In this document: piece by piece, positions 1-64,000 of the stretch | Position numbering within the stretch: the stretch's first letter is position 1 | How the letters are laid out: every line of letters begins with the position of its first letter | Source: Candidatus Humimicrobiaceae bacterium | GTDB lineage: Bacteria; Patescibacteriota; Minisyncoccia; Minisyncoccales; DG-74-1 | DNA: 64,000 nucleotides | Reading direction: 5' to 3' | Assembly: GCA_035530555.1 (NCBI GenBank) | Contig: DATKUR010000003.1 | Location: 19,184 to 83,183 of the forward strand | The notes under the pieces: model-generated | Told to the model about the DNA's origin: nothing | Database searches by the model: none | Seen by the model: the letters and a program-made list of their open reading frames with translations, nothing else | Position numbers and translations under genes: made by a program

Positions 1-308
1 AGATCTACAAGCTTATTCCAATTTGACGATTAGTAGAAAGTATCAATTGGACGGAAATCTTTCTACTTTTAGTCTATTTTGCTTTGATAGTCTTTCTAGA
101 CTTTAAAAAAGAACCATCTATCTCGATAATATGACACCCATTTTTCGCCTATCGAGAATCAGCGAACTGGATGCCGCATTAAGCGTAGGCTAACGCGGGT
201 TTTTGGAATAAGTTGGCACTTATGTCCGTGATAGGCAGTTTTACGAGTTGACCTATCTTGCTCGGCTTGCCTGTCTTGGTTAATTCCCCGTCTACTCAAC
301 GCGCCCCC
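1..308 (-). ncRNA. ssrA: tmRNA (ssrA), 5' portion; the 3' tRNA-like end lies beyond the window start
   Basis: The minus strand reads GGGGGCGCGUUGAGUAGACGGGG...AAGCCGAG...CUCGUAAAACUGCC...AUAAGU GCC AAC UUA UUC CAA AAA CCC GCG UUA GCC UAC GCU UAA. The 5' acceptor/P2a, the PK1 region and the pre-tag UCGUAAAA element match the tmRNA consensus as I recall it from E. coli ssrA. It is followed by a tag ORF (ANLFQKPALAYA*, plus coordinates 179-217) and lies immediately downstream of smpB. Confidence 0.8.
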
Positions 309-747
309 GTTTTAAAGTTCTTTCAATTTCTCTTTCTGTCTCTCGTTTCTTGATTGACTCTCTCTTGTCAGTTTTTTTCTTTCCTCTGGCAATCCCGAGC
401 TCAATTTTTATCTTCCCGTTTTTAGTATACACCTTTAATGGTATCAGGGTCAAGCCTTTTTGTTTTGATTTACCAATTAGATATTTAATCTCTGATTTTT
501 TTAAAAGGAGCTTTCGCGATCTCTCAGGGTCATAATCCGACGGCGCGTTTTTTGGTTGGTAAGCAGGAATTTTAGACCCAATCCAATATATTTCTTCGTT
601 CCGAACTATTACGTATGATCCTGCCAAGTTTACCCCTCTTGTTTTTATCGATTTTACTTCTTGACCAATCAAAACAACTCCCGCCTCGAATTTCTCCAGG
701 ATTTGGTAATTAAAGTAAGCTTTTTTATTCTCTGCTAAAAGTTTCAT
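292..747 (-). CDS. smpB: SsrA-binding protein SmpB
   Basis: MKLLAENKKAYFNYQILEKFEAGVVLIGQEVKSIK...basic C-terminal tail. The ORF was trimmed from 936 to the ATG at 745-747 because the 63-aa N-terminal extension is low-complexity and overlaps argS. Confidence 0.9.
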   Translation of the reverse strand: MKLLAENKKAYFNYQILEKFEAGVVLIGQEVKSIKTRGVNLAGSYVIVRNEEIYWIGSKIPAYQPKNAPSDYDPERSRKLLLKKSEIKYLIGKSKQKGLTLIPLKVYTKNGKIKIELGIARGKKKTDKRESIKKRETEREIERTLKRGRVE

Positions 748-777
748 CTCTTTTATTTTAGCAAAAATTAGGATAAA

Positions 778-2325
778 ATGAAGGAGATGGTAAAAGAAAA
801 AATAAAAAATTTGACAGCCAGAGCAGTCAAAAACCTCTATAAAAAGGAGGTAGAAATTGAAGTGGAGCGACCGGTAACAAAAAATTACGGTGATTACACT
901 ACTAATGTTGCAATGGCAATTAAGGAAAATCCCCAAGAGATCGCCAAACAGATAAAATCTACCATTCTAGAGAAGGTAGAAGTAAAGAACGGTTTTATTA
1001 ATTTTTTTCTTTCAAAGGAATATCTACAAGAACAAGTAAAAGAGATTTTAAAAGAAAAAGATAAATTCGGCTGTTTGAAAATTAACAAAGGTAAAAGGGC
1101 TAATCTGGAGTTCATTTCAGCCAATCCTACAGGAGAACTTCATTTAGGACATGGCCGAGGAGCTTTTTTTGGCGACGTTTTAGCTAATATTTTGGAGAAA
1201 TCAGGGGCTAAGGTGATCAAAGAATATTATATTAACGATGCTAAAACCAGCCTTCAGATAAAAGAGTTAGGGAAAACTGCTCTAGGCGAGGGGATCACTT
1301 ACTCTACGGATTATTTAAAAAAGGCGATCAAAAAAATAAAAAATAAAATTGAAAAATCCAGCGGTGAGGGAGAAGCAGGATATTTGTTAGCCCAGTTAGT
1401 TCAAAAAGATATTAGGGGATTTATTGAGGAAAAGCTGAAAATTAGATTTGCTAAATGGGTTTCAGAAGAGAACGATTTATATAAAAAAAGCAAGATAGCT
1501 AAAATTAAAAATTGGCTGACAAAGAAAAGATTAATTTACAAAAAAGAGGGAGCCATTTGGTTAAAAACTTCAAAATACGATGAGACAAAAGATTGGGTGG
1601 TAATTAGGGGGACGGGAGAGCCCACATACTTGCTTTCTGACATTGCCTATCATCAAGATAAATTTGAAAGAAAATTTGATAGAATAATTGATATCTGGGG
1701 CGCCGACCATCAAGGACACGTTGGCAAGATAAAAGCAGTAGCCAAGATGTTGAGATACAAGGGAGACTTAGATATCTTAATTTCTCAGGTTGTCAGACTA
1801 AGAAAAGGAAAGATTTCTAAGAGAAAGGGGCAGGTCGTAACTTTGGAATGGTTAATAAACGAAGTAGGGTTAGACGCAGCAAGATTTTTCTACTTAATGA
1901 AGTCTTTGGATACCCAGGTGGAATTCGATGTGGACTTAGCTAAAGAAAAATCCGTTAAAAGCCCTGTTTATTATATTCAGTATGCCCACGCCAGAATTTG
2001 CAGCATCTTGAGAAAAATTCCCAATCACAAATTTCCAGATTCCAACCTGAAATTATTAGTTCATCATTCAGAACTCAACTTAATTAAGCAGCTAATCAGA
2101 TTGCCGGAAATTATTGAAGAGACTGCCAAAGACTATCAGGTACAGCGATTGCCGCAATATTCAACAGAACTGGCAGCTGCTTTCCATCAATTCTACAGGG
2201 ATTGTCGGGTCCTGACCGAAACCCGTTCTCTGTTAGCTGCTCGTTTAGCTCTGGTTTTAGCTACTAAAATTGTTTTAAATAATACTTTAGATTTAATGGG
2301 AATTTCCGCCCCAGAGAAAATGTAA
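778..2325 (+). CDS. argS: arginyl-tRNA synthetase
   Basis: Class I HIGH-type motif HLGHGRGAFFGDVLANILEKSG, a DALR anticodon-binding C-terminus, and a length of 515 aa. Confidence 0.93.
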   Translation: MKEMVKEKIKNLTARAVKNLYKKEVEIEVERPVTKNYGDYTTNVAMAIKENPQEIAKQIKSTILEKVEVKNGFINFFLSKEYLQEQVKEILKEKDKFGCLKINKGKRANLEFISANPTGELHLGHGRGAFFGDVLANILEKSGAKVIKEYYINDAKTSLQIKELGKTALGEGITYSTDYLKKAIKKIKNKIEKSSGEGEAGYLLAQLVQKDIRGFIEEKLKIRFAKWVSEENDLYKKSKIAKIKNWLTKKRLIYKKEGAIWLKTSKYDETKDWVVIRGTGEPTYLLSDIAYHQDKFERKFDRIIDIWGADHQGHVGKIKAVAKMLRYKGDLDILISQVVRLRKGKISKRKGQVVTLEWLINEVGLDAARFFYLMKSLDTQVEFDVDLAKEKSVKSPVYYIQYAHARICSILRKIPNHKFPDSNLKLLVHHSELNLIKQLIRLPEIIEETAKDYQVQRLPQYSTELAAAFHQFYRDCRVLTETRSLLAARLALVLATKIVLNNTLDLMGISAPEKM

Positions 2326-2333
2326 ATAAATTT

Positions 2334-5300
2334 ATGGAGATAAATTTTTCCCAGAAAGAAAAAAAGATATTAAAATTTTGGCGGCAAAATGGAATTTTTA
2401 AGAAATCTATTCAGAAGCGCAAAAAGGCGCCGGATTTTGTATTTTTTGAAGGACCGCCAACCGCTAATGCTAAACCAGGCATCCACCATGTTTTAAGCAG
2501 GGTTTATAAGGATGTTATTTGTAGATACAAAACCATGCAGGGATTTAAAGTTTTAAGGAAGGCTGGTTGGGACACTCATGGGTTGCCAGTTGAATTAGAA
2601 ATTGAGAAGAAATTGGGTTTGAGAAATAAAAAAGATATTGAGAAATACGGCATAGCTAAGTTTAATAAACTATGCAAGCAATCGGTTTGGAATTACAAAA
2701 AAGATTGGGAAAATTTAACTGAAAGAATTGCTTTTTGGCTAGATATGAAAAATCCTTACATTACTTATCAGCCGAATTATATTGAGACAGTTTGGTGGAT
2801 TATCAAACAGATTTGGCAGAAAGGACTTTTATACAAAGACTATAAAGTAGTCCCTTACTGCGCTCGTTGCGGTACAGGCTTATCGAGTCATGAAGTAGCC
2901 TTAGGGTATAAAAGGATAAGAGAACCAGCAATTTATATTAAGTTTCCAGTTTTGAACCCGGAATTTAAGAAAACCTTCCTTTTGGCTTGGACAACTACTC
3001 CCTGGACATTACCGGGGAACGTTGCGGTGGCTGTAAACCCAGAATTTACTTACGTTAAAGTAAAAATCGGTGAAGAATACTTAATTTTGGCTAAAGAAAG
3101 AATGGGGACTTGCGGAGCGGAAGGAGAAACCGTTAAAGAGTTTAAAGGGAGAGACTTGGTTAATTTGAGGTACCAACCGCTCTATCCTTTCAGTGAAGAG
3201 ATTATTAAGGGGGCTTACCGAGTGATTTCGGCTGATTTTGTTTCTTTGGAAGAAGGAACCGGGCTGGTTCATATAGCTCCGGCCTTTGGCGAAGAAGACA
3301 TGATAATAGGCAAGGAGAATCGGTTACCGACCCTCTTAACAGTTGACGAAGAGGGGAAATTTAAATTAGGAGTTAAAAAATGGGCCAGAATGTTTATTAA
3401 AGAAGCTGACCCATTAATAATCGACGATTTAAAAAGCAGAAATCTTCTCTTTAAAAAGGAAATATACGAACACGATTATCCTTTTTGTTGGCGGTGTCAT
3501 TCGCCCTTGTTTTATTATGCCAAAGAATCCTGGTTTATCAGGGTGACTAAGATAAAGAAAAGCTTAATTAAGAATAACCAAAGAATCAACTGGATTCCGG
3601 CTCATTTGAAAAAAGGAAGATTTGGCGAATGGTTAAAGGAAGTCAAGGATTGGGCCCTAACTAGAGAAAGATACTGGGGAACACCTTTGCCAATTTGGCA
3701 ATGTAGAGAATGCGGCTACCTTGAGGTAATTGGCTCAAAGAAAGATTTGGTATCACAAAAATTCAGCGAAAATAAATACTTTCTTTTAAGGCACGGAACG
3801 TATCCTGGTAACTTAGAAGATATCGTCGTTTGTTGGCCAGAAAAAAGGTCCTTTCCCTTGACTAAGGAAGGAGAGAATCAAATCAAGGCGGTTGCCCAAA
3901 AATTAAAGAACGAAAACATTGACTTAATTTTTTCGTCAGACCTTTTGAGAACAAAACAAACTGCTGAAATTATCGGAAAGGAGTTAGGAATAAAGCCGAA
4001 ATTTGATAAAAAACTTAGGGAAATCAGCGTTGGAATTTTAAACGGAAAACCGATTAAAGAAATTGGTAGATTTTGGGACAAAGAAAAAAAGCTCTCTCCC
4101 CTAGAATATTATTCAAGACGTTTTCAGGTTGCCCCTCCGGAAGGGGAAAATTATACCGACATAGAGAGAAGAATGTACCAATTTATAAAGCGGATTGATA
4201 AAAAATACCAAGGAAAAAATATTTTAATTGTTGGTCATCAACGACCCTTAACTTTACTTGAGAAGGCAAACTACGGCTACGATTTAAAACGACTTACAGA
4301 AATTGTCCTTAGGAAAAAAGAAATAAAAACTGGAGAACTGAGAAAGTTTAAGTTCAAGAGCTTGCCTTATAATAAAAAAATGGAGTTAGATTTCCACCGG
4401 CCTTATGTTGACGAAGTAAAGTTTTGTTGCCAAAACTGTAACGCCCTGATGGAGAGAGCTCCTGAGGTTATTGACTGCTGGTTTGATTCCGGAGCTATGC
4501 CCTTCGCTCAATATCACTATCCTTTTGAAAATAAAGCTTTGATTAATAAGAAAATTCAATTCCCAGCTGATTATATTTCAGAAGCAATTGATCAAACTCG
4601 GGGATGGTTCTATACTTTATTAGCTATTTCTTCCCTACTTGAAAAAGGTCCGACCTATAAAAATGTTCTTTCGGTAGGTCACGTCTTGGATGAAAAAGGA
4701 GAAAAAATGTCAAAATCAAAAGGAAACGTGGTTGATCCCTGGTATATTGTTGAAAAATATGGAGCCGACGCCACTCGCTGGTATTTTTACACCGTTAACC
4801 AACCCGGCGACTCTAAGCTTTTTTCAGAAAAAGACGTCGACCAGGCGCTTAAGAAGTTTATTTTGACTTTTTGGAATTGTTTTACCTTTTATAACACTTA
4901 CATTGCGAATATCAGCAGGGGCCAGTTTCCTCTTAAATCAGCTTCTAATGTAGAGACAGATGTTCCCTTATTGGAGCGATGGGCTGTATCAAAATTAAAC
5001 AGGGTTATCCATGAGGTGACCCAAAAACTTGATGAATACGACATAACTGGGGCCGCTAGAATAATTGAAAATTTCGTTATTAATGATTTCTCTTTGTGGT
5101 ACATTAGAAGGTCGCGTAAGCGCTTTGACGAAGCCGCTAACACCTTGCGGTATACACTTTTGACATTAAGTAAGCTAACCGCTCCCTTTATTCCTTTTCT
5201 ATCCGAGGAAATATACCAAAAAATCCAAAATTCCCCGAAGCAGATAAATTTTGCGACGAGGCAGACAAAATCAAAAATTCAAGACTCTGTCCATTTAGAT

Positions 5301-5843
5301 AATTGGCCGAAAGCAAATAAAAAATTGATTAATAGAGTGTTGGAAAAGAAAATGGAGAAGGCGAGAGAAGCGGTGGCTAAAGGTTTAGCTGAGAGGGCTA
5401 AGGTAAAAATTAAAGTTAGGCAGCCATTAGCGAAATTAAAAATTAAAGATTTAAGGTTTAAGCTGGAAGCAGAATTATTAGATTTGATTAAAGAAGAAGT
5501 TAATGTCAAGGAAATAATTTTTGACCCCAAAATTAAAGGAGAGGTAGAACTAGATACTGAAATTACTCCGGAATTGAGAGAAGCAGGAATAATCAGGGAA
5601 GTTATCCGGCAGATTCAAGAAATGAGAAAAATCGCCGGCTTTAGACCAAAAGACAAGATTTCAGTAAATTATTTTGGCCCGGATGAATTAAGTAAAATCT
5701 TGGAGAAAAATAAAAATTTCATTTTTATAGAAGGCAAAATTAGCAATTTTGTACAAAAAGAAAAAGGAAAAGAGGTTTTTGCTGTTGAAAAAGAGGCTAT
5801 GGTCGACCAGCAAAAACTATGGTTAGCAATTAAAAAAAATTAA
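2334..5843 (+). CDS. ileS: isoleucyl-tRNA synthetase (type 2) with an inserted histidine-phosphatase domain
   Basis: PPTANAKPGIHHV (HIGH region), CP1 editing domain, WCISRQRYWG-like YWGTPLPIW, DCWFDSG, and KMSKSKGNVVDP. A PGAM-like insert (RHG...SSDLLRTKQTAEII...VGHQ) spans about aa 475-680. Confidence 0.9.
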   Translation: MEINFSQKEKKILKFWRQNGIFKKSIQKRKKAPDFVFFEGPPTANAKPGIHHVLSRVYKDVICRYKTMQGFKVLRKAGWDTHGLPVELEIEKKLGLRNKKDIEKYGIAKFNKLCKQSVWNYKKDWENLTERIAFWLDMKNPYITYQPNYIETVWWIIKQIWQKGLLYKDYKVVPYCARCGTGLSSHEVALGYKRIREPAIYIKFPVLNPEFKKTFLLAWTTTPWTLPGNVAVAVNPEFTYVKVKIGEEYLILAKERMGTCGAEGETVKEFKGRDLVNLRYQPLYPFSEEIIKGAYRVISADFVSLEEGTGLVHIAPAFGEEDMIIGKENRLPTLLTVDEEGKFKLGVKKWARMFIKEADPLIIDDLKSRNLLFKKEIYEHDYPFCWRCHSPLFYYAKESWFIRVTKIKKSLIKNNQRINWIPAHLKKGRFGEWLKEVKDWALTRERYWGTPLPIWQCRECGYLEVIGSKKDLVSQKFSENKYFLLRHGTYPGNLEDIVVCWPEKRSFPLTKEGENQIKAVAQKLKNENIDLIFSSDLLRTKQTAEIIGKELGIKPKFDKKLREISVGILNGKPIKEIGRFWDKEKKLSPLEYYSRRFQVAPPEGENYTDIERRMYQFIKRIDKKYQGKNILIVGHQRPLTLLEKANYGYDLKRLTEIVLRKKEIKTGELRKFKFKSLPYNKKMELDFHRPYVDEVKFCCQNCNALMERAPEVIDCWFDSGAMPFAQYHYPFENKALINKKIQFPADYISEAIDQTRGWFYTLLAISSLLEKGPTYKNVLSVGHVLDEKGEKMSKSKGNVVDPWYIVEKYGADATRWYFYTVNQPGDSKLFSEKDVDQALKKFILTFWNCFTFYNTYIANISRGQFPLKSASNVETDVPLLERWAVSKLNRVIHEVTQKLDEYDITGAARIIENFVINDFSLWYIRRSRKRFDEAANTLRYTLLTLSKLTAPFIPFLSEEIYQKIQNSPKQINFATRQTKSKIQDSVHLDNWPKANKKLINRVLEKKMEKAREAVAKGLAERAKVKIKVRQPLAKLKIKDLRFKLEAELLDLIKEEVNVKEIIFDPKIKGEVELDTEITPELREAGIIREVIRQIQEMRKIAGFRPKDKISVNYFGPDELSKILEKNKNFIFIEGKISNFVQKEKGKEVFAVEKEAMVDQQKLWLAIKKN

Positions 5844-5846
5844 AAT

Positions 5847-6236
5847 ATGGCTATTTCCGAAAAACAACAATCATTTATTAAAGAAAATATAGGAAAACAA
5901 GAGAAAGCGTCACCTCCTAAAGAAGAGGAAAAAGACACCTCGCTGTTTAAAGGCAGGCCCTATGTTACTCAAGAAACAGGAAAGCGTTGGGTAAAGGGAA
6001 ACGAAGCATACAACCTTACAAAAATTCCCGAAAAAAGAAGAACTGAAGTATGGGAAAATATTACTAAAGGTACCGATATTCATTTTCAAACGAGTGAAGC
6101 TAAAGAAAAATACAAAGAAATCAAAGAATCATCCCTAGTAAAGGTTAAAGAAAAATATGGAATTAAAAGCGAAGGAGAGAGAAAGGGCATGCTTAAAATG
6201 CTAGAAAAATCTTTAGGAAAATCTCTAAAAAAATAA
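5847..6236 (+). CDS. hypothetical K/E-rich protein
   Basis: A 129-aa charged ORF with no recognisable motif, tightly packed between ileS and recO. Confidence 0.45.
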   Translation: MAISEKQQSFIKENIGKQEKASPPKEEEKDTSLFKGRPYVTQETGKRWVKGNEAYNLTKIPEKRRTEVWENITKGTDIHFQTSEAKEKYKEIKESSLVKVKEKYGIKSEGERKGMLKMLEKSLGKSLKK

Positions 6237-6875
6237 ATGTTCGTCCATTACCGAACCCAGGGATTAATCCTTAAAAAAGAGGATCGGGGCGATGCGGATT
6301 TATTATTTACTATTTACACGAGAGATTTTGGGAAATTAAAGATTTTAGGAAAGGCAATTAGGAAAATTTCTTCAAAATTAAGGGCAGGAGCCGAGATTTT
6401 TTACCTATCGGAAATTGAATTTATTCAAGGGAAAACTTACAAAACTTTAACGGACGCCATCTTAATTGAAAAATTCGCAAATATTAAAACCGATTTAAAA
6501 AGATTAAAAATCGCTTATAAAATTTCTGGGATTTTAGATAATTTGGTTAAAGACCCAGAGTCCGACGAAAAAATTTGGCGTTTATTAAAGGAGACGTTTA
6601 GAAAACTAAATAAATTAGAAACTACTGAGGTAAAATTAGAAATTTTATACTATTATTTCTTTTGGAATCTTGTTTCCTTTCTTGGTTATCAGCCGGAGCT
6701 GTGGACCGACTCTATCTGCGGAAGGCAAATTGACGCCGACCTTGCTAAGATTTTAAAAATTATCATAAAGAACGATTGGCAGGTCTTATTAAAATTGAAA
6801 ATTACGCCTGTCCATCTAAGATTGTTAAAAAATATCTCTCAGTGGTATAATAAAGAGGTATGCGTAATAGACTAG
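6237..6875 (+). CDS. recO: DNA repair protein RecO
   Basis: N-terminal OB-fold pattern GLILKKEDRGDADLLFTIYTRDFGKLKILGKAIRK and C-terminal FLGYQPELWTDSICG. Confidence 0.7.
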   Translation: MFVHYRTQGLILKKEDRGDADLLFTIYTRDFGKLKILGKAIRKISSKLRAGAEIFYLSEIEFIQGKTYKTLTDAILIEKFANIKTDLKRLKIAYKISGILDNLVKDPESDEKIWRLLKETFRKLNKLETTEVKLEILYYYFFWNLVSFLGYQPELWTDSICGRQIDADLAKILKIIIKNDWQVLLKLKITPVHLRLLKNISQWYNKEVCVID

Positions 6876-8512
6876 TTTTAGCAATTATAATTTTAGCTGT
6901 TTTGATGGGTATCATCGGCTATTTGTGGCAAAGACAGGCTTTTTCTAAAGAAGTTTTAAGTCTGGAGATTTTAAGTAAAAGAGAAGTAGAATTTTCAGAA
7001 GAAGTTGAATATGTCGTCAAATATAAGAATAACGGAGCGGTCTGCCTCGAAGAGCCGCGATTGATTTTTGAATATCCGAAACAGGCCCTTGTTTCCGATA
7101 ATAAACCATTGCGGCAGGAAATAGTTTTAGACGATATTTATCCCGGTACGGAAAAAACCACTTCTTTTAAGGCCAGACTGTTGGGCAGAGAAGGAGAAAA
7201 TATAACAGCCAAGGCTAATTTGAGTTATCGGCCAAAAAATTTGACAGCCCGATATGAATCGGAGACCACTTTTACTACAATCATTGACTCGGTCCCTATT
7301 ACCTTTGAACTTGACCTGCCGTCAAAGATTGAATCGACAAAAAACTTTACCTTTAGAATAAATTATTTTTCCAATCTTGATTACCCGCTGACCGACTTAC
7401 GGGTTCAGACTGAATATCCTTCCGAATTTGAATTTATTGAGTCCACTCCCCATTCTTTAGAGAAAAATGAATGGATTATCCCGCTTTTGAATAAAAATCA
7501 GGGGGGAAAGATTGAAATTACCGGCAAAGTTTTCGGTCAAATCAGCGATGCGAGAATCTTTATAGCAAAACTGGGCATTTTCAAAGAAGGAGAGTTTATT
7601 CTGCTAAAAGAAGTGAAAAAAGGACTGGAGATTATAAAGCCATTGATTTATATCAGGCAAGAAATTAACAGAAACCCTCAATATACGGCCCGGCCCGGCG
7701 ATTGGTTGCATTATGAGATTTACTTTAAGAATATTGGCGAAAATATTCTGAATGATATATTTATAATTAGCCAGCTGGAAGGAGAAGCCTTTGACTCAGA
7801 AACCATTAGATCTGATTTGGGGCAAGCTGAGCCTGGTTCAAGCTCCGTAATCTTTGACGGGCGCAAGATTTCTCAGCTTCAATATTTACTGCCGATGGAA
7901 GAAAGAAAAGTTGATTTTTGGATAAAAGTGAAAGACGACTTAGGTCCCGTCGAAAAGCCTATTTTAATAAACAAGATTTCTATCAATGATGTAAGAGAGG
8001 AGTTTATCACCAAAATCAGCTCAAAAGTAGAGATAGCTCAGAAAGGATTTTTTCAGGATGAGGTTTTCGGGAATAGAGGACCAATTCCGCCCCGGGTAGG
8101 CGAAGCCACAACCTATACCATTATCTGGCAAGTAAAAAATTATTATTCCCTGGTAAAAGACATCAAAGTAAAAGCCATTTTGCCCCTGGGAGCTCAGTTA
8201 ACCGGGAAAATTTTTCCCGAAGATGAGACCACGAAATTTTCCTTTGATTCACAATCAAGAGAAATTATCTGGTCGGTTGGTGATCTAGAAAGAGGAAGCG
8301 GTGTCTTTACCCCGAGTAAAAATATTGCTTTTCAGGTTTCTCTTACCCCTAATCAATCTCAGCGAGGCCAGACTCCGAAAATTATTAATACAGCCACAAT
8401 AACTGGCGAAGATAGCTGGACTGATCGAATTCTGGAAGCCACCTCTCCGGCCATAGATACTACTATACCAGATGACGAAACCATAACCGAGGAAATGGGC
8501 AATGTCCAATAA
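6860..8512 (+). CDS. hypothetical membrane-anchored beta-rich surface protein
   Basis: N-terminal TM/signal anchor (LVLAIIILAVLMGIIGYLW) followed by about 520 aa of beta-rich sequence with no known motif. It overlaps the recO end and the glyS start. Confidence 0.55.
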   Translation: MRNRLVLAIIILAVLMGIIGYLWQRQAFSKEVLSLEILSKREVEFSEEVEYVVKYKNNGAVCLEEPRLIFEYPKQALVSDNKPLRQEIVLDDIYPGTEKTTSFKARLLGREGENITAKANLSYRPKNLTARYESETTFTTIIDSVPITFELDLPSKIESTKNFTFRINYFSNLDYPLTDLRVQTEYPSEFEFIESTPHSLEKNEWIIPLLNKNQGGKIEITGKVFGQISDARIFIAKLGIFKEGEFILLKEVKKGLEIIKPLIYIRQEINRNPQYTARPGDWLHYEIYFKNIGENILNDIFIISQLEGEAFDSETIRSDLGQAEPGSSSVIFDGRKISQLQYLLPMEERKVDFWIKVKDDLGPVEKPILINKISINDVREEFITKISSKVEIAQKGFFQDEVFGNRGPIPPRVGEATTYTIIWQVKNYYSLVKDIKVKAILPLGAQLTGKIFPEDETTKFSFDSQSREIIWSVGDLERGSGVFTPSKNIAFQVSLTPNQSQRGQTPKIINTATITGEDSWTDRILEATSPAIDTTIPDDETITEEMGNVQ

Positions 8513-8513
8513 C

Positions 8514-9842
8514 ATGGCTGATTTAATGAAGAAAATTGTCTCTTTATGCAAGCGCCGAGGTTTTATTTATCAATCCTCGGAGATTTACGGTGGCGTAGAA
8601 GCCCTCTGGGATTACGGGCCCTTGGGGGCTATTTTAAAAAATAATATCAGGAATCTCTGGCTTAAGAAATTTGTTCAAAGTCGAGAAGATATAGCCTTGA
8701 TGGATGGTACGGTTCTTATGCATCCCAAGACCTGGGAGGCTTCAGGTCACCTTGAAAATTTTACCGATCCTTTAATTGAATGTAAGAAATGTCATAATCG
8801 TTTCAGAGAGGATCAATTGACTAAAAGGGAATGTCCTCAGTGTAAGAGTAAAGAGTTTACCCCAACCAGACAATTTAATTTACTTTTCAAAACTTTTTTG
8901 GGACCGGTGGAAGACAAGACTCATATAACTTACCTAAGGCCAGAAACTGCTCAGTCTATGTTTGCTGATTTTAAACTAATCCAAGAATCTCAGCGTTTAA
9001 AAATTCCTTTTGGTATTGCTCAGGTTGGTCGTTGTTTTAGAAACGAAATTACTACCGGCAACTTTACTTTTCGTTCCCGAGAGTTTGATATTGCCGAAAT
9101 TGAATATTTTGTTGAACCAGGCCAAGACGAAAAACAGTTTAACGTTTGGTTAGATAGTTGGGAAAAATTCTTTTTAGAATTAGGTCTAAAAAAAGAAAAT
9201 CTTAGGCGTCATGAGCATTCCAAGAAGTCTTTGTCTCATTACTCCAAGAGAACAGTTGATATTGAATATAAATTTCCTTTTGGCTGGTCAGAATTAGCTG
9301 GCATAGCCAATCGTACAGATTATGACTTAAAAAGACATAGTCAGTTTTCCGGTGAAGATTTGGAATATTTTAACGAAGAGACAAAAAAGAAATATTATCC
9401 TTATGTTATTGAGCCAACCATGGGAATAGAAAGAGCCCTTTTGGCACTCTTGTGCGATGCTTATGCTGAGATTCAGGGCGGCAGAACAGAAACTACCAAG
9501 GCCACCAAAGAAATTGAGATTATTTTGAAGCTAGATAAAAAAATAGCGCCGATTAAGGTAGTAGTCCTACCTTTAATTAAAAACAAGCCAGAACTGGTTA
9601 AGAAAGCTAAGGAAGTTTTTGAAACTTTAAAGGCTCGTTTTATGGCCCAGTACGATGAAGTGGGTTCAATTGGGAGACGTTACCGCAGACAGGATGAAAT
9701 CGGCACTTTGTTCGCCATTACTATTGACTTCGAAACCTTAGAAAAAGACGATGTAACGGTTCGCGATCGTGACACAATGTCGCAAGAAAGAATAAGAATT
9801 TCAGATTTAACCCAAGTCTTAGAAAAAAAATTGAGCGAGTAA
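8514..9842 (+). CDS. glyQS: glycyl-tRNA synthetase (dimeric class II, GlyQS type)
   Basis: MADLMKKIVSLCKRRGFIYQSSEIYGG...GPLG. An alternative ATG at 8502 would overlap the upstream stop. Confidence 0.9.
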   Translation: MADLMKKIVSLCKRRGFIYQSSEIYGGVEALWDYGPLGAILKNNIRNLWLKKFVQSREDIALMDGTVLMHPKTWEASGHLENFTDPLIECKKCHNRFREDQLTKRECPQCKSKEFTPTRQFNLLFKTFLGPVEDKTHITYLRPETAQSMFADFKLIQESQRLKIPFGIAQVGRCFRNEITTGNFTFRSREFDIAEIEYFVEPGQDEKQFNVWLDSWEKFFLELGLKKENLRRHEHSKKSLSHYSKRTVDIEYKFPFGWSELAGIANRTDYDLKRHSQFSGEDLEYFNEETKKKYYPYVIEPTMGIERALLALLCDAYAEIQGGRTETTKATKEIEIILKLDKKIAPIKVVVLPLIKNKPELVKKAKEVFETLKARFMAQYDEVGSIGRRYRRQDEIGTLFAITIDFETLEKDDVTVRDRDTMSQERIRISDLTQVLEKKLSE

Positions 9843-11111
9843 ATGTTCGAAAAAACTACCCTTAGAAACGGCTTGAGAATTATTACTGTTCCTCAAGAAA
9901 CTGCCCAGGCAGTAACCGTTTTGGTTTTGGTCGGCACCGGTTCAAAATATGAAAGAAAAAAAATAAACGGCATTTCCCATTTCTTAGAGCATATGTATTT
10001 TAAGGGGACCGATAGACGTCCAAAGCCCGTAGACGTTGTGGAGCCTTTAGATAAAATAGGTGGAATTTACAACGCCTTTACTTCTCAAGAATTCACTGGC
10101 TATTTTGCAAAAGTGGAAGCGTCTCATTTTGAATTAGCTTTGGATTGGGTTTCAGATATTTTTTTAAATTCTACTCTTCCTGAAAAAGAAATTGAAAAAG
10201 AGAAAAAAGTTATAGTGGAAGAGATTAATATGATTTATGACCATCCAATGGCTTACATCGGGTTTTTGTGGACGAAATTACTATATGGTGACCAGCCGGC
10301 AGGTTGGAATGTAGCCGGAACAAAAGAAAGTATCTCTTTGCTCTCCCGTCAAAAATTAGCAGATTATAGAAAAAAACAATATGTAGCCTCAAACACAATT
10401 TTATGTTTATCTGGTAGCATTAATCAGGGGAAAGCAATAGGTTTAGCTAAAAAATATTTTTCAAAAATAAAAAAGGGAAAACCAGAGAAAAAATTAAAAG
10501 TAATGGAGATTCAAAAAAAACCACGATGTCTTGTGGAAGAAAGAAAAATAGACCAAACCCATCTTTATCTTGGGGTAAGAGGGTTTAATGTTTCACATCC
10601 GCAAAGGCATACTCAAGAAATATTGGGTACTATTTTAGGTGGATCTGGGATGATGAGTTCAAGGCTATTTGTAGAAGTGAGAGAAAAATTAGGCCTGGCC
10701 TACTATATTAGTACCGATATTGAAGAAGACAGCGATACGGGTTTTTTGGTCACGCGAGCTGGTGTTGATAATCAGAGGACGGAAAAAGCAATTGAAATTA
10801 TTTTAAGAGAGTATAAAAAAATATCTGCGATAAAGGTTCCTGAAAAAGAATTAAAAAAAGCAAAGGATAATGTAAAAGGGAAATTAGCCTTGTCATTAGA
10901 AACTTCCGATGCTTTAGCTTCCTTTTATGTTGGACAAGAACTTCTGGAAAAGGAAATTTTAACTCCCGAAGAAATTTATAAAAAAATTGATAAAATTACC
11001 CAAAATGATATTCTAAAAACAGCTAAAGACATTTTTAGACCGGAAAAACTGAATTTAGCCCTGATTGGACCATTTAAGGATAAGACAAAATTTCAACGAT
11101 TATTAAATTAG
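9843..11111 (+). CDS. M16 family zinc peptidase (pitrilysin-like)
   Basis: Inverted zinc motif HFLEHMYFKGT (HxxEH) and a length of 422 aa. Confidence 0.85.
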   Translation: MFEKTTLRNGLRIITVPQETAQAVTVLVLVGTGSKYERKKINGISHFLEHMYFKGTDRRPKPVDVVEPLDKIGGIYNAFTSQEFTGYFAKVEASHFELALDWVSDIFLNSTLPEKEIEKEKKVIVEEINMIYDHPMAYIGFLWTKLLYGDQPAGWNVAGTKESISLLSRQKLADYRKKQYVASNTILCLSGSINQGKAIGLAKKYFSKIKKGKPEKKLKVMEIQKKPRCLVEERKIDQTHLYLGVRGFNVSHPQRHTQEILGTILGGSGMMSSRLFVEVREKLGLAYYISTDIEEDSDTGFLVTRAGVDNQRTEKAIEIILREYKKISAIKVPEKELKKAKDNVKGKLALSLETSDALASFYVGQELLEKEILTPEEIYKKIDKITQNDILKTAKDIFRPEKLNLALIGPFKDKTKFQRLLN

Positions 11112-11158
11112 AACATTTGTTAAAAATTGTAAATTGATAATTGAGAATTAAATCTTTC

Positions 11159-12232
11159 ATGAATAATGAAAAAATTCTAGATATCTCTTGGGGAACGCTT
11201 CTGAAAATTGGAGTTGCTTCTCTCGGTTTTTATATGGTTTATTTGGTTAAAGATATTTTAATTTGGCTTATTTTCGCTTTGATTATTTCAGTTTTATTGA
11301 CACCGGCGATTGATTTTTTACAAAAAAGAAGGGTCCCTCGGACAGCGGCTACTATTTTTGTTTTTATTTTTGTTTTCGGGGCTTTAGGAATTTTAATTTA
11401 CTTGATTGCCCCGGTTTTTATTACTCAAATTCAGGGCTTTGCCGAGCATATCCCACAATATTTTGAAAAATTCTCCCCTCTTTTAAAGGAGCTAGGGCTT
11501 GAAGCTTCTGATAGTTTTGATGTTTTTACGCAGAGTTTCCGAGCGGGATTAGTCCAAGCTTCGGAAAGCATTATTTCTGCCATAGTTTCTATTTTTGGCG
11601 GAATTTTCACTACAATTACTATTTTTATTCTGGCAATTTTTATCTCTTTAGAAGAAAAAGGGATGGAAAGGGCGATTAGAACCCTCTTTCCTAAAAAGCA
11701 AGAAGAAGAAGTCTTGAATATTTGGAAGTCTTGTCAGTTAAAAGTTTCGGGCTGGTTTGGAGCGCGGATTTTAGCTTGTCTTTTTGTTGGCATTATGTCT
11801 TACCTCGCTCTTTGGCTCTGCGACATAAATTATCCCTTTATTCTTGCTTTATTCGCTGGTGTCGCCGATATTATCCCGATTATCGGACCAATAATAGCTG
11901 GAATAGTTATTGCTTTAATTGCCGCCTTCGATTCGCCTTGGATAGCCGTCGTGGTTTTACTTGTTTTTATTATCATTCAACAGATAGAGGGTAATATTTT
12001 AACGCCACTTTTGACTAAAAGATTTATCGGCTTGTCCCCGGCTTTAGTCTTGATTGCCTTGATGATTGGCGGGAAGTTCTGGGGAATTTTAGGGGCAATT
12101 TTAGCCATTCCTTTAGCTGGTATTATCTTTGAATTTACTCGAGACTATTTAAAAAAAAGAAAAGAGGGCGAAATTTCGTCCTCTAGCCAGCCGGCCCCAT
12201 CGGGTAGTCGTAAAAAAAGTATAATTTGGTAA
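11159..12232 (+). CDS. AI-2E family transporter (UPF0118/PerM-like)
   Basis: Multi-TM protein with a pattern typical of the AI-2E family. The ORF extends to a TTG at 11141; the ATG at 11159 was chosen. Confidence 0.8.
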   Translation: MNNEKILDISWGTLLKIGVASLGFYMVYLVKDILIWLIFALIISVLLTPAIDFLQKRRVPRTAATIFVFIFVFGALGILIYLIAPVFITQIQGFAEHIPQYFEKFSPLLKELGLEASDSFDVFTQSFRAGLVQASESIISAIVSIFGGIFTTITIFILAIFISLEEKGMERAIRTLFPKKQEEEVLNIWKSCQLKVSGWFGARILACLFVGIMSYLALWLCDINYPFILALFAGVADIIPIIGPIIAGIVIALIAAFDSPWIAVVVLLVFIIIQQIEGNILTPLLTKRFIGLSPALVLIALMIGGKFWGILGAILAIPLAGIIFEFTRDYLKKRKEGEISSSSQPAPSGSRKKSIIW

Positions 12233-12238
12233 GTCAAG

Positions 12239-12925
12239 ATGGGTATTCTTTATATTGTTGCCACTCCTATTGGAAATTTAGAGGATATTTCACAGCGAGC
12301 CCTCCGCGCCTTAACGGAGGTTGATTTAATTTTGTGCGAAGATACGAGAATAACTAAGAAATTATTAGATCATTACCGGATAAAGACTTCAACCTTAAGT
12401 TATCACCAACACTCAAAAATCCAGAAGATTGAACAGGTTATTGACTTTTTGAAAGAAGGTAAAAACTTGGCCTTAGTTTCTGACGCCGGAACTCCAGGAA
12501 TTTCTGATCCAGGGAATTTATTAATTAAAGAAGCGACTAAGAAATTGGGCACTGAAGTTAGAATTGTACCGATTCCCGGTTCCTCCGCTATTACTTCGGC
12601 GGCTAGCATTTCCGGTTTTCCCATGGATAGGTTTCTATTTTTAGGATTCCCGCCAACCAAGAAAAAGCGAAAGAAATTTTTTGAGGAAATAATAAGCTCA
12701 AAATATCCAGTAATTTTTTATGAGTCGCCCCATCGCATCATAAAAACATTAAAAGAATTAGAGTTAGAGGCTAGGACCTGTAACCCAGAACCTAAAATAT
12801 TGGTTTGTCGGGAACTAACCAAAAAATTTGAAACGATTTACCGCGGAACGATCGAAGAAGTGATAAAACAGATAGAAAAGGATATAATAAAAGGAGAATT
12901 TGTTGTAATTTTTGGAAGATGTTGA
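12239..12925 (+). CDS. rsmI: 16S rRNA (cytidine1402-2'-O)-methyltransferase RsmI
   Basis: MGILYIVATPIGNLEDISQRALRALTEVDLILCEDTR. Confidence 0.9.
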   Translation: MGILYIVATPIGNLEDISQRALRALTEVDLILCEDTRITKKLLDHYRIKTSTLSYHQHSKIQKIEQVIDFLKEGKNLALVSDAGTPGISDPGNLLIKEATKKLGTEVRIVPIPGSSAITSAASISGFPMDRFLFLGFPPTKKKRKKFFEEIISSKYPVIFYESPHRIIKTLKELELEARTCNPEPKILVCRELTKKFETIYRGTIEEVIKQIEKDIIKGEFVVIFGRC

Positions 12926-14328
12926 AAAAAAAGTTTTATATTACAACCAGTATAGCCTATGCTAATATGTCGCCCCATCTCGGGTTTGCTTTAGAATTAG
13001 TTCAGGCAGATGTTTTGGCCCGATATCATCGGATATCGGGTGGAGGCGTCTTTTTTTTAACCGGAACCGATGAACACGGAAGAAAAGTGGCCGAAGCGGC
13101 AGAAAAAATTGGTAAATCGCCGGCAAAATTCAGTAGCGAGATTGCCAGTCAATTTAAGGCACTAACAAAAATTTTAAATCTCTCTAACAATGATTTTATT
13201 CGGACGACTGACAAAAAACGCCACTGGCCCGTTGTCAAAAAAATCTGGCTGGGACTAAAGAAAAAAGGCGATATCTATAAGAAGAAATACAAAGGATTAT
13301 ATTGTGTGGGCTGCGAAGCGTTTATTACAAAAAAAGATTTAAAAGAAAGGAGGTGCGTCATTCATCAGAAAGAACCGGAAGAAGTCGAAGAAGAAAATTA
13401 TTTCTTCCGACTTTCCAAATATTCAGAAAAAATAAAAAAAATTATCAAAAATAGCGAAATCAAAATAATTCCTGAGTCTCGAAAAAATGAAATGTTAAGT
13501 TTTGCTAAACAGGGATTGGAAGATATTAGCTTTTCTCGGCCGAGAAAAGACTTAAAATGGGGAATTCCTGTTCCTGACGACGATGACCACACTGTTTATT
13601 GTTGGGCGGATGCCTTAACGAATTATCTTTCCGGAGCTCCGGGATGTTGGCCGGCGAATGTACAATGCATTGGTAAGGATATCCAAAAATTCCATTGCCT
13701 CATTTGGCCCGGCATGCTCCTTTCTTTAGGTTTAGCGTTGCCTAAGGTTATTTTTGTCCACGGATTTATTACGGTTGCCGGTCAGAAAATGTCAAAGAGC
13801 TTGGGGAATGTTGTTGACCCCTTTAAGTTAGTGGATAAATACGGTACCGATTCCGTAAGATATTTTCTTTTGAGGGAAATTCCGTCGACAGAAGACGGAG
13901 ACTTTACGCTGCAGAAATTTGAAGGGCGCTATAACTCAGATCTTGCTTCCGGGCTTGGTAATTTGGTAGCCAGGGTTATCACCCTGGAGGCCAAATTCAA
14001 AGCTCAAAATGCAGAAGCTAAGATTACAAGTCAAAATTTAAAATCAGCTATAAAAAACACTCAAAAGCAATATAAAAAAGTTTTTAGAGAATTCAGGTTT
14101 AACGAAGCGTTGGTTGCGACTTGGGGTCTGGTTAGTTTTTGTGACAGATATATTGAAAAAGAGCATCCCTGGAAAGAAGGCAAGAAGCAAAAAATGGTTA
14201 TTAGCGATTTGTTACTGGCAATCTTAGAAATAGCAAAATTATTAGAGCCATTCTTACCCGAAACTTCAGAAAAAATAATAAAACAATTAAAAACTAAAAA
14301 AAGCCATCCTTTATTCCCAAGGGTTTAA
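12919..14328 (+). CDS. metG: methionyl-tRNA synthetase (short form)
   Basis: YITTSIAYANMSPHLGFALE (HIGH region) and KMSKSLGNVVDP. It overlaps the rsmI stop. Confidence 0.9.
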   Translation: MLKKKFYITTSIAYANMSPHLGFALELVQADVLARYHRISGGGVFFLTGTDEHGRKVAEAAEKIGKSPAKFSSEIASQFKALTKILNLSNNDFIRTTDKKRHWPVVKKIWLGLKKKGDIYKKKYKGLYCVGCEAFITKKDLKERRCVIHQKEPEEVEEENYFFRLSKYSEKIKKIIKNSEIKIIPESRKNEMLSFAKQGLEDISFSRPRKDLKWGIPVPDDDDHTVYCWADALTNYLSGAPGCWPANVQCIGKDIQKFHCLIWPGMLLSLGLALPKVIFVHGFITVAGQKMSKSLGNVVDPFKLVDKYGTDSVRYFLLREIPSTEDGDFTLQKFEGRYNSDLASGLGNLVARVITLEAKFKAQNAEAKITSQNLKSAIKNTQKQYKKVFREFRFNEALVATWGLVSFCDRYIEKEHPWKEGKKQKMVISDLLLAILEIAKLLEPFLPETSEKIIKQLKTKKSHPLFPRV

Positions 14329-14385
14329 CTTATGCTGATGGACTAAAATTCATTTCTCAATTCAATAAATTTTCAATTTATTTTA

Positions 14386-15144
14386 ATGATTGACACTCAT
14401 GCTCATGTAAATTTTGAAGCGTATAAAGATGATGCCGACGAAGTGATTCGTCGGTCTTTAGATAGTGACACATGGATTATTAATGTTGGTTCTCAATACT
14501 CGACCAGTAAAAGAGCGATTGAGCTCGCTGAAAAATACGGAAAAGGGGTTTATGCCGCTATCGGACTCCATTCCATTTATGCTCGAGACGGATTCGATTA
14601 TAAAAAATATGAGCGACTAACTCAATCACCCAAGGTTGTAGCCATCGGAGAAATCGGACTGGATCATAAAGAGGAATACGCCTCTTTTAAGAAAGAACAA
14701 AAAGAAATTTTTTTAAAGCAATTAGAGTTAGCAAAGGAGCTACATTTGCCAATAATTTTCCATTGCCGTATGGCACATAAAGACTTAATAGAAACCCTTA
14801 ATAAATGGAAGGCAGCGGGCAGCGAACAATTGAAAGGAGTGGTACACTGTTTTACTGGTACTTGGAACCAGGCAGAAAAATATTTAGCAATGGGTCTTTA
14901 TTTAGGATTCAACGGGATAATTTTTAAAATGAATTTAGATGATATAATAGAGAAAACGCCTTTAGATAAAATTCTAATTGAAACTGATTGTCCTTATTTA
15001 ACACCTCCATCAGCTGGAGTTAAGAGAAATGAACCTATATACGTAAGATATATAGCTGAAAAAATTGCCCAGATTAAGAGTATAGGCTATGAAGAAATAT
15101 CTAAAATAACTACCGAAAATGCCAAAAAATTATTTAAAATCTAA
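14386..15144 (+). CDS. tatD: TatD family hydrolase/DNase
   Basis: MIDTHAHVNFEAY... Confidence 0.9.
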   Translation: MIDTHAHVNFEAYKDDADEVIRRSLDSDTWIINVGSQYSTSKRAIELAEKYGKGVYAAIGLHSIYARDGFDYKKYERLTQSPKVVAIGEIGLDHKEEYASFKKEQKEIFLKQLELAKELHLPIIFHCRMAHKDLIETLNKWKAAGSEQLKGVVHCFTGTWNQAEKYLAMGLYLGFNGIIFKMNLDDIIEKTPLDKILIETDCPYLTPPSAGVKRNEPIYVRYIAEKIAQIKSIGYEEISKITTENAKKLFKI

Positions 15145-15919
15145 TCCCAAAATTGCCATTATTGGAGGGAGCGGGATTTATGACCCGAAGATTTTCAAAA
15201 AGGAGAAAGAAATAAAAATTAAAACTCCCTTTGGGTACCCTTCGACTCCTATTGAAATTGGAGATTTTGTGGGTAAAAGAATTGCCTTTTTGGCAAGACA
15301 TGGGAAATCTCATCAATTCCCTCCTCATAAAGTTCCTCAAAAAGCTAATATCTGGGCTTTAAGAAAAATACAGATAGAGAGGATAATTGGAATTTGTGCC
15401 GTCGGTTCTTTGAGGAAGAGTTTTAAACCAGGAGATATTGTTATTTGCGATCAATTTATTGATTTTACTAAAAAGAGAGAATATACATTCTACGATAAGG
15501 AAGCAGTTCATGTTTCCCTAGCTGACCCATTTTGTTCTGAATTGAGAAATTTATTTTGTAAAGAAGCGAAAAAACTAAAAATTCCAGTGCATCAAAAGGG
15601 AACTTATATTTGTATTGAGGGGCCAAGGTTTTCAACTAGAGCTGAATCGAAATTTTTCAGAAATTCCGCCGATGTTATTGGAATGACTCTAATTCCTGAA
15701 GCAATTTTGGCCAGAGAGCAGGAAATTTGCTATTTGTCTTTAGCGATGATTAGCGATTTTGATGTTTGGGCTGAGCGTCCCGTAGAATTTCAAGAGATAT
15801 TAAGAACAATGAGGGGAAATATAGAAAAAATTAAAAAACTTTTGCAGACCGCTATTCCTAAAATTAAGAAAGAAAGAAATTGTCTTTGTAAGGCTGCTTT
15901 AAAAAATGCTCAAGTTTGA
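15119..15919 (+). CDS. mtnP: 5'-methylthioadenosine/purine nucleoside phosphorylase
   Basis: IAIIGGSGIYD...ARHGKSHQFPPHKVP...GICAVGSL. The ATG at 15119 overlaps the tatD end by 26 nt. Confidence 0.8.
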   Translation: MPKNYLKSNPKIAIIGGSGIYDPKIFKKEKEIKIKTPFGYPSTPIEIGDFVGKRIAFLARHGKSHQFPPHKVPQKANIWALRKIQIERIIGICAVGSLRKSFKPGDIVICDQFIDFTKKREYTFYDKEAVHVSLADPFCSELRNLFCKEAKKLKIPVHQKGTYICIEGPRFSTRAESKFFRNSADVIGMTLIPEAILAREQEICYLSLAMISDFDVWAERPVEFQEILRTMRGNIEKIKKLLQTAIPKIKKERNCLCKAALKNAQV

Positions 15920-15946
15920 CATGTCTTAAGAATAAATTAAAACAAT

Positions 15947-18343
15947 ATGAGTTATAATCCACAGGAATTTGAGAAAAAGTGGCAGGATTATTGGGAAAAG
16001 AATAATCTCTTTCGGGCAGAGGATTTTTCTAAAAAACCTAAAAAATATATTTTAGTTGAATTTCCCTATCCTTCGGGTGACGGTCTCCATGTCGGCCACG
16101 CCCGGGGCTACTCAGCCTTAGATGCGATAGCTCGTAAAAGGAGAATGGAAGGATATAACGTTTTGTTTCCTATCGGCTGGGATGCTTTTGGCTTGCCAAC
16201 AGAGAACTACGCTATCAAAACCGGCATTCATCCTAAAAAAGTAACCGAAGAAAATACCACTAACTTTAAAAGACAGTTAAAATCCTTAGGTCTTTCTTTT
16301 GATTGGTCGAAAGAGATTAATACTACCAATTCTAAATACTACAAATGGACCCAATGGATTTTTCTTAAACTTTTTGAAAAGGGTTTAGCTTATCAGGCCG
16401 AAATACCGGTTAATTGGTGTCCTTCCTGCAAAATTGGATTAGCCAATGAAGAAGTAGTAGGGGGTGCTTGTGAGCGTTGCGGAACTACCGCAGAGAAAAA
16501 AGTTCTGAAACAATGGATGTTGAAAATTACAGCTTATGCTGACAGACTGGTAGAAGACTTAGAAAAAGTTGATTATTTAGATAAAATTAAGACCCAGCAG
16601 ATTAATTGGATAGGTAAAAGCCGTGGTACAGAAATTGATTTTAGGATTGAAGATTCAAAAGAGGTAATTCAGGTTTTTACTACCAGAACTGATACTCTTT
16701 TTGGCGTAACGGCAGTGGTTATCTCTCCAGAAAGCCCTTTAGTTGGAAGACTAATCAGGTTAGAACAAAAAGAAGAAGCCGAAAGATACATTACTGAAGC
16801 TAAAAAGAAGAGTGATTTTGAAAGAGAAAAATTAGAAAAGGAGAAAGCTGGAGTTTTTACGGGGTCTTATTGTGTTAATCCTGGAAATTCTGAAAAAATT
16901 CCAATCTGGATAGGAGATTATGTAATATTTACTTATGGTGGGGGGGCCGTGATGGTAGTTCCGGCCCACGATTACCGGGATTACGATTTTGCTAAGAAAT
17001 ATGATTTAGAAATCAGAGAAGTTATTTCTGGTAGTGATATTTCTAAAGAGGCTTTTGTAGATTATGGGAAGTTGGTCAATTCCGGCCAGTTCAATGGATT
17101 ATCTTCCCAAGAAGCAATTGGAAAAATTACAGATTGGCTACAAAAAAAAGGTCTTGGCAGGAAAAAAGTCCAGTATAAACTGCGAGACTGGGTTTTCTCC
17201 CGTCAGCATTATTGGGGCGAGCCAATTCCGATTATTCATTGTCAGAGATGCGGCACTGTCCCCGTACCAGAGAAAGATTTGCCGGTCGAGCTGCCCTATG
17301 TTGAAAAATATCAGCCAACCGGGACTGGTGAATCTCCCTTAGCCGCTGTTTCTGAGTGGGTTGATACTAAATGTCCCAAATGTGGAGGCAAGGCTGAAAG
17401 AGAAACGGATACTATGCCCAATTGGGCGGGTTCAAATTGGTATTTTCTTCGTTATACCGACCCCGATAATAATAAAGAGTTAGCCGATAAAAAGAAAATA
17501 AAATACTGGTTACCGGTTGATTGGTACAACGGCGGTATGGAGCACACCACCTTACATTTATTGTATTCTCGCTTTATCTATAAATTTCTTTACGATATTA
17601 AAATAGTCCCGCAGCCCGAACCATATCAAAAAAGAACCTCTCATGGTATGGTTCTAGCCGAAGACGGCAGAAAAATGTCAAAATCTTTCGGTAATACCAT
17701 TAATCCCGATGAAATCGTCAATAAATATGGTGCTGATACCTTAAGGGTTTATGAAATGTTTATGGGACCTTTCGATCAGGCGATTACCTGGAGTACCCAG
17801 GGAGTAAAAGGGGTTTATAGATTCTTGGAGAAGGTTTGGCGGCTGGTTTCTCAGTGCGCCGAAAACAAGAAAAGTAGTCCAGAAATTTTAAGAGCCATAC
17901 ACAAACTAAATAAAAAAATAGATGAAGATTTAGAAGCAACAAAATTTAATACGGCCGTAGCCGCTTTTATGGAATTTATTAATTTATGCCAGGAAAGAAA
18001 GGAAGAAGTTGGGAAAGAAACACTTGAATGCATGTTGACCTTGCTCTATCCTTTAGCGCCTCATATTTCAGAAGAACTTTGGAGCTTATTGGGTCAGAAA
18101 GAAAGCATCGCTTTTCAAAAATGGCCCGAATATGACTCTAAATTAATTAAGGAGGAAACGATAACCTTGGTTATTCAGATTAATGGTAAGGTTAGAGATA
18201 AAATTGAAGTCGAGGCTAATATTTCTGAAGAAAAAGCGCGTACCCTTGCAATCTCTCAAGAAAAGATTAAAAATAGGATATCTGGCAAAAAAATCAGAAA
18301 AATTATTTTTGTTCCCGGTAAGTTAATCAACGTCGTCATATAA
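15947..18343 (+). CDS. leuS: leucyl-tRNA synthetase
   Basis: YPSGDGLHVGHARGYSALDAIARKRRMEGYNVLFPIGWDAFGLP and KMSKSFGNTINP. Confidence 0.95.
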   Translation: MSYNPQEFEKKWQDYWEKNNLFRAEDFSKKPKKYILVEFPYPSGDGLHVGHARGYSALDAIARKRRMEGYNVLFPIGWDAFGLPTENYAIKTGIHPKKVTEENTTNFKRQLKSLGLSFDWSKEINTTNSKYYKWTQWIFLKLFEKGLAYQAEIPVNWCPSCKIGLANEEVVGGACERCGTTAEKKVLKQWMLKITAYADRLVEDLEKVDYLDKIKTQQINWIGKSRGTEIDFRIEDSKEVIQVFTTRTDTLFGVTAVVISPESPLVGRLIRLEQKEEAERYITEAKKKSDFEREKLEKEKAGVFTGSYCVNPGNSEKIPIWIGDYVIFTYGGGAVMVVPAHDYRDYDFAKKYDLEIREVISGSDISKEAFVDYGKLVNSGQFNGLSSQEAIGKITDWLQKKGLGRKKVQYKLRDWVFSRQHYWGEPIPIIHCQRCGTVPVPEKDLPVELPYVEKYQPTGTGESPLAAVSEWVDTKCPKCGGKAERETDTMPNWAGSNWYFLRYTDPDNNKELADKKKIKYWLPVDWYNGGMEHTTLHLLYSRFIYKFLYDIKIVPQPEPYQKRTSHGMVLAEDGRKMSKSFGNTINPDEIVNKYGADTLRVYEMFMGPFDQAITWSTQGVKGVYRFLEKVWRLVSQCAENKKSSPEILRAIHKLNKKIDEDLEATKFNTAVAAFMEFINLCQERKEEVGKETLECMLTLLYPLAPHISEELWSLLGQKESIAFQKWPEYDSKLIKEETITLVIQINGKVRDKIEVEANISEEKARTLAISQEKIKNRISGKKIRKIIFVPGKLINVVI

Positions 18344-18350
18344 ATAAAAT

Positions 18351-20180
18351 ATGTGTGGTATAGTCGGTTATATCTCAAAAAAAGAAAATCCGAATACCCT
18401 TAAGTTGGGATTAGAAGCCCTAAAAAGACTGGAATATCGCGGTTATGACTCCGCCGGTTTTGCCTTTTGGGACGGAAAGAAAAAAGAGATTATTTGTCAG
18501 AGAGCAGTAGGGAAAATTATTAATCTGGAAAAAAAGGTAAATAATAATTATACTTCCGTTTTTGCGAACCCCATTATTTTACATACTCGCTGGGCGACTC
18601 ATGGAGGAGTAACCGAAAATAATGCCCATCCTCATTTTGATTGTCAAAAGAATATCTATTTAGTTCATAATGGTATTATTGAAAACTATGTTGAGTTGAA
18701 AAAAGAATTGCTTAAGGAGGGGCATCAATTTTCTTCAGACACTGATACCGAAGTAGTGGTTCATCTCATTGAGAAATTTTTTCAGGGAAATTTAGAAGAA
18801 GCTGTCAGAAAAGCTCTCAGTCGCCTTAAAGGAACTTATGGTTTGATTGTCATGTCTAAAAAAGACCCAAATAAAATTATTGCTGCTAAATTGGGCAGCC
18901 CTCTACTTTTAGGCTTGGGAGAAAATGAATTTTTGGTTGCCTCTGATCCAGCTGCTGTTATTGCGCATACTAAAAAAGTCATTTATCTTGACGATGGAGA
19001 AATAGCCACTGTTACGCCGGATAATTTTTTTATTCTCAAAGAAAAACAACCAGAGGAAATAGAATGGGAGTTAGAAGAAGCTCAGAGGGGCGAATATCCA
19101 CACTTTATGTTAAAAGAAATTATGGAAGAACCGGAAGCGATTGAAAATGCCATCAGGGGTAGATTATTAGAAGAAGATGGGGCGGTAAAACTGGGAAGTT
19201 TGGACAGCCTGTCAGAGAGATTAAGAAGAATGAACCGTTTAGTTTTGGTTGCTTGCGGTACGGCAGGTTATGCTACGCAGGTTGGCAGATATATGTTTGA
19301 AGAATATGCCGGCATTCCGGCTGAAGTAGATTTGGGTTCGGAATTTCGTTGCCGAAAATCAATTTTGAGTAAAGATACGGCGGTTATTTTTGTTTCCCAA
19401 TCTGGAGAAACAGCCGATACCTTAGCTTCTTTAAAAGAAGCTAAAAAGAAGGGAAATTTAACAATCGGAATTACTAACGTTGTAGGTTCAACTCAAGCCA
19501 GAGAGACAGATGCCGGTTTTTACACCTATTCAGGCCCCGAAATTGCTGTTGCTTCTACTAAAGCATTTATTGGACAATTAACTTCTTTGGCATTATTAAC
19601 AGTATATTTGGGCAGACAAAGAGAGATGTCTTTGGTAACTGGGAAAAGGATCGTTTCTGAACTTAAGAAATTACCAGACTTGGCCCGAGAGGTTTTGAAA
19701 CAATCCCCCCGAATAAAGGAAATAGCTGAAAAATATAAAGATTTTAAAAATTTTTGGTTTATCGGTAGAAAATATAACTATCCTATTGCTTTAGAAGGGG
19801 CGTTAAAATTAAAAGAAATTTCTTATTTGCATGCTGAAGGAGTTAGAGGGGGCGAACTAAAACACGGTCCGATTGCTTTGATAGATGAGAATTTCCCAAC
19901 CGTGGCAGTTTGTCTTTCAGATTCGGTTTATGAAAAGATGTTTTCTAATATTCAAGAAATTAAAGCCAGGAAGGGTCCAGTTATTGCCATAGCTACTCAG
20001 GGGAATGAGGAAATAAAAAAGATAACCGATGACGTCGTCTATATTCCGAAAACCTTAGAAATGCTCACTCCTATTTTGGCTATTATTCCTTTGCACCTTT
20101 TCGCTTATTATATAGCCACATTGCTCGGTTGTGACATAGACAAGCCAAGAAATCTTGCCAAGTCAGTAACGGTAGAGTAA
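18351..20180 (+). CDS. glmS: glutamine--fructose-6-phosphate aminotransferase
   Basis: MCGIVGYI N-terminal nucleophile and two SIS domains over 609 aa. Confidence 0.95.
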   Translation: MCGIVGYISKKENPNTLKLGLEALKRLEYRGYDSAGFAFWDGKKKEIICQRAVGKIINLEKKVNNNYTSVFANPIILHTRWATHGGVTENNAHPHFDCQKNIYLVHNGIIENYVELKKELLKEGHQFSSDTDTEVVVHLIEKFFQGNLEEAVRKALSRLKGTYGLIVMSKKDPNKIIAAKLGSPLLLGLGENEFLVASDPAAVIAHTKKVIYLDDGEIATVTPDNFFILKEKQPEEIEWELEEAQRGEYPHFMLKEIMEEPEAIENAIRGRLLEEDGAVKLGSLDSLSERLRRMNRLVLVACGTAGYATQVGRYMFEEYAGIPAEVDLGSEFRCRKSILSKDTAVIFVSQSGETADTLASLKEAKKKGNLTIGITNVVGSTQARETDAGFYTYSGPEIAVASTKAFIGQLTSLALLTVYLGRQREMSLVTGKRIVSELKKLPDLAREVLKQSPRIKEIAEKYKDFKNFWFIGRKYNYPIALEGALKLKEISYLHAEGVRGGELKHGPIALIDENFPTVAVCLSDSVYEKMFSNIQEIKARKGPVIAIATQGNEEIKKITDDVVYIPKTLEMLTPILAIIPLHLFAYYIATLLGCDIDKPRNLAKSVTVE

Positions 20181-20194
20181 AATATAAATATTGT

Positions 20195-21883
20195 ATGGAG
20201 GAACTCTTATCTAACAAATCAGGAAAAAAAATCATTTTACTTGGAAATGAAGCGATTGTCAGGGGCGCCCTCGAATCGGGCGTTCAGTTTGTTTCTACTT
20301 ATCCCGGAACCCCCTCTTCAGAAATTGGCAACACTTTCTTTAAAATTGCCCCTAAAACCGGGGTCTATTTTGAATTCTCTACCAATGAAAAAGTAGCTTT
20401 AGAAGCAGCTATCGGTGCTTCTTTTTCCGGACTGAAGACTTTGATGGCCATGAAAAATTTCGGGACAAATGTTGCCTTAGACGCCTTACTCCCTTTTGTC
20501 TATACGGGAACTAAAGCTCCGACAGTAATAATATCTGCTGATGATCCTTCCTGTCACAGTTCAGCTCAATCAGAAGAGAATACCAGGGGGATTTCTTATT
20601 TGGCGCATATTCCAACCTTAGAGCCGGCCGATCCGCAAGAATGTAAGGATTTTGTTAAATTAGGTTTCCAGATTTCAGAAAAGTTTAAAATTCCGGTAAT
20701 GATAAGAACGACCACCAGGGTGGCTCATCAAAGAGGCATAGTAACCTTGAATAAAGTCCAATTCTCAAAATCAAAAACCCCAAAAGGCAGATTTATTAAA
20801 GATTATAAAAAGTTTGTTACTCTGCCCCCGAGAGTTATGGAAATGAAAACAGAACTTTTAGAAAAACTTGAGAAAATAAAAGATTTTGCTGAGAAATCCC
20901 ATATCAACAAACAGTCATCAAGAAAATCGAACTACGGTATTATTACGTCGGGCATATCTTATTTATATGTAATGGAAGCGTTGAAGGAGTTGAATTTAGA
21001 TTTACCAGTTTTAAAACTGGGATTTTTTTATCCTTTGCCAGAAAAGAAAATTAAAAACTTTATTAGCCGAGCCTCTCGCCAGAGAGGCAAGGCTAGAGAT
21101 GAGGGCTTTACTCTTAGCGATCAAAAGCTTAAGAAAATCTTGATAGTTGAAGAATTAGAGCCATTTTTAGAAAAAGAAGTCAAGATATTGGCTAAAGAAG
21201 TAAATTGTAAATTAGAAGTGGTTGGTAAAAAGTTAATTTCCGAAGTCAACGAATTAAAACCCGGGATTGTCACCTCGGCTGTTGCTAAATTTACAAACAG
21301 AAAATACAAAATGCCATCTGTTAAATTAAAAATACAAGCTCCTAAACGTTTTCCTCAGCTTTGTCCCGGCTGCCCTTACTGGCTGGTTATTTCAGCTGTA
21401 AAAAAGGCAGTTGATACAAAAAATGTTATTTTTGGAGGAGAAATTGGCTGCTATATGCTCTTTGGTAACCCGCCGGTTGACCTTCAGGATTATTTATCTT
21501 GTATGGGTTCTTCAGTCGGTATCGCTCACGGAATTAAAAAATCTACCGGACAAAAGGTAATTGCTTTTGTCGGCGATTCCTCTTTTTTTCATTCCGGTAT
21601 TCCGCCTTTAATTAATACTGTTTTTAATAAATCAAATCCCTTAATAATAATTTTGAATAACGAAACGACTGCTATGACCGGCCACCAGCCTCATCCTGGC
21701 GCTCCGGTCACTCCCAACGGAATTAATATTGAAAATATTGTCAGGGGTTGCGGGGTGAAATACGTAAAAACGCTTGACCCCGTAAATCAGGAAGAATTTG
21801 TTCAAACCGTAAAAGAATTTTTAGAGAAACCGGAGGTTTCAGTAATAATTTCTAAAAGAGCATGTATTCAGATAAAAAAATAA
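20195..21883 (+). CDS. iorA: indolepyruvate/2-oxoacid:ferredoxin oxidoreductase alpha subunit
   Basis: LLGNEAIVRGALESGVQFVSTYPGTPSSEI and a TPP-binding CPGCPY segment. The C-terminal ferredoxin domain appears to be absent. Confidence 0.75.
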   Translation: MEELLSNKSGKKIILLGNEAIVRGALESGVQFVSTYPGTPSSEIGNTFFKIAPKTGVYFEFSTNEKVALEAAIGASFSGLKTLMAMKNFGTNVALDALLPFVYTGTKAPTVIISADDPSCHSSAQSEENTRGISYLAHIPTLEPADPQECKDFVKLGFQISEKFKIPVMIRTTTRVAHQRGIVTLNKVQFSKSKTPKGRFIKDYKKFVTLPPRVMEMKTELLEKLEKIKDFAEKSHINKQSSRKSNYGIITSGISYLYVMEALKELNLDLPVLKLGFFYPLPEKKIKNFISRASRQRGKARDEGFTLSDQKLKKILIVEELEPFLEKEVKILAKEVNCKLEVVGKKLISEVNELKPGIVTSAVAKFTNRKYKMPSVKLKIQAPKRFPQLCPGCPYWLVISAVKKAVDTKNVIFGGEIGCYMLFGNPPVDLQDYLSCMGSSVGIAHGIKKSTGQKVIAFVGDSSFFHSGIPPLINTVFNKSNPLIIILNNETTAMTGHQPHPGAPVTPNGINIENIVRGCGVKYVKTLDPVNQEEFVQTVKEFLEKPEVSVIISKRACIQIKK

Positions 21884-21995
21884 GCCCCGTTAGAAGTTTG
21901 CCGGGGTCAAACATGTTAAAACTTGAACAATTACTTTATTTTGTTAAACTCGTGCCAAAAAAGAACCTTCCAGTCTTTTTGGGCGGATAATACAT

Positions 21996-22583
21996 ATGCA
22001 AACTTCTAACGGGGTAGACCAATTTAATATGGTAATAGTTGGTACAGGTGGGCAAGGATTAATCACTCTTTTGCAGATTATTGCTGAAGCTGCTTTATTT
22101 GAAGGGCTTGACATAAAGACTTCTGAGCTTCACGGCTTATCTCAAAGAGGTGGCTCTGTCGAGGTTCATATCAAGCTTGGCAAGAAAGTTTACTCTCCCT
22201 TAATACCTCAAGGAAGAGCTGATTTGGTTTTGGGACTGGAAATGCAGGAAACTTTGCGGGCAGTCAATTTCGCCAATCAAAAAACAAAGCTTTTAATCAA
22301 CAGACATATTATCCCTATTCCCTTGGTAAAAAATCTGGCCGAGAAAGAAATTTTAGACAGCTTAAAGAAGATTAGTAAGAACATTAATCTGATTTCGGCA
22401 TCGGAAATCTGTAAAGAAAAACTTGGTAGTGACGTGGTCTCTGGGATCTATTTAATGAGCTTGGCTGTTTTTAAAGGACTAATTCCGATTAAACCGAGTT
22501 CTATTGAAAAAGCGATTAAAAAAATAATTCCCGATAAATATCTGGGATTAAACCTTAAAACCTTCAATTTAGCGAAAAGCTAA
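21996..22583 (+). CDS. iorB: indolepyruvate/2-oxoacid:ferredoxin oxidoreductase beta/gamma-type subunit
   Basis: MVIVGTGGQGLITLLQIIAEAALFEGLDIKTSELHGLSQRGGSV. Confidence 0.75.
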   Translation: MQTSNGVDQFNMVIVGTGGQGLITLLQIIAEAALFEGLDIKTSELHGLSQRGGSVEVHIKLGKKVYSPLIPQGRADLVLGLEMQETLRAVNFANQKTKLLINRHIIPIPLVKNLAEKEILDSLKKISKNINLISASEICKEKLGSDVVSGIYLMSLAVFKGLIPIKPSSIEKAIKKIIPDKYLGLNLKTFNLAKS

Positions 22584-22588
22584 CCTAA

Positions 22589-22614
22589 AGGTTCGAATCC
22601 CATCCCTGGAGCCA
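22589..22614 (+). repeat. repeat copy A: tRNA 3'-end-like fragment (T-loop GGTTCGAATCC + CCATCCCTGGAG + CCA)
   Basis: The sequence AGGTTCGAATCCCATCCCTGGAGCCA lies at the iorB stop. No cloverleaf can be folded upstream. Confidence 0.6.
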
Positions 22615-22687
22615 ACAGGAACACTTTCCTTAGTCAGTACTTTCTGTTATGCTTAGAGAATAATTAACTAATTAATAAAACACATAT

Positions 22688-22810
22688 ATGGCAAAAAGAA
22701 GCACGGGACTAGATAAACATAGAAAAACACATTCCCATAAAACCAAGAAGCGATTAGAAATAAAGCGGCTTATGCTTGAAGCCAAGGCAAACAAAAGAAA
22801 GCATAAATAA
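22688..22810 (+). CDS. hypothetical 40-aa highly basic small protein
   Basis: MAKRSTGLDKHRKTHSHKTKKRLEIKRLMLEAKANKRKHK. It is followed by motif copy B and a terminator, and has no clear SD sequence. Confidence 0.3.
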   Translation: MAKRSTGLDKHRKTHSHKTKKRLEIKRLMLEAKANKRKHK

Positions 22811-22822
22811 AGTTTATTAAAA

Positions 22823-22845
22823 ACAGGGTCTAACATCGTCCCTCC
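22823..22845 (+). repeat. repeat copy B (ACAGGGTCTAACATCGTCCCTCC)
   Basis: Matches the family consensus ACAGGTTCTAAC[AG]TCGTCC. Confidence 0.6.
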
Positions 22846-22898
22846 GCCAGCTGGCGTCGGGGGAGCACTTCGACAAGCTCAGTGTAAACCATAATTTT

Positions 22899-22924
22899 CC
22901 GCCTATTTATTTAGGCGGTTTTTT
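22899..22924 (+). terminator. rho-independent terminator
   Basis: CCGCCTATTTATTTAGGCGG hairpin followed by TTTTTT. Confidence 0.7.
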
Positions 22925-22953
22925 AATATTTTTATATCTGTGGATAAATGCTC

Positions 22954-23009
22954 TTGACAATATATTAGAATAATATAACATTAAGTTAGGTCGATATAAC
23001 ATAATGTTA
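22954..23009 (+). promoter_or_regulatory. promoter/operator-like region upstream of the DUF2975-XRE module
   Basis: TTGACA at 22954-22959. Direct repeats ATATAACAT at 22973-22981 and 22994-23002, and an inverted repeat AACATTA/TAATGTT at 22977-22983 and 23002-23008. Confidence 0.35.
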
Positions 23010-23038
23010 CAATTAAATAACTAAATTGATTAAAAAAT

Positions 23039-23476
23039 ATGAAAAAAGATAAAATCCGTTTAATTTTAATAACGACGGGAACAATTTTACTACTGATTGC
23101 CTTGGCATTATACGGATACACGGCCCTTATAAAAAAAGAAGCAACTCCTAGAGGGTTAATTCCCATTTTAATTCCATTGATTGTTATTATTTTTATGATG
23201 TTTTTCATTGGTAAAAGATACAAAGACGTAAAAGAAGGCATGCCTATGGAAGACGAAAGATCCAAAAAGGTCATAACGCAGGCCGCGGCCAAAAGTTTTT
23301 ATTTTTCGTTATACTGGCTGCTTGCGATTTCCTGGTTTGAACCCTTTTTTGCTAGAGTATTGTTCGGTGGGGAAAAACTAGATGCTGGTCAGACTGTGGG
23401 CGGCGGGATCGCCGGCATGGCAATTTTCTTTTTTATATTTTGGTTTTATTACGATAAAAAAGGCAAGTTAATTTAA
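23039..23476 (+). CDS. DUF2975-like small membrane protein
   Basis: A 145-aa protein with 3-4 TM segments, placed immediately upstream of a YozG-like HTH. This pairing is conserved elsewhere. Confidence 0.55.
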   Translation: MKKDKIRLILITTGTILLLIALALYGYTALIKKEATPRGLIPILIPLIVIIFMMFFIGKRYKDVKEGMPMEDERSKKVITQAAAKSFYFSLYWLLAISWFEPFFARVLFGGEKLDAGQTVGGGIAGMAIFFFIFWFYYDKKGKLI

Positions 23477-23482
23477 TCCACC

Positions 23483-23677
23483 ATGAAAAACAGGATAAAA
23501 GAATTCAGGGCAAAATATGATTTGACCCAGGAAGATCTGGCAAAGAAAGTCGGCGTAAGGCGGGAAACGATCGTTTATTTAGAGCAGAACAAATACAACC
23601 CGTCTCTTAATCTTGCTCACGACGTAGTCAAAGCGTTGAAAACAACGATTGACGAGCTATTTGATTTTAGGGATTAA
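23483..23677 (+). CDS. XRE-family (Cro/C1, HTH_26, YozG-like) transcriptional regulator
   Basis: [55 protein letters not shown]. Confidence 0.85.
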
Positions 23678-23700
23678 AATAATAGATAGTGATATTGTAA

Positions 23701-23724
23701 ACAGGTTCTAACGTCGTCCGTCCC
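23701..23724 (+). repeat. repeat copy C (ACAGGTTCTAACGTCGTCCGTCCC)
   Basis: Family consensus copy, immediately after the XRE gene. Confidence 0.6.
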
Positions 23725-23740
23725 CCGGAGCCCCAATTTC

Positions 23741-23769
23741 CCGCCGCTTTCTCAAGAAGGCGGTTTTTT
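23741..23769 (+). terminator. rho-independent terminator
   Basis: CCGCC...GGCGG stem followed by TTTTTT. Its 3' half, CAAGAAGGCGGTTTTTT, is repeated at 25829-25846. Confidence 0.6.
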
Positions 23770-23783
23770 GGTAGAATAGGATA

Positions 23784-24749
23784 ATGGAAATTAAAGAAAT
23801 CAAAATAGAAAATTTAGACCCCAAGGAATTTATAAGAGAAAAGATAGAAGAGATTTCTTCTATTATGGGGAATGATTTGGCCATTAACGCTTTGTCTGGT
23901 GGTGTTGACTCTTCAACCGTGACAATGTTGGGTCACAAAGCCTTAGGCGATAAACTTAAGACATATTTTATTGACAATGGATTAATGAGACAGAATGAAC
24001 CTCAGCAGATTGCTTCAGCCTTTAAGAGCTTGGGTGTTCAGGTGGAGATAATTAATGCTCAAGAAAAATTTTTTAGTGCCTTAAAAGACATAAGAAACCC
24101 AGAAGAAAAAAGAGAAGCTATTACCCAAACATTTTATAAAGATGTATTTGGTAAGCTTGTAATAGAAAACGATGCTAAATATCTTCTACAAGGAACTATT
24201 TTAACTGACATAGATGAAACTATCGCTAGCATCAAGAGACAGCATAATGTTTTTGAACAACTGGGCATTGATCCCGAAAGAGTATTTGGATATAAGATTA
24301 TAGAACCTTTAATACAGCTTCGAAAGGATGGAGTAAGAAAGGTAGCTGAGGCAATTGGATTGCCAGAATCTATATATAATAGAATGCCCTTTTGTGGTCC
24401 AGCCTTGGCTGCAAGAGTAATTGGAGAAGTAACCCCCGAAAGAATAGAGGTTGTAAGAAAGGCCACCGCTATTATTGAAAACGAGTTAAGCAATACTAAT
24501 TCTTTTCAGTATATGGCAATTTTACATAATGATAGAGTTACGGGGATACGAAACGGAAAAAGAGACTTCGGTTTCCAAATCGAACTTAGGTGCTGGGATA
24601 GCATTGACGCAAGAACAGCAATTCCGACTAGATTGCCTTATAATACTTTGGAGCAATTAGCTCAAAAAATAACAACTGAAATTCTTGGTGTAGTAAGTGT
24701 AACCTACAATATAACTCCGAAACCTCCTTCAACCATGGAAGCTGTTTAA
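23784..24749 (+). CDS. guaAB: GMP synthase subunit B (PP-loop ATP pyrophosphatase; archaeal-type split GuaA)
   Basis: SGGVDSS PP-loop, FIDNGLMR, a C-terminal dimerisation domain ending KPPSTMEAV, a length of 321 aa, and no glutamine amidotransferase domain. Confidence 0.8.
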   Translation: MEIKEIKIENLDPKEFIREKIEEISSIMGNDLAINALSGGVDSSTVTMLGHKALGDKLKTYFIDNGLMRQNEPQQIASAFKSLGVQVEIINAQEKFFSALKDIRNPEEKREAITQTFYKDVFGKLVIENDAKYLLQGTILTDIDETIASIKRQHNVFEQLGIDPERVFGYKIIEPLIQLRKDGVRKVAEAIGLPESIYNRMPFCGPALAARVIGEVTPERIEVVRKATAIIENELSNTNSFQYMAILHNDRVTGIRNGKRDFGFQIELRCWDSIDARTAIPTRLPYNTLEQLAQKITTEILGVVSVTYNITPKPPSTMEAV

Positions 24750-24835
24750 CTATTTTTTCTTTAAAATAGCTTCTAAAATCATCTAGCCAAAGGAATTAAA
24801 GTTGATTTTTCAATCCCAAATCCTTCCAAAAACCA

Positions 24836-24862
24836 AGTTCTAATATTGTACCATCCCTGGAG
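24836..24862 (+). repeat. repeat copy D (AAGTTCTAATATTGTACCATCCCTGGAG), diverged
   Basis: Shares GTTCTAA and CCATCCCTGGAG with copy A and aligns with copy C. Confidence 0.5.
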
Positions 24863-24871
24863 TAGGCTTGT

Positions 24872-24920
24872 GCTCGGTTCTTGTGACCGAGCCGCCCCGA
24901 AAGTTTTCTCGGGGTTTTGT
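24872..24920 (+). terminator. tandem hairpins/terminator after guaAB
   Basis: GCTCGGTTCTTGTGACCGAGC followed by CCCCGAAAGTTTTCTCGGGG and TTTTGTGTT. Confidence 0.6.
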
Positions 24921-24940
24921 GTTAAAATACCTAATATACT

Positions 24941-25216
24941 ATGATTGATATTATTTTATCGTTGATTGGCGGAATCATTATAGGTTGTTTAATTAAACTG
25001 AAAGAATCTCAGAAAATTTTACTTGAAAGGAGTTATACTGTTGTAATTTTCTTATTGATTTTTTTTATGGGATTAGCGGTCGGTTTAAACAAATCTATTT
25101 TCCAGAATTTGCCTAAAATTGGTGGATACGCAATATTGTTTTCAATCTTTACAATTATTGGAAGTATTGCTGGGGTAATTATTTTAGAGAAAACAAAAAT
25201 AACGAGATTAAAATGA
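24941..25216 (+). CDS. LysO/DUF340-family small membrane protein (N-terminal piece of a split pair)
   Basis: A 91-aa protein with 2-3 TM segments that overlaps the next gene by 4 nt. The pairing resembles two-gene DUF340 modules. Confidence 0.45.
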   Translation: MIDIILSLIGGIIIGCLIKLKESQKILLERSYTVVIFLLIFFMGLAVGLNKSIFQNLPKIGGYAILFSIFTIIGSIAGVIILEKTKITRLK

Positions 25217-25812
25217 TAGTCTTAATTTTATCTGCATTGGTTATTGGGATAGGAATGGCTTTCTTTAATTTGACCCCTCCTGGTTTAATTAATTACATAG
25301 ACTCAATCTTGAGGTTTCTGCTAATTATTTTATTGTTTCTTGTTGGAATTGATATTGGAACTAATAAGAAAGCCATATTCGGGCTTAAAAAAATGGGCTT
25401 TAGAATATTGCTTATTCCTGCAGTCATAATTGCGGGGAGCTTGACCGGGGGATTATTATTGAGTTTCTTTATAAACTTTTCTATTTTTAAATCATTGGCG
25501 ATAGCTTCGGGAATGGGTTATTATACTTTATCAAGTATAATTTTAACTCAAATGGTTGGTAGTGAATTGGGAACAATGGCATTCCTGTCGAATATTATAA
25601 GAGAAATTTTGACAATTATCATTACTCCTTTTATTTCGAAGAAAAGCCAGCTATCGCCGATTGCGGCCGGTGGAGCAACATCAATGGATACGACCCTTCC
25701 TGTAATCGTTAGATTTACTTCAAAAACAGTTGGACTGATTTCAATAATTAGCGGAGTTATTATTACTTTTTTGGTTCCGTTATTAGTTACTTTTTTTGCA
25801 GGATTAATATAG
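25213..25812 (+). CDS. LysO/DUF340-family membrane protein (large piece)
   Basis: A 199-aa multi-TM protein with Gly-rich helices; the call rests on family resemblance only. Confidence 0.45.
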   Translation: MIVLILSALVIGIGMAFFNLTPPGLINYIDSILRFLLIILLFLVGIDIGTNKKAIFGLKKMGFRILLIPAVIIAGSLTGGLLLSFFINFSIFKSLAIASGMGYYTLSSIILTQMVGSELGTMAFLSNIIREILTIIITPFISKKSQLSPIAAGGATSMDTTLPVIVRFTSKTVGLISIISGVIITFLVPLLVTFFAGLI

Positions 25813-25860
25813 TATTTATTCCATATCGCCAAGAAGGCGGTTTTTTGCTAAAATGAAAGC

Positions 25861-26367
25861 ATGAAAATAATTGGTATATCTGGAAGCCCCAGAGACAAAA
25901 ATACAAATTATATGTTGAGGACAGTTCTTGACGCAACTAATCAAAAGTACGAATTAATTCTTTTGAAAGATAAAAAAATTCAACCCTGTAATGCCTGTAG
26001 AAAATGCTCTGGAACTAATAATTGTATTATCAATGACGATATGCAGGAAATATATAAGAAATTATCAGAGGCAAATATCATTGTTTTGGGAAGTCCAACT
26101 TATTTTGATAATGTTACCGGAATAATGAAGAATTTCATTGATAGATGCCTGCCCTTTTATGCTGCTAGAAAATTAGAAGGTAAAAAAGTGGCCTTAGTTA
26201 CAGTTGGGAATGGCGATGATAATTCTGTAAAAGGATGCATAAGAGCATTAGAGGGTTTTTGTAAACATATGAGGCTCCAGATCGTTGAAAGCGTTTATGC
26301 AACCCATGACAATACTCAAGCCAAAGAAGAAGAGTTAATTCAATTAGGGGGAAAACTTACTTTTTAG
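25861..26367 (+). CDS. iron-sulfur flavoprotein / NADPH-dependent FMN reductase family
   Basis: MKIIGISGSPRDKNTNYML, a flavodoxin-like fold, and a compact Cys motif CNACRKCSGTNNC. Confidence 0.75.
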   Translation: MKIIGISGSPRDKNTNYMLRTVLDATNQKYELILLKDKKIQPCNACRKCSGTNNCIINDDMQEIYKKLSEANIIVLGSPTYFDNVTGIMKNFIDRCLPFYAARKLEGKKVALVTVGNGDDNSVKGCIRALEGFCKHMRLQIVESVYATHDNTQAKEEELIQLGGKLTF

Positions 26368-26401
26368 TTGTTCTTATTTGCGGAGTTTTTTTATTCCAGA
26401 T

Positions 26402-26423
26402 AGATTCTAACGTCGTCCGTCCC
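26402..26423 (+). repeat. repeat copy E (AGATTCTAACGTCGTCCGTCCC)
   Basis: Family consensus copy, after the flavoprotein gene. Confidence 0.6.
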
Positions 26424-26466
26424 TCGGAGTCGCAAATTTTACGACTCGGAGGCCTTGATTTTTTTT
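26422..26466 (+). terminator. rho-independent terminator
   Basis: An 11-bp stem CCTCGGAGTCG/CGACTCGGAGG followed by a T-run. Confidence 0.75.
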
Positions 26467-26512
26467 ATAGAATATTTTATATCTAAATAAGAAGATTGCA
26501 CCCTTAAAAATT

Positions 26513-26575
26513 GAAAATGGGCGTAGATCTATCGAATAAACTAAGGAGGGTTAAGAAAATGGGCGTAGATCTATC
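26513..26575 (+). repeat. tandem direct repeat (21 nt GAAAATGGGCGTAGATCTATC repeated, period 42 nt) spanning the gene start
   Basis: Two perfect copies at 26513-26533 and 26555-26575. The second copy is preceded by AGGAGG. Confidence 0.8.
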
Positions 26576-27083
26576 TAACAAACCATGTGAAGTTGAAATG
26601 TATTGGCGGGGTAGCGAGGAATATATCCCTGAATTCTGGAAAAAAGAAGAACGAAAAGCAAGAAAAGAACATGAATGCTGTGAATGTAGAAGGACGATTC
26701 CAATTAGATCAAGATATCTTTATTTTGTCGGCAAGTGGCTTGATCCAGTCTGGGGGGAACCATTTTTTGACAACTACAAGATGTGTCTTAGTTGCGGCAG
26801 AGACTGGCAAACAGTAATAGCAGTATTTCAAGAAAACGGAGAAGAAGATGCCTGCGTTGTTTTTGAGAGACTTGAGAAAGCGATTAAGAATGCTTTTGAA
26901 TGCGGCTTTCTCAAAGAATATGACCCGCTGGTTCAAAGATGGCTCCCGGATGTTATTGAGTCCCAAACAGAAGAGGAAGCAGAAGTCAATCTTTGGAAAG
27001 CAATAGAAATTTCTGCTGTAAGGAAAGGGTTACAACCAGTTCTTCCCGGACTATTCAAAACAGGTCCCCTAACAGCGAGTTAG
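26559..27083 (+). CDS. hypothetical Cys-rich protein (putative zinc ribbon)
   Basis: HECCECRR...CLSCG. The start was chosen at the second ATG (26559), which has an upstream AGGAGG. The ORF extends to a TTG at 26511 and an ATG at 26517. Confidence 0.5.
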   Translation: MGVDLSNKPCEVEMYWRGSEEYIPEFWKKEERKARKEHECCECRRTIPIRSRYLYFVGKWLDPVWGEPFFDNYKMCLSCGRDWQTVIAVFQENGEEDACVVFERLEKAIKNAFECGFLKEYDPLVQRWLPDVIESQTEEEAEVNLWKAIEISAVRKGLQPVLPGLFKTGPLTAS

Positions 27084-27093
27084 GGGACTTTTT
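27064..27093 (+). terminator. rho-independent terminator
   Basis: GTCCCCTAA...TTAGGGGAC hairpin followed by TTTTT, overlapping the stop codon. Confidence 0.75.
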
Positions 27094-27147
27094 ATTTACT
27101 AAATATTCTCAAACCAAATCTATTATCTTAAGTCAAATAGTTAATAG

Positions 27148-27177
27148 ACAGGTTCTAACATCGTCCATTAGGGGACC
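27148..27177 (+). repeat. repeat copy F (ACAGGTTCTAACATCGTCC + ATTAGGGGACC)
   Basis: Family consensus copy. Its tail repeats the TTAGGGGAC of the preceding terminator. Confidence 0.6.
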
Positions 27178-27263
27178 CTTCGATGCGACTCAGGATAAAC
27201 CCTGTCGAAAACCAAAAAATCGTCCCTAAGGCGATTTTAAAATATAATTTAATTCGTTAGGAG

Positions 27264-28523
27264 TTAGATTTTTTCTATTTGGGCGCCAAGTTTTCTTAAT
27301 TTCTCTTCAATTTTTTCATGACCTCTTTCTATTTGAGAAATGTTTTCAATTGTGTTTTTGCCCCTGGCAATCAAGCTGGCTAAAATCAAAGCAGCTCCTG
27401 ATCTGATGTCCGAGGAGCTGATTTTATTTCCGATTAATTCAGTTTTACCAAAAATCAAAGCCCGGTGAGGATCGGTAATTTCAATGTCAGCCCCCATCTT
27501 TCTTAACTCATGTAAATGCTGGAACCGATTTTCGTACAGAGGATCGTGGACTAATGATTTTCCTTGGGCTTGAGTTAGTAAAACTGATATTTGTGGCTGT
27601 AAATCGGTTGGAAAACCTGGGTAGGGAAGGACCTGGATCTTTGCCGGCTTGAAATCTTTAGAGGGCCTTACTAAAAATTCATCTGCCCTGACTTCAAAGT
27701 TTACTCCGACTTCCTTCATTTTTCCCAGAAAAAAAGTTAAATGATCGGGATTAATGTTTTTTATTTTTCCCTCTCCCCTAGTTATTGCTAAAGCAATAAA
27801 AAAAGTTCCGGCTTCTAATAAATCAGGACATAAAGAAAATTCGGCGCCGGACAACCTTTCTTTACCTTCAATTTCCAAAGTATGAGTGCCGATTCCTTCT
27901 ATTTTTACCCCCATTTTTCTTAAAAACAGCCCTAAATCTTGAACCTGAGGTTCAGCAGCGGCAATCTCAATTTTTGTTTTACCTTGAGCCCGGCTGGCCA
28001 ACATCATGACAATTTCCGTAGCCGTTACGGAGAACTCTTTCAGGGCTATTTTTCCCCCCTCTAATTTTTCTGGCGCTCTAAAATGATAAAAACCGTCTCT
28101 TTCTTCAGCTTGGACTCCAAAACTTTCCAGAGCTTCCAAATGAGTAGCAATCGGTCTTAGGCCAATTTTATCTCCGCCGGGATGTGGCACTTTGAAACTT
28201 TTAAACCTAATAGCCAGCGGGCCAATAAATAATACCGAAACCCGCATTTTCTCAAAAAGATCAACCGGAATTTTTTCCGGGTTAATGTTTTTAGGGTTTA
28301 TTTTTATCTTTCTTTTGTCCAGCCACTCAATTTTTACTCCCATCTCTTTCAGGATTTCAATCTGGTCCAAAACGTCAGAGACTAAAGGCAGATTGTCGAT
28401 AACCGATTCTTCTTCAGTCAGTAAAGCAGCCGCTAAAATCGCGCCGGCTGAATTTTTATAACCAGAAATTTCTACTTCGCCCGAGAGAGGAACACCACCT
28501 TTAATTAAAAACTTGTCCGCCAT
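27264..28523 (-). CDS. murA: UDP-N-acetylglucosamine 1-carboxyvinyltransferase
   Basis: MADKFLIKGGVPLSGEVEISGYKNSAGAILAAALL, over 419 aa. Confidence 0.93.
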   Translation of the reverse strand: MADKFLIKGGVPLSGEVEISGYKNSAGAILAAALLTEEESVIDNLPLVSDVLDQIEILKEMGVKIEWLDKRKIKINPKNINPEKIPVDLFEKMRVSVLFIGPLAIRFKSFKVPHPGGDKIGLRPIATHLEALESFGVQAEERDGFYHFRAPEKLEGGKIALKEFSVTATEIVMMLASRAQGKTKIEIAAAEPQVQDLGLFLRKMGVKIEGIGTHTLEIEGKERLSGAEFSLCPDLLEAGTFFIALAITRGEGKIKNINPDHLTFFLGKMKEVGVNFEVRADEFLVRPSKDFKPAKIQVLPYPGFPTDLQPQISVLLTQAQGKSLVHDPLYENRFQHLHELRKMGADIEITDPHRALIFGKTELIGNKISSSDIRSGAALILASLIARGKNTIENISQIERGHEKIEEKLRKLGAQIEKI

Positions 28524-28568
28524 AGAGTTGCTTTTAGGTTAGTTTTAGTTTACGATAAAAAGAGGCAT

Positions 28569-29564
28569 ATGTCAAAGAAAAAGGAAAAAATTGTGGTTAT
28601 TGGCGGCGGCACCGGTTCTTTTACAGTCCTTTCTGGTTTAAAAAAATATCCGGTTGACATTTCGGCCATTGTTGCCATGACCGACTCGGGAGGCAGTAAT
28701 CGGGTTATACGCGATGAACTGGGTTTGTTGCCGACCAGCGACATAAGACAGTGTCTAGTCGCTTTATCGGAAGATGAAAAAGAACAGTCCCTGAGGAAGC
28801 TTTTTAATTACCGCTTTTCAAGAGGAAATGGATTAAACGGGATGACTTTTGGCAATTTGTTTTTAGCTGCTCTGGCTGATATTTTTGGTTCGCAAATAGA
28901 AGCAATTAAAAAAACAAGCCAAATTCTTAAAATAAAAGGAAAAATTTTACCGGTAACATTGACTGACTCAAACTTGGTGGCTGTTTATGAAAACGGGAAA
29001 AAACTTATTGGAGAGCGTTTTATTGACGAACCGAAACACAGCGGCAAATTGAAAATTAGTAGAGTTTTCTTAAAGCCGAAAGCTGAAATTTATTCTGAGG
29101 CAAAGAGAGCGATTTTGAGCGCAGACCTGGTCGTTATCGGTCCCGGCGACCTCTACACCAGCCTAATCGCCGCTTTATTAACCGAAGGTATGGCAAAGGT
29201 ACTTAAGAAAACTAAAGCTAAGGTGGTCTATGTTATGAATCTGATGACAAGATATGGTCAAACATTTGGCTTTACTGCTAAAGACCATATTCGAGTTTTG
29301 GAGAAATATTTGGGCAGGGGTTGCTTAGACCTTGTTTTAGTTAACACAAAATCTATTCCCAAGAGCGCCTTGGTAAAATACAAGAAAGAGAAGGAGCTTC
29401 CTGTTGTTGACGATCTGGAAAATAGTTATTTTAAAGTAATCAGAAGGGACTTTTTAAGCGAAAAAGAAACAAAGCGCGTCCCGGGAGACATTTTGAAAAG
29501 AAGTCTTATTCGTCACGACTCTAAAAAGATAGCAAAAGTTATCTATAAACTATGCAGGCAGTAA
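28569..29564 (+). CDS. yvcK: YvcK/CofD-family protein (gluconeogenesis factor, UPF0052)
   Basis: [17 protein letters not shown]...AMTDSGGS...[13 protein letters not shown]. Confidence 0.8.
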
Positions 29565-30835
29565 TTTTAGCAGCCGGTGAAAGTTCTCGCTTTTGGCCAT
29601 TAAATCAAAGGCATAAATCCCTGATTAAAATAATGGGTCGGCCTTTGGTTTGGTACACAATTGAAAGCTTAATAAAAACAAAAATTATTAAAGAGATTAT
29701 TATTGTACAAGATTCTAAGAAAAATATCGAAGGAGAACTTAAAAAGTATGATTTTGGAATAGATATCAAATATGTGGTTCAAGCAAAATCAAGGGGTATG
29801 GGAGACGCTGTTCTTTGCACTAAAGATCTAATTAAAGATTATTTTTTAGTTATAAATCCTTACCATTTTGAGATAGAGGAAGTATTAGGACTAACTTTAT
29901 CCGAGTGTAAATTAAAGAAAAAGAGTATAGAGATGATTCTATTCGGCGTAGAAACAGACAGGCCGTGGAATTATGGTATTTTCGGATTTAATAAAATAAA
30001 TAATTTCTTATATGTGACTAGTATCACCGAGAAACCTGAAAAAGGTAAGGAACTTTCTAATTGTAGGATCGTTGGTATCTATATATTGCCCTTAAACTTT
30101 TTTGAATATTTAAATAGGGTCCCAGAAGGATATTATTCTTTTGAAAACGCAATCAACTTTTATATGACAGAGAATAATAATCAAACGCCCGGCAGACCTA
30201 ATTTAACAATAGCTAAGATTTTAAAAGATAAAACTCCTTCTCTAAAATATCCCTGGGATTTATTGAATATAACCAAGATTTTAATGAATAAATACTTGGA
30301 AGGAAAAATTGAAGATTCAGCTCAAATTTCTAAAAACGTTGTTATTAAAGGAAAGGTTTATGTTGGCAATAATACAAAAATATATGAAGGAGCGGTAATC
30401 AAAGGGCCTTGTTATATCGGAAACAACTGCGTGATTGGTAATAATTCTCTGGTCAGGGAATATACGAATTTAGAGAACAATGTTTTAATCGGCGCTTTAG
30501 CTGAAGTTACCCGCTCAATTTTTCAGGAGGATGTCCATACTCATTCGGGATACCTTGGCGATTCAGTTTTTAGTAAAGGATGCAGAATAGGGGCAGGAAC
30601 TATTACGGCTAATGTCAGAATTGACAGGGGAGAAATAAAATCCGTAGTAAATGGCGAAAAAACCGGCACCGGCTTGAATTCTTTAGGCTGTGTTATGGGC
30701 GAGAACACGAAAACCGGCGTTCATTGTTCCTTTATGCCCGGCGTTTTCATTGGTTCAAATTGCCAAATCAGACCCGGCTCAATCGTTTCTGAAAACATTG
30801 AAGACAATACAGCTTTTTCAATCGAGAAAAAATAA
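29552..30835 (+). CDS. GlmU-like bifunctional sugar-1-phosphate nucleotidylyltransferase/acetyltransferase
   Basis: N-terminal NTP-transferase ([15 protein letters not shown]) and C-terminal left-handed beta-helix hexapeptide repeats. Confidence 0.7.
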
Positions 30836-30845
30836 GAAATAAACA

Positions 30846-31799
30846 ATGTTAAGAACTAATCAGGAATATGTGATCGGAGTTGACGGCGGAGGTTCAAAAA
30901 CCACAGTCGTTCTAGTAAATTTAAAGAGTCAGATTTTAGTAAGATATCAAGCCGATTCTTCACACCCAAGAAATATCGGCATAAAAAATGCAATAAAGAA
31001 TCTTGCTCAGGCAATTGAGAAAGTTTTGGGCAAAATCAGAGGGGATAAAAAAATCCTCTCCACTTTTTTAGGACTGCCGGCAATGGAAGAGGAATTTAAA
31101 TCTAAGAAAGATATTATTAAAAAAGAACTTTTAAAACATAAAAAAATTCAGTCAATTTTCAAAGGAAAATTAATAATAGGGTCAGACCAACTAGCCGGTT
31201 TTAGATCGGGAGCTGATGAAAAAGATGGGATAGTTTTAATTGGCGGCTCAGGTTGTGCTACCCACGGCTGGCGAAAAAGCCAAGAAGTAAAAGTTGACGC
31301 TTGGGGTTATCTTAGTGAAATGGGTTCGGCTTTTTGGGTTGGTCAGAAAGCACTTCAAGCAATTTGGAGAGAATTAGACGGTCGTGGTCCGAAAACCTTG
31401 ATTACAAAACTGGTTTTTCAAAAATTGAAAATAAAAAATAAAGAAACCCTCATTGAGAAAATTTATTCTAAAAACCCTTTCAAGGTTATTCTCCCGCTCT
31501 CAGTTTTAGTTGATAAAGCGAGTAAAAAAGGAGACAAAATTGCCAAAGATATAATGAGAGAAGCGGGGAAAGAATTAGCTTTATCAGCCAATACGGCAGT
31601 AAGAAAATTAAACTTCCAAAAATTTAAATTCCCGTTAGTTTTAATTGGCAGCATGTTCAAATCGAAGATTGTTTTAGATACGGTAAAAAAAGAAATTAAA
31701 AAAGTTGCCCCAGGGGTTAAATTCATTCGGCCGAAAGCGGAACCGGTAATTGGAGCGGTAAAGTTAGCCATCGAAACTTTAAATAATGATAATGACTAG
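30846..31799 (+). CDS. BadF/BadG/BcrA/BcrD-type ATPase (N-acetylglucosamine kinase-like)
   Basis: VIGVDGGGSKTTVVLVN... ASKHA fold. Confidence 0.7.
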   Translation: MLRTNQEYVIGVDGGGSKTTVVLVNLKSQILVRYQADSSHPRNIGIKNAIKNLAQAIEKVLGKIRGDKKILSTFLGLPAMEEEFKSKKDIIKKELLKHKKIQSIFKGKLIIGSDQLAGFRSGADEKDGIVLIGGSGCATHGWRKSQEVKVDAWGYLSEMGSAFWVGQKALQAIWRELDGRGPKTLITKLVFQKLKIKNKETLIEKIYSKNPFKVILPLSVLVDKASKKGDKIAKDIMREAGKELALSANTAVRKLNFQKFKFPLVLIGSMFKSKIVLDTVKKEIKKVAPGVKFIRPKAEPVIGAVKLAIETLNNDND

Positions 31800-32418
31800 T
31801 CGCATAGCCGAAGAACTAAAAAAAGGGAAAGTTATTATTTGCCCGACCGATACTGTTTATGGGCTGATAGCTGACGCTACCAACGAGAAAGCAGTTGAGA
31901 AAGTTTTCAAAATAAAGAAAAGACCAAGAAATAAAGCCCTACCGATTTTCGTCAAAAATCTAAAAATGGCGAAGAAATTTGCCCAGATAGATAAAAACCA
32001 GGAAAAGTTTTTGAAATCAGTTTGGTTCACCTGTCCAAATTTTAGCAAAGACGCCCAAAAGAAAATGGTGAAAATTGGTCCCAAAAGTTGGGCGGGCAAG
32101 GGAAAGGTCACAGTAATTCTGAAGCCAAAAAGAAAATTTCCAAAAGGAATTGGTAAGCCAAAAAAAGAAATTGGCCTGAGGATCCCCAATTATAAAACCA
32201 TTAATCAATTGTTATCAATCATTAATCGGCCGCTTACTGGAACATCGGCAAACATTTCCGGAAAAGCTGCCTCGACAAAAATTAAAGAAGTTTTAAAACA
32301 ATTCAGAAACCAAAAATATCAGCCAGATTTAGTCGTTTCGGCCGGCAATCTACCAAAAAGCAGGCCTTCTTTAGTAATTGATTTAACAAGAGAGCCTCTA
32401 AAAATTTTAAGAGCCTGA
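31786..32418 (+). CDS. tsaC: L-threonylcarbamoyladenylate synthase TsaC/YrdC
   Basis: IICPTDTVYGLIADATNEKAVEKVFKIKKRP. Confidence 0.85.
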   Translation: MIMTSRIAEELKKGKVIICPTDTVYGLIADATNEKAVEKVFKIKKRPRNKALPIFVKNLKMAKKFAQIDKNQEKFLKSVWFTCPNFSKDAQKKMVKIGPKSWAGKGKVTVILKPKRKFPKGIGKPKKEIGLRIPNYKTINQLLSIINRPLTGTSANISGKAASTKIKEVLKQFRNQKYQPDLVVSAGNLPKSRPSLVIDLTREPLKILRA

Positions 32419-32423
32419 AAACC

Positions 32424-33485
32424 ATGAAAATTCTGGCTATTGATACTTCCTGCGACGACACCTGCGTCGCTTTATTAAAAATTAAAAACAGGAAATTAGA
32501 AATTTTAAGTAACCTAGTTTCGTCGCAGGTAAAATTACACGCAAAGTATGGAGGAGTCTACCCTTCTTTGGCGAAAAGAGAACATCAGAAAAATTTACCA
32601 ATCATTTTTAAAAAAGCCCTTCGGCGGCTTAAGAAAAAACAGTTTGATTTAATTGGTGTTACAATTGGGCCAGGGCTAGAACCTTGCTTGTGGCAGGGAG
32701 TGAATTTCGCCAAAGATTTAGCGAAAAAATTAGGAAAACCCCTGGTTTTGATAAATCACATTGAAGCCCATATACTGGCGAATTGGCTATCGGATTCCAT
32801 GTCCCACATTTCAGATTCTAAATGCTTATTTCCGGCGGTGTCTTTGGTTGTTAGCGGGGGACATACTCAGCTTATTTTAATGAGAGGAGTTGGAAAATAT
32901 AAACTATTAGGCGAAACGAGAGATGATGCAGCCGGAGAATGCTTTGATAAAGTAGCTAAGATTTTAGGGCTAAGTTATCCCGGAGGGCCAGTTATCGACG
33001 CCGAAGCGGCGAAATATCGCAGCCGCTTAAAAGATGATTGTCGAATACCAAAGTATCGGATTGGACTACCTCGACCAATGATTTACCAGAAAAACTATGA
33101 CTTTAGTTTTAGCGGATTGAAAACAGCGGTCTTATATGATTTCAGAAGCCGTTCTCTAAAAATTAGGAAATCTAAAGAATACATTCAAGAAATGGCGGCT
33201 GAAGCCCAGCAGGCGATAATTGATGTATTGATTTCAAAAACCGTCAAGGTGGCTAAAAAATTCCGGTCAAAAACAATAATCCTTGGAGGTGGAGTATCAG
33301 CTAGTCAAGAGCTGAGAAATCGATTCAAAAGTAAATGCTTAACTTCTGGCATTAAACTTCTGGTTCCGTCAAAAAACTTATCTACTGATAATGCCGTTAT
33401 GGTGGCAATAACTAGTTATTGCCACCGAAAAACGGCTACAAAAAATTTGAAAAGAATAAAAGCTGATGCTAATCTAAGAATATGA
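32424..33485 (+). CDS. tsaD: tRNA N6-adenosine threonylcarbamoyltransferase TsaD/Kae1
   Basis: MKILAIDTSCDDTCVALL... Confidence 0.9.
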   Translation: MKILAIDTSCDDTCVALLKIKNRKLEILSNLVSSQVKLHAKYGGVYPSLAKREHQKNLPIIFKKALRRLKKKQFDLIGVTIGPGLEPCLWQGVNFAKDLAKKLGKPLVLINHIEAHILANWLSDSMSHISDSKCLFPAVSLVVSGGHTQLILMRGVGKYKLLGETRDDAAGECFDKVAKILGLSYPGGPVIDAEAAKYRSRLKDDCRIPKYRIGLPRPMIYQKNYDFSFSGLKTAVLYDFRSRSLKIRKSKEYIQEMAAEAQQAIIDVLISKTVKVAKKFRSKTIILGGGVSASQELRNRFKSKCLTSGIKLLVPSKNLSTDNAVMVAITSYCHRKTATKNLKRIKADANLRI

Positions 33486-34723
33486 ACCCTTCTTTAAAAC
33501 AAACAGACTCAAAAACAGCAAAAATTACTGAAAAAGAGAAGAAAAGGCAATCGGAAGGGATGGAATTAATTGCCTCGGAAAATTACGCTTCCAAAGCCGT
33601 AATGGAGGCTTTAGGTTCGGTTTTCACCAATAAATATTCTGAGGGATACCCCGGGAGAAGGTATTACGGTGGCCAACCTTTTACCGATGCCGTGGAAAAT
33701 TTAGCGATTGAACGGGCTAAAAAACTTTTTGGAGCCGAGCACGTCAACGTTCAACCGTTGTCAGGTGCTCCGGCGAATATGATTGTTTACAGCGCCGTTT
33801 TAAAACCGGGAAACAAGGTTTTGGGCATGGATCTTTCTCATGGCGGTCATCTAACTCATGGTCATCCAGTCACTTTAGCAGCTAAAATTTATAAATTCGT
33901 CCGTTACAAAACAAAAGCAAATGGTCTGATTGACTATAAAGAGCTTGAACAAATTGCTGCGAGAGAAAGGCCCAAATTAATGCTGGCCGGTTTTTCTGCT
34001 TATACCAGACAGATGAATTATAAAAAGTTTTGCGATATTGCCAAAAAAGTTAAAGCTATTAGCATGTTTGATATGGCTCATATTGCAGGTCTGATTGCCG
34101 GAAAAGCTCTCCCCAATCCTGTTGCTTATTTTGACATTGTTACAACGACGACTCATAAAACCTTGAGAGGGCCGAGGGGCGGGATGATTTTATGTAAGAA
34201 AAATTTTGCTCAGATTATTGATAAGGCTTGTTTCCCAGGGTTTCAGGGCGGACCCCATATGAATAATATTGCTGCCAAAGCGGTGGCCTTTAAGGAGGCC
34301 TTGCAGCCGTCTTTCAGAAAGTATGTCAAGCAGGTGCTGAGAAATGCTAAAACGTTAGAGAAACAGTTAAGAAAATACGGATTTAAAATAATGTTTGGCG
34401 GTACTGACAACCATATGGTTTTGGTTGATGTTTTTGAGTCAAAAGGAGTTAGCGGGAAAGAAGCCGAGATAGTACTGGATGAGATTGGTATAAGTGTGAA
34501 TAGAAACATGATACCTGATGACCCGAGAAGTCCGGTGGACCCCAGCGGGATCCGCATTGGCGTTCCGGCCGTAACCACCAGGGGGATGAAAGAAAAAGAA
34601 ATAAAACAGATTAGTAAATGGATTAACGAAGCAATTAGAAATTGCAACAACAAAAGAGTTTTGCGGAGATTACACAAAGAAGTTATTAAAATGTGCAGGA
34701 AATTTCCTGTACCCGGAATATGA
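33482..34723 (+). CDS. glyA: serine hydroxymethyltransferase
   Basis: ELIASENYASKAVMEALGSVFTNKYSEGYPGRRYYGG. Confidence 0.95.
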   Translation: MNPSLKQTDSKTAKITEKEKKRQSEGMELIASENYASKAVMEALGSVFTNKYSEGYPGRRYYGGQPFTDAVENLAIERAKKLFGAEHVNVQPLSGAPANMIVYSAVLKPGNKVLGMDLSHGGHLTHGHPVTLAAKIYKFVRYKTKANGLIDYKELEQIAARERPKLMLAGFSAYTRQMNYKKFCDIAKKVKAISMFDMAHIAGLIAGKALPNPVAYFDIVTTTTHKTLRGPRGGMILCKKNFAQIIDKACFPGFQGGPHMNNIAAKAVAFKEALQPSFRKYVKQVLRNAKTLEKQLRKYGFKIMFGGTDNHMVLVDVFESKGVSGKEAEIVLDEIGISVNRNMIPDDPRSPVDPSGIRIGVPAVTTRGMKEKEIKQISKWINEAIRNCNNKRVLRRLHKEVIKMCRKFPVPGI

Positions 34724-35541
34724 TTTTACTAGACGGTAAAAAGCTATCAGAAGAGATTTTAAAAAAAATTAGAAAGAAAATTAAAAGCCGTCATTCAAAA
34801 TTAAGGTTGACGGTGGTTCAGATTGGAGAAAACCCCGTTTCTCAAATTTTCATCAATCAAAAGAAAAAAGCCTGCCAAAAAACAGGTATTAGTTTTAAGT
34901 CGTTTGAATTCCCGTCAAAAATAAAAAAATCAGAATTGAAGAAAGAAATTGAGAAAATTTGCCAAAATTCCAAAAATTCCGGAGTAATTATTCAGCTGCC
35001 TTTGCCCAAAAAATTTTTACCGGAAGACTTTCTTAATTTAATTCCTGAGAGAAAAGATATTGATGTCTTATCAGAAGGTAACTTAGGAAAATTTTATCAA
35101 GGAACTTTGAGAATTTTGCCTCCGACTGTTCAGGGTATTTTATATCTCTTGAAAAAATATAAAATCCGCCTAAAAGGCAAGGATATAGCGATTATCGGAG
35201 CGGGAAGATTGGTCGGCTTTCCATTGGCTGTTCAGCTTTTAAAGGAAAAGGCCACTGTTTCTGTTCTTAATGAGTTTACCCGGGACGCCCAATTTTTTAC
35301 CCAAAAAGCCGATATTTTAATTTCCGGAGTTGGAAAACCTAATTTGATTAAAGAGAATGTAATTAAGAGAGGGGTGATAATTATTGACGCTGGGACGGCC
35401 CTAAGAAAAGGAAAATTAGTTGGCGACGTTGATTTTCAGCGAGTTTCTAAAAAGGCAAGTTATATTACTCCCGTTCCTGGCGGCGTCGGGCCTTTGACCG
35501 TTGCCTGTCTACTTGAAAATTTAGTAAAGTTAGATAAATAA
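34720..35541 (+). CDS. folD: bifunctional methylene-THF dehydrogenase/methenyl-THF cyclohydrolase
   Basis: MILLDGKKLSEEI...VIIQLPLP. The ATG at 34720 overlaps the glyA stop (ATGA). Confidence 0.9.
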   Translation: MILLDGKKLSEEILKKIRKKIKSRHSKLRLTVVQIGENPVSQIFINQKKKACQKTGISFKSFEFPSKIKKSELKKEIEKICQNSKNSGVIIQLPLPKKFLPEDFLNLIPERKDIDVLSEGNLGKFYQGTLRILPPTVQGILYLLKKYKIRLKGKDIAIIGAGRLVGFPLAVQLLKEKATVSVLNEFTRDAQFFTQKADILISGVGKPNLIKENVIKRGVIIIDAGTALRKGKLVGDVDFQRVSKKASYITPVPGGVGPLTVACLLENLVKLDK

Positions 35542-35648
35542 AAAAAAATCCGCCGTGGCGGGATTTTTTATTAAGGCTTCTTTTTCTATCTCACTGCGTA
35601 GTGGTGGCCAAAGAGATAAATCTCTTTTTTCGCTTCGCTACGGTTCGG

Positions 35649-35731
35649 TGGGCGAGGAGAGAATCGAACTCTCACGAGATTGCTCTCATAGGTTTTTGAA
35701 ACCTACGTGTCTACCGTTCCACCACTCGCCC
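35649..35731 (-). tRNA. tRNA-Leu (anticodon CAA), type II with long variable arm
   Basis: The minus strand reads GGGCGAG TG GTG GAACGGTAGA CAC G TAGGT TTCAAAA ACCTA TGAGAGCAATCTCGT GAGAG TTCGATT CTCTC CTCGCCC A. CCA is not encoded. Confidence 0.9.
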
Positions 35732-37789
35732 TCATTTCTCGGTTATATTATCAGAATTTTTCTCTTTTTTCAATTCAAAGTCGCAGTCTTTGCTAGAACA
35801 CTTAATTTGTCCCCGCTTAGTCTGAATTATAAGTGATTTGCATTTTGGGCAGATTTCGCCGGTTGGCTTATCCCACAAGGCGAAATCACATTTAGGGTAT
35901 TGGTCGCAGCCATAAAATATTTTATTTTTTTTAGTTCTTTTCTGGGTAATCTTTCCCTCTTTGCATTTTGGGCATTTTATTCCCAGGGTATTCTCTTTTA
36001 AAGATTCAGTGTAGCGGCACTTTGGGAACTTTGAGCAAGCATAAAATTTTCCATATTTACCCAGGCGAATTAAAAGATTGGCGTCACATTTTGGACATTT
36101 TTTCTTGGTGGGCTTTTCAGTAATGTCCTTTTTTGAAACTTCCTGGTATTTCTTTTGGAGATTTTCTTCAAAAGGTTGATAAAATTCTTTTATTACTGGA
36201 ACCCATTTTTTTTCACCCTCGGCGATTTTATCCAAATTTTCCTCCATCCCGGCCGTAAATTTAATATCAACAATTTCTGGAAAGTGAGCCACTAAAAGAT
36301 CGTTAACCACCGTTCCAATTTCAGTCGGACGAAATTTTCTGTTTTCATCCTTTTCAATGTAATTTTTTGCTTGAATCGTAGATAAGATCGGCGCATAAGT
36401 GGAAGGCCGGCCAATTCCATTTTCCTCCAATGCTTTAATGAGAGTAGCCTCGCTGTATCTTGGGGGCGGTTGAGTAAAATGTTGAGAAGGTATTAGTTTT
36501 ACTAATTTTAATAATTCGTCTTTTTCTAAAGATGGCAGTTCCGTTTCTTCAAATTTCATTGGAAAAACCTTTAAGAACCCGTCAAATTTTAAAATTTGGC
36601 CAGTAGCTCGAAAGATATAATCCTTAGCCGAAATATCTACAGCTGTTGAGTCGAAAACGGCTTGAGCCATTTGGCAGGCAACGAACCTCCGCCAGATTAA
36701 ATCATAAAGTTTAGATTGATTTTCATCTAATTTTGAAGCTTTTTTATCTAAATAAGTAGGCCTGATGGCCTCATGAGCCTCTTGGGCACCTTTTGTTTTA
36801 GTTCTGTATTTTCTTAAAAATCCCGCCCAATATCCCTTGCCGTGATTTTTAATAATATATTTTCTCGCGGCAAATAAAGATAAATCAGAAAGATTTAAAG
36901 AATCGGTTCGGTGATAAGTGATTAAGCCTCTCTCATAAAGGTTTTGGGCAATTTTCATCGTGAATTTGGCTGGGAATCTAAATTTTTTCCAAGCATCTTG
37001 CTGGAGAGTGGAAGTGGTAAGGGGGGGGAGAGGATTTCTTTTTAATTCTTTCTTCTCAACATTTATCACTTTATATTCTGCTCCCTTCAGGTCCTTAATA
37101 ATCTTTTCTGCTTCTTTCTCGTTCCTTATTTCTAATTTATCTAAAACCTTTTCATCTTTTTTAATCAATAATGCCTTAAACTCGCCGTTCTTCAGTTTTT
37201 TAAAGAGAGCTTCAATGGTCCAGTATTCTTGAGGGATGAATTCTTGTATTTCTCTTTCTCTTTCTACAACCAGTCTTACAACTACCGATTGAACTCTACC
37301 AGCCGATAATCCTCTGGCCACTTTTTTCCATAAAAAGGGGGATAATTTATAGCCGACAATTCTGTCCAGAATTCTCCTTGTTTGTTGAGCATCAACCAAA
37401 TTCATGTCAATTTTTCTGGGATTTTTAAAGGCCTCCTCAATTGCCGGCTTGGTAATCTCATGGAAAACAATTCTCTGGTAAGGTTTTTTACCATCTAAGT
37501 CGAGAAGATAAGCTAGATGATAGGCGATCGCCTCTCCTTCCCTATCTTCGTCGGTACCTAAAATTACCAAGCTTGCCCCTTGGGCCTCTTTTTTCAAAAG
37601 CTGAATAGTCTTTTTAGCCTTAGAAATAATAGTATAATTTGGTTTGAAATTATCTTCTACGTCAATGCCAAATTTATCTTCTGGCAAATCTCTAATATGG
37701 CCGTAAGAAGAAAGAACCCGACCTTCTTTGTTTAAAAAGCCGCTGATCGTTTTTGCTTTGGTGGGACTTTCAACAATGACTAATTTCAT
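35732..37789 (-). CDS. topA: DNA topoisomerase I
   Basis: Toprim N-terminus MKLVIVESPTKAKTI and C-terminal zinc ribbons. The stop codon abuts the tRNA-Leu 5' end. Confidence 0.93.
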   Translation of the reverse strand: MKLVIVESPTKAKTISGFLNKEGRVLSSYGHIRDLPEDKFGIDVEDNFKPNYTIISKAKKTIQLLKKEAQGASLVILGTDEDREGEAIAYHLAYLLDLDGKKPYQRIVFHEITKPAIEEAFKNPRKIDMNLVDAQQTRRILDRIVGYKLSPFLWKKVARGLSAGRVQSVVVRLVVEREREIQEFIPQEYWTIEALFKKLKNGEFKALLIKKDEKVLDKLEIRNEKEAEKIIKDLKGAEYKVINVEKKELKRNPLPPLTTSTLQQDAWKKFRFPAKFTMKIAQNLYERGLITYHRTDSLNLSDLSLFAARKYIIKNHGKGYWAGFLRKYRTKTKGAQEAHEAIRPTYLDKKASKLDENQSKLYDLIWRRFVACQMAQAVFDSTAVDISAKDYIFRATGQILKFDGFLKVFPMKFEETELPSLEKDELLKLVKLIPSQHFTQPPPRYSEATLIKALEENGIGRPSTYAPILSTIQAKNYIEKDENRKFRPTEIGTVVNDLLVAHFPEIVDIKFTAGMEENLDKIAEGEKKWVPVIKEFYQPFEENLQKKYQEVSKKDITEKPTKKKCPKCDANLLIRLGKYGKFYACSKFPKCRYTESLKENTLGIKCPKCKEGKITQKRTKKNKIFYGCDQYPKCDFALWDKPTGEICPKCKSLIIQTKRGQIKCSSKDCDFELKKEKNSDNITEK

Positions 37790-37802
37790 GAATAATTGAA
37801 AG

Positions 37803-38669
37803 TTAACGCCGTAGGGCGTAAGTATTTCCTTCTAGATTTCTTATTTTCCCTTTTATTTCTAAGATGACTAGACAGCTAATCGTTTTAGCCGCCGATAATT
37901 TTGTTTTCTCAATAATTTCGTCAATCTCCAAAACTTCTTCTTTCAGGACGTTTAAGATTAAATTTTCTTCTTTGGCGACTTCTCCTGTTATGCCATCGGG
38001 ACGTCTGATTTCGGCTAGATTTAATTCTCTTAGAATGTCGTTGGCGTTTTCAGCTAATTTAGCGCCCTCCTTGATTAAGTAATGACAACCTTTTGAATTT
38101 GAAGAATAAATTGGGCCGGGAATGGCAAAAACTCTTCTTTTGTATTTTTTCGCCCATTCGGCAGTAATCAAAGCTCCTGATTTTGCTTTAGCTTCGATTA
38201 CTAAGACCCCCAGAGACATGCCAGCAACTATTCTATTTCTTTGAGGGAAAGTAAATTGAGTACCGCGAGTTCCCGGTGGGTATTCAGAAATGAGACAACC
38301 GCCTGTTTCAATAATTTTTTTAGCCAATTTCAAATTTGATTGAGGATAGATTGATTCTTCATCAAGCCCGGTACCTAAAACGGCGACTGTTCTTTTGTTT
38401 CTTTCTACGACTGCTTGGTGGGCAAATGTGTCGATTCCTGGAGCTAACCCTGAAACAATAGTTAAGCCGGCATCTGTTAAGTCTCCGGCGATTTCTAAAA
38501 CCACCTGTTTCCCGTAAGGAGAAGATATTCTCGTTCCAACGATAGCAAAGCAGCTTTCTTCTGGCAGAATTCCTCCTTTATAATAAAGAACCTCCGGCGC
38601 ATTCTTAATTTCTCTCAAGAGTTTCGGATAATTTTTATCCTGAACAGAAATTTCTTTTATCTCATTCAT
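37803..38669 (-). CDS. dprA: DNA processing protein DprA/Smf
   Basis: AIVGTRISSPYGKQV...GLAPGIDTFAH. Confidence 0.9.
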   Translation of the reverse strand: MNEIKEISVQDKNYPKLLREIKNAPEVLYYKGGILPEESCFAIVGTRISSPYGKQVVLEIAGDLTDAGLTIVSGLAPGIDTFAHQAVVERNKRTVAVLGTGLDEESIYPQSNLKLAKKIIETGGCLISEYPPGTRGTQFTFPQRNRIVAGMSLGVLVIEAKAKSGALITAEWAKKYKRRVFAIPGPIYSSNSKGCHYLIKEGAKLAENANDILRELNLAEIRRPDGITGEVAKEENLILNVLKEEVLEIDEIIEKTKLSAAKTISCLVILEIKGKIRNLEGNTYALRR

Positions 38670-38791
38670 AATTATTCAACTATACCACTAATTTTTAAAA
38701 AATTGAAAAGGTTGACTTTTTTGGTTAATTATTTTATTTTCTAACTGGAGGGATTTGTTCTCTCTAAAACTGAATAAAGGAGGAGAAAAAG

Positions 38792-38974
38792 ATGAAATGG
38801 GGGTATAAGATAATAAGAAGCGAAGAAATTGATTTTCAGGTGGACCTGGATAAGGAAAAACTAGAAAAATTTCTCAATCAATTAGGGAAAAAAGGTTGGG
38901 AATTAATTTCTATCAGGGGCGGTACCACAAATGAACCTGTGGTTGAATATATGTTTAAAAAACAGAAAGGTTGA
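38792..38974 (+). CDS. DUF4177-like small protein
   Basis: MKWGYKIIRSEE...KKGWELISI. Confidence 0.55.
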   Translation: MKWGYKIIRSEEIDFQVDLDKEKLEKFLNQLGKKGWELISIRGGTTNEPVVEYMFKKQKG

Positions 38975-39010
38975 GTATTTTTGAAGCGGAAATAGGGGGG
39001 CGTGCATATT

Positions 39011-40999
39011 TTAAGTGCACGTCCTCTTTATTTTTTCAATTGTTTCACTTAGTATTTGACAATACAAATTTAACCCCACCTTGTTTATATTTCCGGATTG
39101 TTCCTTGCCTAAAATATTGCCAGCTCCCCTGATTTCTAAATCTTTTAAAGCAATTTTATAGCCGGAGCCAAGTTCCTCGGCTTCTTTTAAGGCATCCAGC
39201 CGCATTTTAGCCTTTTCAGACAAATGGCTTCCGTACAAAAAATAGGCAAGAGCTTGAATATGGCTTCTACCAATTCTCCCTCTGATTTGGTAAGCTTCAG
39301 CTAAACCCAAACGAGCGCTATCAGCTACGATTAAGGTATTAACATTTGGCAAATCCAAGCCATTTTCAATAATAGTAGTGGCGATTAAAACGTCTATTTG
39401 TTTGTTCTGAAAACCTGTCATTGTTTTTATTAATTCTCTTTCTTTTAGTCTTCCATGGACAATACCAAACCTAGCTGTAGGGACTAAGTTCTCTAAGAAA
39501 TTCTTTACCGCCTTAATTGTTTCTACTCGATTATGTAAATAATATACTTGCCCTTTTCTTTTTAATTCAGTTTCAATTGCTTCTTTAATTATTTTTTCAG
39601 AAAAAGGCAGAATAAAAGTTTTAACCGGCAATCTTCCGGCTGGCGGAGTTTGAATTAGGCTAATATTTTTTAAAGAGGAGAGAGCTAAGTAAAGAGTTCT
39701 TGGAATAGGCGTGGCCGAAAGCGATAAAACATCAAGGGAGGTCCGTATTTTCTTTAATTTTTCTTTTTGTTTAACGCCAAATCGTTGTTCGTCATCAATA
39801 ATTAATAATCCTAAATTTTTGAATATAACATCGGAAGATAAAATCCGATGAGTACCAATAACAATATCTATTTTTCCCATTTTCAAATCTTCGACTAATC
39901 CTCTTTGCTCCTTTTTCGATTGCAAGCGAGAGAGTAAAGTAATTTTAATTGGGAGGCCCTCTAGTCTTTCTTTAAAATTTTGAAAATGCTGGTTAGCTAA
40001 AATAGTAGTCGGGCAAATCATGGTCACCTGATAACCAGAATTAACGGCTTTGATTATGGTTCTTAAAGCTATTTCAGTTTTTCCAAAACCAACGTCGCCG
40101 CAAACAATTCTATCCATTGGTTCACTTTTTTCTAAATCATTCTTTATATCTTCCATTGTTTGAGTTTGGTCTGGCGTTTCTTCATAAGGGAAGGTACTGG
40201 CTAATTGGCTTTCAATTTCCTTACCTATTTCGTATGGCGGGCGAATGCTCAGTTCTCTCTTGGCGTATATTTCCAGAAGCTCTCTGGCTAATTTTTCCGC
40301 TTCTTTTTTAACCCTTCTTTTAGTTTTTTGCCAGATTTGGCTACCTAGCCTTGAGATTTTTGGCTCAACAAAACCGATATACCGAGATAATTTTCTTTCA
40401 AGGCCAAATGGGACATATAATTTATCGCCAGCAGCGTATTTTAATATGTAATAATTCATATCTGTGCCATTATAAATTCCGACGCCATGGTCCAAATGAA
40501 CTAAATAATCTCCTGCTCTCAATCCTTTCAGGTCAGAAAATAATTTTTGGGACTTCGATTTCTTTTTTAAAAATTCTTTGGCTTTTTCTATGTTTTCTAT
40601 TTTTATATCAAGTAATTCAATGTTTTCGATTTTGTTTCCAAAAAATTCAAAACGAACAGCCGAATTCAGGCCTGCCCCGTAGTGAGACGAATTTTCTACT
40701 ACGGGGTTAACCGGGAAAACGTCGATAATTCCTCCTCGCTGGGAAAATTCTCCGGGTTCTGAAACCTGCCAAACTTTCTCGTATCCCATTTCATCCAGTT
40801 TTCTTGAAAGCTGAGAAAGGTTGTAATTTTGATCTTTGGTTAAATAGATAGTGTTATCTGCGAAAAAGGATTGAGCTTTAGGAGCCTCCAAAATCTTATT
40901 TAAATTTTGGCGGAACCAAAAATTCCCCTTTTCCAAAAAGTAGGGGGTGACACTAACTATCAGCGCGTTACTCAGTTCGCCATCCCTTGACAATTTCAT
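39011..40999 (-). CDS. mfd: transcription-repair coupling factor Mfd, short form
   Basis: RNAP-interacting domain LRAGDYLVHLDHGVGIYNG and SF2 helicase motifs LLIIDDEQRFGV. It lacks the N-terminal UvrB-homology domains and the C-terminal D7. Confidence 0.8.
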   Translation of the reverse strand: MKLSRDGELSNALIVSVTPYFLEKGNFWFRQNLNKILEAPKAQSFFADNTIYLTKDQNYNLSQLSRKLDEMGYEKVWQVSEPGEFSQRGGIIDVFPVNPVVENSSHYGAGLNSAVRFEFFGNKIENIELLDIKIENIEKAKEFLKKKSKSQKLFSDLKGLRAGDYLVHLDHGVGIYNGTDMNYYILKYAAGDKLYVPFGLERKLSRYIGFVEPKISRLGSQIWQKTKRRVKKEAEKLARELLEIYAKRELSIRPPYEIGKEIESQLASTFPYEETPDQTQTMEDIKNDLEKSEPMDRIVCGDVGFGKTEIALRTIIKAVNSGYQVTMICPTTILANQHFQNFKERLEGLPIKITLLSRLQSKKEQRGLVEDLKMGKIDIVIGTHRILSSDVIFKNLGLLIIDDEQRFGVKQKEKLKKIRTSLDVLSLSATPIPRTLYLALSSLKNISLIQTPPAGRLPVKTFILPFSEKIIKEAIETELKRKGQVYYLHNRVETIKAVKNFLENLVPTARFGIVHGRLKERELIKTMTGFQNKQIDVLIATTIIENGLDLPNVNTLIVADSARLGLAEAYQIRGRIGRSHIQALAYFLYGSHLSEKAKMRLDALKEAEELGSGYKIALKDLEIRGAGNILGKEQSGNINKVGLNLYCQILSETIEKIKRTCT

Positions 41000-41242
41000 T
41001 TATATTGTATATAATAAAATATTCTGGAAGATACAGGAATGATTTTAAAAGAAATTGCCTTCCGGCTTGCCTGCGAGGAGCTGCCTCCGTTTAGATAAAT
41101 TTTTTTATCTAAATCGGTGAAGGAATAGGAATCCCTCCTTAACCTATTGTAGCTCAAAATCTTAGAGTTTTCTACGTTTTCGTAGCAGAACCCTAAGGGC
41201 TTGCAGGCAGACCAGAGGGCAAAATAAAAAAGGAGGAAAACA

Positions 41243-41365
41243 TTGCTTAATTTCTTGGAAACATTCTGGACGATAGTCTACTGGATTTTGATTATTTTTT
41301 CCCTTTCTTTTCTTTTGGCAATTCTAGAGCTCGAGTCTGAGCGACAAAGGCGCAGGAAAGAATAG
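41243..41365 (+). CDS. possible 40-aa small membrane peptide (TTG start)
   Basis: A strong SD sequence AAGGAGG lies 7 nt upstream of the TTG. The predicted peptide is LLNFLETFWTIVYWILIIFSLSFLLAILELESERQRRRKE. Confidence 0.2.
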   Translation: MLNFLETFWTIVYWILIIFSLSFLLAILELESERQRRRKE

Positions 41366-41455
41366 GAAGAATATCAAGAATCATGGCGGCGTCGTCACCA
41401 TCACAACGATCCACCTTCCTAAGCCCAGCGTTGCCGTCGGTAGCGCTGGGATTCC

Positions 41456-41962
41456 TTATTTATTGAACTTATTCATTGTTATTTCCAGGTCTTCTTTTAA
41501 ACAACACTTGATCGCCTCGGTGGTTTTTTTTATTATTTCTTTGATAATCTTTTCTTCTTCTTTATGAAATTTTTGAAGAACGAATTTTTCCGGATTTTTG
41601 GGTTTGCCGGTTTTAGGACAAACCCCAATTCTGAATCTAATAAAATTTTTTGTTTTCAGCTTTTCGATTATTGACTCGACTCCTTTGTGACCGGCCGCTC
41701 CCCGATTTTTAACAATACGAATTTTCCCTATTGGCAGATCGATATCATCGTGAATAACGATTAAGTTATCAGGCTTTAAGCGATAAGCTCTTAATAAATT
41801 TTTAACTGCTTTGCCAGATTCGTTCATAAAATTTGTTGGCTTCGCTAAGACAACATTTTCTAAACTTAAAAACTCCAGCTCATTAATTGCTCTTGAGCCA
41901 GCGTTGTGACGAGTTTTTTGGTATTTTTTCCCGGGATTACCGAGACCAATAATCAACTTCAT
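41456..41962 (-). CDS. pth: peptidyl-tRNA hydrolase
   Basis: MKLIIGLGNPGKKYQKTRHNAGS. Confidence 0.93.
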   Translation of the reverse strand: MKLIIGLGNPGKKYQKTRHNAGSRAINELEFLSLENVVLAKPTNFMNESGKAVKNLLRAYRLKPDNLIVIHDDIDLPIGKIRIVKNRGAAGHKGVESIIEKLKTKNFIRFRIGVCPKTGKPKNPEKFVLQKFHKEEEKIIKEIIKKTTEAIKCCLKEDLEITMNKFNK

Positions 41963-42013
41963 TAGAACATTATAACTTGATTTTAAAAAGATAAATAGTA
42001 TAATGATTAAAGC

Positions 42014-42559
42014 GTGAAAAACTTCTTATCCTTTATCTGGGAAATCGCCAAAATTGTCATTATAGCCTTGATTATAGTGGTGCCTATCAGAACTTTTTTG
42101 TTTCAGCCGTTTTTTGTTCGGGGCGAGTCAATGATACCCGCTTTTGAAAATGGCGACTATTTGATTATTGACGAGATTTCTTATAGGTTTCAGGATCCCC
42201 AAAGAGGAGAGGTGATAGTTTTTAGATATCCTCATGATCCTTCCCAGAGATATATTAAAAGAATTATTGGTCTTCCCGGAGAGACAGTGGAAGTTAAAGA
42301 GGGCAGAGTAGCGATTTCTAACCAAGAAGAATTCTTTGTTTTAGACGAGTCAGGTTATCTTCCGTCAGACGTTTCTACCCCGGGCGAAATGCTAATTTCC
42401 TTGGCTGAAGATGAGTATTTTGTTTTAGGAGATAATAGGCGCGCCTCGGCCGACTCCAGGCGTTGGGGGTCCTTAAGCAGAGAAAATATCATTGGCACAG
42501 TTTTACTGAGGGCTTGGCCTTTTACGGCCTTGGCTAAAATTGAAGCCCCAGAATATTAA
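42014..42559 (+). CDS. lepB: signal peptidase I
   Basis: RGESMIPAFENGDYLII...GLPGE. Confidence 0.9.
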   Translation: MKNFLSFIWEIAKIVIIALIIVVPIRTFLFQPFFVRGESMIPAFENGDYLIIDEISYRFQDPQRGEVIVFRYPHDPSQRYIKRIIGLPGETVEVKEGRVAISNQEEFFVLDESGYLPSDVSTPGEMLISLAEDEYFVLGDNRRASADSRRWGSLSRENIIGTVLLRAWPFTALAKIEAPEY

Positions 42560-42560
42560 A

Positions 42561-43844
42561 ATGGCTAAAAAACCAAAATTTCAGACACCGACCGGGATGC
42601 ATGACATTTTACCTGAAGATCAGAGGTATTTTCAAAAAATTCAGAGCATCTGTGAAGATATTGCCAATTTTTATGGATTTCAAAAGATAGAAACGCCAAT
42701 TCTAGAAGAAGCCGAGCTTTTCTCCCGGGGATTGGGTTTGGCTACTGATGTTGTTCAAAAGCAAATGTTTTCTTTTCGAACTAAAGGAGGAGATTATTTA
42801 ACACTGAGACCCGAGCAGACTGCCTCAATAGCCAGGGCTTATATTGAACAGGGGATGCAAAACCTTCCTCAGCCAGTCAAATTTTGGCATCTCGGCCCCT
42901 TTTTCCGTTATGAACATCCTCAGTCCGGCCGTTTTCGTCAGTTCTGGCAATTTGGCTTTGAAGTCTTAGGCGAAGAAAATTCAGTTCTCGATGCCCAAAT
43001 TATCCAAATTTTTTATAATATTCTGAGAGAACTGAAATTAAAGAATTTAATTATCGAAGTGAATAGTATCGGTGATAGTCAGTGCCGACCCTACTATAAA
43101 AAACTTTTGGCCAGCTATTTTAAGTCACGGGAAGCATCTCTTTGCTTAGATTGTCGGAGGAGGTTGAGAGAAAATCCGTTAAGGATTTTAGACTGCAAGG
43201 AAGAAAAATGCCAGCCAGTCAAGGCTCAGGCTCCTCAGATATTAGATCATCTTTGTGAAAATTGCCACGGACATTTTAGAGAGGTTTTAGAATTTTTGGA
43301 TGAGCTAGAATTACCCTATCATTTAAATCCTTACTTGGTCAGAGGATTGGATTACTACACCAAAACTGTTTTTGAAATAATAGAGGACTCTACAGAGAGT
43401 AGAACTTTAGGCGCTTTGGCTGGCGGAGGAAGATATGATACTTTAGTAAAGATTTTGGGCGGCAAAGAAACGCCAGCTGTTGGGGGAGCAGGCGGGATGG
43501 AGAGAATAATCAACTTGATAAAAACTAAAGCCGTTAGGCTTCCTAAGGAAAGAAAAGTTGAAGTTTTTTTAACTCAATTGGGAGATTTGGCCAAGAGGAA
43601 AAGCTTGAAACTAATTGAGAGCTTTCGGGAAGCCAAGATTTTAGTCGGGGAATCGCTTGGCCGTGATTCTCTTAAGGCTCAGCTGAAAATGGCTGATAGG
43701 GCTGGAGCGAGATATTCCTTAATTTTAGGCCAAAAAGAAGCCCTGGAAGAAACGATTATTATTAAAGATATGGTTAGCGGCAGGCAAGAAACAGTAAAAT
43801 TAGATAAAGTGGTAAGGGAAATAGGTAAAAGATTGAAGAAATAA
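42561..43844 (+). CDS. hisS: histidyl-tRNA synthetase
   Basis: PTGMHDILPEDQRYFQKIQ..., class II motifs. The ATG at 42561 is chosen; the ORF extends to a TTG at 42540. Confidence 0.92.
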   Translation: MAKKPKFQTPTGMHDILPEDQRYFQKIQSICEDIANFYGFQKIETPILEEAELFSRGLGLATDVVQKQMFSFRTKGGDYLTLRPEQTASIARAYIEQGMQNLPQPVKFWHLGPFFRYEHPQSGRFRQFWQFGFEVLGEENSVLDAQIIQIFYNILRELKLKNLIIEVNSIGDSQCRPYYKKLLASYFKSREASLCLDCRRRLRENPLRILDCKEEKCQPVKAQAPQILDHLCENCHGHFREVLEFLDELELPYHLNPYLVRGLDYYTKTVFEIIEDSTESRTLGALAGGGRYDTLVKILGGKETPAVGGAGGMERIINLIKTKAVRLPKERKVEVFLTQLGDLAKRKSLKLIESFREAKILVGESLGRDSLKAQLKMADRAGARYSLILGQKEALEETIIIKDMVSGRQETVKLDKVVREIGKRLKK

Positions 43845-43867
43845 TGTTCGAAGAAGCTGCCGTTCCT

Positions 43868-43935
43868 TCTCTCGCTGAGGCTTAGGCAAAGTACGAGATA
43901 AGGTAATATCTTCAGCGAGCGCCTCGTTGCGAGGC
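43868..43935 (+). other. long imperfect hairpin plus a short GC hairpin between hisS and the HIT gene
   Basis: CTCGCTGAGG pairs with CTTCAGCGAG across a 30-nt loop, followed by GCCTCGTTGCGAGGC. Confidence 0.4.
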
Positions 43936-43945
43936 AACCCGGCTT

Positions 43946-44281
43946 ATGAAATGTATTTTTTGTAAAATTATCAACAAAGAAGTACCGTCAGAGATCGTTT
44001 ATCAAGACGAGAAAATTTTGGCCTTTAAAGACGCTGAACCAAAGGCACCTGTCCACATTTTAATTATTCCCAAGAAACATATTTCCTCGGTAGATTGCTT
44101 AAAAAAGAAGGACAGAGAGTTAATAGGAGAATTATATTTAGTTGCTCGAAGACTGGCCAGTGAATATAAAATTAGCGGAACTGGCTATCGACTGATTTTC
44201 AATGTCGGCAAAGATGCCGGTCAAACCGTCGACCATTTACACCTGCACTTGTTAGGTGGTAAGAAATTACTATGGGCATAG
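43946..44281 (+). CDS. HIT-family (histidine triad) protein
   Basis: HLHLHLLGG triad. Confidence 0.9.
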   Translation: MKCIFCKIINKEVPSEIVYQDEKILAFKDAEPKAPVHILIIPKKHISSVDCLKKKDRELIGELYLVARRLASEYKISGTGYRLIFNVGKDAGQTVDHLHLHLLGGKKLLWA

Positions 44282-44493
44282 AAGTTAAAAAACAAGAGAG
44301 GGAAAGCTCCCAAAATTTAATTCGCCGTTTCACTAGAAGTATTCAACGAAGCGGGATTTTGCTTCGGGCGAGAAAAACACAGTTCAAAAAAAGGGAAAAG
44401 TCTGAACAGATGAAGAAAAGAGCCGCCCTGAGAAGAGAAGAAAAGAAGAAAGAGTATGAGGAATTGAAAAAACTAGGCAAGACAGATCGATGA
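44272..44493 (+). CDS. rpsU: 30S ribosomal protein S21
   Basis: VKKQERESSQNLIRRFTRSIQRSGILLRARKTQFKKREK. Confidence 0.8.
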   Translation: MGIEVKKQERESSQNLIRRFTRSIQRSGILLRARKTQFKKREKSEQMKKRAALRREEKKKEYEELKKLGKTDR

Positions 44494-44558
44494 AATTTGC
44501 CTCCTTCGGAGCTTGCCTTCATTTCCCACTCTTCGCTTCGCTCGAGTGAATAATTAAA

Positions 44559-44882
44559 ATGTTAAAGGAAAAAATCCAAGATGATTTAAGATTAGCCTTG
44601 AAGGAAAAAAGAGAAATTAGGCTCTCGGTTTTAAGAATGCTTTTGGCGGCAATTTCCAATAGAGAGATTGACAAAAGAACCAGGATTTGGAAAGAAAAAC
44701 CGGAGTTATCGACTGAAGAATTGAAAAAAGAGAGCCAGCTGACCGATGAAGAGATAACCAAGGTTGTTTCTTCGGAAATCAAGAAAAGAAAGGAGGCATT
44801 ATCATTGTTTGAGAAGGGTAATAGAGAAGACTTGATAAAAAAAGAAAAAGCAGAAATGGAAGTTTTAGAAGAATATTTATGA
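44559..44882 (+). CDS. yqeY: GatB/YqeY domain protein
   Basis: LKEKIQDDLRLALKEKREIRLSVLRMLLAAISNREIDK. Confidence 0.85.
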   Translation: MLKEKIQDDLRLALKEKREIRLSVLRMLLAAISNREIDKRTRIWKEKPELSTEELKKESQLTDEEITKVVSSEIKKRKEALSLFEKGNREDLIKKEKAEMEVLEEYL

Positions 44883-45382
44883 TGAAAAATCTGCGTCCTT
44901 TTCTCGCTGACTGTTGTAATAGTAAGTTAAAACGGAAAAATAAAAAGAATGCCCCCTTATCTACTTCGGTTAAAGGCCCAGCGATCGAGATCAATAATCT
45001 AACTGCTATCAGGGTCAAAGAAGAGTTTTTAAGGAAAATTGTTAAAATTGTTTTTAAAAAAGAAAAACAAAAAGAGAAAAAATTGTCAATTGCCTTGGTT
45101 GGACAAAAAAAGATAAGAGAGTTAAATAAAAAGTATCGGAGGGAAAACCGGGCAACCGACGTTTTGGCCTTTTCGGGAAATGGTTTAGAAGAAATAGTGC
45201 TGTGCCCTTGGAAAGTTGAGAGAAACGCCGAAAGATTTGAATCTACTTTTAAAAAAGAATTAACCCGAGTTTTGATCCATGGGATTTTGCATCTTTTAGG
45301 ATACGACCATGAGAAAAATATTACAGGGGCGAAGAAAATGAGTAAGAAAGAAAAATATTACCTATCTCATTTAAAATTTTAA
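44879..45382 (+). CDS. ybeY: rRNA maturation RNase YbeY
   Basis: HGILHLLGYDHE. The N-terminal ~25 aa may be an over-extension. Confidence 0.85.
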   Translation: MMKNLRPFLADCCNSKLKRKNKKNAPLSTSVKGPAIEINNLTAIRVKEEFLRKIVKIVFKKEKQKEKKLSIALVGQKKIRELNKKYRRENRATDVLAFSGNGLEEIVLCPWKVERNAERFESTFKKELTRVLIHGILHLLGYDHEKNITGAKKMSKKEKYYLSHLKF

Positions 45383-45484
45383 AATTCAAAAGCCGAGCTT
45401 TCGAAAGAAGCAGAGGCTAGAGAAGAAGGCGAAGCCATCTTCGAAAATCATTCTTAAATTTATTATTTAAAATTTGAAATTATT

Positions 45485-46732
45485 ATGGCGAGACCGTCTA
45501 TAATTTGTGGCCTAGATATCGGGAGTCAAAATATTAAAACTTTAGTTGTCAAAAGAGAAACAGAAGGATTAATAGTATTAAATTACCAAGAAGTGCCTTC
45601 TTCTGGGGTTAGGAAGGGGGTAGTTATTTATCCTGAAGGAGTCTCTCAGGCCTTGAGAGAGAACTTTCTAAAAGTAAATCAAGAGGGCCAAAAAATTGAT
45701 TCTCTCTATTCGAACATTAGTGGATCTCATTTATTCTCCGCGTCTTCTCGCGGTTCTGTTGCCGTCTCCCGGGCTGACCAAAGAATTTCCGAAGAGGATA
45801 TTAATCGAGTATTAAGTGCCGCTCGGACCTTTTCCCTTCCTTCTAATAAAGAAATTTTTGATGTTATACCCCGAGAATTTATCATTGATGGAGAAAAAGG
45901 GATTAAAGAGCCCTTGGGCTTAAAAGGAGTAAGATTAGAAACTGAGGTTTTAGCTTTAGGCGGTTTTTCTCCTTATCTGAAAAATCTAACTCAGGCAGTT
46001 TTAGATTCGGGACTGCAAATTTTAGACAGAACTCCCTCGGCATTAGCTTCTGGCAGAGCTTGTTTGACTGAAAAACAAAAAGAATTAGGGGTAGCAATTT
46101 TAGACATCGGGGCCGGGACCTCTGACTTGGCGGTTTTTGAAGAAGGAGATCTAATTCATTTAGCAGTTTTACCTATTGGTTCTGCAAACATTAGTAATGA
46201 TATTGCCATTGGTTTAAAAACCGATATCGAAGTTGCTGAAAGAATTAAAATTGAGTTTGGTAGTTGTTTTCTGAAAAACAGCCGAAAGACAGCTGAACGT
46301 TCGCCCACTTCTCGTTCTCGCTCCGTTCGGGCAAAAGAAAAAATAGAATTAGAGAACCAAGAAACCTTAGTTTTCTCCTTAAAAGAATTAACCAACATTG
46401 TCGAAGCGAGGATTTCCGAGATTTTTCGAGAAATAAATAAAGAATTAAAGAAAATTTCCAGAGAAAAGCTCTTGCCAGCTGGAATAGTTTTGACTGGCGG
46501 TGGAGCGAAATTACCAGGAATAGTGGAGTTAGCTAAAAAAGAATTTCGTTTACCGATCAGATTAGGAAAACTAAAAGGGATCGCAGACCTAGAAAACGAT
46601 CCAAGCTTAGCCACTGTCTGCGGTTTAGTTTTACTGGGACAGGATTTGGAAGGAGAAACCGGCAAGTTTTCTTTTTCTGAAAGCGGAATAGGTTCTAAAT
46701 TAAAAAGAATTTTTAAAATATTTATTCCTTAA
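45485..46732 (+). CDS. ftsA: cell division protein FtsA
   Basis: Actin-like fold with ICGLDIGSQNIKTLVV. Confidence 0.9.
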   Translation: MARPSIICGLDIGSQNIKTLVVKRETEGLIVLNYQEVPSSGVRKGVVIYPEGVSQALRENFLKVNQEGQKIDSLYSNISGSHLFSASSRGSVAVSRADQRISEEDINRVLSAARTFSLPSNKEIFDVIPREFIIDGEKGIKEPLGLKGVRLETEVLALGGFSPYLKNLTQAVLDSGLQILDRTPSALASGRACLTEKQKELGVAILDIGAGTSDLAVFEEGDLIHLAVLPIGSANISNDIAIGLKTDIEVAERIKIEFGSCFLKNSRKTAERSPTSRSRSVRAKEKIELENQETLVFSLKELTNIVEARISEIFREINKELKKISREKLLPAGIVLTGGGAKLPGIVELAKKEFRLPIRLGKLKGIADLENDPSLATVCGLVLLGQDLEGETGKFSFSESGIGSKLKRIFKIFIP

Positions 46733-46733
46733 T

Positions 46734-47657
46734 ATGGAAACTAAAATAAAAGTAGTGGGGATTGGTGGTTCCGGTAACAATGCCGTTGCTCGAATGAAGA
46801 AATCGAAAATCGCTGGCGTAGAATTAATTGCTGTCAATACTGATTATCAGGATTTAAAGAAAATTAAGACTGACTTAAAATTACAAATTGGGAGGAGATT
46901 AACCCAGGGCTTAGGCGCCGGGATGAACCCCGAGGTTGGTCGCAAAGCGGCCGAAGAACAGAGAACGGATATTGAGAAAGTTCTAAGAGGCGCGGATATG
47001 ATTTTTCTGACCGGAGGACTCGGGGGCGGATCGTTTACAGGGGCGGCGCCGGTCATCGCTGAAATTTCAAGGAACCTGGGAATTTTGACTATCGCTGTTT
47101 GCACGTTACCTTTTTCTTTTGAAGGAAATTATCGAAAGAAGATCGCCATATCTGGAAAAGAAAAACTTAGAGAGAGAGTTGATGCCTTGATTGTCATTAA
47201 AAACGATAAATTGTTAGAAAACTTAGATCCGAAAATTCCTCTTTTGAACGCTTTCTGGCTTTGTGATGATATTTTAAGAGAAGGAGTGAGGGGAATTTCT
47301 GATTTAATAAACAAGCCGGGCATCATTAATATTGATTTTGCCGGCTGTAAAATGATCTTGAAAGACTCGGGAACCTGTCTTTTTGGTATAGGCCGGGCAA
47401 GCGGAGAAAAGAGAGCGGAAATAGCAGCCAAGAGTGCTCTTTGTTCTCCATTTTTGGAGGTTTCGCCAAAAGGAGCAAGAGGTGTTTTATTTAATGTCTC
47501 GGGCAGTAAAGATGTTTCTCTTGCAGAAATTGAGGAAATAGGCAGGTTTCTGACTCAAGAGATTAATCCTCAGGCCAGAGTTCTTTTTGGGGCGATTGAG
47601 GATGAGGAGTTACCAAAAGGCGAGATAAAGGTGACCGTGATAATCACCGGGTTTTAG
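46734..47657 (+). CDS. ftsZ: cell division protein FtsZ (core only, no C-terminal tail)
   Basis: GIGGSGNNAV...GLGAGMNPEVG. The 307-aa protein ends directly after the core domain. Confidence 0.92.
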   Translation: METKIKVVGIGGSGNNAVARMKKSKIAGVELIAVNTDYQDLKKIKTDLKLQIGRRLTQGLGAGMNPEVGRKAAEEQRTDIEKVLRGADMIFLTGGLGGGSFTGAAPVIAEISRNLGILTIAVCTLPFSFEGNYRKKIAISGKEKLRERVDALIVIKNDKLLENLDPKIPLLNAFWLCDDILREGVRGISDLINKPGIINIDFAGCKMILKDSGTCLFGIGRASGEKRAEIAAKSALCSPFLEVSPKGARGVLFNVSGSKDVSLAEIEEIGRFLTQEINPQARVLFGAIEDEELPKGEIKVTVIITGF

Positions 47658-47690
47658 GGTGTGGATAACTCCAGTTTTTTAAGGGATTTG

Positions 47691-47713
47691 ACTAGGTTTG
47701 ACCTAGTTTTTTT
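47691..47713 (+). terminator. rho-independent terminator after ftsZ
   Basis: ACTAGGT TTG ACCTAGT followed by TTTTTT. Confidence 0.75.
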
Positions 47714-47810
47714 GTTGAGGTAAAATATAATAATATTTCTTGCGAAAGTACGAAGAGTTATTAATTTTCCTTTCGTATTTTCGTATTTTTTTCGCAATTT
47801 CTTATTGGTT

Positions 47811-49931
47811 ATGAAAAACAAGCTCACTAAGGTTCAAAAAAGAGAAGGCCAGCTTGCTGAGTTTGATCTGGCTAAAATTCAAGACGCCCTTTTTAAGGCT
47901 CTTACCGCTACGGGTCAGGGTGACGGCAAAAAATCAAAGAAACTTTCCGATAAAGTTGTTCAGATTTTGAACCGGAGGTTTAAAGAAGAGGAAATTCCTC
48001 ACGTAGAACAGATTCAAGACATCGTTGAAGAGATTTTGATTTTGGAAGGATTGGTTGATACTGCCAAGGCTTATATTCTGTACCGAGAACAAAGGAGAAG
48101 AATTAGGGAAGCAGTGGCCGTGGTTGACGAATCAACCGAGATGATTGACACATACATTAAAGAACTTGATTGGCAGGTTCAAGAAAATGCCAATATGACA
48201 TTTTCCTTACAAGGACTCAACCAATACGCAATCAAAGAAATTTCCAGAAAATACTGGCTGAATAAAATTTATCCCAAAGAAATCAGAGAGGCCGCTGTCA
48301 ATGAAGATTTTCATATTCATAATTTAGAAACCCTGGCTCCATACTGTGCGGGCTGGGATCTTTATGACTTATTGTTGCGGGGATTCCGTGGAGTTCCGTC
48401 AAAAATAGAATCCCGGCCGCCAAAACACTTTAGAACAGCCCTGGGCCAGTTGGTAAATTTTTTATTTACGCTTCAAGGAGAAACGGCCGGCGCAAATGCT
48501 GTTTCTAATTTCGATACGTTGTTAGCCCCTTTTATCAGATACGATAATTTAAATTATCTTCAAGTAAAACAAGCGATACAAGAGTTTCTTTATAACTGTA
48601 TGGTACCTACCCGGGTTGGTTTTCAAACTCCATTTATAAATGTTTCTCTAGACATTAAAGTCCCTGAGTTTTACAAGAATCAGCCAGTAATTATTGGCGG
48701 GAGACCTCAAAAGGAAACTTACGGAGAATTCCAGGAAGAGATGAATATTTTTATCAAGGCTTTTTACGAGGGATTAATGGAGGGCGATGCCAAGGGGCGG
48801 CCAATGACCTTTCCTATTCCAACAGTTTCCATTGCAAAAGATTTCAACTGGGAAGACTCCGCTTTAGAGCCGTTATGGGAAGCTACTGCAAAATATGGAG
48901 TAAACTATTTTTCAAACTTTATCCAGTCAGATATGAACCCAGATGATGCGAGAAGTATGTGTTGTCGGCTTCGTCTTGACAACAGAGAGCTCTACAAAAG
49001 AGGTGGCGGTCTTTTCGGTTCTAATCCCTCGACGGGGTCAATCGGCGTGTGCACGATTAATCTGCCGAGAATTGGCTACCTTTCAAAAACAAAGAAAGAT
49101 TTTTTTGAGAGATTGGGATATTTGATGGATCTGGCAAAAGAATCTTTAGAGATTAAAAGGAAAGCCCTGGAGGATTTTATGGAGAAAGGTCTTTATCCCT
49201 ACTCAAAATACTATTTGGCTTCAGTTAAAAAATTAAGAGATTCTTATTTTGGTAATCATTTTGCCACTATTGGTCTAATGGGAATGAACGAAGCCCTTCT
49301 GAATTTCATCGGAGAGAATACGGCCTCAAAGAGAGGAAGGAGGTTTGCCCTTGAAGTTCTGGATTTTATGAGAGAGAGATTGGTTAAGTATCAAAAGGAA
49401 ACCGGCAATCTTTATAACTTAGAAGCGACACCGGGCGAAGGGACCAGCTATCGCCAAGCAAAAGTTGATAAAGAGAGATATCCTACTATTGTTACTGCCG
49501 GGACAAAAGAAGTACCATATTATACCAACAGTTCACAGCTACCGGTTAATTACACTAATGATATCTTCGAAGCCTTGAAACTCCAAGACGATCTGCAATG
49601 TAAATATACCGGCGGTACGGTTTTACATCTCTTTTTGGGTGAGAGGATTTCCGATCCTCTTATTGCTAAAAACTTAATCAAGAAAGTTTTTGAGAAATTC
49701 CATTTACCCTACGTTACCTTGACTCCTACTTTCTCTATTTGTCCTGTCCATGGCTATATTACTGGAGAACACTTTCACTGTCCTCAATGCACCGTCAAGC
49801 AGCCTTGCGAAGTTTATTCTCGCATCGTGGGATATTTGCGTCCGGTATCTCAATGGAATACTGGCAAACAAGAAGAATTTAAAGAAAGAAAAGAATTCAA
49901 AATTAGAAAGCCCGAACTGGTTAAGACATAA
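47811..49931 (+). CDS. nrdD: anaerobic ribonucleoside-triphosphate reductase
   Basis: ATP-cone N-terminus and C-terminal CPVHGYITGEHFHCPQC with the glycyl-radical RIVGYLRPV. The ATG at 47811 is chosen. Confidence 0.9.
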   Translation: MKNKLTKVQKREGQLAEFDLAKIQDALFKALTATGQGDGKKSKKLSDKVVQILNRRFKEEEIPHVEQIQDIVEEILILEGLVDTAKAYILYREQRRRIREAVAVVDESTEMIDTYIKELDWQVQENANMTFSLQGLNQYAIKEISRKYWLNKIYPKEIREAAVNEDFHIHNLETLAPYCAGWDLYDLLLRGFRGVPSKIESRPPKHFRTALGQLVNFLFTLQGETAGANAVSNFDTLLAPFIRYDNLNYLQVKQAIQEFLYNCMVPTRVGFQTPFINVSLDIKVPEFYKNQPVIIGGRPQKETYGEFQEEMNIFIKAFYEGLMEGDAKGRPMTFPIPTVSIAKDFNWEDSALEPLWEATAKYGVNYFSNFIQSDMNPDDARSMCCRLRLDNRELYKRGGGLFGSNPSTGSIGVCTINLPRIGYLSKTKKDFFERLGYLMDLAKESLEIKRKALEDFMEKGLYPYSKYYLASVKKLRDSYFGNHFATIGLMGMNEALLNFIGENTASKRGRRFALEVLDFMRERLVKYQKETGNLYNLEATPGEGTSYRQAKVDKERYPTIVTAGTKEVPYYTNSSQLPVNYTNDIFEALKLQDDLQCKYTGGTVLHLFLGERISDPLIAKNLIKKVFEKFHLPYVTLTPTFSICPVHGYITGEHFHCPQCTVKQPCEVYSRIVGYLRPVSQWNTGKQEEFKERKEFKIRKPELVKT

Positions 49932-49933
49932 TT

Positions 49934-50629
49934 ATGGAAATTGGCGGTTTACAAAGAACTACTCTCATTGATTTTCCTGGCCGCATAGCGGCCACGATTT
50001 TTCTTTGCGGTTGCAATTTTCGTTGCCCATGGTGCTACTCTTCAGAGCTGGTTTTGCCGGAGAAAATCAAAAAGCAGCCGAAAATTACAGAAAAAGAATT
50101 TTTTAAATTTTTGGAATCCAGAAAGGAATTACTGGAAGGTGTTGTAGTTTGCGGCGGTGAGCCAACGATCAATAAAGATTTACCGGACTTTGTAAGAGAA
50201 ATTAAAAGCTTGGGATTTTTAGTAAAGATTGATACGAATGGCTCAAATCCTCAGATGTTAAAAAATTTAATTGATAAAAAATTAATTGATTACGTCGCTA
50301 TAGATATTAAAGGACCCCAAAAAAAATACAGCCAGCTTACTGGAATAAAAGCTGATATAAAAGAAATTCAGAAAAGCATTGATATTTTGAAAGAGGATAA
50401 AGTTGATTACGAGTTTCGCAGCACGATAGTGCCTTCGCTTCATACAAAAGAAGACGTAATAGAGATGGCAAGATGGATTAGCGGCGCTAAAAGATACTAC
50501 TTGCAAAATTTTAGATCGGAAAAAACTATTGATCCGAATTTTGAAAAGATAGAGCCCTATCCTCAAGAGTTTCTATTAGAAATCCAAAAAATAATCTCTC
50601 CGTTTTTTGAAACCTGTCAGATAAGGTAA
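49934..50629 (+). CDS. nrdG: anaerobic RNR activating protein (radical SAM)
   Basis: CGCNFRCPWCYS. Confidence 0.9.
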   Translation: MEIGGLQRTTLIDFPGRIAATIFLCGCNFRCPWCYSSELVLPEKIKKQPKITEKEFFKFLESRKELLEGVVVCGGEPTINKDLPDFVREIKSLGFLVKIDTNGSNPQMLKNLIDKKLIDYVAIDIKGPQKKYSQLTGIKADIKEIQKSIDILKEDKVDYEFRSTIVPSLHTKEDVIEMARWISGAKRYYLQNFRSEKTIDPNFEKIEPYPQEFLLEIQKIISPFFETCQIR

Positions 50630-50638
50630 AATCAGACA

Positions 50639-52162
50639 ATGATTGCCTCTAAAATATTTCTATATTTTTGCCTCTCTTTTATTGGGGGGATTTTTATTAG
50701 TTCATTTTCTTTTGTTTCTCAGTCGATTTTACTGATGGTTTCGATTTCAGGGATTTTGCTGATTTCAGCTTTCTGGAAATACAAAAAATTTGTTGTTGTT
50801 GGTTTTTGTCTTCTATTTTTAATTTTGGGAATTTGGCGGCATCAGAGTATAGAGTTAAATATTGTGAACAGTGAATTAAGAAAGCTTAATGGTCTAGAAG
50901 AAAATATTACTTTGGTGGGCACCGTGGTATTCGAACCCGATATCAGAGAGAAAAGCATCAAATTAACACTGGATAATTTGATGGTTGAAACAGAAGAAAT
51001 GAGAAGCAAGCCCCTTCCAGTTAACGGTAGGGTTTTAGTGACTACTTGGCGATATCCGGAATATAAATACGGAAACAGGTTAAAGATTACAGGTCAATTA
51101 GAAAATCCGCCTATTTTCGAAGATTTTAATTATAAAGATTATTTAAAGAAGGAGGGGATCTATTCAGTAATGAGTTGGCCGGAAATTGAACTATTAGCAA
51201 AAGAAACCCAGTTTTCGTCTTTGGAGAAGGGCTACGCTAAGATTTTAAATTTTAAAGAAAAATTGAGAGGGTCAATTTATCAAAATCTTTCTCCGTCCCA
51301 AGGTTCAATTTTAGGAGCTATGGTCTTGGGAGATAAAAGAAAACTTACAGATAATTTAAAAGAAAAATTAAACATTGCTGGCGTCAGACATATTACTGCC
51401 ATTTCCGGACTTCACGTTGCTATTTTGACCAGTGCCTTAATGGCGATTTTAATTGCTCTCGGTTTTTGGCGCCAGCAGGCTTTTTGGTTTTCAGTCGTTT
51501 TGATCGCTTTGTTTATTATTATGACCGGTTTCCAGTCTTCCGCTGTTCGTGCCGGAATTATAGGCGGGCTTTTTCTTTTAGGTCAATATTTAGGGAGGAT
51601 GAGCGTTTCCTCTCGTTCAATAGTAATAGCGGCCGCTCTGATGTTAGCTCACAACCCTTTACTTTTGAAACTAGATGTCGGTTTTCAACTTTCTTTCCTG
51701 GCGATGATGGGGATAATATATCTCATGCCGATTTTCCAAGATTGGTTAACCTCCACATCAAAATTTTTAGTGTGGAGGCAATTAAAAAGCGTTTTAGCGA
51801 TGACTCTCTCAGCTCAAGTTTTTACTTTACCAATTTTGATATATAATTTCGGTTATCTCTCTTTGGTAACACCAGTAACTAATATTTTAATCGTTCCCCT
51901 TCTTCCTTTTATAATGCTATTAGGGTTTATTTCTGGGTTAACTGGGATAATCTTTCAGCCTTTGGGCTGGGTTTTTTCCTGGCCGGCTTGGGGATTATTA
52001 ACATATTTGATAAAAGTAGTCGATTGGTTTTCAGGTCTTTCTTTGGCTTATTTAACTATCGAAAATATCCACTGGGTTTGGTTGATAATTCCCTATTTGG
52101 TTTTAGGGTTTATAACATGGCGAATACAAGAAAACCGAAAACTAAGATTTTTAAGATACTGA
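50639..52162 (+). CDS. comEC: ComEC/Rec2-family competence protein (no MBL domain)
   Basis: DUF4131 plus a competence domain with ITAISGLHVAILTSALMAI, over 507 aa. Confidence 0.8.
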   Translation: MIASKIFLYFCLSFIGGIFISSFSFVSQSILLMVSISGILLISAFWKYKKFVVVGFCLLFLILGIWRHQSIELNIVNSELRKLNGLEENITLVGTVVFEPDIREKSIKLTLDNLMVETEEMRSKPLPVNGRVLVTTWRYPEYKYGNRLKITGQLENPPIFEDFNYKDYLKKEGIYSVMSWPEIELLAKETQFSSLEKGYAKILNFKEKLRGSIYQNLSPSQGSILGAMVLGDKRKLTDNLKEKLNIAGVRHITAISGLHVAILTSALMAILIALGFWRQQAFWFSVVLIALFIIMTGFQSSAVRAGIIGGLFLLGQYLGRMSVSSRSIVIAAALMLAHNPLLLKLDVGFQLSFLAMMGIIYLMPIFQDWLTSTSKFLVWRQLKSVLAMTLSAQVFTLPILIYNFGYLSLVTPVTNILIVPLLPFIMLLGFISGLTGIIFQPLGWVFSWPAWGLLTYLIKVVDWFSGLSLAYLTIENIHWVWLIIPYLVLGFITWRIQENRKLRFLRY

Positions 52163-52267
52163 GGGTAAGATGAGGCCCTGTTAAAAGAGTTGTATTGCAA
52201 ACGTTCAAAATAGAATATCGTCTCCGGAGCTTGGAGAATAACCTTCTAATAGGGTAAAATAAAGCAT

Positions 52268-53560
52268 ATGGAAGAAAACGCATGGATTATATCTGTTAAC
52301 ATGGGCTACGGCCATCAGAGAACGGCCTATCCCCTAAAGGGGTTAGCTCCCGACGGGAAGATTATCAACGCCAACGATTATCAGAATATTCCGGAAAAAG
52401 ATAGGAAAATCTGGGGAACAACTCGAAGGGGCTACGAATTTATTTCTAATTTCTATCAAGCTCCTTTAATTGGCAAGACTATTTTCTCTTTTTTCGATCG
52501 TTTTCAGAGGATTTTGACTTTTTATCCAAAGAGAGACTTGTCAAAACCTAATTTTGTCTTGAAACAAATTTACTCCGGCTTTAAAAAAGGATGGGGAGAA
52601 CACTTGATTAAAGACTTGAATTTTAAAAACCCAAAATTGCCGATTGTTTCCACCTTTTTTATCCCGGCTTTTATGGCCGAATTTTTTAATTATCCCGGCA
52701 AGATTTTTTGTATTGTTTGTGATGCTGATATTTCAAGAACTTGGGCACCCTTAAAACCGAGAGAAAGCAAAATTAAATATTTTGCGCCTAACGAAAGAAC
52801 GGTTGAAAGATTAAAACTTTACGGAGTAAAGCCGGAAAATATTTTTTTAACCGGTTATCCTCTAACTTCAGAAAATATCGGCGTTGAAGAGATAGAAATT
52901 TTAAAAGAAGATTTGAAGTGCCGACTTTTAAACTTAGATACAAAAAGAAAATATTTTGAAAAATATAGAGACCTGATCGAGTCTCGTCTGGGGAAACTAC
53001 CTGAAAAATCGGGCCGTCCTTTGACAATAATATTTTCAGTTGGGGGGGCGGGTGCCCAAAAGGAAATTGCAATTAAAATTATAAAATGCTTGAAATCTTA
53101 TTTGGAGCAAAAGCGTCTGAGAATAATTGTGTCAGCCGGTATTAGAGAAAAAGTTAAAAAATACTTTGAGAAAGAATTAAAGAAGTTAAACCTGGTGCAG
53201 CCTAATTTTGTTAAGATAATTTATGAAAAAAATATAGAGGATTATTTTCAAAAATTCAATAAAGCGCTGAGAGAGACTGATATTTTATGGACCAAACCTT
53301 CAGAATTGTCTTTTTATTCCGCTTTAGGCATACCTATTATTATTGCTCCGCCGATTGGCTCTCAAGAGGAATTTAATATGAGATGGCTTTTAAAATCTGG
53401 CTTTGGAATTTTACAAGAAGATCTAAGTCATGTATCTGAATGGCTTTTTGATTGGCTCGACCAGGGTTATTTGGCCGAAATGGCCGTCGAGGGGTTTATC
53501 GAAGGAGAAAAATCAGGGACTTTTAATATTAAAAATATTGTAAAAAAATGCCCTGGTTAA
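52268..53560 (+). CDS. GT-B glycosyltransferase (MGDG synthase/UgtP-like, GT28-like)
   Basis: N-terminal IISVNMGYGHQRTAYPL resembles the GxGH motif of GT28. The C-terminus is MurG-like (SVGGAGAQ...ALGIPIIIAP). Confidence 0.55.
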   Translation: MEENAWIISVNMGYGHQRTAYPLKGLAPDGKIINANDYQNIPEKDRKIWGTTRRGYEFISNFYQAPLIGKTIFSFFDRFQRILTFYPKRDLSKPNFVLKQIYSGFKKGWGEHLIKDLNFKNPKLPIVSTFFIPAFMAEFFNYPGKIFCIVCDADISRTWAPLKPRESKIKYFAPNERTVERLKLYGVKPENIFLTGYPLTSENIGVEEIEILKEDLKCRLLNLDTKRKYFEKYRDLIESRLGKLPEKSGRPLTIIFSVGGAGAQKEIAIKIIKCLKSYLEQKRLRIIVSAGIREKVKKYFEKELKKLNLVQPNFVKIIYEKNIEDYFQKFNKALRETDILWTKPSELSFYSALGIPIIIAPPIGSQEEFNMRWLLKSGFGILQEDLSHVSEWLFDWLDQGYLAEMAVEGFIEGEKSGTFNIKNIVKKCPG

Positions 53561-54453
53561 TAATTACAGTTTTAGCTTATTTCTTTCTTGCAGTTGTTTC
53601 TCTTTTCGACCGTTATTTTTTAGTCGGGCCAGTGCCAAATCCTAAAACTTATACTTTCTATGTCGGGATCCTTTGGTTCTTTTTAAGCTTGGTTTTTCTT
53701 CCCTTTATAACTTTTCCAGAAAATAATCTTTTACTCCTCGGATTAGCAGCTGGTTTAATTAGGATTATTGCCGTTTTTTTCTTAACAAAGAGTATAGTTG
53801 AAAGCGAGATTTCAAGGGTCGTGCCGGCAATAGGGGGACTTTTGCCCATTTTTTCCTTTTTTCTGTTTTTTCTTTTCCTTCCACAAAACGAGCTTTTAAA
53901 TTTTGCTCAAATTTTGGCTTTTATCTTACTTCTTTCAGGTTCTATTTTAATCTCCTTGAAGAAATTTTCATTTAATTTTTTTTCTTTCAAAACTTTAAAA
54001 TATCCGATTTTAGCAGCCTTTCTTTTTGCCCTAAATTTCTTCTTAATGAAAAATCTTTTTTTAAAGGTAAGTTTTTTTAGTGGGTTTTTCTTGATTTTAC
54101 TTGGCGGAGGATTGGGAGTAATTGTTTTCCTTATTTTTCCAAGAGATAGAAAGATAATTCTTTCTCAAAAATTTGTTCAGAGAATATCTATGCTTTTCAT
54201 CCTGGGCCAGGTCTTTGGGGGATTGGGGGTGATTTTTCAACAATATGCCATTTTCCTAGCTAAACCCTATCAAGTTCCCTTAATTAATGCCTTAGAAGGA
54301 ATACGCTATGTTTTTCTGTTAGTTTTTGTTTTTATTTTATCAATTTTGAACCCGAGACTTTTAAAGGAAGAATTAGTAGATAAAACTCTTCTTCAAAAAA
54401 TTATAGCCATTTTATTGATTGGAGGAGGGTTAGCCTTGCTAACTTTAAAATAA
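53548..54453 (+). CDS. hypothetical polytopic membrane protein (possibly DMT/EamA-like)
   Basis: About 10 predicted TM segments. The family assignment is weak. Confidence 0.5.
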   Translation: MPWLIITVLAYFFLAVVSLFDRYFLVGPVPNPKTYTFYVGILWFFLSLVFLPFITFPENNLLLLGLAAGLIRIIAVFFLTKSIVESEISRVVPAIGGLLPIFSFFLFFLFLPQNELLNFAQILAFILLLSGSILISLKKFSFNFFSFKTLKYPILAAFLFALNFFLMKNLFLKVSFFSGFFLILLGGGLGVIVFLIFPRDRKIILSQKFVQRISMLFILGQVFGGLGVIFQQYAIFLAKPYQVPLINALEGIRYVFLLVFVFILSILNPRLLKEELVDKTLLQKIIAILLIGGGLALLTLK

Positions 54454-54454
54454 A

Positions 54455-55441
54455 ATGAGATTTAAAATGCTTTTTTTAATAATTTTATTATTAATTTTAT
54501 TTCTCGTGGGCTTCTTTTTTATTGGTAGACCTCCTCGGGCAGAAAAAATAACCTTTGGAATAAATTTTTCCCAAAAGCATAGTCAGAATCTTGGCTTAGA
54601 TTGGAAAGAAGCTTATCTAGCTTTCTTAGATGATTTAGAAGTTAAAAATATAAAATTATTAACTCATTGGGACTTGATTGAATCAGAAAAAGACAAGTAT
54701 ACTTTTGAGGATTTAGATTGGCAGATTGAAATGGCCGAAGAAAAAGGAGCTAACCTTATTTTAGTAATTGGCATCAAAACTGGCCGTTGGCCGGAATGCC
54801 ATATTCCTCAATGGGCGCAAGATTTACCAAAAGAAGAACAGCAAAAAGAGATTTTAGAAGTTATCAAGCAGGTCATTTTAAGATACAAAGATCGAGCCCC
54901 TGTTTGGGCTTGGCAGGTGGAGAATGAGGCATTCTTTCCATTTGGCGAATGTCCGTGGACAGATATTGATTTTTTGAAAAAAGAAATAGATTTAGTAAAA
55001 TCTCTTGATAGCAAACCGATTATTATTTCCGACAGCGGAGAATTCTCTTTTTGGATTAGAGCTGCTCGATTAGGAGATATGGTTGGAACTACTCTGCACA
55101 GAAGAGCCTGGTTTAAAGAATTAGGGATTTATGTCCGTTACCCATTTACGCCGTCATATTATTGGCGGAGAGCTGAAATTATCAGGAAATTTTTCGGCAA
55201 AAAAGTAATCAGCGTAGAACTACAAGCCGAACCCTGGGGTCCAACCCTTCTTTATTGGTTGCCGCTGGAAGAACAAGAGAAAACAATGAACTTGAAGCAA
55301 TTTAAAAAGAACATTGAATTTGCCGAAAAAACTGGCCTTGATACTTTTTATTTATGGGGAGCGGAATGGTGGTACTGGATGAAAGTGAAACAAAATCAGC
55401 CAGAAATTTGGCAAGAAGCCAAAAAATTATTTGTCCCGTAG
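54455..55441 (+). CDS. membrane-anchored putative glycoside hydrolase (TIM-barrel, GH5/GH42-like)
   Basis: N-terminal TM segment, then HWDLIESEKDKYTFEDLDWQIEMAEEKGANLILVI and a catalytic-like VENEAFF. Confidence 0.45.
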   Translation: MRFKMLFLIILLLILFLVGFFFIGRPPRAEKITFGINFSQKHSQNLGLDWKEAYLAFLDDLEVKNIKLLTHWDLIESEKDKYTFEDLDWQIEMAEEKGANLILVIGIKTGRWPECHIPQWAQDLPKEEQQKEILEVIKQVILRYKDRAPVWAWQVENEAFFPFGECPWTDIDFLKKEIDLVKSLDSKPIIISDSGEFSFWIRAARLGDMVGTTLHRRAWFKELGIYVRYPFTPSYYWRRAEIIRKFFGKKVISVELQAEPWGPTLLYWLPLEEQEKTMNLKQFKKNIEFAEKTGLDTFYLWGAEWWYWMKVKQNQPEIWQEAKKLFVP

Positions 55442-55477
55442 TTAAATTCGAAGAAGTTATACTATTTAGGTTTTATT

Positions 55478-56173
55478 ATGCTTTCTATTATTATTCCGAC
55501 CCTGAATGAGGAAAAATGTCTTCCTTTATTGCTTGAAGAGATTAAAAAGCAGAAATCTGTCGGTAATTATGAAATAATTGTTGCCGACGCCGGCTCAACC
55601 GATAAAACAGTCGAGATCGCCAAGGGTTTTGACTGTGAGGTTATTAAAGGTGGATTGCCTGCCAAAGGAAGAAACGAAGGAGCAAGAATAGCCCGAGGCG
55701 ATATTTTATTATTTACGGACGCTGACAATATTTATTTACCTGAGGATTTTTTAAAGAATCTCTTGGAAGAATTTGAAAAAAGGAAATTGGACGTGGCTTC
55801 TTTTCCGATCTGCCCTAAGGGAAATATTTTTGATAAGTTTGCCTACGGACTTTATAATCGTTGGGTTCAGTTAGTCCAGTGGTTTGCCGCCTATGCTACC
55901 AATTCGGTTTTGGTTAGAAGGAATATCCACCAAAAAGTCGGCGGCTTTGATGAAGAAATAAAAATAGCCGAAGACCATTTCTACGCCAAAACAGCTAAGA
56001 AATTCGGAAAGTTCGGCTTTATTAGAACTAAACCGGTTTTGACTTCTACTCGACGTTTTGAGAAAGACGGCAGATTAAAAACTTATCTTAAATATCTGAT
56101 AGCTGGGATTTATATGTTTTTCTTTGGTCCAATAAAAAAAGATATCTTTCGATATCGGTTTGATGAGAGATAA
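55478..56173 (+). CDS. family 2 glycosyltransferase
   Basis: LSIIIPTLNEE and a DAD-like motif TDADNIY. Confidence 0.85.
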   Translation: MLSIIIPTLNEEKCLPLLLEEIKKQKSVGNYEIIVADAGSTDKTVEIAKGFDCEVIKGGLPAKGRNEGARIARGDILLFTDADNIYLPEDFLKNLLEEFEKRKLDVASFPICPKGNIFDKFAYGLYNRWVQLVQWFAAYATNSVLVRRNIHQKVGGFDEEIKIAEDHFYAKTAKKFGKFGFIRTKPVLTSTRRFEKDGRLKTYLKYLIAGIYMFFFGPIKKDIFRYRFDER

Positions 56174-56181
56174 TTTTAATC

Positions 56182-57159
56182 TCAGGATAAGCCCATTTTT
56201 TTGTAAACTTCAGCCATAGTTGACTGAGCAATAATTCGGGCTTTTTTTCTACCTTGTTCTAAAATTTCTCTAACGTAGACCTCTCTTGCTAGAAATTCTT
56301 TTCTTTTCCGGCGGAAGGGCTCTAAAGAATCAATTAATAGTTCGGCCAAAGATTTCTTGAATTTTTCGTAACCTGAGTTCTTAAATTTTTTCTCTAATTC
56401 TTTTATCGATTTTCTTGAAAAAAGAGAGTAGATTGTCAAAAGATTTGATATTCCTGGTTTTTTTTGAAGGTCATATTTGATAATTTTTCCCGGATCGGTA
56501 ACCGCCGTCATTATTTTCTTTTTGATTTCTTCCGGTTCGTCAAATAGTCCGATACATCCTCGTGGATCATCGGTTTTTGACATTTTCTTCTTTGGTTTTT
56601 GCAAAGACATAATTTTTTCTCCGGTTTTTGGCAAAAGAGCTTTTGGCTCTTGAAAAACCTGACCAAATTTCTTATTGAAACGACGAACAATCTCTCTGGC
56701 TAGTTCCACATGTTGCTTTTGATCCATACCCACCGGAACAACCTCTGTTTTGTAAAGCAAAATATCAGCCGTCATCAAAAGAGGATAATTTAAAAGGCCG
56801 GCATTAATATATTCTGGGTGTTTTTTTGACTTTTCTTTGAACTGAGTCATTCTCTGAAGTTCTCCTAAGGGAGTTATCGTTCCCAGAAGCCAAGTCAACT
56901 CGGTATGCTCTTTTATTTGGGACTGAACAAAGAAAATGCACTTTTCTGGGTTTAATCCAGCTGCCAGATAAGCAGCAGCTAATTCTAAAATATTTTGTTG
57001 CAATTTCTTAGGTTCATAAGGAGTAGTCATGGCATGGAGATCGACAATGCAAAAAACACACTCAGTCTGTTCCTGAAGTTCTATCCATTGCTTAATGGCT
57101 CCTAGATAATTTCCGATATGCAATTCTCCGGTTGGCCGGATGCCACTAAATACTCGCAT
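56182..57159 (-). CDS. trpS: tryptophanyl-tRNA synthetase
   Basis: SGIRPTGELHIGNYLGAI and KMSKT. Confidence 0.93.
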   Translation of the reverse strand: MRVFSGIRPTGELHIGNYLGAIKQWIELQEQTECVFCIVDLHAMTTPYEPKKLQQNILELAAAYLAAGLNPEKCIFFVQSQIKEHTELTWLLGTITPLGELQRMTQFKEKSKKHPEYINAGLLNYPLLMTADILLYKTEVVPVGMDQKQHVELAREIVRRFNKKFGQVFQEPKALLPKTGEKIMSLQKPKKKMSKTDDPRGCIGLFDEPEEIKKKIMTAVTDPGKIIKYDLQKKPGISNLLTIYSLFSRKSIKELEKKFKNSGYEKFKKSLAELLIDSLEPFRRKRKEFLAREVYVREILEQGRKKARIIAQSTMAEVYKKMGLS

Positions 57160-57163
57160 ATGT

Positions 57164-58843
57164 TTAAACCTCGATTACCACAGGAAGTATTATCGGCCTT
57201 CTCCGAGTTTTAGAGAATAAAAATTGACCGATTTTATTTCTGATTTCATCTTTGACAAAGACCCAGTTGACCGCCCCTCCCGAACCAGCTGTTTTATCAA
57301 TAACATTAATCACCCTCTTTCTCGTTTCTTTAAGTAATTCCCTTGACTCTCTTAAATAAACAAACCCTCTAGATATTATATCAGGAGAACCCTTGACTTT
57401 GCCAGTCTGCCGGTCAATCACCGCTACAATAACAAACATTCCGTCTTTAGCCAACATCTGACGGTCACGCAAGACTACTTCTCCAACGTCACCGACTCCT
57501 AAACCATCAACCATGATATAATTAGCGGCTACTTTTTCTTTCTCAATAAAGATTTTTCCAGGATTCAAATTAATAATCTGGCCGTTTTCTACCACCAAGA
57601 CATTTTTTTCGGGGAGTCCGCTTTCTTTGGCTAGCTGTGCATGGGAAACCAGCATTGAATACTGACCATGGATTGGTATAAAGAATTTCGGCCTCATAAT
57701 TTTGATCATTTCTCTTAGTTCTTCTCGTTGACCATGGCCGCCCGCATGGATATCCATCATCTTGTAATGGAAGACCTTGGCGCCTTGTCTTAAAATTTCA
57801 TCTTTCATAATCTGAACCGTTCTTTCGTTTCCGGGGATGACCGAGGAGGAAAAAATTACCGTATCTCCTTTCTTTATCTTTAAGTAAGAATGCTCACGGT
57901 TAGTAATTCTCATCAAAACAGCCTCTGCTTCTCCCTGGGCTCCGGTGCAGAGAATAGTTTGGGCTTTATCAGGATAACTTAAAATTTCTTTGCCGTTAAC
58001 AAGTGTTCTTCCTTTTGTTCTGACATACCCCAAGATCTTGGCAAGTTCCGCGTTGGTTTTCATTGAATAGCCTTCTAAACTTACTTTTCTCTGGTATTTT
58101 TCCGAAAGAGAAATAATTTGTTGTATTCTGTTGATTAAAGAAGCAAAGGTAGCAGCGATAATTCTGCCGCCGGCTCTTTTAAAAATTTCTTCTAGGTTTC
58201 TCTCAATAGTTTTTTCTGAAAGAGAATGGTTTTCTTCTTCTGCTCCGGTAGAATCCGAAAGCATCAACAAAATCCTTCTATTGCCTAGCGCTTTCAGCTT
58301 TTGAAAGTTAGTCGGCAGATCGTTGATCGGATGAGGGTCAAACTTAAAATCAGAAGTATTCAAAATATTACCGATTGGAGTTTGGATAAATAACCCCAAA
58401 TTGTCAGGGATATTGTGGTTTTGTCTGAAGAATTCAACCCCAAAAGGTCCCAACTTTACGACTGAACCATCTTTGACCTCATTTATTTCTAATTTTGGCA
58501 ATTGAGGAAAATCTTCCTGTCTTTTTAAGATTATTCCTCGAGTCAGAGGAGATGCGAAAATTCTTAAATTAGGATGCCAGATTTTTTCAATTAAATAGGG
58601 GACGGCGCCGATGTGGTCATAGTGGCCGTGAGTGAAAACAATCCCTAGGACATTTTTCTGTTTCCCCTTTAAATATTCAATATTGGGAATAATAAAATCG
58701 ATTCCTGGCATGGCTTCTTCTGGCATTCTAAGACCCATATCGCAGATTAAAATCTTCCTCTGCCATTCTAAAAGCATCATATTTCTCCCCACCTCTCCTA
58801 ATCCTCCGAGGGGTATAATTCTAAGATTATGTTGTTTTGTCAT
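57164..58843 (-). CDS. rnj: ribonuclease J (MBL-fold)
   Basis: LRIIPLGGLGEVGRNMM... and HGHYDH. The ORF was trimmed to MTKQ (ATG at 58841-58843) because the upstream extension covers the tRNA. Confidence 0.9.
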   Translation of the reverse strand: MTKQHNLRIIPLGGLGEVGRNMMLLEWQRKILICDMGLRMPEEAMPGIDFIIPNIEYLKGKQKNVLGIVFTHGHYDHIGAVPYLIEKIWHPNLRIFASPLTRGIILKRQEDFPQLPKLEINEVKDGSVVKLGPFGVEFFRQNHNIPDNLGLFIQTPIGNILNTSDFKFDPHPINDLPTNFQKLKALGNRRILLMLSDSTGAEEENHSLSEKTIERNLEEIFKRAGGRIIAATFASLINRIQQIISLSEKYQRKVSLEGYSMKTNAELAKILGYVRTKGRTLVNGKEILSYPDKAQTILCTGAQGEAEAVLMRITNREHSYLKIKKGDTVIFSSSVIPGNERTVQIMKDEILRQGAKVFHYKMMDIHAGGHGQREELREMIKIMRPKFFIPIHGQYSMLVSHAQLAKESGLPEKNVLVVENGQIINLNPGKIFIEKEKVAANYIMVDGLGVGDVGEVVLRDRQMLAKDGMFVIVAVIDRQTGKVKGSPDIISRGFVYLRESRELLKETRKRVINVIDKTAGSGGAVNWVFVKDEIRNKIGQFLFSKTRRRPIILPVVIEV

Positions 58844-58845
58844 AG

Positions 58846-58927
58846 TGCGGACGGTGGGACTCGAACCCACAAGCCTTGCGGCATACGGTCCTGAACCGTA
58901 AGCGTATACCAGTTCCGCCACGTCCGC
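58846..58927 (-). tRNA. tRNA-Leu (anticodon CAG), type II
   Basis: The minus strand reads GCGGACG TG GCG GAACTGGTATA CGC T TACGG TTCAGGA CCGTA TGCCGCAAGGCTT GTGGG TTCGAGT CCCAC CGTCCGC A. CCA is not encoded. Confidence 0.9.
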
Positions 58928-58937
58928 GGGAAAGAGG

Positions 58938-59984
58938 CTACCCCTTAAAAACACCGGCTTTTTTAATAAGATTTTTGTTTTGAGATATCCAATTATATAA
59001 TCTTTTTACCCCTTCTTTTGGAGAAACTTTGGGGGCCCAGCCAAAATCTTTTTTTGCATTAGTAAGATCAGAAACATAAACTTTTTGATCGCCGGCTCTC
59101 CATCCATCGAACGAATAATTAATTTTCTTCCCAGATAATTTTTCTAAAATATAAAATAATTCCCAAATTGAAAGAGAGAAATTAAAACCACCGCCCATAT
59201 TATATACCCTCCCTCGGGTTTTTTCGATATTTTTAAAAATAAGATCGAAGGCCCTTAATAAGTCATCAACATATAAAACATCCCTGACTTGCTTTCCATT
59301 GCCATAAATAGTCACTGCCTTATCAAATAATAATGTATTACAGAACCAGGCTAACCAACCTTGTTCTTCAATCCCGAATTGATGAGGACCGTAAATGCCA
59401 GATTGCCTAGAAACAACCGTGTTTAACCCGTAAATGCGCATATAGTCAAGGGTATATTGGTCACCAGTTCCCTTAGAACAACCATAAGGTCCATGAAAAT
59501 CAAGACTTTGACTTTCCGAAATTCCTTTAATATTCTTATAAATATATCTTTTCTTTGTTTCTATTATTGGTATATCAGTCATTTCACCATAAACCTTATT
59601 AGTACTGGAGTAAATTAGACTAGCTTGGGGTGTTCCTTTTCTTAGCGCTTCCAAAACATTGAAAGTACCCAAGGCATTTATCTCGAAATCTTCCTGGGGG
59701 TTGGCGACGGAAGTAACCATGGTTACCTGAGCTGCTAAGTGGAGAACGAAGTCGGGCTTGTATTTCCTGAAAGCTTCAAAAAGTTTTTTATAATTTCTAA
59801 TATCTCCTTTAATAAAAACAAAATTTCCTTTTTGGTTTTTTAACCAATCTAAGTTTTGTTTAGCTCCAGCCCGAGAAAGATTATCATAAACAGCAACTTT
59901 ATATTTTTTTCCAAGATAATGGACGGCAGCATTGGCTCCGATGAAGCCGGCTCCCCCGGTAATTAGAATGGTTTTTTTATTCAT
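58938..59984 (-). CDS. NAD-dependent epimerase/dehydratase (CDP-paratose-2-epimerase/UDP-sugar epimerase-like)
   Basis: ILITGGAGFIGANAAVHYL and a YxxxK motif. Confidence 0.8.
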   Translation of the reverse strand: MNKKTILITGGAGFIGANAAVHYLGKKYKVAVYDNLSRAGAKQNLDWLKNQKGNFVFIKGDIRNYKKLFEAFRKYKPDFVLHLAAQVTMVTSVANPQEDFEINALGTFNVLEALRKGTPQASLIYSSTNKVYGEMTDIPIIETKKRYIYKNIKGISESQSLDFHGPYGCSKGTGDQYTLDYMRIYGLNTVVSRQSGIYGPHQFGIEEQGWLAWFCNTLLFDKAVTIYGNGKQVRDVLYVDDLLRAFDLIFKNIEKTRGRVYNMGGGFNFSLSIWELFYILEKLSGKKINYSFDGWRAGDQKVYVSDLTNAKKDFGWAPKVSPKEGVKRLYNWISQNKNLIKKAGVFKG

Positions 59985-59994
59985 ATTCCAGCTA

Positions 59995-60870
59995 CTATAA
60001 TTTCAATTTTTTGAGGTAGTCTTTAAATTCATCTCCAAGCTCAGGGTGGCGAATAGCAAATTCAATAACCGTTTTAAAATATTCAACTTTATTGCCCGTA
60101 TCATAATATTTCCCGTTTTTTATTTTGCATCCATAAACCGGAAAACCTTTTTTAATTAGTTCGTTTATGGCTTCTACTAGCCAGATTTCTCCGGCCTTGC
60201 CCGGCTTTAGATTCTTAATTATCTTGAAGATTTCCGGGGGCAGAATATATCCGCCGTGAGAGGCAAATTTTGAAGGGGCATCTTTTAAGCCCGGTTTTTC
60301 AACAATTTTTTTAATTTTAAAAACATTAGTATCGATTGGTTCTATAACCGGAATTCCGTAACGGGAGAATTGGTCTTCCGTTTCGAGTTCTACAGTTGAG
60401 ATAACCGCTCCTTTATATTTTTTATAAACTTCTAACATTTGTGCAAGTCGGGGTGGCTGACTAATGATAAACTCATCTCCCCATAAAACAGCAAAAAATT
60501 CATTGCCGACAACCGGCTCGGCCATTAAAATAGGAATAGCATTGCCATAATGTTCGTTCTTTTGCCGAATATAAACAAAGTTAGCTAATTTGGCGATTCC
60601 CTTGATTTGGTTTAATTCCTTGATTTTTCCGATAGATTCTAGATATTTTTCCAGTTCAAAAGAGCGGTCGAAGTGGTCTTCGATTGCTCTTTTTTGCCAG
60701 CCAGTAATAATAATTATATCTTTAATGCCGGAAGCGACCGCTTCTTCGACCACATATTGAATAACGGGTTTATCCACTACCGGCAACATTTCTTTTGGCA
60801 TGGCCTTAACCTGAGGTAAAAATCTAGTTCCCCATCCAGCCGCTGGAATGACTACTTTGTGAATTTCCAT
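59995..60870 (-). CDS. galU: UTP--glucose-1-phosphate uridylyltransferase
   Basis: KVVIPAAGWGTRFLPQVKAMPKEMLPVVDKPVIQY. Confidence 0.9.
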   Translation of the reverse strand: MEIHKVVIPAAGWGTRFLPQVKAMPKEMLPVVDKPVIQYVVEEAVASGIKDIIIITGWQKRAIEDHFDRSFELEKYLESIGKIKELNQIKGIAKLANFVYIRQKNEHYGNAIPILMAEPVVGNEFFAVLWGDEFIISQPPRLAQMLEVYKKYKGAVISTVELETEDQFSRYGIPVIEPIDTNVFKIKKIVEKPGLKDAPSKFASHGGYILPPEIFKIIKNLKPGKAGEIWLVEAINELIKKGFPVYGCKIKNGKYYDTGNKVEYFKTVIEFAIRHPELGDEFKDYLKKLKL

Positions 60871-60874
60871 ACTT

Positions 60875-61465
60875 TTATTTTCTTAAGAAATCTAAATTTT
60901 TTGGTATTTTTTTTAGAGGCCTTTTAAAACGTAGCTTTGGAACTAAGCCGTAATTTTTATTTTTAATCCAGCCGTTTTTTAAGTAATAATAACAGGCCCC
61001 CTGTTTTTTTTCAAAAAGAGTGTAAATGTTTTTACATTTTTCGCAAAGCCAGTTGCCTTCAATCAGTTCTTTTTTTGAAGGATTAATTGTGATGTGGCCG
61101 TAATAAGGCGGGATGACTATTGACTCTCCTTTCCTGGCTCTTACGGTATAAACGTCCTCGATTTTATCTTTTTTGCATCTTTGAAGCAAATAAATGGCTT
61201 GTCCTTCAAGTACAACATAAACTTCTCCGTATTTTTTGGAGTGCTCGTGCCCTTTAGTTTTGACAAATTCTTTGCCTAACATGCGAGGAGGAATTATGGT
61301 GATGTCGTATCTTAAATCGTTTTTCTTTTTTAAGCCACGATACATATAATAAAGCTCAAAGTTAGGAGCAGTTTTAGCCCATTTTTGGTCATAGAGAACC
61401 TCTTCCATGTCGTACAAGTAGCGAATGTCAGGCCTTCTTTTTTCTAAGATTTTCTTTATTTCCAT
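60875..61465 (-). CDS. pgiA: cupin-type glucose-6-phosphate isomerase (archaeal cPGI-like)
   Basis: GKEFVKTKGHEHSKKYGEVYVVLEG and VIPPYYGHITINPS align with the Pyrococcus cPGI motifs GKEFFFTKGHFH and PPYWAHRTVN, as I recall them. Confidence 0.7.
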   Translation of the reverse strand: MEIKKILEKRRPDIRYLYDMEEVLYDQKWAKTAPNFELYYMYRGLKKKNDLRYDITIIPPRMLGKEFVKTKGHEHSKKYGEVYVVLEGQAIYLLQRCKKDKIEDVYTVRARKGESIVIPPYYGHITINPSKKELIEGNWLCEKCKNIYTLFEKKQGACYYYLKNGWIKNKNYGLVPKLRFKRPLKKIPKNLDFLRK

Positions 61466-63459
61466 GCTCTTTTAGTTTCAATATACCATCCTTCAATACC
61501 GGAGAACCTTTGAGAAGTGTCGCTAAGTATTTTAGTTGTCAGCCCTTTTATTTCTTCAGACACGAAGCAAAGATAGTCCGGGTTGTACAAAAAGACAGCC
61601 GGCATATCTTTAAGTAAAATTTCCTGAAATTTTTCCAGAGCTTCTTTTCTTTCTCCTTCATCCAAGGTTTGACGAGCTTCTTCTAATAATTTATCGGCCT
61701 CTTTGCTTTCATATGCTGATAAATTCAAGCCAGGATCTTTTATCTGAGACGAATGCCAAAAAGGATAAGGATCAGGCGTTATTCCCAAAACCTCGCCGAA
61801 GAGAAGCATTTCGTAGTCTCTGAGTTTGATAACTTCTTCTATTGAAGTGGAGTCTTGTATTGGAGTAGGGTCAAAAGTCTTTATTTCAAGACCTACACCT
61901 AATTCTTCCCATTGGTCCTTTATCAAATAAGCTATTGTGGTTAAAGGTGTCTTATTTACTGTAACTAAGGTGAGAGAAAGAGGCAGGGTTTCTTTGGTAG
62001 ACGGGGCGCAGATTTCGTTTAATTTGGTCCGGGTGCCTTGTCGCACTTCGCCCGTTCCCGAGGTTAACCCGTAAGGGTCTAAGACATCTTCGGCATATTT
62101 TTCTTGAAACTTGCTTACTGCTGCCTTGGTTTTTGAGCCGAAATAGCCGGTTATCTCGCCTTCAGGATAAACATCAGGGTCTTTGGCTAGGCATTTCTGG
62201 AGCTCTGTCACTTCGCTTCCTTCAGAGCCAACCTTAAGATCACTTTTAAATTGAAAAGCCGGCTCTTTGACCAATTCTTTTTCTCTTATACCTGTTTCTC
62301 CTAAAATAAATCCTTCACTCTCCAAGACCTTTATTACCTCCTCTTTATTCAAAAGACATGTTTTTCCCGGACTTTCAAAGCCGTAAATTTCCGGGAGGAT
62401 AGGGGAATCAACCGGTTTTGCCCGTCCCGATAAAATTTCACTTATGAGCTTTTCTTTATTTATTCCGCAGTTTAAAACTTCTCTTATGTTTTTATTTTGG
62501 AGAATTTTTGACTTCCCTAAGTTTAAAAATAAAGCATAATATCTTGGTAAAGAAAAGCGGTATTCGTAAAAACCGTTATTTTTCACTTTGTTAATTATTC
62601 CAGCTGGATCAGCCGAGGCGACGCCCTTAACTTGGCCGGAATTGAAAGCGTTGACTAAACTTTCTTCGGTCTCGAAAAAATTAAAAATAATCTCTTCTAT
62701 ATTAGGCGGAGAACCGGAATAGTAAGAATTAGCTGTTAATTCAATAGAAATAATCTTGTCTTTCTTATCCTGATTAATTTTCTTTAATCTATAAGGACCA
62801 GACCCTATAGCTTTTAGATTATTGGTTGATAAATGAAAATTTTCTGCTGATATTCCCTGCCAAATGTGTTTTGGCATAATTTTTAAGGTAGTGTTTTCTA
62901 AAAATAAAGGAGAGGGATTCTGTAACTCGAAACTGATGCATAGGTCTGAAATTTTTTCTATCTTTACATCAACCCACCTCCCATAAAGCGGGCTTTCAAA
63001 AGAATAGTTTTGGATGGTTTTGACGGTAAAGATTACATCGTCGGCGGTTAGAGGTTGACCGTCCTGCCAGCGAAGATTTTCTTTCAAATAAAATTCATAA
63101 GTTTTGCCGTCTTCAGAAACTTTATATTCTTTAGCTAAGTCTGGCACAACTGTTTGACTAGATTCATCTCCGTATTTCATTAGCCCCGAGTAGACTAATT
63201 CGGTTAAATCTCGGTCAATATCGGAATTGGCGTATATTGGATTAATAAAACGGGGAGAAGGGGGAACAAGGAATCCTTCAGTATAAATTCCTCCTTTGGC
63301 CGGGACAATTTTAGTATTATTTAGATAAAAACTTACAGCGAGAAGGGTAAAGCTGCTTAACCCCAGGAATAAAAAAACAAAGAAGACAATTTTTTCTCTT
63401 TTATCTAAAACTTTTAAAAACTGCCGCCATTGAGATTTACTCGGCCATTTCTGAGACAT
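61456..63459 (-). CDS. membrane-anchored family-5 solute-binding protein (OppA/DppA-like) with an embedded peptidoglycan-binding (PG_binding_1-like) domain
   Basis: N-terminal TM segment and SBP_bac_5 core (VPDLAKEYKVSEDGKTYEFYLKENLRWQDGQPLTADDV). An insert VGSEGSEVTELQKCLAKD...ITGYFGSKTKAAVSKFQEKYA follows at about aa 405-450. Confidence 0.7.
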   Translation of the reverse strand: MSQKWPSKSQWRQFLKVLDKREKIVFFVFLFLGLSSFTLLAVSFYLNNTKIVPAKGGIYTEGFLVPPSPRFINPIYANSDIDRDLTELVYSGLMKYGDESSQTVVPDLAKEYKVSEDGKTYEFYLKENLRWQDGQPLTADDVIFTVKTIQNYSFESPLYGRWVDVKIEKISDLCISFELQNPSPLFLENTTLKIMPKHIWQGISAENFHLSTNNLKAIGSGPYRLKKINQDKKDKIISIELTANSYYSGSPPNIEEIIFNFFETEESLVNAFNSGQVKGVASADPAGIINKVKNNGFYEYRFSLPRYYALFLNLGKSKILQNKNIREVLNCGINKEKLISEILSGRAKPVDSPILPEIYGFESPGKTCLLNKEEVIKVLESEGFILGETGIREKELVKEPAFQFKSDLKVGSEGSEVTELQKCLAKDPDVYPEGEITGYFGSKTKAAVSKFQEKYAEDVLDPYGLTSGTGEVRQGTRTKLNEICAPSTKETLPLSLTLVTVNKTPLTTIAYLIKDQWEELGVGLEIKTFDPTPIQDSTSIEEVIKLRDYEMLLFGEVLGITPDPYPFWHSSQIKDPGLNLSAYESKEADKLLEEARQTLDEGERKEALEKFQEILLKDMPAVFLYNPDYLCFVSEEIKGLTTKILSDTSQRFSGIEGWYIETKRAWK

Positions 63460-63515
63460 AGGTTGATTTTTGAGGCTTTGTTTTTCTTTTACCTCGTTCG
63501 CTTAGTATGATTTAG

Positions 63516-63731
63516 CTAGAGAGCAAGGTTCAAAAGAGCCAGAACTATAAACAAGATTCCGAAAATTATTGTTGCCCAAAAAAGATTTTTTTGGATACCC
63601 CTTCGGGTAGAATAAAATCCGCCTTCCCCCCCGAAAGCAGAACCTAAAGCTGTCCCTCTCTGTTGTAAAAGGACAGAGATAATTAAGAGTATGGCTATTA
63701 TAATTTGGGCAATCGATAAATATTGAGTCAT
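63516..63731 (-). CDS. secG: preprotein translocase subunit SecG
   Basis: IISVLLQQRGTALGSAFGGEGGFYSTRRG. Confidence 0.85.
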   Translation of the reverse strand: MTQYLSIAQIIIAILLIISVLLQQRGTALGSAFGGEGGFYSTRRGIQKNLFWATIIFGILFIVLALLNLAL

Positions 63732-63732
63732 T

Positions 63733-63996
63733 TTATTTAGCTGGCATCCATTTTATAAGGATGAAATTTATTCCCCAGACGATAAGAGATGTCAAGAGGA
63801 GAGAAACTATTTTTTGAATAATCTGTTCGGGGAAAATCAGTTCCGGGAAAATAAGACTAACTATCCAGATCATTAACACGTTGATTACTAAACCAAAGAG
63901 GCCAAAGGTAATAATTCTTAAGGGTAGAGTAATTACTTTTAAAACCGGCTTGATAAAGAAATTAATTAGACCTAAGATTGCTCCGGCTAAAACCAA
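63733..63996 (-). CDS. small 3-TM membrane protein (DUF360/YvlD-like)
   Basis: An 87-aa protein with an ITLPLRIITFGLFGLVINVLMIW pattern. The start codon is at the window edge. Confidence 0.45.
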   Translation of the reverse strand: MVLAGAILGLINFFIKPVLKVITLPLRIITFGLFGLVINVLMIWIVSLIFPELIFPEQIIQKIVSLLLTSLIVWGINFILIKWMPAK

Positions 63997-64000
63997 AGCC

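What the first reader, a model, noticed from the sequence alone, without database searches (positions are those of the whole stretch)
3756..4373. A complete histidine-phosphatase (PGAM-like) domain inserted in-frame inside isoleucyl-tRNA synthetase
In the 1169-aa IleS ORF, residues ~475-680 lie between the first zinc-knuckle half (WQCRECG, aa ~456-461) and the second half (CCQNCN...DCWFDSG, aa ~698-719). They carry all hallmarks of a branch-1 histidine phosphatase: the catalytic RHG (FLLRHGTYPGN), the canonical SSDLLRTKQTAEIIG (SSxLxRAxQTA), and a distal VGHQRPL (second catalytic His). Canonical IleS proceeds from the first knuckle almost directly to HRPYxDE. Here ~200 extra residues are present with no stop or frameshift, so this is a genuine domain fusion and not two genes. 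I do not know of a described aminoacyl-tRNA synthetase with an embedded phosphatase. It could act on a phospho-nucleotide, an alarmone, or a tRNA 3'/2',3'-cyclic phosphate end, or it could be a domesticated insertion. A mobile-intein origin is unlikely, because no intein splicing motifs are present.
Basis: partly seen in the sequence, partly recalled or inferred. Interest (0 to 1): 0.8.

Follow-up and report, generated by a model that had tools for sequence, protein, structure and literature searches.

The report
Phosphatase domain embedded in isoleucyl-tRNA synthetase
An intact phosphatase enzyme sits inside the isoleucine-charging enzyme of a large group of tiny-genome (CPR/Patescibacteria) bacteria; in relatives it is a separate gene next to that enzyme, and a different phosphatase occupies the same spot in the valine-charging enzyme, with no description found in ten literature searches.

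Summary
The 1169-aa ORF at 2334-5843 is a type-2 IleRS. A His_Phos_1 domain (Pfam E 1.5e-35, aa 483-659) replaces a ~9-residue loop between the two Cys pairs of the CP3 zinc knuckle.

It is not an assembly artefact or an intein. At least 120 protein clusters and 37 species-representative genomes of Parcubacteria-type Patescibacteria share the layout. All catalytic residues are kept in 115/115 sequences, dN/dS is about 0.12, and the domain models at pLDDT 95.

Three new points:
- In about 39 other species the same phosphatase is a free-standing ~198-aa gene immediately upstream of an insert-less ileS. In 21 of 28 loci the stop and start are within 15 nt or overlap.
- The two layouts are interleaved on both trees, with at least 4-6 switches.
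- A separate His_Phos_1 lineage is embedded at the homologous knuckle of ValRS in 69 clusters.

Best reading: an active small-molecule-type phosphomonoesterase serving as an accessory module of IleRS. Its substrate is unknown. The main rival is a housekeeping phosphatase trapped in ileS as a passenger.

Ten full-text searches found no description, and databases name these proteins only IleRS or "class I tRNA ligase family protein". I rate it a new variant of a known kind, interest about 0.7.

The parts
2334..5843 (+). ileS: type-2 isoleucyl-tRNA synthetase, 1169 aa, with the embedded phosphatase
   Evidence: ORF. TIGR00392 890 bits, PF00133 + PF08264 + PF19302. Best PDB match is T. thermophilus IleRS 1ILE, E 5.9e-261. 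Identical to database protein P0121.
2478..2489 (+). Class I signature motif in its non-canonical form GIHH (aa 49-52)
   Evidence: Aligns to HVGH of T. thermophilus IleRS. It is the G/AXHH form described for mupirocin-hyper-resistant IleRS2 in PMC10485003. Coordinates verified.
2988..3020 (+). CP1 editing-domain motif WTTTPWTLPGN (aa 219-229)
   Evidence: Invariant or nearly invariant in 115 fusions, so the editing domain is intact.
3702..3713 (+). First Cys pair of the CP3 zinc knuckle (C457, C460; CREC)
   Evidence: Invariant in 115 fusions. Aligns to Cys461/Cys464 of T. thermophilus IleRS. CP3 and its zinc motif are named in PMC7191050.
3729..3773 (+). N-terminal linker (aa 466-480, IGSKKDLVSQKFSEN)
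   Evidence: Alignment with insert-less IleS and with free-standing phosphatases. N480 is invariant.
3774..4349 (+). Histidine-phosphatase (His_Phos_1) domain, aa 481-672. Catalytic residues: R486/H487 (nt 3789-3794), R539 (3948-3950), E563 (4020-4022), H635 (4236-4238).
   Evidence: PF00300 E 1.5e-35. Catalytic residues kept in 115/115 embedded and 25/25 free-standing sequences. AF2 pLDDT 95.4, pTM 0.91. Foldseek TM 0.74-0.80 to PspA, PhoE, Rv2419c and CobC. dN/dS 0.13.
4350..4394 (+). C-terminal linker (aa 673-687, KFKSLPYNKKMELDF), conserved among embedded forms
   Evidence: F674, P678, E684, D686 and F687 are at least 90% conserved in 115 fusions. The segment is absent from free-standing proteins, which end at about aa 675.
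4428..4439 (+). Second Cys pair of the CP3 zinc knuckle (C699, C702; CQNC)
   Evidence: Invariant in 115 fusions. Aligns to Cys502/Cys504 of T. thermophilus IleRS.
4704..4718 (+). KMSKS loop (aa 791-795)
   Evidence: Invariant in 115 fusions.
778..2325 (+). argS, immediately upstream. The 8-nt argS-ileS gap is where relatives carry the free-standing phosphatase gene.
   Evidence: Synteny with L001-L007: smpB | argS | His_Phos | ileS | small ORF | recO.

Best explanation
SHOWN. The segment is a complete, catalytically intact branch-1 histidine phosphatase inserted into the loop of the CP3 zinc knuckle of a type-2 IleRS. The four zinc-ligand cysteines flank the base of the insert. The synthetase's GIHH, CP1 editing and KMSKS motifs are all intact. 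The layout is lineage-wide in Parcubacteria-type Patescibacteria and is under purifying selection. In sister lineages the same phosphatase is a separate ~198-aa gene directly upstream of ileS, usually overlapping it. The two layouts have switched several times.

INFERRED. The phosphatase is an accessory catalytic module of IleRS, covalently attached here and probably a co-translated partner in the split layout. It uses the standard mechanism: His487 attacks a phosphomonoester to form phospho-histidine, Arg486, Arg539 and His635 bind the phosphate, and Glu563 protonates the leaving group. Its sequence and fold neighbours are small-molecule phosphatases (CobC, PhoE, PspA, Rv2419c), so the substrate is most likely a small phospho-metabolite. 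My leading guess is a nucleotide-like phosphate, because CobC is the best NCBIfam hit, but that guess deserves no more than 0.2-0.3.

INFERRED. Switching between layouts is most simply explained by tandem duplication of [phosphatase + 5' part of ileS] followed by differential loss. Multi-copy tandem forms would be intermediates.
For: Domain identity and integrity.
Insertion site: T. thermophilus 479-487 replaced; the site is CP3.
Selection: dN/dS of the insert is 0.12, against 0.06-0.16 for the IleS domains. The insert's entropy is 1.45 bits, the same as the anticodon domain at 1.46.
Lineage-wide: 120/120 best clusters and 37 species representatives.
Split layout. In 21/28 loci the stop and start are within 15 nt; 13 overlap.
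Discordant histories: the window's insert is 72% identical to free-standing P0002, whose IleS is only 49% identical to the window's. Other fusions have IleS 66-68% but insert 47-63% identical. Parsimony gives at least 4-6 switches on the IleS tree and 7-16 on the phosphatase tree.
Conserved C-linker.
Multi-copy forms.
Independent capture of another His_Phos_1 lineage at the homologous ValRS knuckle.
Against: - No biochemical data exist and no substrate is identified.
- The domain misses the curated cutoff of every characterised subfamily (CobC 93-98 against 163; PspA 63-67 against 350; dPGM 28 against 82; SixA 32 against 74.5).
- The tools give no model coordinates, so I cannot tell whether the phosphatase active site faces the synthetic site, the editing site or the tRNA.
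- Adjacency in the split layout could be a historical by-product of how the domain was freed, combined with tight gene packing, and not selected coupling.
- 7 of about 39 split loci have an unrelated gene in between, and 4 Patescibacteria loci show no ileS within the fetched flank.
- Insert-less ValRS relatives have no adjacent phosphatase.
- The trees are neighbour-joining with weak deep support, so the direction of the switches is unresolved.
Confidence: 0.6

Rival explanations
1. Passenger. A housekeeping small-molecule phosphatase with no role in aminoacylation happened to lie in the ileS operon. Duplication and differential loss trapped it in CP3. CP3 is a peripheral, structurally variable and permissive loop, and the phosphatase fold tolerates insertion. 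In compact genomes the fusion is neutral and simply guarantees co-expression.
For: - CP3 differs in topology between IleRSs and is peripheral (PMC7191050).
- The domain's neighbours are ordinary metabolic phosphatases.
- The domain works as a free-standing protein in about half of the lineages.
- Insert-less ValRS relatives need no phosphatase next to valS.
- Some split loci have unrelated genes between the phosphatase and ileS, or no ileS nearby.
Against: - The association with ileS survives at least 4-6 layout switches and divergence down to about 35-40% phosphatase identity, while the upstream neighbours change.
- 13/28 junctions overlap.
- The C-linker is conserved, which suggests fixed docking.
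- An unrelated His_Phos_1 lineage was captured at exactly the same knuckle in ValRS.
- Every large host found among the best representative hits was IleRS- or ValRS-type.
Confidence: 0.27
2. Protein phosphatase. The domain removes a phosphate from the synthetase itself or from a partner protein. One example would be reversing phosphorylation of the KMSKS-loop serine by HipA/HipT-type toxin kinases, which are known from my own knowledge to target GltX and TrpS.
For: The superfamily includes protein phosphatases (SixA, Sts-1, PGAM5; my own knowledge). There is a weak SixA match (E 1e-7). The cis attachment next to the catalytic domain and the multi-copy forms would suit a protective role.
Against: No protein phosphatase is among the top 50 structural neighbours. 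SixA scores 32 bits against a cutoff of 74.5. No kinase was seen in the conserved neighbourhood. Constitutive lineage-wide conservation looks more like housekeeping than defence.
Confidence: 0.07
3. tRNA-end phosphatase. The domain removes a 2'- or 3'-phosphate from the tRNA 3' end so that it can be charged.
For: It is tethered to tRNA-binding enzymes (IleRS, ValRS) that aminoacylate A76. A His_Phos domain fused to an RNA/DNA enzyme has a precedent in the RNase H/acid phosphatase family NF005567, which matches at 76-102 bits.
Against: To my knowledge no member of this superfamily is a polynucleotide 3'-phosphatase. Nothing explains specificity for tRNA-Ile or tRNA-Val. The position of CP3 relative to the acceptor end could not be evaluated. 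In the yeast complex the acceptor stem makes only a few contacts with the catalytic domain (PMC11685878).
Confidence: 0.05
4. Artefact. A chimeric assembly, two genes miscalled as one, or an intein.
For: None beyond the prior expectation for MAG data. The NCBI taxon label of the source MAG is doubtful.
Against: There is one uninterrupted frame. The same junctions occur in more than 120 independent clusters and 37 species. No GC step is seen. There is no Hint domain and there are no splice residues. The linkers are conserved.
Confidence: 0.01

Closest known systems
Type-2 IleRS (T. thermophilus 1ILE; Priestia megaterium IleRS2 8C8U)
   Same: Full-length homology on both sides of the insert (E 5.9e-261 and 2.5e-240). 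CP1 editing motifs, KMSKS, and the CP3 zinc knuckle with four Cys are shared. The G/AXHH signature variant is known in IleRS2.
   Different: About 210 extra residues forming a second enzyme replace a ~9-residue CP3 loop. The C-terminal region carries DUF5915.
PhoE/YhfR, PspA, CobC and Rv2419c-type ~200-aa histidine phosphatases
   Same: Same fold (TM 0.74-0.80). The catalytic set RHG...R...E...H is the same. Size is about 190 aa, without the dPGM C-terminal tail.
   Different: Only 20-28% identity, and below every subfamily cutoff. It has its own conserved features (N480, the W501-P502-E503 'CWPEK' loop, E605, R613). It is embedded in, or operon-coupled to, a tRNA synthetase.
CP1 editing domain of IleRS/ValRS/LeuRS
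   Same: A hydrolytic domain inserted into a connective peptide of the Rossmann fold of a class Ia synthetase, giving the enzyme an additional active site.
   Different: CP1 is universal, ancient, and acts on aminoacyl-tRNA or adenylate. This insert is lineage-restricted, sits in CP3, comes from an unrelated superfamily, and also exists as a free-standing gene.
NCBIfam NF040702 'isoleucine-tRNA ligase, N-acetyltransferase domain-containing'
   Same: A bacterial IleRS that has acquired an extra enzymatic domain.
   Different: The added domain is a GNAT. The window protein scores 303 bits against a cutoff of 1999, so it is not a member.
Bifunctional RNase H / CobC-like acid phosphatase (NF005567, Rv2228c type)
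   Same: A CobC-like His_Phos_1 domain fused to a nucleic-acid enzyme. The phosphatase part matches at 76-102 bits.
   Different: That is an end-to-end fusion, not an insertion. The partner is RNase H. The score is below the cutoff of 326.

Membership tests
Histidine phosphatase superfamily, branch 1 (PF00300) | Profile match above Pfam's gathering score | tested here: met
   123-128 bits against a cutoff of 21.7, E 1.5e-35 to 5.5e-37.
Histidine phosphatase superfamily, branch 1 (PF00300) | Catalytic core: RHG (Arg + nucleophilic His), second Arg, acidic proton donor, second His | tested here: met
   R486, H487, R539 and H635 are invariant. Position 563 is E in 92 and D in 23 of the 115 fusions. 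The same residues are kept in 25 free-standing proteins. They align to PhoE residues.
Histidine phosphatase superfamily, branch 1 (PF00300) | Alpha/beta fold of the superfamily | tested here: met
   AF2 pLDDT 95.4, pTM 0.91. Foldseek probability 1.00, TM 0.74-0.80 to solved members.
Histidine phosphatase superfamily, branch 1 (PF00300) | Phosphatase activity | not testable with these tools
   Needs an enzyme assay.
Cofactor-dependent phosphoglycerate mutase (TIGR01258) | Score above the curated cutoff | tested here: not met
   28 bits against a cutoff of 81.7. At ~190 aa the domain is shorter than the dPGM chains, and its fits to them are poorer (rmsd about 8 Angstrom).
Alpha-ribazole phosphatase CobC (TIGR03162) | Score above the curated cutoff | tested here: not met
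   93-98 bits against a cutoff of 162.9. This is the best-scoring subfamily, but it is below threshold.
Phosphoserine phosphatase PspA (NF045917) / SixA (TIGR00249) | Score above the curated cutoff | tested here: not met
   PspA 63-67 against 350. SixA 32 against 74.5.
Isoleucine-tRNA ligase (TIGR00392) | Equivalog score above the cutoff | tested here: met
   890.5 bits against a cutoff of 621.4, in two stretches that flank the insert.
Isoleucine-tRNA ligase (TIGR00392) | Class I signature (HXGH or the IleRS2 variant G/AXHH), KMSKS, CP1 editing motifs | tested here: met
   GIHH aa 49-52, KMSKS 791-795, WTTTPWTLPGN 219-229. All are conserved in 115 homologs.
Isoleucine-tRNA ligase (TIGR00392) | Aminoacylation of tRNA-Ile | not testable with these tools
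   Needs an assay. The window has no second ileS, but the rest of the genome was not seen.
Intein | Hint domain and splice-junction residues (N-terminal Cys/Ser; C-terminal His-Asn followed by Cys/Ser/Thr) | tested here: not met
   No Hint or intein Pfam match. The junctions read ...VSQKFSEN/KYF... and ...MELDF/HRPY. The same domain exists as a normal free-standing gene.
IleRS with GNAT domain (NF040702) | Score above the curated cutoff | tested here: not met
   302.6 bits against a cutoff of 1999.

The most novel reading that the evidence does not exclude
The phosphatase is a true third active site of class Ia synthetases. It would be docked on the CP3 zinc knuckle and act on something at the aminoacylation centre, for example a phosphorylated KMSKS-loop serine (reversing HipA-like toxin kinases), a phosphorylated tRNA 3' end, or an inhibitory phospho-nucleotide. 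Its separate recruitment by IleRS and ValRS would then point to an unrecognised layer of quality control or self-defence of translation in CPR bacteria.
Probability: 0.12. Interest if true: 0.9.

Novelty: new variant of a known kind. Interest (0 to 1): 0.72.

Why it matters
Aminoacyl-tRNA synthetases are among the most conserved and best-studied enzymes. New catalytic domains inside their cores are very rare in bacteria, CP1 editing being the classic case.

This case offers several things:
- A second enzyme is wedged into the CP3 zinc knuckle of an essential synthetase across a whole radiation of uncultivated bacteria.
- There is a natural experiment: embedded and free-standing layouts have switched repeatedly.
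- There is a parallel, independently acquired insertion in ValRS.
- The question is directly testable. The proteins can be expressed, H487A is an obvious null mutant, and the split-layout pair allows a binding test.

The work also explains why annotation pipelines demote these proteins to "class I tRNA ligase family protein". It documents domain relocation between a neighbouring gene and an internal loop. If the passenger reading is right, it is still a clean example of how compact genomes fuse unrelated functions.

Tried and rejected
1. One search, a search with the insert alone, returned only free-standing ~198-aa proteins and not even the window's own protein. I first read this as the fusion being unique. 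One search showed it was a limitation of the word index: the fusion is in the database (P0121) along with more than 120 relatives.
2. From L001 I suspected that the first Cys pair of the knuckle is lost whenever the phosphatase is not embedded. One search rejected this for IleRS: 25/26 split-layout IleS keep 2+2 Cys. It holds only partly for ValRS.
3. I looked for a third conserved partner among the genes lying between the phosphatase and ileS in 7 split loci. They are heterogeneous.
4. I tested whether insert-less ValRS relatives carry an adjacent phosphatase gene. None does in 3 lineages.
5. I looked for direct or inverted repeats at the insert junctions as traces of recombination. Only short AT-rich chance matches turned up.
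6. Pyrophosphate removal as the function. A membrane H+-PPase lies near valS in related lineages, and to my knowledge this superfamily is not known for pyrophosphatase activity.
7. Phosphoglycerate mutase. It fails TIGR01258.
8. Intein or misassembly. Rejected.
9. Shorter proteins (~750, ~850, ~920 aa) that looked like possible new host proteins are all 5'-truncated or possibly split IleS.
10. Ten full-text literature searches and a look through the AARS Online paper found no description.
Full report
**1. The observation**

The window holds one uninterrupted ORF at 2334-5843 (+), 1169 aa.
- NCBIfam identifies it as ileS: TIGR00392 scores 890 bits against a cutoff of 621. The match falls in two stretches that end at aa 475 and resume after the insert.
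- Pfam places His_Phos_1 (PF00300) at aa 483-659, E 1.5e-35. Scanned alone, the insert gives E 5.5e-37.
- There is no GC discontinuity across the segment, no Hint/intein domain and no meaningful repeats at the junctions.

The closest solved structure is T. thermophilus IleRS (1ILE).
- Window aa 2-474 align to residues 7-478 and aa 685-1023 to 488-818.
- About 210 residues (nt 3756-4385) therefore replace a loop of about 9 residues.
- That loop lies between the CxxC that aligns to Cys461/464 and the second Cys pair that aligns to Cys502/504.
- The literature calls this element the CP3 subdomain. [quoted passage not shown]

**2. It is real and lineage-wide**

A search with the insert alone returned only free-standing ~198-aa proteins. 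That proved to be a limitation of the word index.
- The full-length search found the window's own protein (P0121, 100%). All of the best 120 clusters (61-81% identity, 1120-1221 aa) carry PF00300 together with the IleS domains.
- They come from NCBI, JGI, ENA and Logan assemblies of Parcubacteria, Paceibacterota, Nealsonbacteria and other Patescibacteria. They are named only 'isoleucyl-tRNA synthetase' or 'class I tRNA ligase family protein'.
- An RHG motif sits at about aa 484-524 in 119 of 120.
- A scan of GTDB species-representative genomes found at least 545 relatives of the phosphatase. Of the 80 loci kept, 37 have the embedded layout.

Misassembly is excluded.

**3. It is a constrained, catalytically intact enzyme**

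- Across 115 embedded fusions, R486, H487, R539, E605, R613 and H635 are invariant, and position 563 is always acidic (E 92, D 23). The same holds in 25 free-standing relatives.
- The four knuckle cysteines, the CP1 editing motifs and KMSKS are also invariant.
- The insert's column entropy (1.45 bits) equals that of the anticodon-binding domain (1.46).
- Against the closest relative (L008, Parcubacteria DG_74_1), dN/dS is 0.12 for the insert, compared with 0.06 for the N-terminal body, 0.13 for the C-terminal body and 0.16 for the anticodon/C-terminal domains. dS is about 1, so these values are approximate.
- AlphaFold2 models the insert as a discrete alpha/beta domain: pLDDT 87-96 within the full-length model (overall 77.7, pTM 0.65), and pLDDT 95.4, pTM 0.91 when modelled alone.
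- Its sequence and fold neighbours are ~200-aa small-molecule phosphomonoesterases: PhoE/YhfR, PspA, alpha-ribazole phosphatase CobC, glucosyl-3-phosphoglycerate phosphatase Rv2419c and a riboflavin-pathway phosphatase. No protein phosphatase of the superfamily is in the top 50.
- It is below the curated cutoff of every characterised subfamily. CobC is the best at 93-98 against 163, and dPGM scores 28 against 82.

**4. The same phosphatase is a neighbouring gene in sister lineages**

- The free-standing hits are 55-73% identical to the insert and align to window aa 478-675.
- Every context examined has the order smpB(-) | argS | His_Phos (~198 aa) | ileS (947-964 aa, no insert) | small ORF | recO | .... 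That is the window's own gene order, except that here argS (ends 2325) abuts ileS (starts 2334) and the phosphatase is inside ileS.
- Among the species representatives, 34 complete and 5 truncated loci have this split layout.
- In 21 of 28 such loci the phosphatase stop and the ileS start are within 15 nt, and in 13 they overlap. That indicates operonic, probably translational, coupling.
- Exceptions exist. Seven split loci have an unrelated, heterogeneous gene in between. Four Patescibacteria loci show no ileS within the fetched flank.

**5. The two layouts have switched repeatedly**

- The window's insert is 72% identical to free-standing P0002, but that gene's partner IleS is only 49% identical to the window's IleS body. 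Other embedded fusions show the reverse pattern: IleS 66-68% identical overall, insert region only 47-63%.
- In neighbour-joining trees, one clade of insert-less IleS (14 species, 100% bootstrap) is distant from all embedded-type IleS. Other insert-less groups are interleaved with embedded ones.
- The window's phosphatase groups with free-standing ones (61% bootstrap for a 13-member group).
- Fitch parsimony needs at least 4-6 layout switches on the IleS tree and 7-16 on the phosphatase tree.
- Deep nodes are weakly supported, so the direction is unresolved. The outgroup-rooted phosphatase tree places embedded forms basally.

I infer, but have not shown, that tandem duplication of [phosphatase + 5' part of ileS] followed by differential loss can interconvert the layouts in either direction. 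In-situ replacement of ileS by a divergent copy may account for the distant clade. Forms with two to four tandem phosphatase copies, or with a second copy at another IleS site, do exist (L060/L061, P0247, P0259, P0325). They would fit as duplication products.

**6. ValRS has a parallel insertion**

- Locus L079 encodes a valine-tRNA ligase (valS equivalog, 854 bits against a cutoff of 704) with His_Phos_1 at aa 439-621.
- This too is lineage-wide: 69 of the best 120 ValRS clusters (880-970 aa; Liptonbacteria, Wolfebacteria, Paceibacterota) carry it. Relatives that are 70-86% identical over the aligned N-terminal ~47% of the query are ~700-730 aa and lack it.
- The insertion lies between CLKCG and CEKCGG, the homologous CP3 knuckle.
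- The ValRS-borne domains form their own clade (30/30, 65% bootstrap). They are only ~31% identical to the IleRS-associated domains, no closer than to outgroup phosphatases at 33-36%. That points to a separate capture and not a transfer from IleRS.
- Unlike the IleRS case, three insert-less ValRS relatives have no phosphatase gene next to valS.
- The knuckle's 2+2 cysteines are present in 51/52 ValRS with the insert but are variable in those without it. In IleRS they are kept in both layouts (31/33 and 25/26).
- The window's own LeuRS (15947-18343) has no insert, and the window contains no valS.

**7. Mechanism**

What is shown is an intact phosphatase active site on a folded domain, held at its base by a four-Cys zinc knuckle and a conserved C-linker (F674, P678, E684, D686 and F687 at least 90% conserved), on an otherwise complete editing-competent IleRS.

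What is inferred:
- The domain is an accessory module or subunit of IleRS that hydrolyses a small phosphomonoester by the standard phospho-histidine mechanism. The association survives repeated rearrangement and has a parallel in ValRS, so I favour functional coupling (about 0.6).
- The main rival (about 0.27) is a housekeeping phosphatase trapped as a passenger in a permissive loop.
- The substrate is unknown. A nucleotide-like phosphate is my leading guess, because CobC is the best-scoring subfamily, but I give it no more than 0.2-0.3.
- A protein-phosphatase role and a tRNA-end role are minor rivals.
- Pyrophosphate removal is unlikely, because an H+-PPase lies near valS in related lineages.

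The tools do not return model coordinates. I therefore could not determine which way the phosphatase active site faces relative to the synthetic site, the editing site or the tRNA.

**8. Comparison with what is known, and novelty**

- The host is a member of type-2 IleRS, and the insert is a member of His_Phos_1. Both memberships were tested and met.
- The insert does not belong to any characterised phosphatase subfamily, and the protein is not the GNAT-containing IleRS of NCBIfam.
- The nearest conceptual precedents are the CP1 editing domain (a hydrolase inserted into a connective peptide) and the RNase H/CobC-like phosphatase fusion.
- Ten full-text searches and the AARS Online paper gave no description of a synthetase with an embedded histidine phosphatase. 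The library lacks most subscription-journal papers, so this is absence of evidence only.
- Hundreds of such sequences are already in public databases under generic names.
- I class it as a new variant of a known kind, meaning a synthetase with an accreted domain. The layout switching and the ValRS parallel add to its interest.

**9. Limits**

- The trees are neighbour-joining on p-distance-derived distances, and the phosphatase alignment is short (about 180 columns).
- dS is near saturation.
- Only 80 of at least 545 genome loci were examined.
- Whole genomes were not available, so co-occurrence of the ValRS and IleRS forms, and the presence of other phosphatases, could not be checked.
- There is no experimental evidence of any kind.

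Noticed in passing
window 2478-2489 (IleS aa 49-52): The class I signature motif is GIHH, the swapped G/AXHH form that PMC10485003 links to mupirocin hyper-resistance in IleRS2. In the 115-sequence alignment G49, H51 and H52 are at least 90% conserved and the consensus reads GIHH, so the whole clade appears to carry it.
   Followed up: partly
window 1-308 (-) and 292-936 (-): A tmRNA gene (Rfam RF00023, 66 bits) is cut by the window edge and sits next to smpB. The listed 214-aa TTG ORF overlaps the argS start. Relatives' SmpB are 149-156 aa, so the real smpB start is probably further downstream.
   Followed up: no
P0121, the window's IleS; taxonomy: NCBI labels the source MAG 'Candidatus Humimicrobiaceae' (Actinomycetota). 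Every close homolog and the conserved synteny are Parcubacteria/Patescibacteria, so the contig is probably mis-binned or the MAG mislabelled.
   Followed up: partly
L060:3510-7616 and L061; proteins P0247, P0259, P0292, P0287, P0325: Some IleRS (and one ValRS-like protein) carry 2-4 phosphatase copies, either in tandem in CP3 or with a second copy at another site (near window aa 735-745 or 856-880).
   Followed up: partly
proteins P0260, P0290, P0298, P0379 (start at window aa 404); P0283, P0284, P0246 (start at the phosphatase): Four independent 50%-identity clusters begin at exactly the same IleS residue, and others begin at the phosphatase and continue into the IleS C-half. These could be split ileS genes and not random truncations.
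   Followed up: no
protein P0332 (1030 aa): An IleS-like protein that aligns to window aa 3-188 and 385-1158. It lacks the CP1 editing domain but keeps the embedded phosphatase.
   Followed up: no
protein P0263 (689 aa): Its N-terminal ~500 aa do not match IleS and start like the window's ArgS N-terminus (by eye; not tested), and the phosphatase is at the C-terminus (aa 506-662). This may be a read-through fusion of the upstream neighbour argS with the free-standing phosphatase.
   Followed up: no
window 5847-6236 (+), 129 aa: A small ORF directly after ileS with no Pfam match. Small unannotated ORFs (125-142 aa) sit at the same place between ileS and recO in relatives L001, L004 and L006.
   Followed up: no
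L004:1313-2819: A bAvd + reverse transcriptase (RVT_1) pair, typical of a diversity-generating retroelement, followed by a 1015-aa protein, lies immediately upstream of the phosphatase-ileS pair. It replaces argS there.
   Followed up: no
loci L008-L082 (ArgS column): The ArgS upstream of ileS falls into two classes, about 40-77% or about 24-29% identical to the window's ArgS. This suggests replacement of argS by a distant type in many lineages.
   Followed up: no
window 15947-18343 (+): LeuRS (798 aa) with a CP1 editing domain and no phosphatase insert. Within this window the insertion is specific to IleRS.
   Followed up: yes
L058:5550-6160: The ~200-aa ORF between the phosphatase and ileS in this locus looks, by eye, like a CYTH/triphosphate-tunnel protein. 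I did not run a profile search on it. It is a single case.
   Followed up: no

Follow-up and report, generated by a model that had tools for sequence, protein, structure and literature searches.

A cassette-like island with sites resembling the tRNA-Asn 3' end at the iorB/murA junction of a candidate-phyla-radiation bacterium

In tycheposons, serial integration at a tRNA pushes repeats of partial tRNA sequence into the island (bioRxiv 10.1101/2020.12.28.424599). Integrons, with their attI and attC sites, offer the other comparison for the locus described here, a 4.7-kb block of small unrelated genes between iorB and murA, normally neighbouring housekeeping genes, in a candidate-phyla-radiation bacterium. 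The stretch of DNA that was analysed, referred to hereafter as the window, is 64,000 nucleotides long. The initial annotation described the block as a cassette-like stretch with repeats derived from a tRNA 3' end, and this description is supported: the repeats exceed chance, are not scattered through the genome and lie at a junction whose content varies. The features of the island are listed below.

22584-27263, plus strand: whole inserted island, from the iorB stop (22583) to the murA stop (27264; murA on the minus strand)
22590-22614, plus strand: site A, short form, GGTTCGAATCCCATCCCTGGAGCCA; 3'-terminal 25 nt of a tRNA-Asn-like gene without the 5' part; proximal island boundary
22688-22810, plus strand: cargo 1, 40-aa basic protein, a conserved Patescibacteria gene
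22821-22866, plus strand: site B, long form (E = 3e-5); core position 6 is G; variable stretch carries the palindromic insertion CGCCAGCTGGCG
22865-22924, plus strand: module after B; conserved-loop hairpin CACTTCGACAAGCTCAGTG, then a Rho-independent terminator (22899-22924)
23039-23677, plus strand: cargo 2, 145-aa membrane ORF and 64-aa XRE-type HTH regulator (Pfam HTH_3, E = 2e-13)
23699-23731, plus strand: site C, long form (E = 9e-10); perfect core; heptamer GTCCCCC; tail GGAGC
23743-23777, plus strand: module of terminator and extended -10 (TGGTAGAAT), 7 nt upstream of the guaA-B start
23784-24749, plus strand: cargo 3, guaA-B, GMP synthase ATP-pyrophosphatase subunit (Pfam GMP_synt_C)
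24833-24863, plus strand: site D; diverged long-form left arm joined to CCATCCCTGGAG, as in site A
24941-25812, plus strand: cargo 4a, split LysO-family exporter, 91 + 199 aa (Pfam Lys_export, E = 1e-59)
25825-25854, plus strand: terminator and extended -10 module without a site; duplicate of the module after C
25861-26367, plus strand: cargo 4b, NADPH-dependent FMN reductase-like flavoprotein (Pfam FMN_red, E = 8e-26)
26400-26430, plus strand: site E, long form, ATAGATTCTAAC... (E = 4e-4); heptamer GTCCCTC; tail GGAGT
26422-26467, plus strand: long hairpin terminator (from folding); 5' arm shared in part with the 3' end of site E
26511-27083, plus strand: cargo 5, Cys-rich ORF (177-190 aa), no family match
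27060-27088, plus strand: degenerate site copy, ACAGGTCCCCTAACAGCGAGTTAGGGGAC; perfect hairpin terminator ACAGGTCCCCTAAC-AGCGA-GTTAGGGGAC
27146-27178, plus strand: site F, long form (E = 5e-9); perfect core; heptamer ATTAGGG; tail GACCC; distal boundary site
27176-27240, plus strand: module after F; conserved-loop hairpin CCCTTCGATGCGACTCAGG and terminator-like hairpin (27214-27240), directed at the 3' end of murA

A search with the core motif ACAGGTTCTAACRTCGTCC, allowing up to 3 mismatches, gave four matches, all on the plus strand, at 22823, 23701, 26400 and 27148 (0.01 expected; none in 100 shuffles). These are the positions first claimed, except that the third had been placed at 26402. 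The strong copies fit ACAGGTTCTAAC-R-TCGTCC-N7-GGAGC. A profile built from 138 outside copies found the same four and nothing else significant in 64 kb, so that site copies are confined to 22.8-27.2 kb, as an att-type element would be, and the other 59 kb of the window hold none. Six copies of one motif had been proposed; four strong copies stand, D is related to them, and A is a distinct, shorter form. Both A and D score below the profile threshold. The sequence said to be shared by A and D proved to be the exact 12-mer CCATCCCTGGAG (2 matches, 0.00 expected), a direct repeat that brackets 22615-24850, and D resembles diverged site copies in other genomes. The degenerate copy at 27060-27088 also serves as terminator for the Cys-rich ORF and has ACAGGT and TTAGGGGAC in common with site F. 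L132, the closest relative, has a copy resembling F, and both are flanked by ...GAAAACCAAA.

Site A is a true tRNA 3' end, composed of the T-loop TTCGAAT, the 3' strands of the T-stem and acceptor, G73 and CCA. It matches the 3' end of a real tRNA-Asn (L097) at 21 of 25 bases, and, in agreement with the initial annotation, no tRNA was called and no cloverleaf is present at or upstream of it. Equivalent short forms lie 1-8 nt past the iorB stop in L132, L134, L198 and L203. The long-form site reproduces the tRNA-Asn 3' end as a pseudo copy, running from the T-loop through the acceptor 3' strand to G73 and CCA. It spans about 33 nt: first an invariant left arm of 22 nt (AA-ACAGGTTCTAAC-R-TCGTCC), then some 7 hypervariable nt, and last GGAGC(CA). 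Because it carries 4-5 extra nt in the T-loop region, the long form cannot fold into a tRNA arm. The source tRNA is identifiable as tRNA-Asn(GTT), which accounts for 11 of the 53 tRNAs near sites; in all 11 loci it heads the array, upstream of the sites and co-oriented with them, typically in the order dnaG-rpoD-tRNA-Asn followed by the array.

Outside the window, the exact 19-mer was present in at least 118 stretches, mostly from Patescibacteria; a 2.7-Mb Zixibacteria chromosome and a 1.3-Mb Omnitrophota contig carry it too. Taxon labels on short MAG contigs may be wrong. The loci were picked by this 19-mer, so the invariance of the core is partly an artefact of selection. Within their 820 kb there were 220 site copies, spaced at a median of 860 nt, with up to 7 per 8 kb. 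Among 50 multi-copy loci, 49 had every copy on the same strand, which favours an att-type element. The gene upstream of the site was co-oriented in 165 of 195 cases, and the site began a median of 57 nt after its stop codon. The units, each a terminator/promoter module with one or two genes and a site, are strung head-to-tail in one orientation, and in many Patescibacteria the string starts directly after the tRNA-Asn gene. Their cargo is small, diverse and mostly hypothetical. The motif is not a genome-wide repeat, since 851 kb of relatives' DNA yielded only 3 copies, all at the iorB/murA junction.

As anticipated, the junction itself is variable. In about 50 of 65 informative relatives iorB and murA lie tail-to-tail with their stops 3-60 nt apart or overlapping, which identifies the stretch between them in the window as an insertion. 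Roughly 8 relatives carry other inserts there. Seven of these (L132, L133, L134, L139, L191, L198 and L203) hold differing inserts of 0.8-4.9 kb, and the inserts are spread over three clades, with empty junctions nested within the window's own clade; both observations favour an att-type reading. The content of the island varies among close relatives, and its genes were absent from the junction in 80 of 80 relatives. Against that reading, the inserts of L139 and L191 had no recognisable site, and same-population strains of the window were identical across several samples. In favour of it, one cassette in L132 has direct repeats of site and module on both flanks.

The initial gene calls were confirmed by Pfam, except that DUF2975 was rejected for the 145-aa ORF, which has at best a weak match to DUF2178. 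The 40-aa basic protein has at least 269 homologous clusters (76-93% identity), and the neighbourhood of its gene was different in every genome examined. The guaA-B of the window is 73% identical to a Nealsonbacteria copy (L078) that also has a site after the gene, while in closer relatives guaA-B is located elsewhere and is only 58-62% identical to the window copy, as would be expected of a gene carried in by an att-type process. The Cys-rich ORF has a distant homologue in L108 (33% identity).

Stem-loop terminators had been reported after the copies. Terminator search returned 10 terminator-like sites (3.8 ± 2.2 expected), including those after B, C and D, and hairpins after E and F were recognised by eye and folding. 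The modules after B, C, E and F all differ. The conserved-loop hairpin module of B is found again in F, L069, L053, L066 and L097, and in other genomes near-copies of the terminator/-10 module after C stand behind sites as well as behind real tRNAs. Of the two mosaic duplications proposed, CAAGAAGGCGGTTTTTT is indeed present twice (23753 and 25830), whereas TTAGGGGAC at 27080 and 27168 is barely above chance. The modules found after GGAGC occur, in the same register, after the 3' ends of real tRNAs too (7 of 11 tRNA-Asn, 9 of 42 other tRNAs), and between species they share 92-100% identity over 15-57 nt.

The island probably consists of gene cassettes gathered in a conserved junction, the motif being an att-type DNA recombination site that derives from the tRNA-Asn 3' end and serves small cassettes without an integrase. 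In its favour, one and the same cassette can stand behind sites that differ from genome to genome. A 1.85-kb two-gene cassette, 95% identical between L002 and L198, sits behind a long-form site in the former, whereas in the latter the site before it is the short, tRNA-like one at the stop of iorB; its homology begins at GGGGGAGC, the GGAGC end of the site. A block of identity between L016 and L082 stops beside a degenerate site, and the heptamer assorts independently of both flanks. From these patterns we infer a mechanism in which circular or incoming cassettes would be inserted serially. A site-specific recombinase would carry this out, most likely one of the tyrosine type, with its gene at another place in the genome or on a helper element. 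The enzyme would pair the cassette-borne long-form site with the resident tRNA-Asn 3' end or a copy of it, such as site A, and strand exchange may take place in or beside the heptamer. Exchange at this position would account for the independent reassortment of the heptamer and for the 12-nt repeat common to A and D. Several results run against the att-type reading. The right arm has only 5 conserved nt, giving weak dyad symmetry compared with a classical tyrosine-recombinase core. As had been noted, the window encodes no tyrosine or serine recombinase among ORFs of at least 80 aa; about 1,100 ORFs of 118 loci included one tyrosine and no serine recombinase, none lay beside tRNA-Asn at the examined loci, and the single viral-contig match had none. 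Searches found neither an excision product nor an empty/occupied pair with base-perfect boundaries on both sides.

The absence of a linked recombinase would be natural if no dedicated enzyme were involved and the site and the terminator/promoter module attached to it (60-100 nt, with identity between species often at 90-100%) simply anchored RecA-dependent swaps of naturally transformed DNA. The window encodes the competence protein DprA, the direct repeat flanking the L132 cassette extends about 50 nt past the site, the modules are conserved across species as described above, and islands at the same junction in several relatives are what homologous recombination in the flanking genes would yield. 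We nevertheless consider this explanation improbable. Neighbouring modules of one array differ strongly, leaving about 22-33 nt of shared identity, no more than the minimum that efficient RecA exchange requires. In addition, the breakpoints are not scattered over the homology but coincide with one defined position, GGAGC, a hypervariable heptamer between conserved arms is not expected of a pure homology anchor, and the resemblance to tRNA-Asn and the anchoring there are unexplained. That the sites are inert scars, decaying att remnants of prophages or islands that targeted tRNA-Asn and have since lost their integrases, is very unlikely in spite of the tycheposon precedent for serial integration at a tRNA (bioRxiv 10.1101/2020.12.28.424599) and of degenerate copies such as D, that at 27060 and that at the L016 breakpoint. 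The units are far too small (median 860 nt), integrase fragments are almost never present in them (1 in 820 kb), and the long form does not represent a genuine piece of a tRNA. Moreover, a 19-22-nt arm is identical across many Patescibacteria classes, the Zixibacteria chromosome and the Omnitrophota contig; constancy of the arm while heptamer and flanks vary freely is a signature of selection, not decay.

The motif might instead act at the level of RNA, as the initial annotation allowed. The site would then be a conserved single-stranded protein-binding or processing signal, mimicking the tRNA-Asn tail in the 3' UTR of the upstream gene; in this role it would mark or stabilise mRNA 3' ends, and its occurrence in islands would reflect travel with horizontally acquired genes. 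Both the signal and this account of its distribution are unlikely. The strict co-orientation with genes, the short distance from the stop codon and the tRNA-like register of GGAGC to the terminator modules are in favour, and since 38% of copies have a terminator within +31 to +150, 20-120 nt downstream, with hairpins peaking 50-75 nt past the site start, transcription would include the site as part of a 3' UTR, which fits an RNA role equally. Local hairpins (GUUCU/GGAGC or UCC-N7-GGA) can form in 70-78% of copies. However, no Rfam family matched the site even at E = 10, the site alignment showed no supporting covariation and none at long range, the acceptor-like strand had no complementary partner within ±400 nt (counts equal to controls), and where the 5' arm of the longer hairpin deviated, at 11 positions, only 4 remained paired. 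In 14% of copies the site lies just past a terminator, which would place it outside the upstream transcript. That 80 relatives lack the site in their core-gene regions (851 kb), as does the rest of the window, is hard to square with a general mRNA signal and weakens this alternative, which also leaves the tRNA-Asn anchoring, the breakpoints at GGAGC and the reassortment of the heptamer unexplained.

Recombination at an att-type site thus remains the preferred reading, and under it the comparison with integrons can be drawn. Identity of the site with an integron attC was rejected because it has no R' partner, and the site is not a member of the integron family. The likeness is one of roles, with tRNA-Asn in that of attI and the long-form site in that of attC, and the site-marked arrays suggest an undescribed, integron-like way of gathering genes.

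The stretch between iorB and murA was found to be an inserted, variable island built of co-oriented units, each made up of a module (a terminator hairpin and an extended -10 stretch), one or more genes and a site. The core motif of the site, ACAGGTTCTAACRTCGTCC, matched four times with up to three mismatches, always on the plus strand, where 0.01 matches were expected. A search with an nhmmer profile made from 138 copies outside the window returned precisely those four copies in 64 kb and no other with E < 1, which limits the sites to 4.7 kb of the window. The initial annotation had described a series of six copies; this holds for the four strong ones, while the two others, A and D, are related to them yet different.

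Site copies between iorB and murA (A to F in order along the stretch)
22590-22614: A, short form, resembling a tRNA 3' end
22823, plus strand: B, long form
23701, plus strand: C, long form
24833-24863: D, left arm diverged
26400, plus strand: E, long form
27060-27088: seventh, degenerate copy, turned into a perfect hairpin terminator
27148, plus strand: F, long form

Copy A is shorter than the long forms and is a true tRNA 3' end, with the T-loop TTCGAAT, the 3' strands of the T-stem and acceptor, G73 and CCA; 21 of its 25 bases agree with a real tRNA-Asn 3' end. An exact 12-mer, CCATCCCTGGAG, comprising the heptamer and the tail, is common to A and D (two matches, 0.00 expected), and these two copies could be said to bracket units 1 to 3 like an attL/attR pair.

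The genes first called in this stretch were all borne out, namely those for the alpha and beta subunits of IOR, a 40-aa ORF, a membrane ORF with an XRE HTH, the PP-loop subunit of GMP synthase, a split LysO, an FMN reductase and a Cys-rich ORF. The hairpin terminators reported with them are likewise enriched (10 terminator-like sites compared to 3.8 ± 2.2 expected). The LysO-family exporter (24941-25812) is divided into ORFs of 91 aa and 199 aa that overlap by 4 nt, and could be either a transporter made in two pieces or the result of a frameshift. The Cys-rich ORF has at its start a 42-nt tandem duplication (26513-26583; GAAAATGGGCGTAGATCTATC.AA.AAAC) whose copies are 93% identical, and in one strain variant (L128) this ORF encodes 174 aa instead of 188. 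The only tRNA genes in the window are two for tRNA-Leu, together with a truncated tmRNA gene on the minus strand (1-308; Rfam, 66 bits) that is cut by the start of the window.

Contigs with identical IorB or MurA represent several samples of one population and have an identical gene order. Among 80 MurA relatives of 65-92% identity, the stops of iorB and murA lie 3-60 nt apart or overlap in about 50, and no pre-existing site was found at those empty junctions. The sequence AAAGGTTAGAC, considered as a pre-existing pseudo-att, is carried at the empty junction by some relatives and is absent from the closest empty junctions. A minority of relatives have inserts at precisely this position that differ in size and content, none of which contains the island genes of the window.

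Inserts at the iorB/murA junction of relatives
L132: 4.9 kb
L133: 3.2 kb, leuCDB
L139: 3.1 kb
L198: 1.9 kb
L191: 1.1 kb
L134: 0.9 kb
L203: 0.8 kb

On a neighbour-joining tree of the single gene MurA, inserts are distributed over three clades, and the clade of the window itself also has empty junctions nested in it, a pattern that indicates repeated gain, loss or replacement. Location is thus fixed while presence and content differ among relatives, as had been anticipated for a cassette array. The concern that the motif might be a ubiquitous intergenic repeat was put to rest by the DNA of the relatives, in which 851 kb yielded three site copies, all at the iorB/murA junction (one in L134 and two in L138).

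Some relatives have a 46-nt unit, AGCGACAGCGAAGCG[GT]TGAAATGAACTTTAGTTCATTGATCTCGCG, at the 3' end of iorB, in one copy (L143, L144, L146, L161, L171 and L199), in two tandem copies (L180) or in three (L164). The corresponding gaps are 55, 101 and 147 nt. This unit is a separate small repeat expanding at the junction.

Comparison of genomes placed the cassette boundaries at base level; cassettes sit behind different sites in different genomes, with the breakpoint at GGAGC. In L132, whose MurA is 92% identical, the iorB stop is followed by the same short form as copy A of the window (CTAAAGGTTCGAATC…), then by a terminator/promoter module and a single, different cassette encoding a 193-aa P-loop kinase-like ORF, and at the distal end by an F-like long-form site with the flank …GAAAACCAAA seen at F in the window. 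The same module of about 50 nt comes after both sites, so that the cassette lies between direct repeats. A two-gene cassette of 1.85 kb is 95% identical between L002 and L198. It stands behind a long-form site in L002 (…AACATCGTCCAGTCGGGGGAGC|TACGATTTCCGCC…) and behind a short tRNA-like site right after the iorB stop in L198 (…GGTTCGAGTCCTCTAGGGGGAGC|CCCGATTTCCCGCC…). Similarity of the two loci starts at GGGGGAGC, and the left boundary of the cassette is therefore the 3' end of the site. Two other loci, L016 and L082, share a 5-kb block of 99.8% identity and are unrelated outside it; in L016 the switch falls some 45 nt downstream of a degenerate site. The variable heptamer is tied to neither flank: one upstream gene end was found with three heptamers, and one downstream cassette with differing heptamers. 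Assignment of the heptamer to the upstream or to the downstream cassette was rejected on these grounds.

Cargo of the island includes the essential gene guaA-B (23784-24749), which is 73% identical to a Nealsonbacteria copy (L078, 3-629) that also has a site after it. In closer relatives of the window (L134, L150, L183, L186 and L188) guaA-B lies upstream of leuS/glmS and shows 58-62% identity; no copy was found upstream of leuS/glmS in the window. The gene appears to have been displaced or replaced via a cassette. The 40-aa basic ORF (22688-22810; MAKR..KTKKRLEIKRLMLEAKA..) encodes a genuine protein of Patescibacteria that is unannotated and strongly conserved, with at least 269 clusters at 76-93% identity, and that may be a small protein associated with the ribosome or with nucleic acid. 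Its gene is preceded by a promoter of its own and a conserved 5' UTR, and lies in a different neighbourhood in every genome (P0001-P0120; L213-L219).

A scan for the exact 19-mer in one genome per species found the site in at least 118 stretches. Most of the carriers are Patescibacteria of many classes, although short MAG contigs may be mislabelled as to taxon; the 19-mer is also present in a 2.7-Mb Zixibacteria chromosome and a 1.3-Mb Omnitrophota contig. Alignment of 145 unique copies gave a consensus of about 33 nt that consists of AA (90% each), ACAGGTTCTAAC, R and TCGTCC, followed by A (70%), about six variable nucleotides and (C/G)GGAGC, often continuing into CCA; positions outside it carry no information. 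The loci had been gathered by the exact 19-mer and the invariance of the core is partly by construction, yet the profile search still recovered 55 core variants. That search identified 220 copies in the 820 kb fetched. Copies occupy a single strand in 49 of 50 multi-copy loci, with a median spacing of 860 nt and a maximum of seven copies per 8 kb, and units measure about 0.2-2.5 kb. The upstream gene is co-oriented with the site in 165 of 195 cases (85%), the site starting a median of 57 nt past its stop codon; for several ORFs the TAA of the site is itself the stop codon. Within an array each unit contains one or two small genes, most of them hypothetical, and housekeeping genes form the array borders. 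Diversity of the roughly 1,100 neighbouring ORFs is extreme, the biggest family being present in just 10 loci.

This site family is tied to tRNA-Asn. Genes for tRNA-Asn(GTT) make up 11 of the 53 tRNA genes in site-bearing loci, where one or two were expected, and all 11 lie upstream of sites on the same strand. Typically the order is dnaG-rpoD-tRNA-Asn and then, at once, a variable array of site-ended units; the island of the window is headed only by the 25-nt tRNA-Asn 3' fragment, copy A. The tRNA-Asn 3' end (…GTAGGTTCGAATCCTAC-CCGCGGA-G-C[CA]) resembles the site in AGGTTC.AA and GGAGC(CA). The long form exceeds it by about 5 nt and is unable to fold into a T-arm, and the short forms (copy A, L132, L134 and L198) are tRNA-3'-end-like. 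Modules 3' of GGAGC comprise a terminator hairpin, a T-run and an extended -10 such as TGGTAGAAT. They are 92-100% identical to modules that come after real tRNA 3' ends elsewhere, in unchanged register (7 of 11 tRNA-Asn genes and 9 of 42 other tRNA genes). The site thus ends where the 3' end of a tRNA would lie.

Modules of terminator and extended -10, for instance CAAGAAGGCGGTTTTTTGGTAGAAT (23743-23777 and 25825-25854 in the window; many other loci, among them L028, L039, L044, L062, L071 and L107), are 92-100% identical between species and come after tRNAs, sites and ordinary genes alike. Conservation of this kind is unusual for an intergenic terminator/promoter unit and suggests that the modules themselves are mobile. 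A second small module, a hairpin with a covarying stem and a conserved loop (CC/CACT-TTCGRYRMG(A)CTC-AGG/AGTG), occurs beside a site or alone at 22865-22890 and 27176-27202 in the window and in L053, L066, L069 and L097; its copy in L069 immediately precedes a GIY-YIG gene.

Several known classes of element were considered for the site and rejected. Although it contains TTCTAAC, which is R''-like, the R' box variants GTTRRRY, GTTAGRR and GTTAGAA showed no enrichment over the 260 nt that follow 133 copies, with 0-4 occurrences per 20-nt bin, as on the upstream side. Folding of the window copies gave unrelated local hairpins (z-scores -0.1 to -3.2) with no L''/L' stem or extrahelical bases. A classical attC or integron was therefore excluded, there being no R' box or palindrome and, in a probe-based search, no IntI. 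No long-range mutual information was detected in the alignment, the only signal coming from neighbouring columns within the variable stretch. Pairing into two short local hairpins, GUUCU/GGAGC and UCC-N7-GGA, is possible for 70-78% of copies, but the 5' arms of these hairpins barely vary and deviants are uncompensated, so that covariation gives no positive evidence for structure. Rfam (15), including the tRNA and tmRNA models, gave no match at the gathering score and only noise at E ≤ 10. ARAGORN predicted no tRNA at any site copy in the window or the 118 loci, and no complementary partner was found for the acceptor-like strand (heptamer plus GGA) in the 400 nt to each side, where counts equalled those of controls; on these two results a full, split or permuted tRNA was dismissed. 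A riboswitch or leader of the downstream gene was discarded given the absence of an Rfam match, the unrelated downstream genes and the promoter-like extended -10 past the terminator, as was an independent sRNA gene, since no conserved promoter signal lies upstream (less than 0.5 bit at -40 to -3). A DNA uptake sequence or genome-wide repeat was rejected because the copies are clustered, in the window as in the 851 kb of relatives' DNA. Over the window, that DNA and the site-bearing loci, the copies also lack the dispersal, mixed orientation and palindrome or terminal inverted repeats of REP, BIME and MITE elements, being clustered, confined to one strand in their arrays and non-palindromic. 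A dif/Xer site was rejected because the sites are direct, not alternating, and no GC-skew switch is seen at the locus.

We think it rather probable that the arrays arise by serial insertion of cassettes at the site through a recombinase encoded elsewhere. The site would be the target of this site-specific enzyme, and insertion would take place at the 3' end of tRNA-Asn or at a displaced copy of it. Strand exchange would occur in or beside the variable heptamer. Provided that heterology is tolerated, this would explain the reassortment of heptamers; a recombinase core would also agree with the partial dyad TCC-N7-GGA. The terminator borne by a cassette may shield it from upstream transcription, and the cassette would also bring its own promoter.

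Such an enzyme was sought with tyrosine- and serine-recombinase probes (two sequences) that were iterated with jackhmmer, and by ORF clustering. This probe-based search returned one XerD-like protein in the 118 loci, no IntI and nothing in the window, in agreement with the initial annotation, which had listed no integrase or recombinase there. A GIY-YIG nuclease was discarded as the machinery, since it adjoins the site in only 2-3 of 118 loci, and the 40-aa basic ORF was discarded as a recombination directionality factor because this gene, conserved and widespread, has a promoter of its own and is not linked to the site in randomly chosen genomes. A search of viral contigs for a source of attP and integrase gave a single, uninformative site match. 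This contig (L212, from IMG/VR) changes from AT-rich to about 50% GC precisely at the GGAGC end of the site (14690-14730), which would mark either a real foreign-element junction or a chimeric assembly.

Three other explanations were weighed. RecA-dependent exchange through portable homology would account for the missing recombinase, and DprA is encoded in the window; however, neighbouring modules differ, the shared identity is short and breakpoints fall at a set position, and we regard this explanation as improbable. The dprA gene (DNA processing, competence) lies at about 37.8-38.7 kb, some 10 kb from the island, and is consistent with natural transformation. A signal acting in the 3' UTR of RNA agrees with the terminator found 20-120 nt downstream of 38% of copies. 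On the other hand, 14% of copies lie just past a terminator, structural support is lacking, and the restriction to islands, the tRNA anchoring and the breakpoints would be left unexplained, making such a signal unlikely. Least probable are inert scars of classical elements, which fit neither the size of the units nor an arm that is invariant across phyla next to freely varying bases.

If cassettes are indeed inserted serially by a distant recombinase, the arrays might represent an unrecognised, integron-analogous platform for gene capture in Patescibacteria and sporadically in other phyla. Its landing pad would be tRNA-Asn or a displaced 3' end, its cassette site the 33-nt pseudo-tRNA-Asn, and its unlinked recombinase would insert, excise and exchange cassettes, including guaA-B, within and between phyla. 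This broader proposal is tentative, and we hold it to be possible rather than probable. The CPR/Patescibacteria make up a large share of bacterial diversity and have tiny genomes, and their gain and exchange of genes are poorly understood. Islands and horizontal transfer have reportedly been described in them by published surveys. One such survey makes no mention of a tRNA anchor, integrase or direct repeats (PMC12455944), and in the searchable literature we found no account of the site sequence, nor any of CPR cassette arrays linked to tRNA-Asn. A platform of this type would be an independent evolutionary answer to the problem that integrons solve. Its sequence-defined site would provide a simple metagenome marker for the flexible gene pool, with cassette boundaries in hundreds of genomes, could be tested as a recombination substrate in the few cultivable, naturally transformable Saccharibacteria, and might serve as a site-specific landing pad for genetic tools. 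The presence of essential genes inside cassettes (guaA-B and the conserved 40-aa protein) bears on the replacement of core functions in reduced genomes.

Arrays of integron cassettes and CALINs (attC clusters without an integrase) resemble the present arrays in their short, co-oriented units of one or two genes of diverse, mostly unknown function, with a conserved recombination-type site at the end of each unit. Many also have no adjacent integrase, and some ORFs stop inside the site (TAA). In contrast, attC is an imperfect palindrome with R'' (RYYYAAC, 5' end) and R' (GTTRRRY, 3' end) 50-150 nt apart, an L''/L' stem and extrahelical bases; the present site has no such palindrome, stem or extrahelical bases and no enriched R' partner. 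What is conserved in attC is structure, whereas here it is the sequence of the 22-nt arm. Integrons rely on the Pc promoter and are anchored at attI/intI, while the cassettes described here bring their own terminator and extended -10 modules and are anchored at tRNA-Asn, without IntI.

The tycheposons of Prochlorococcus leave partial tRNAs between elements, and newer elements push older ones deeper into the island (bioRxiv 10.1101/2020.12.28.424599). Like the present arrays they start at a specific tRNA gene, have partial-tRNA-like att repeats between insertions, and vary in content at a fixed location; the displacement of older insertions by newer ones would be a further common trait. They are, however, multi-kb elements of cyanobacteria that themselves encode a tyrosine or serine recombinase and in many cases replication genes too, whereas the patescibacterial units are about 0.2-2.5 kb and carry no recombinase; the common long-form site here is, instead of a faithful partial tRNA, a longer pseudo-copy conserved across phyla. 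Xer-dependent modules (IMEX and the pdif modules of Acinetobacter) we take to be comparable as small, recombinase-less modules with short conserved sites, presumably moved by a recombinase encoded elsewhere. Sites of pdif type alternate in orientation around modules, but the arrays here are strictly direct in 49 of 50 loci, their locus is not at a GC-skew switch, and by eye the site is unlike the 11-6-11 architecture of dif, a 28-bp XerC-6-XerD site.

A further tRNA-seeded array was seen on the Zixibacteria chromosome OY970208.1 (L018, 2680-3790), where a real tRNA-Met is followed by three identical tandem units of 344 nt, each with a 91-aa GIY-YIG nuclease and a near-full-length pseudo-tRNA-Met at its end. 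These units look like a homing-type element that has a tRNA gene as its target and restores it. As in the present arrays, small units stand in tandem from a tRNA gene onward and a pseudo-tRNA end is re-formed by each of them, but the L018 units each have their own nuclease and duplicate nearly the whole tRNA-Met, whereas the present arrays carry unrelated cargo. The present arrays lack both the attC architecture and the IntI of integrons; of the features of tRNA-integrating elements they lack an element-borne integrase, and their common long form departs from a faithful partial tRNA. They are closest in function to integron cassette arrays and CALINs, and in origin to tRNA-anchored islands of serial integration such as tycheposons.
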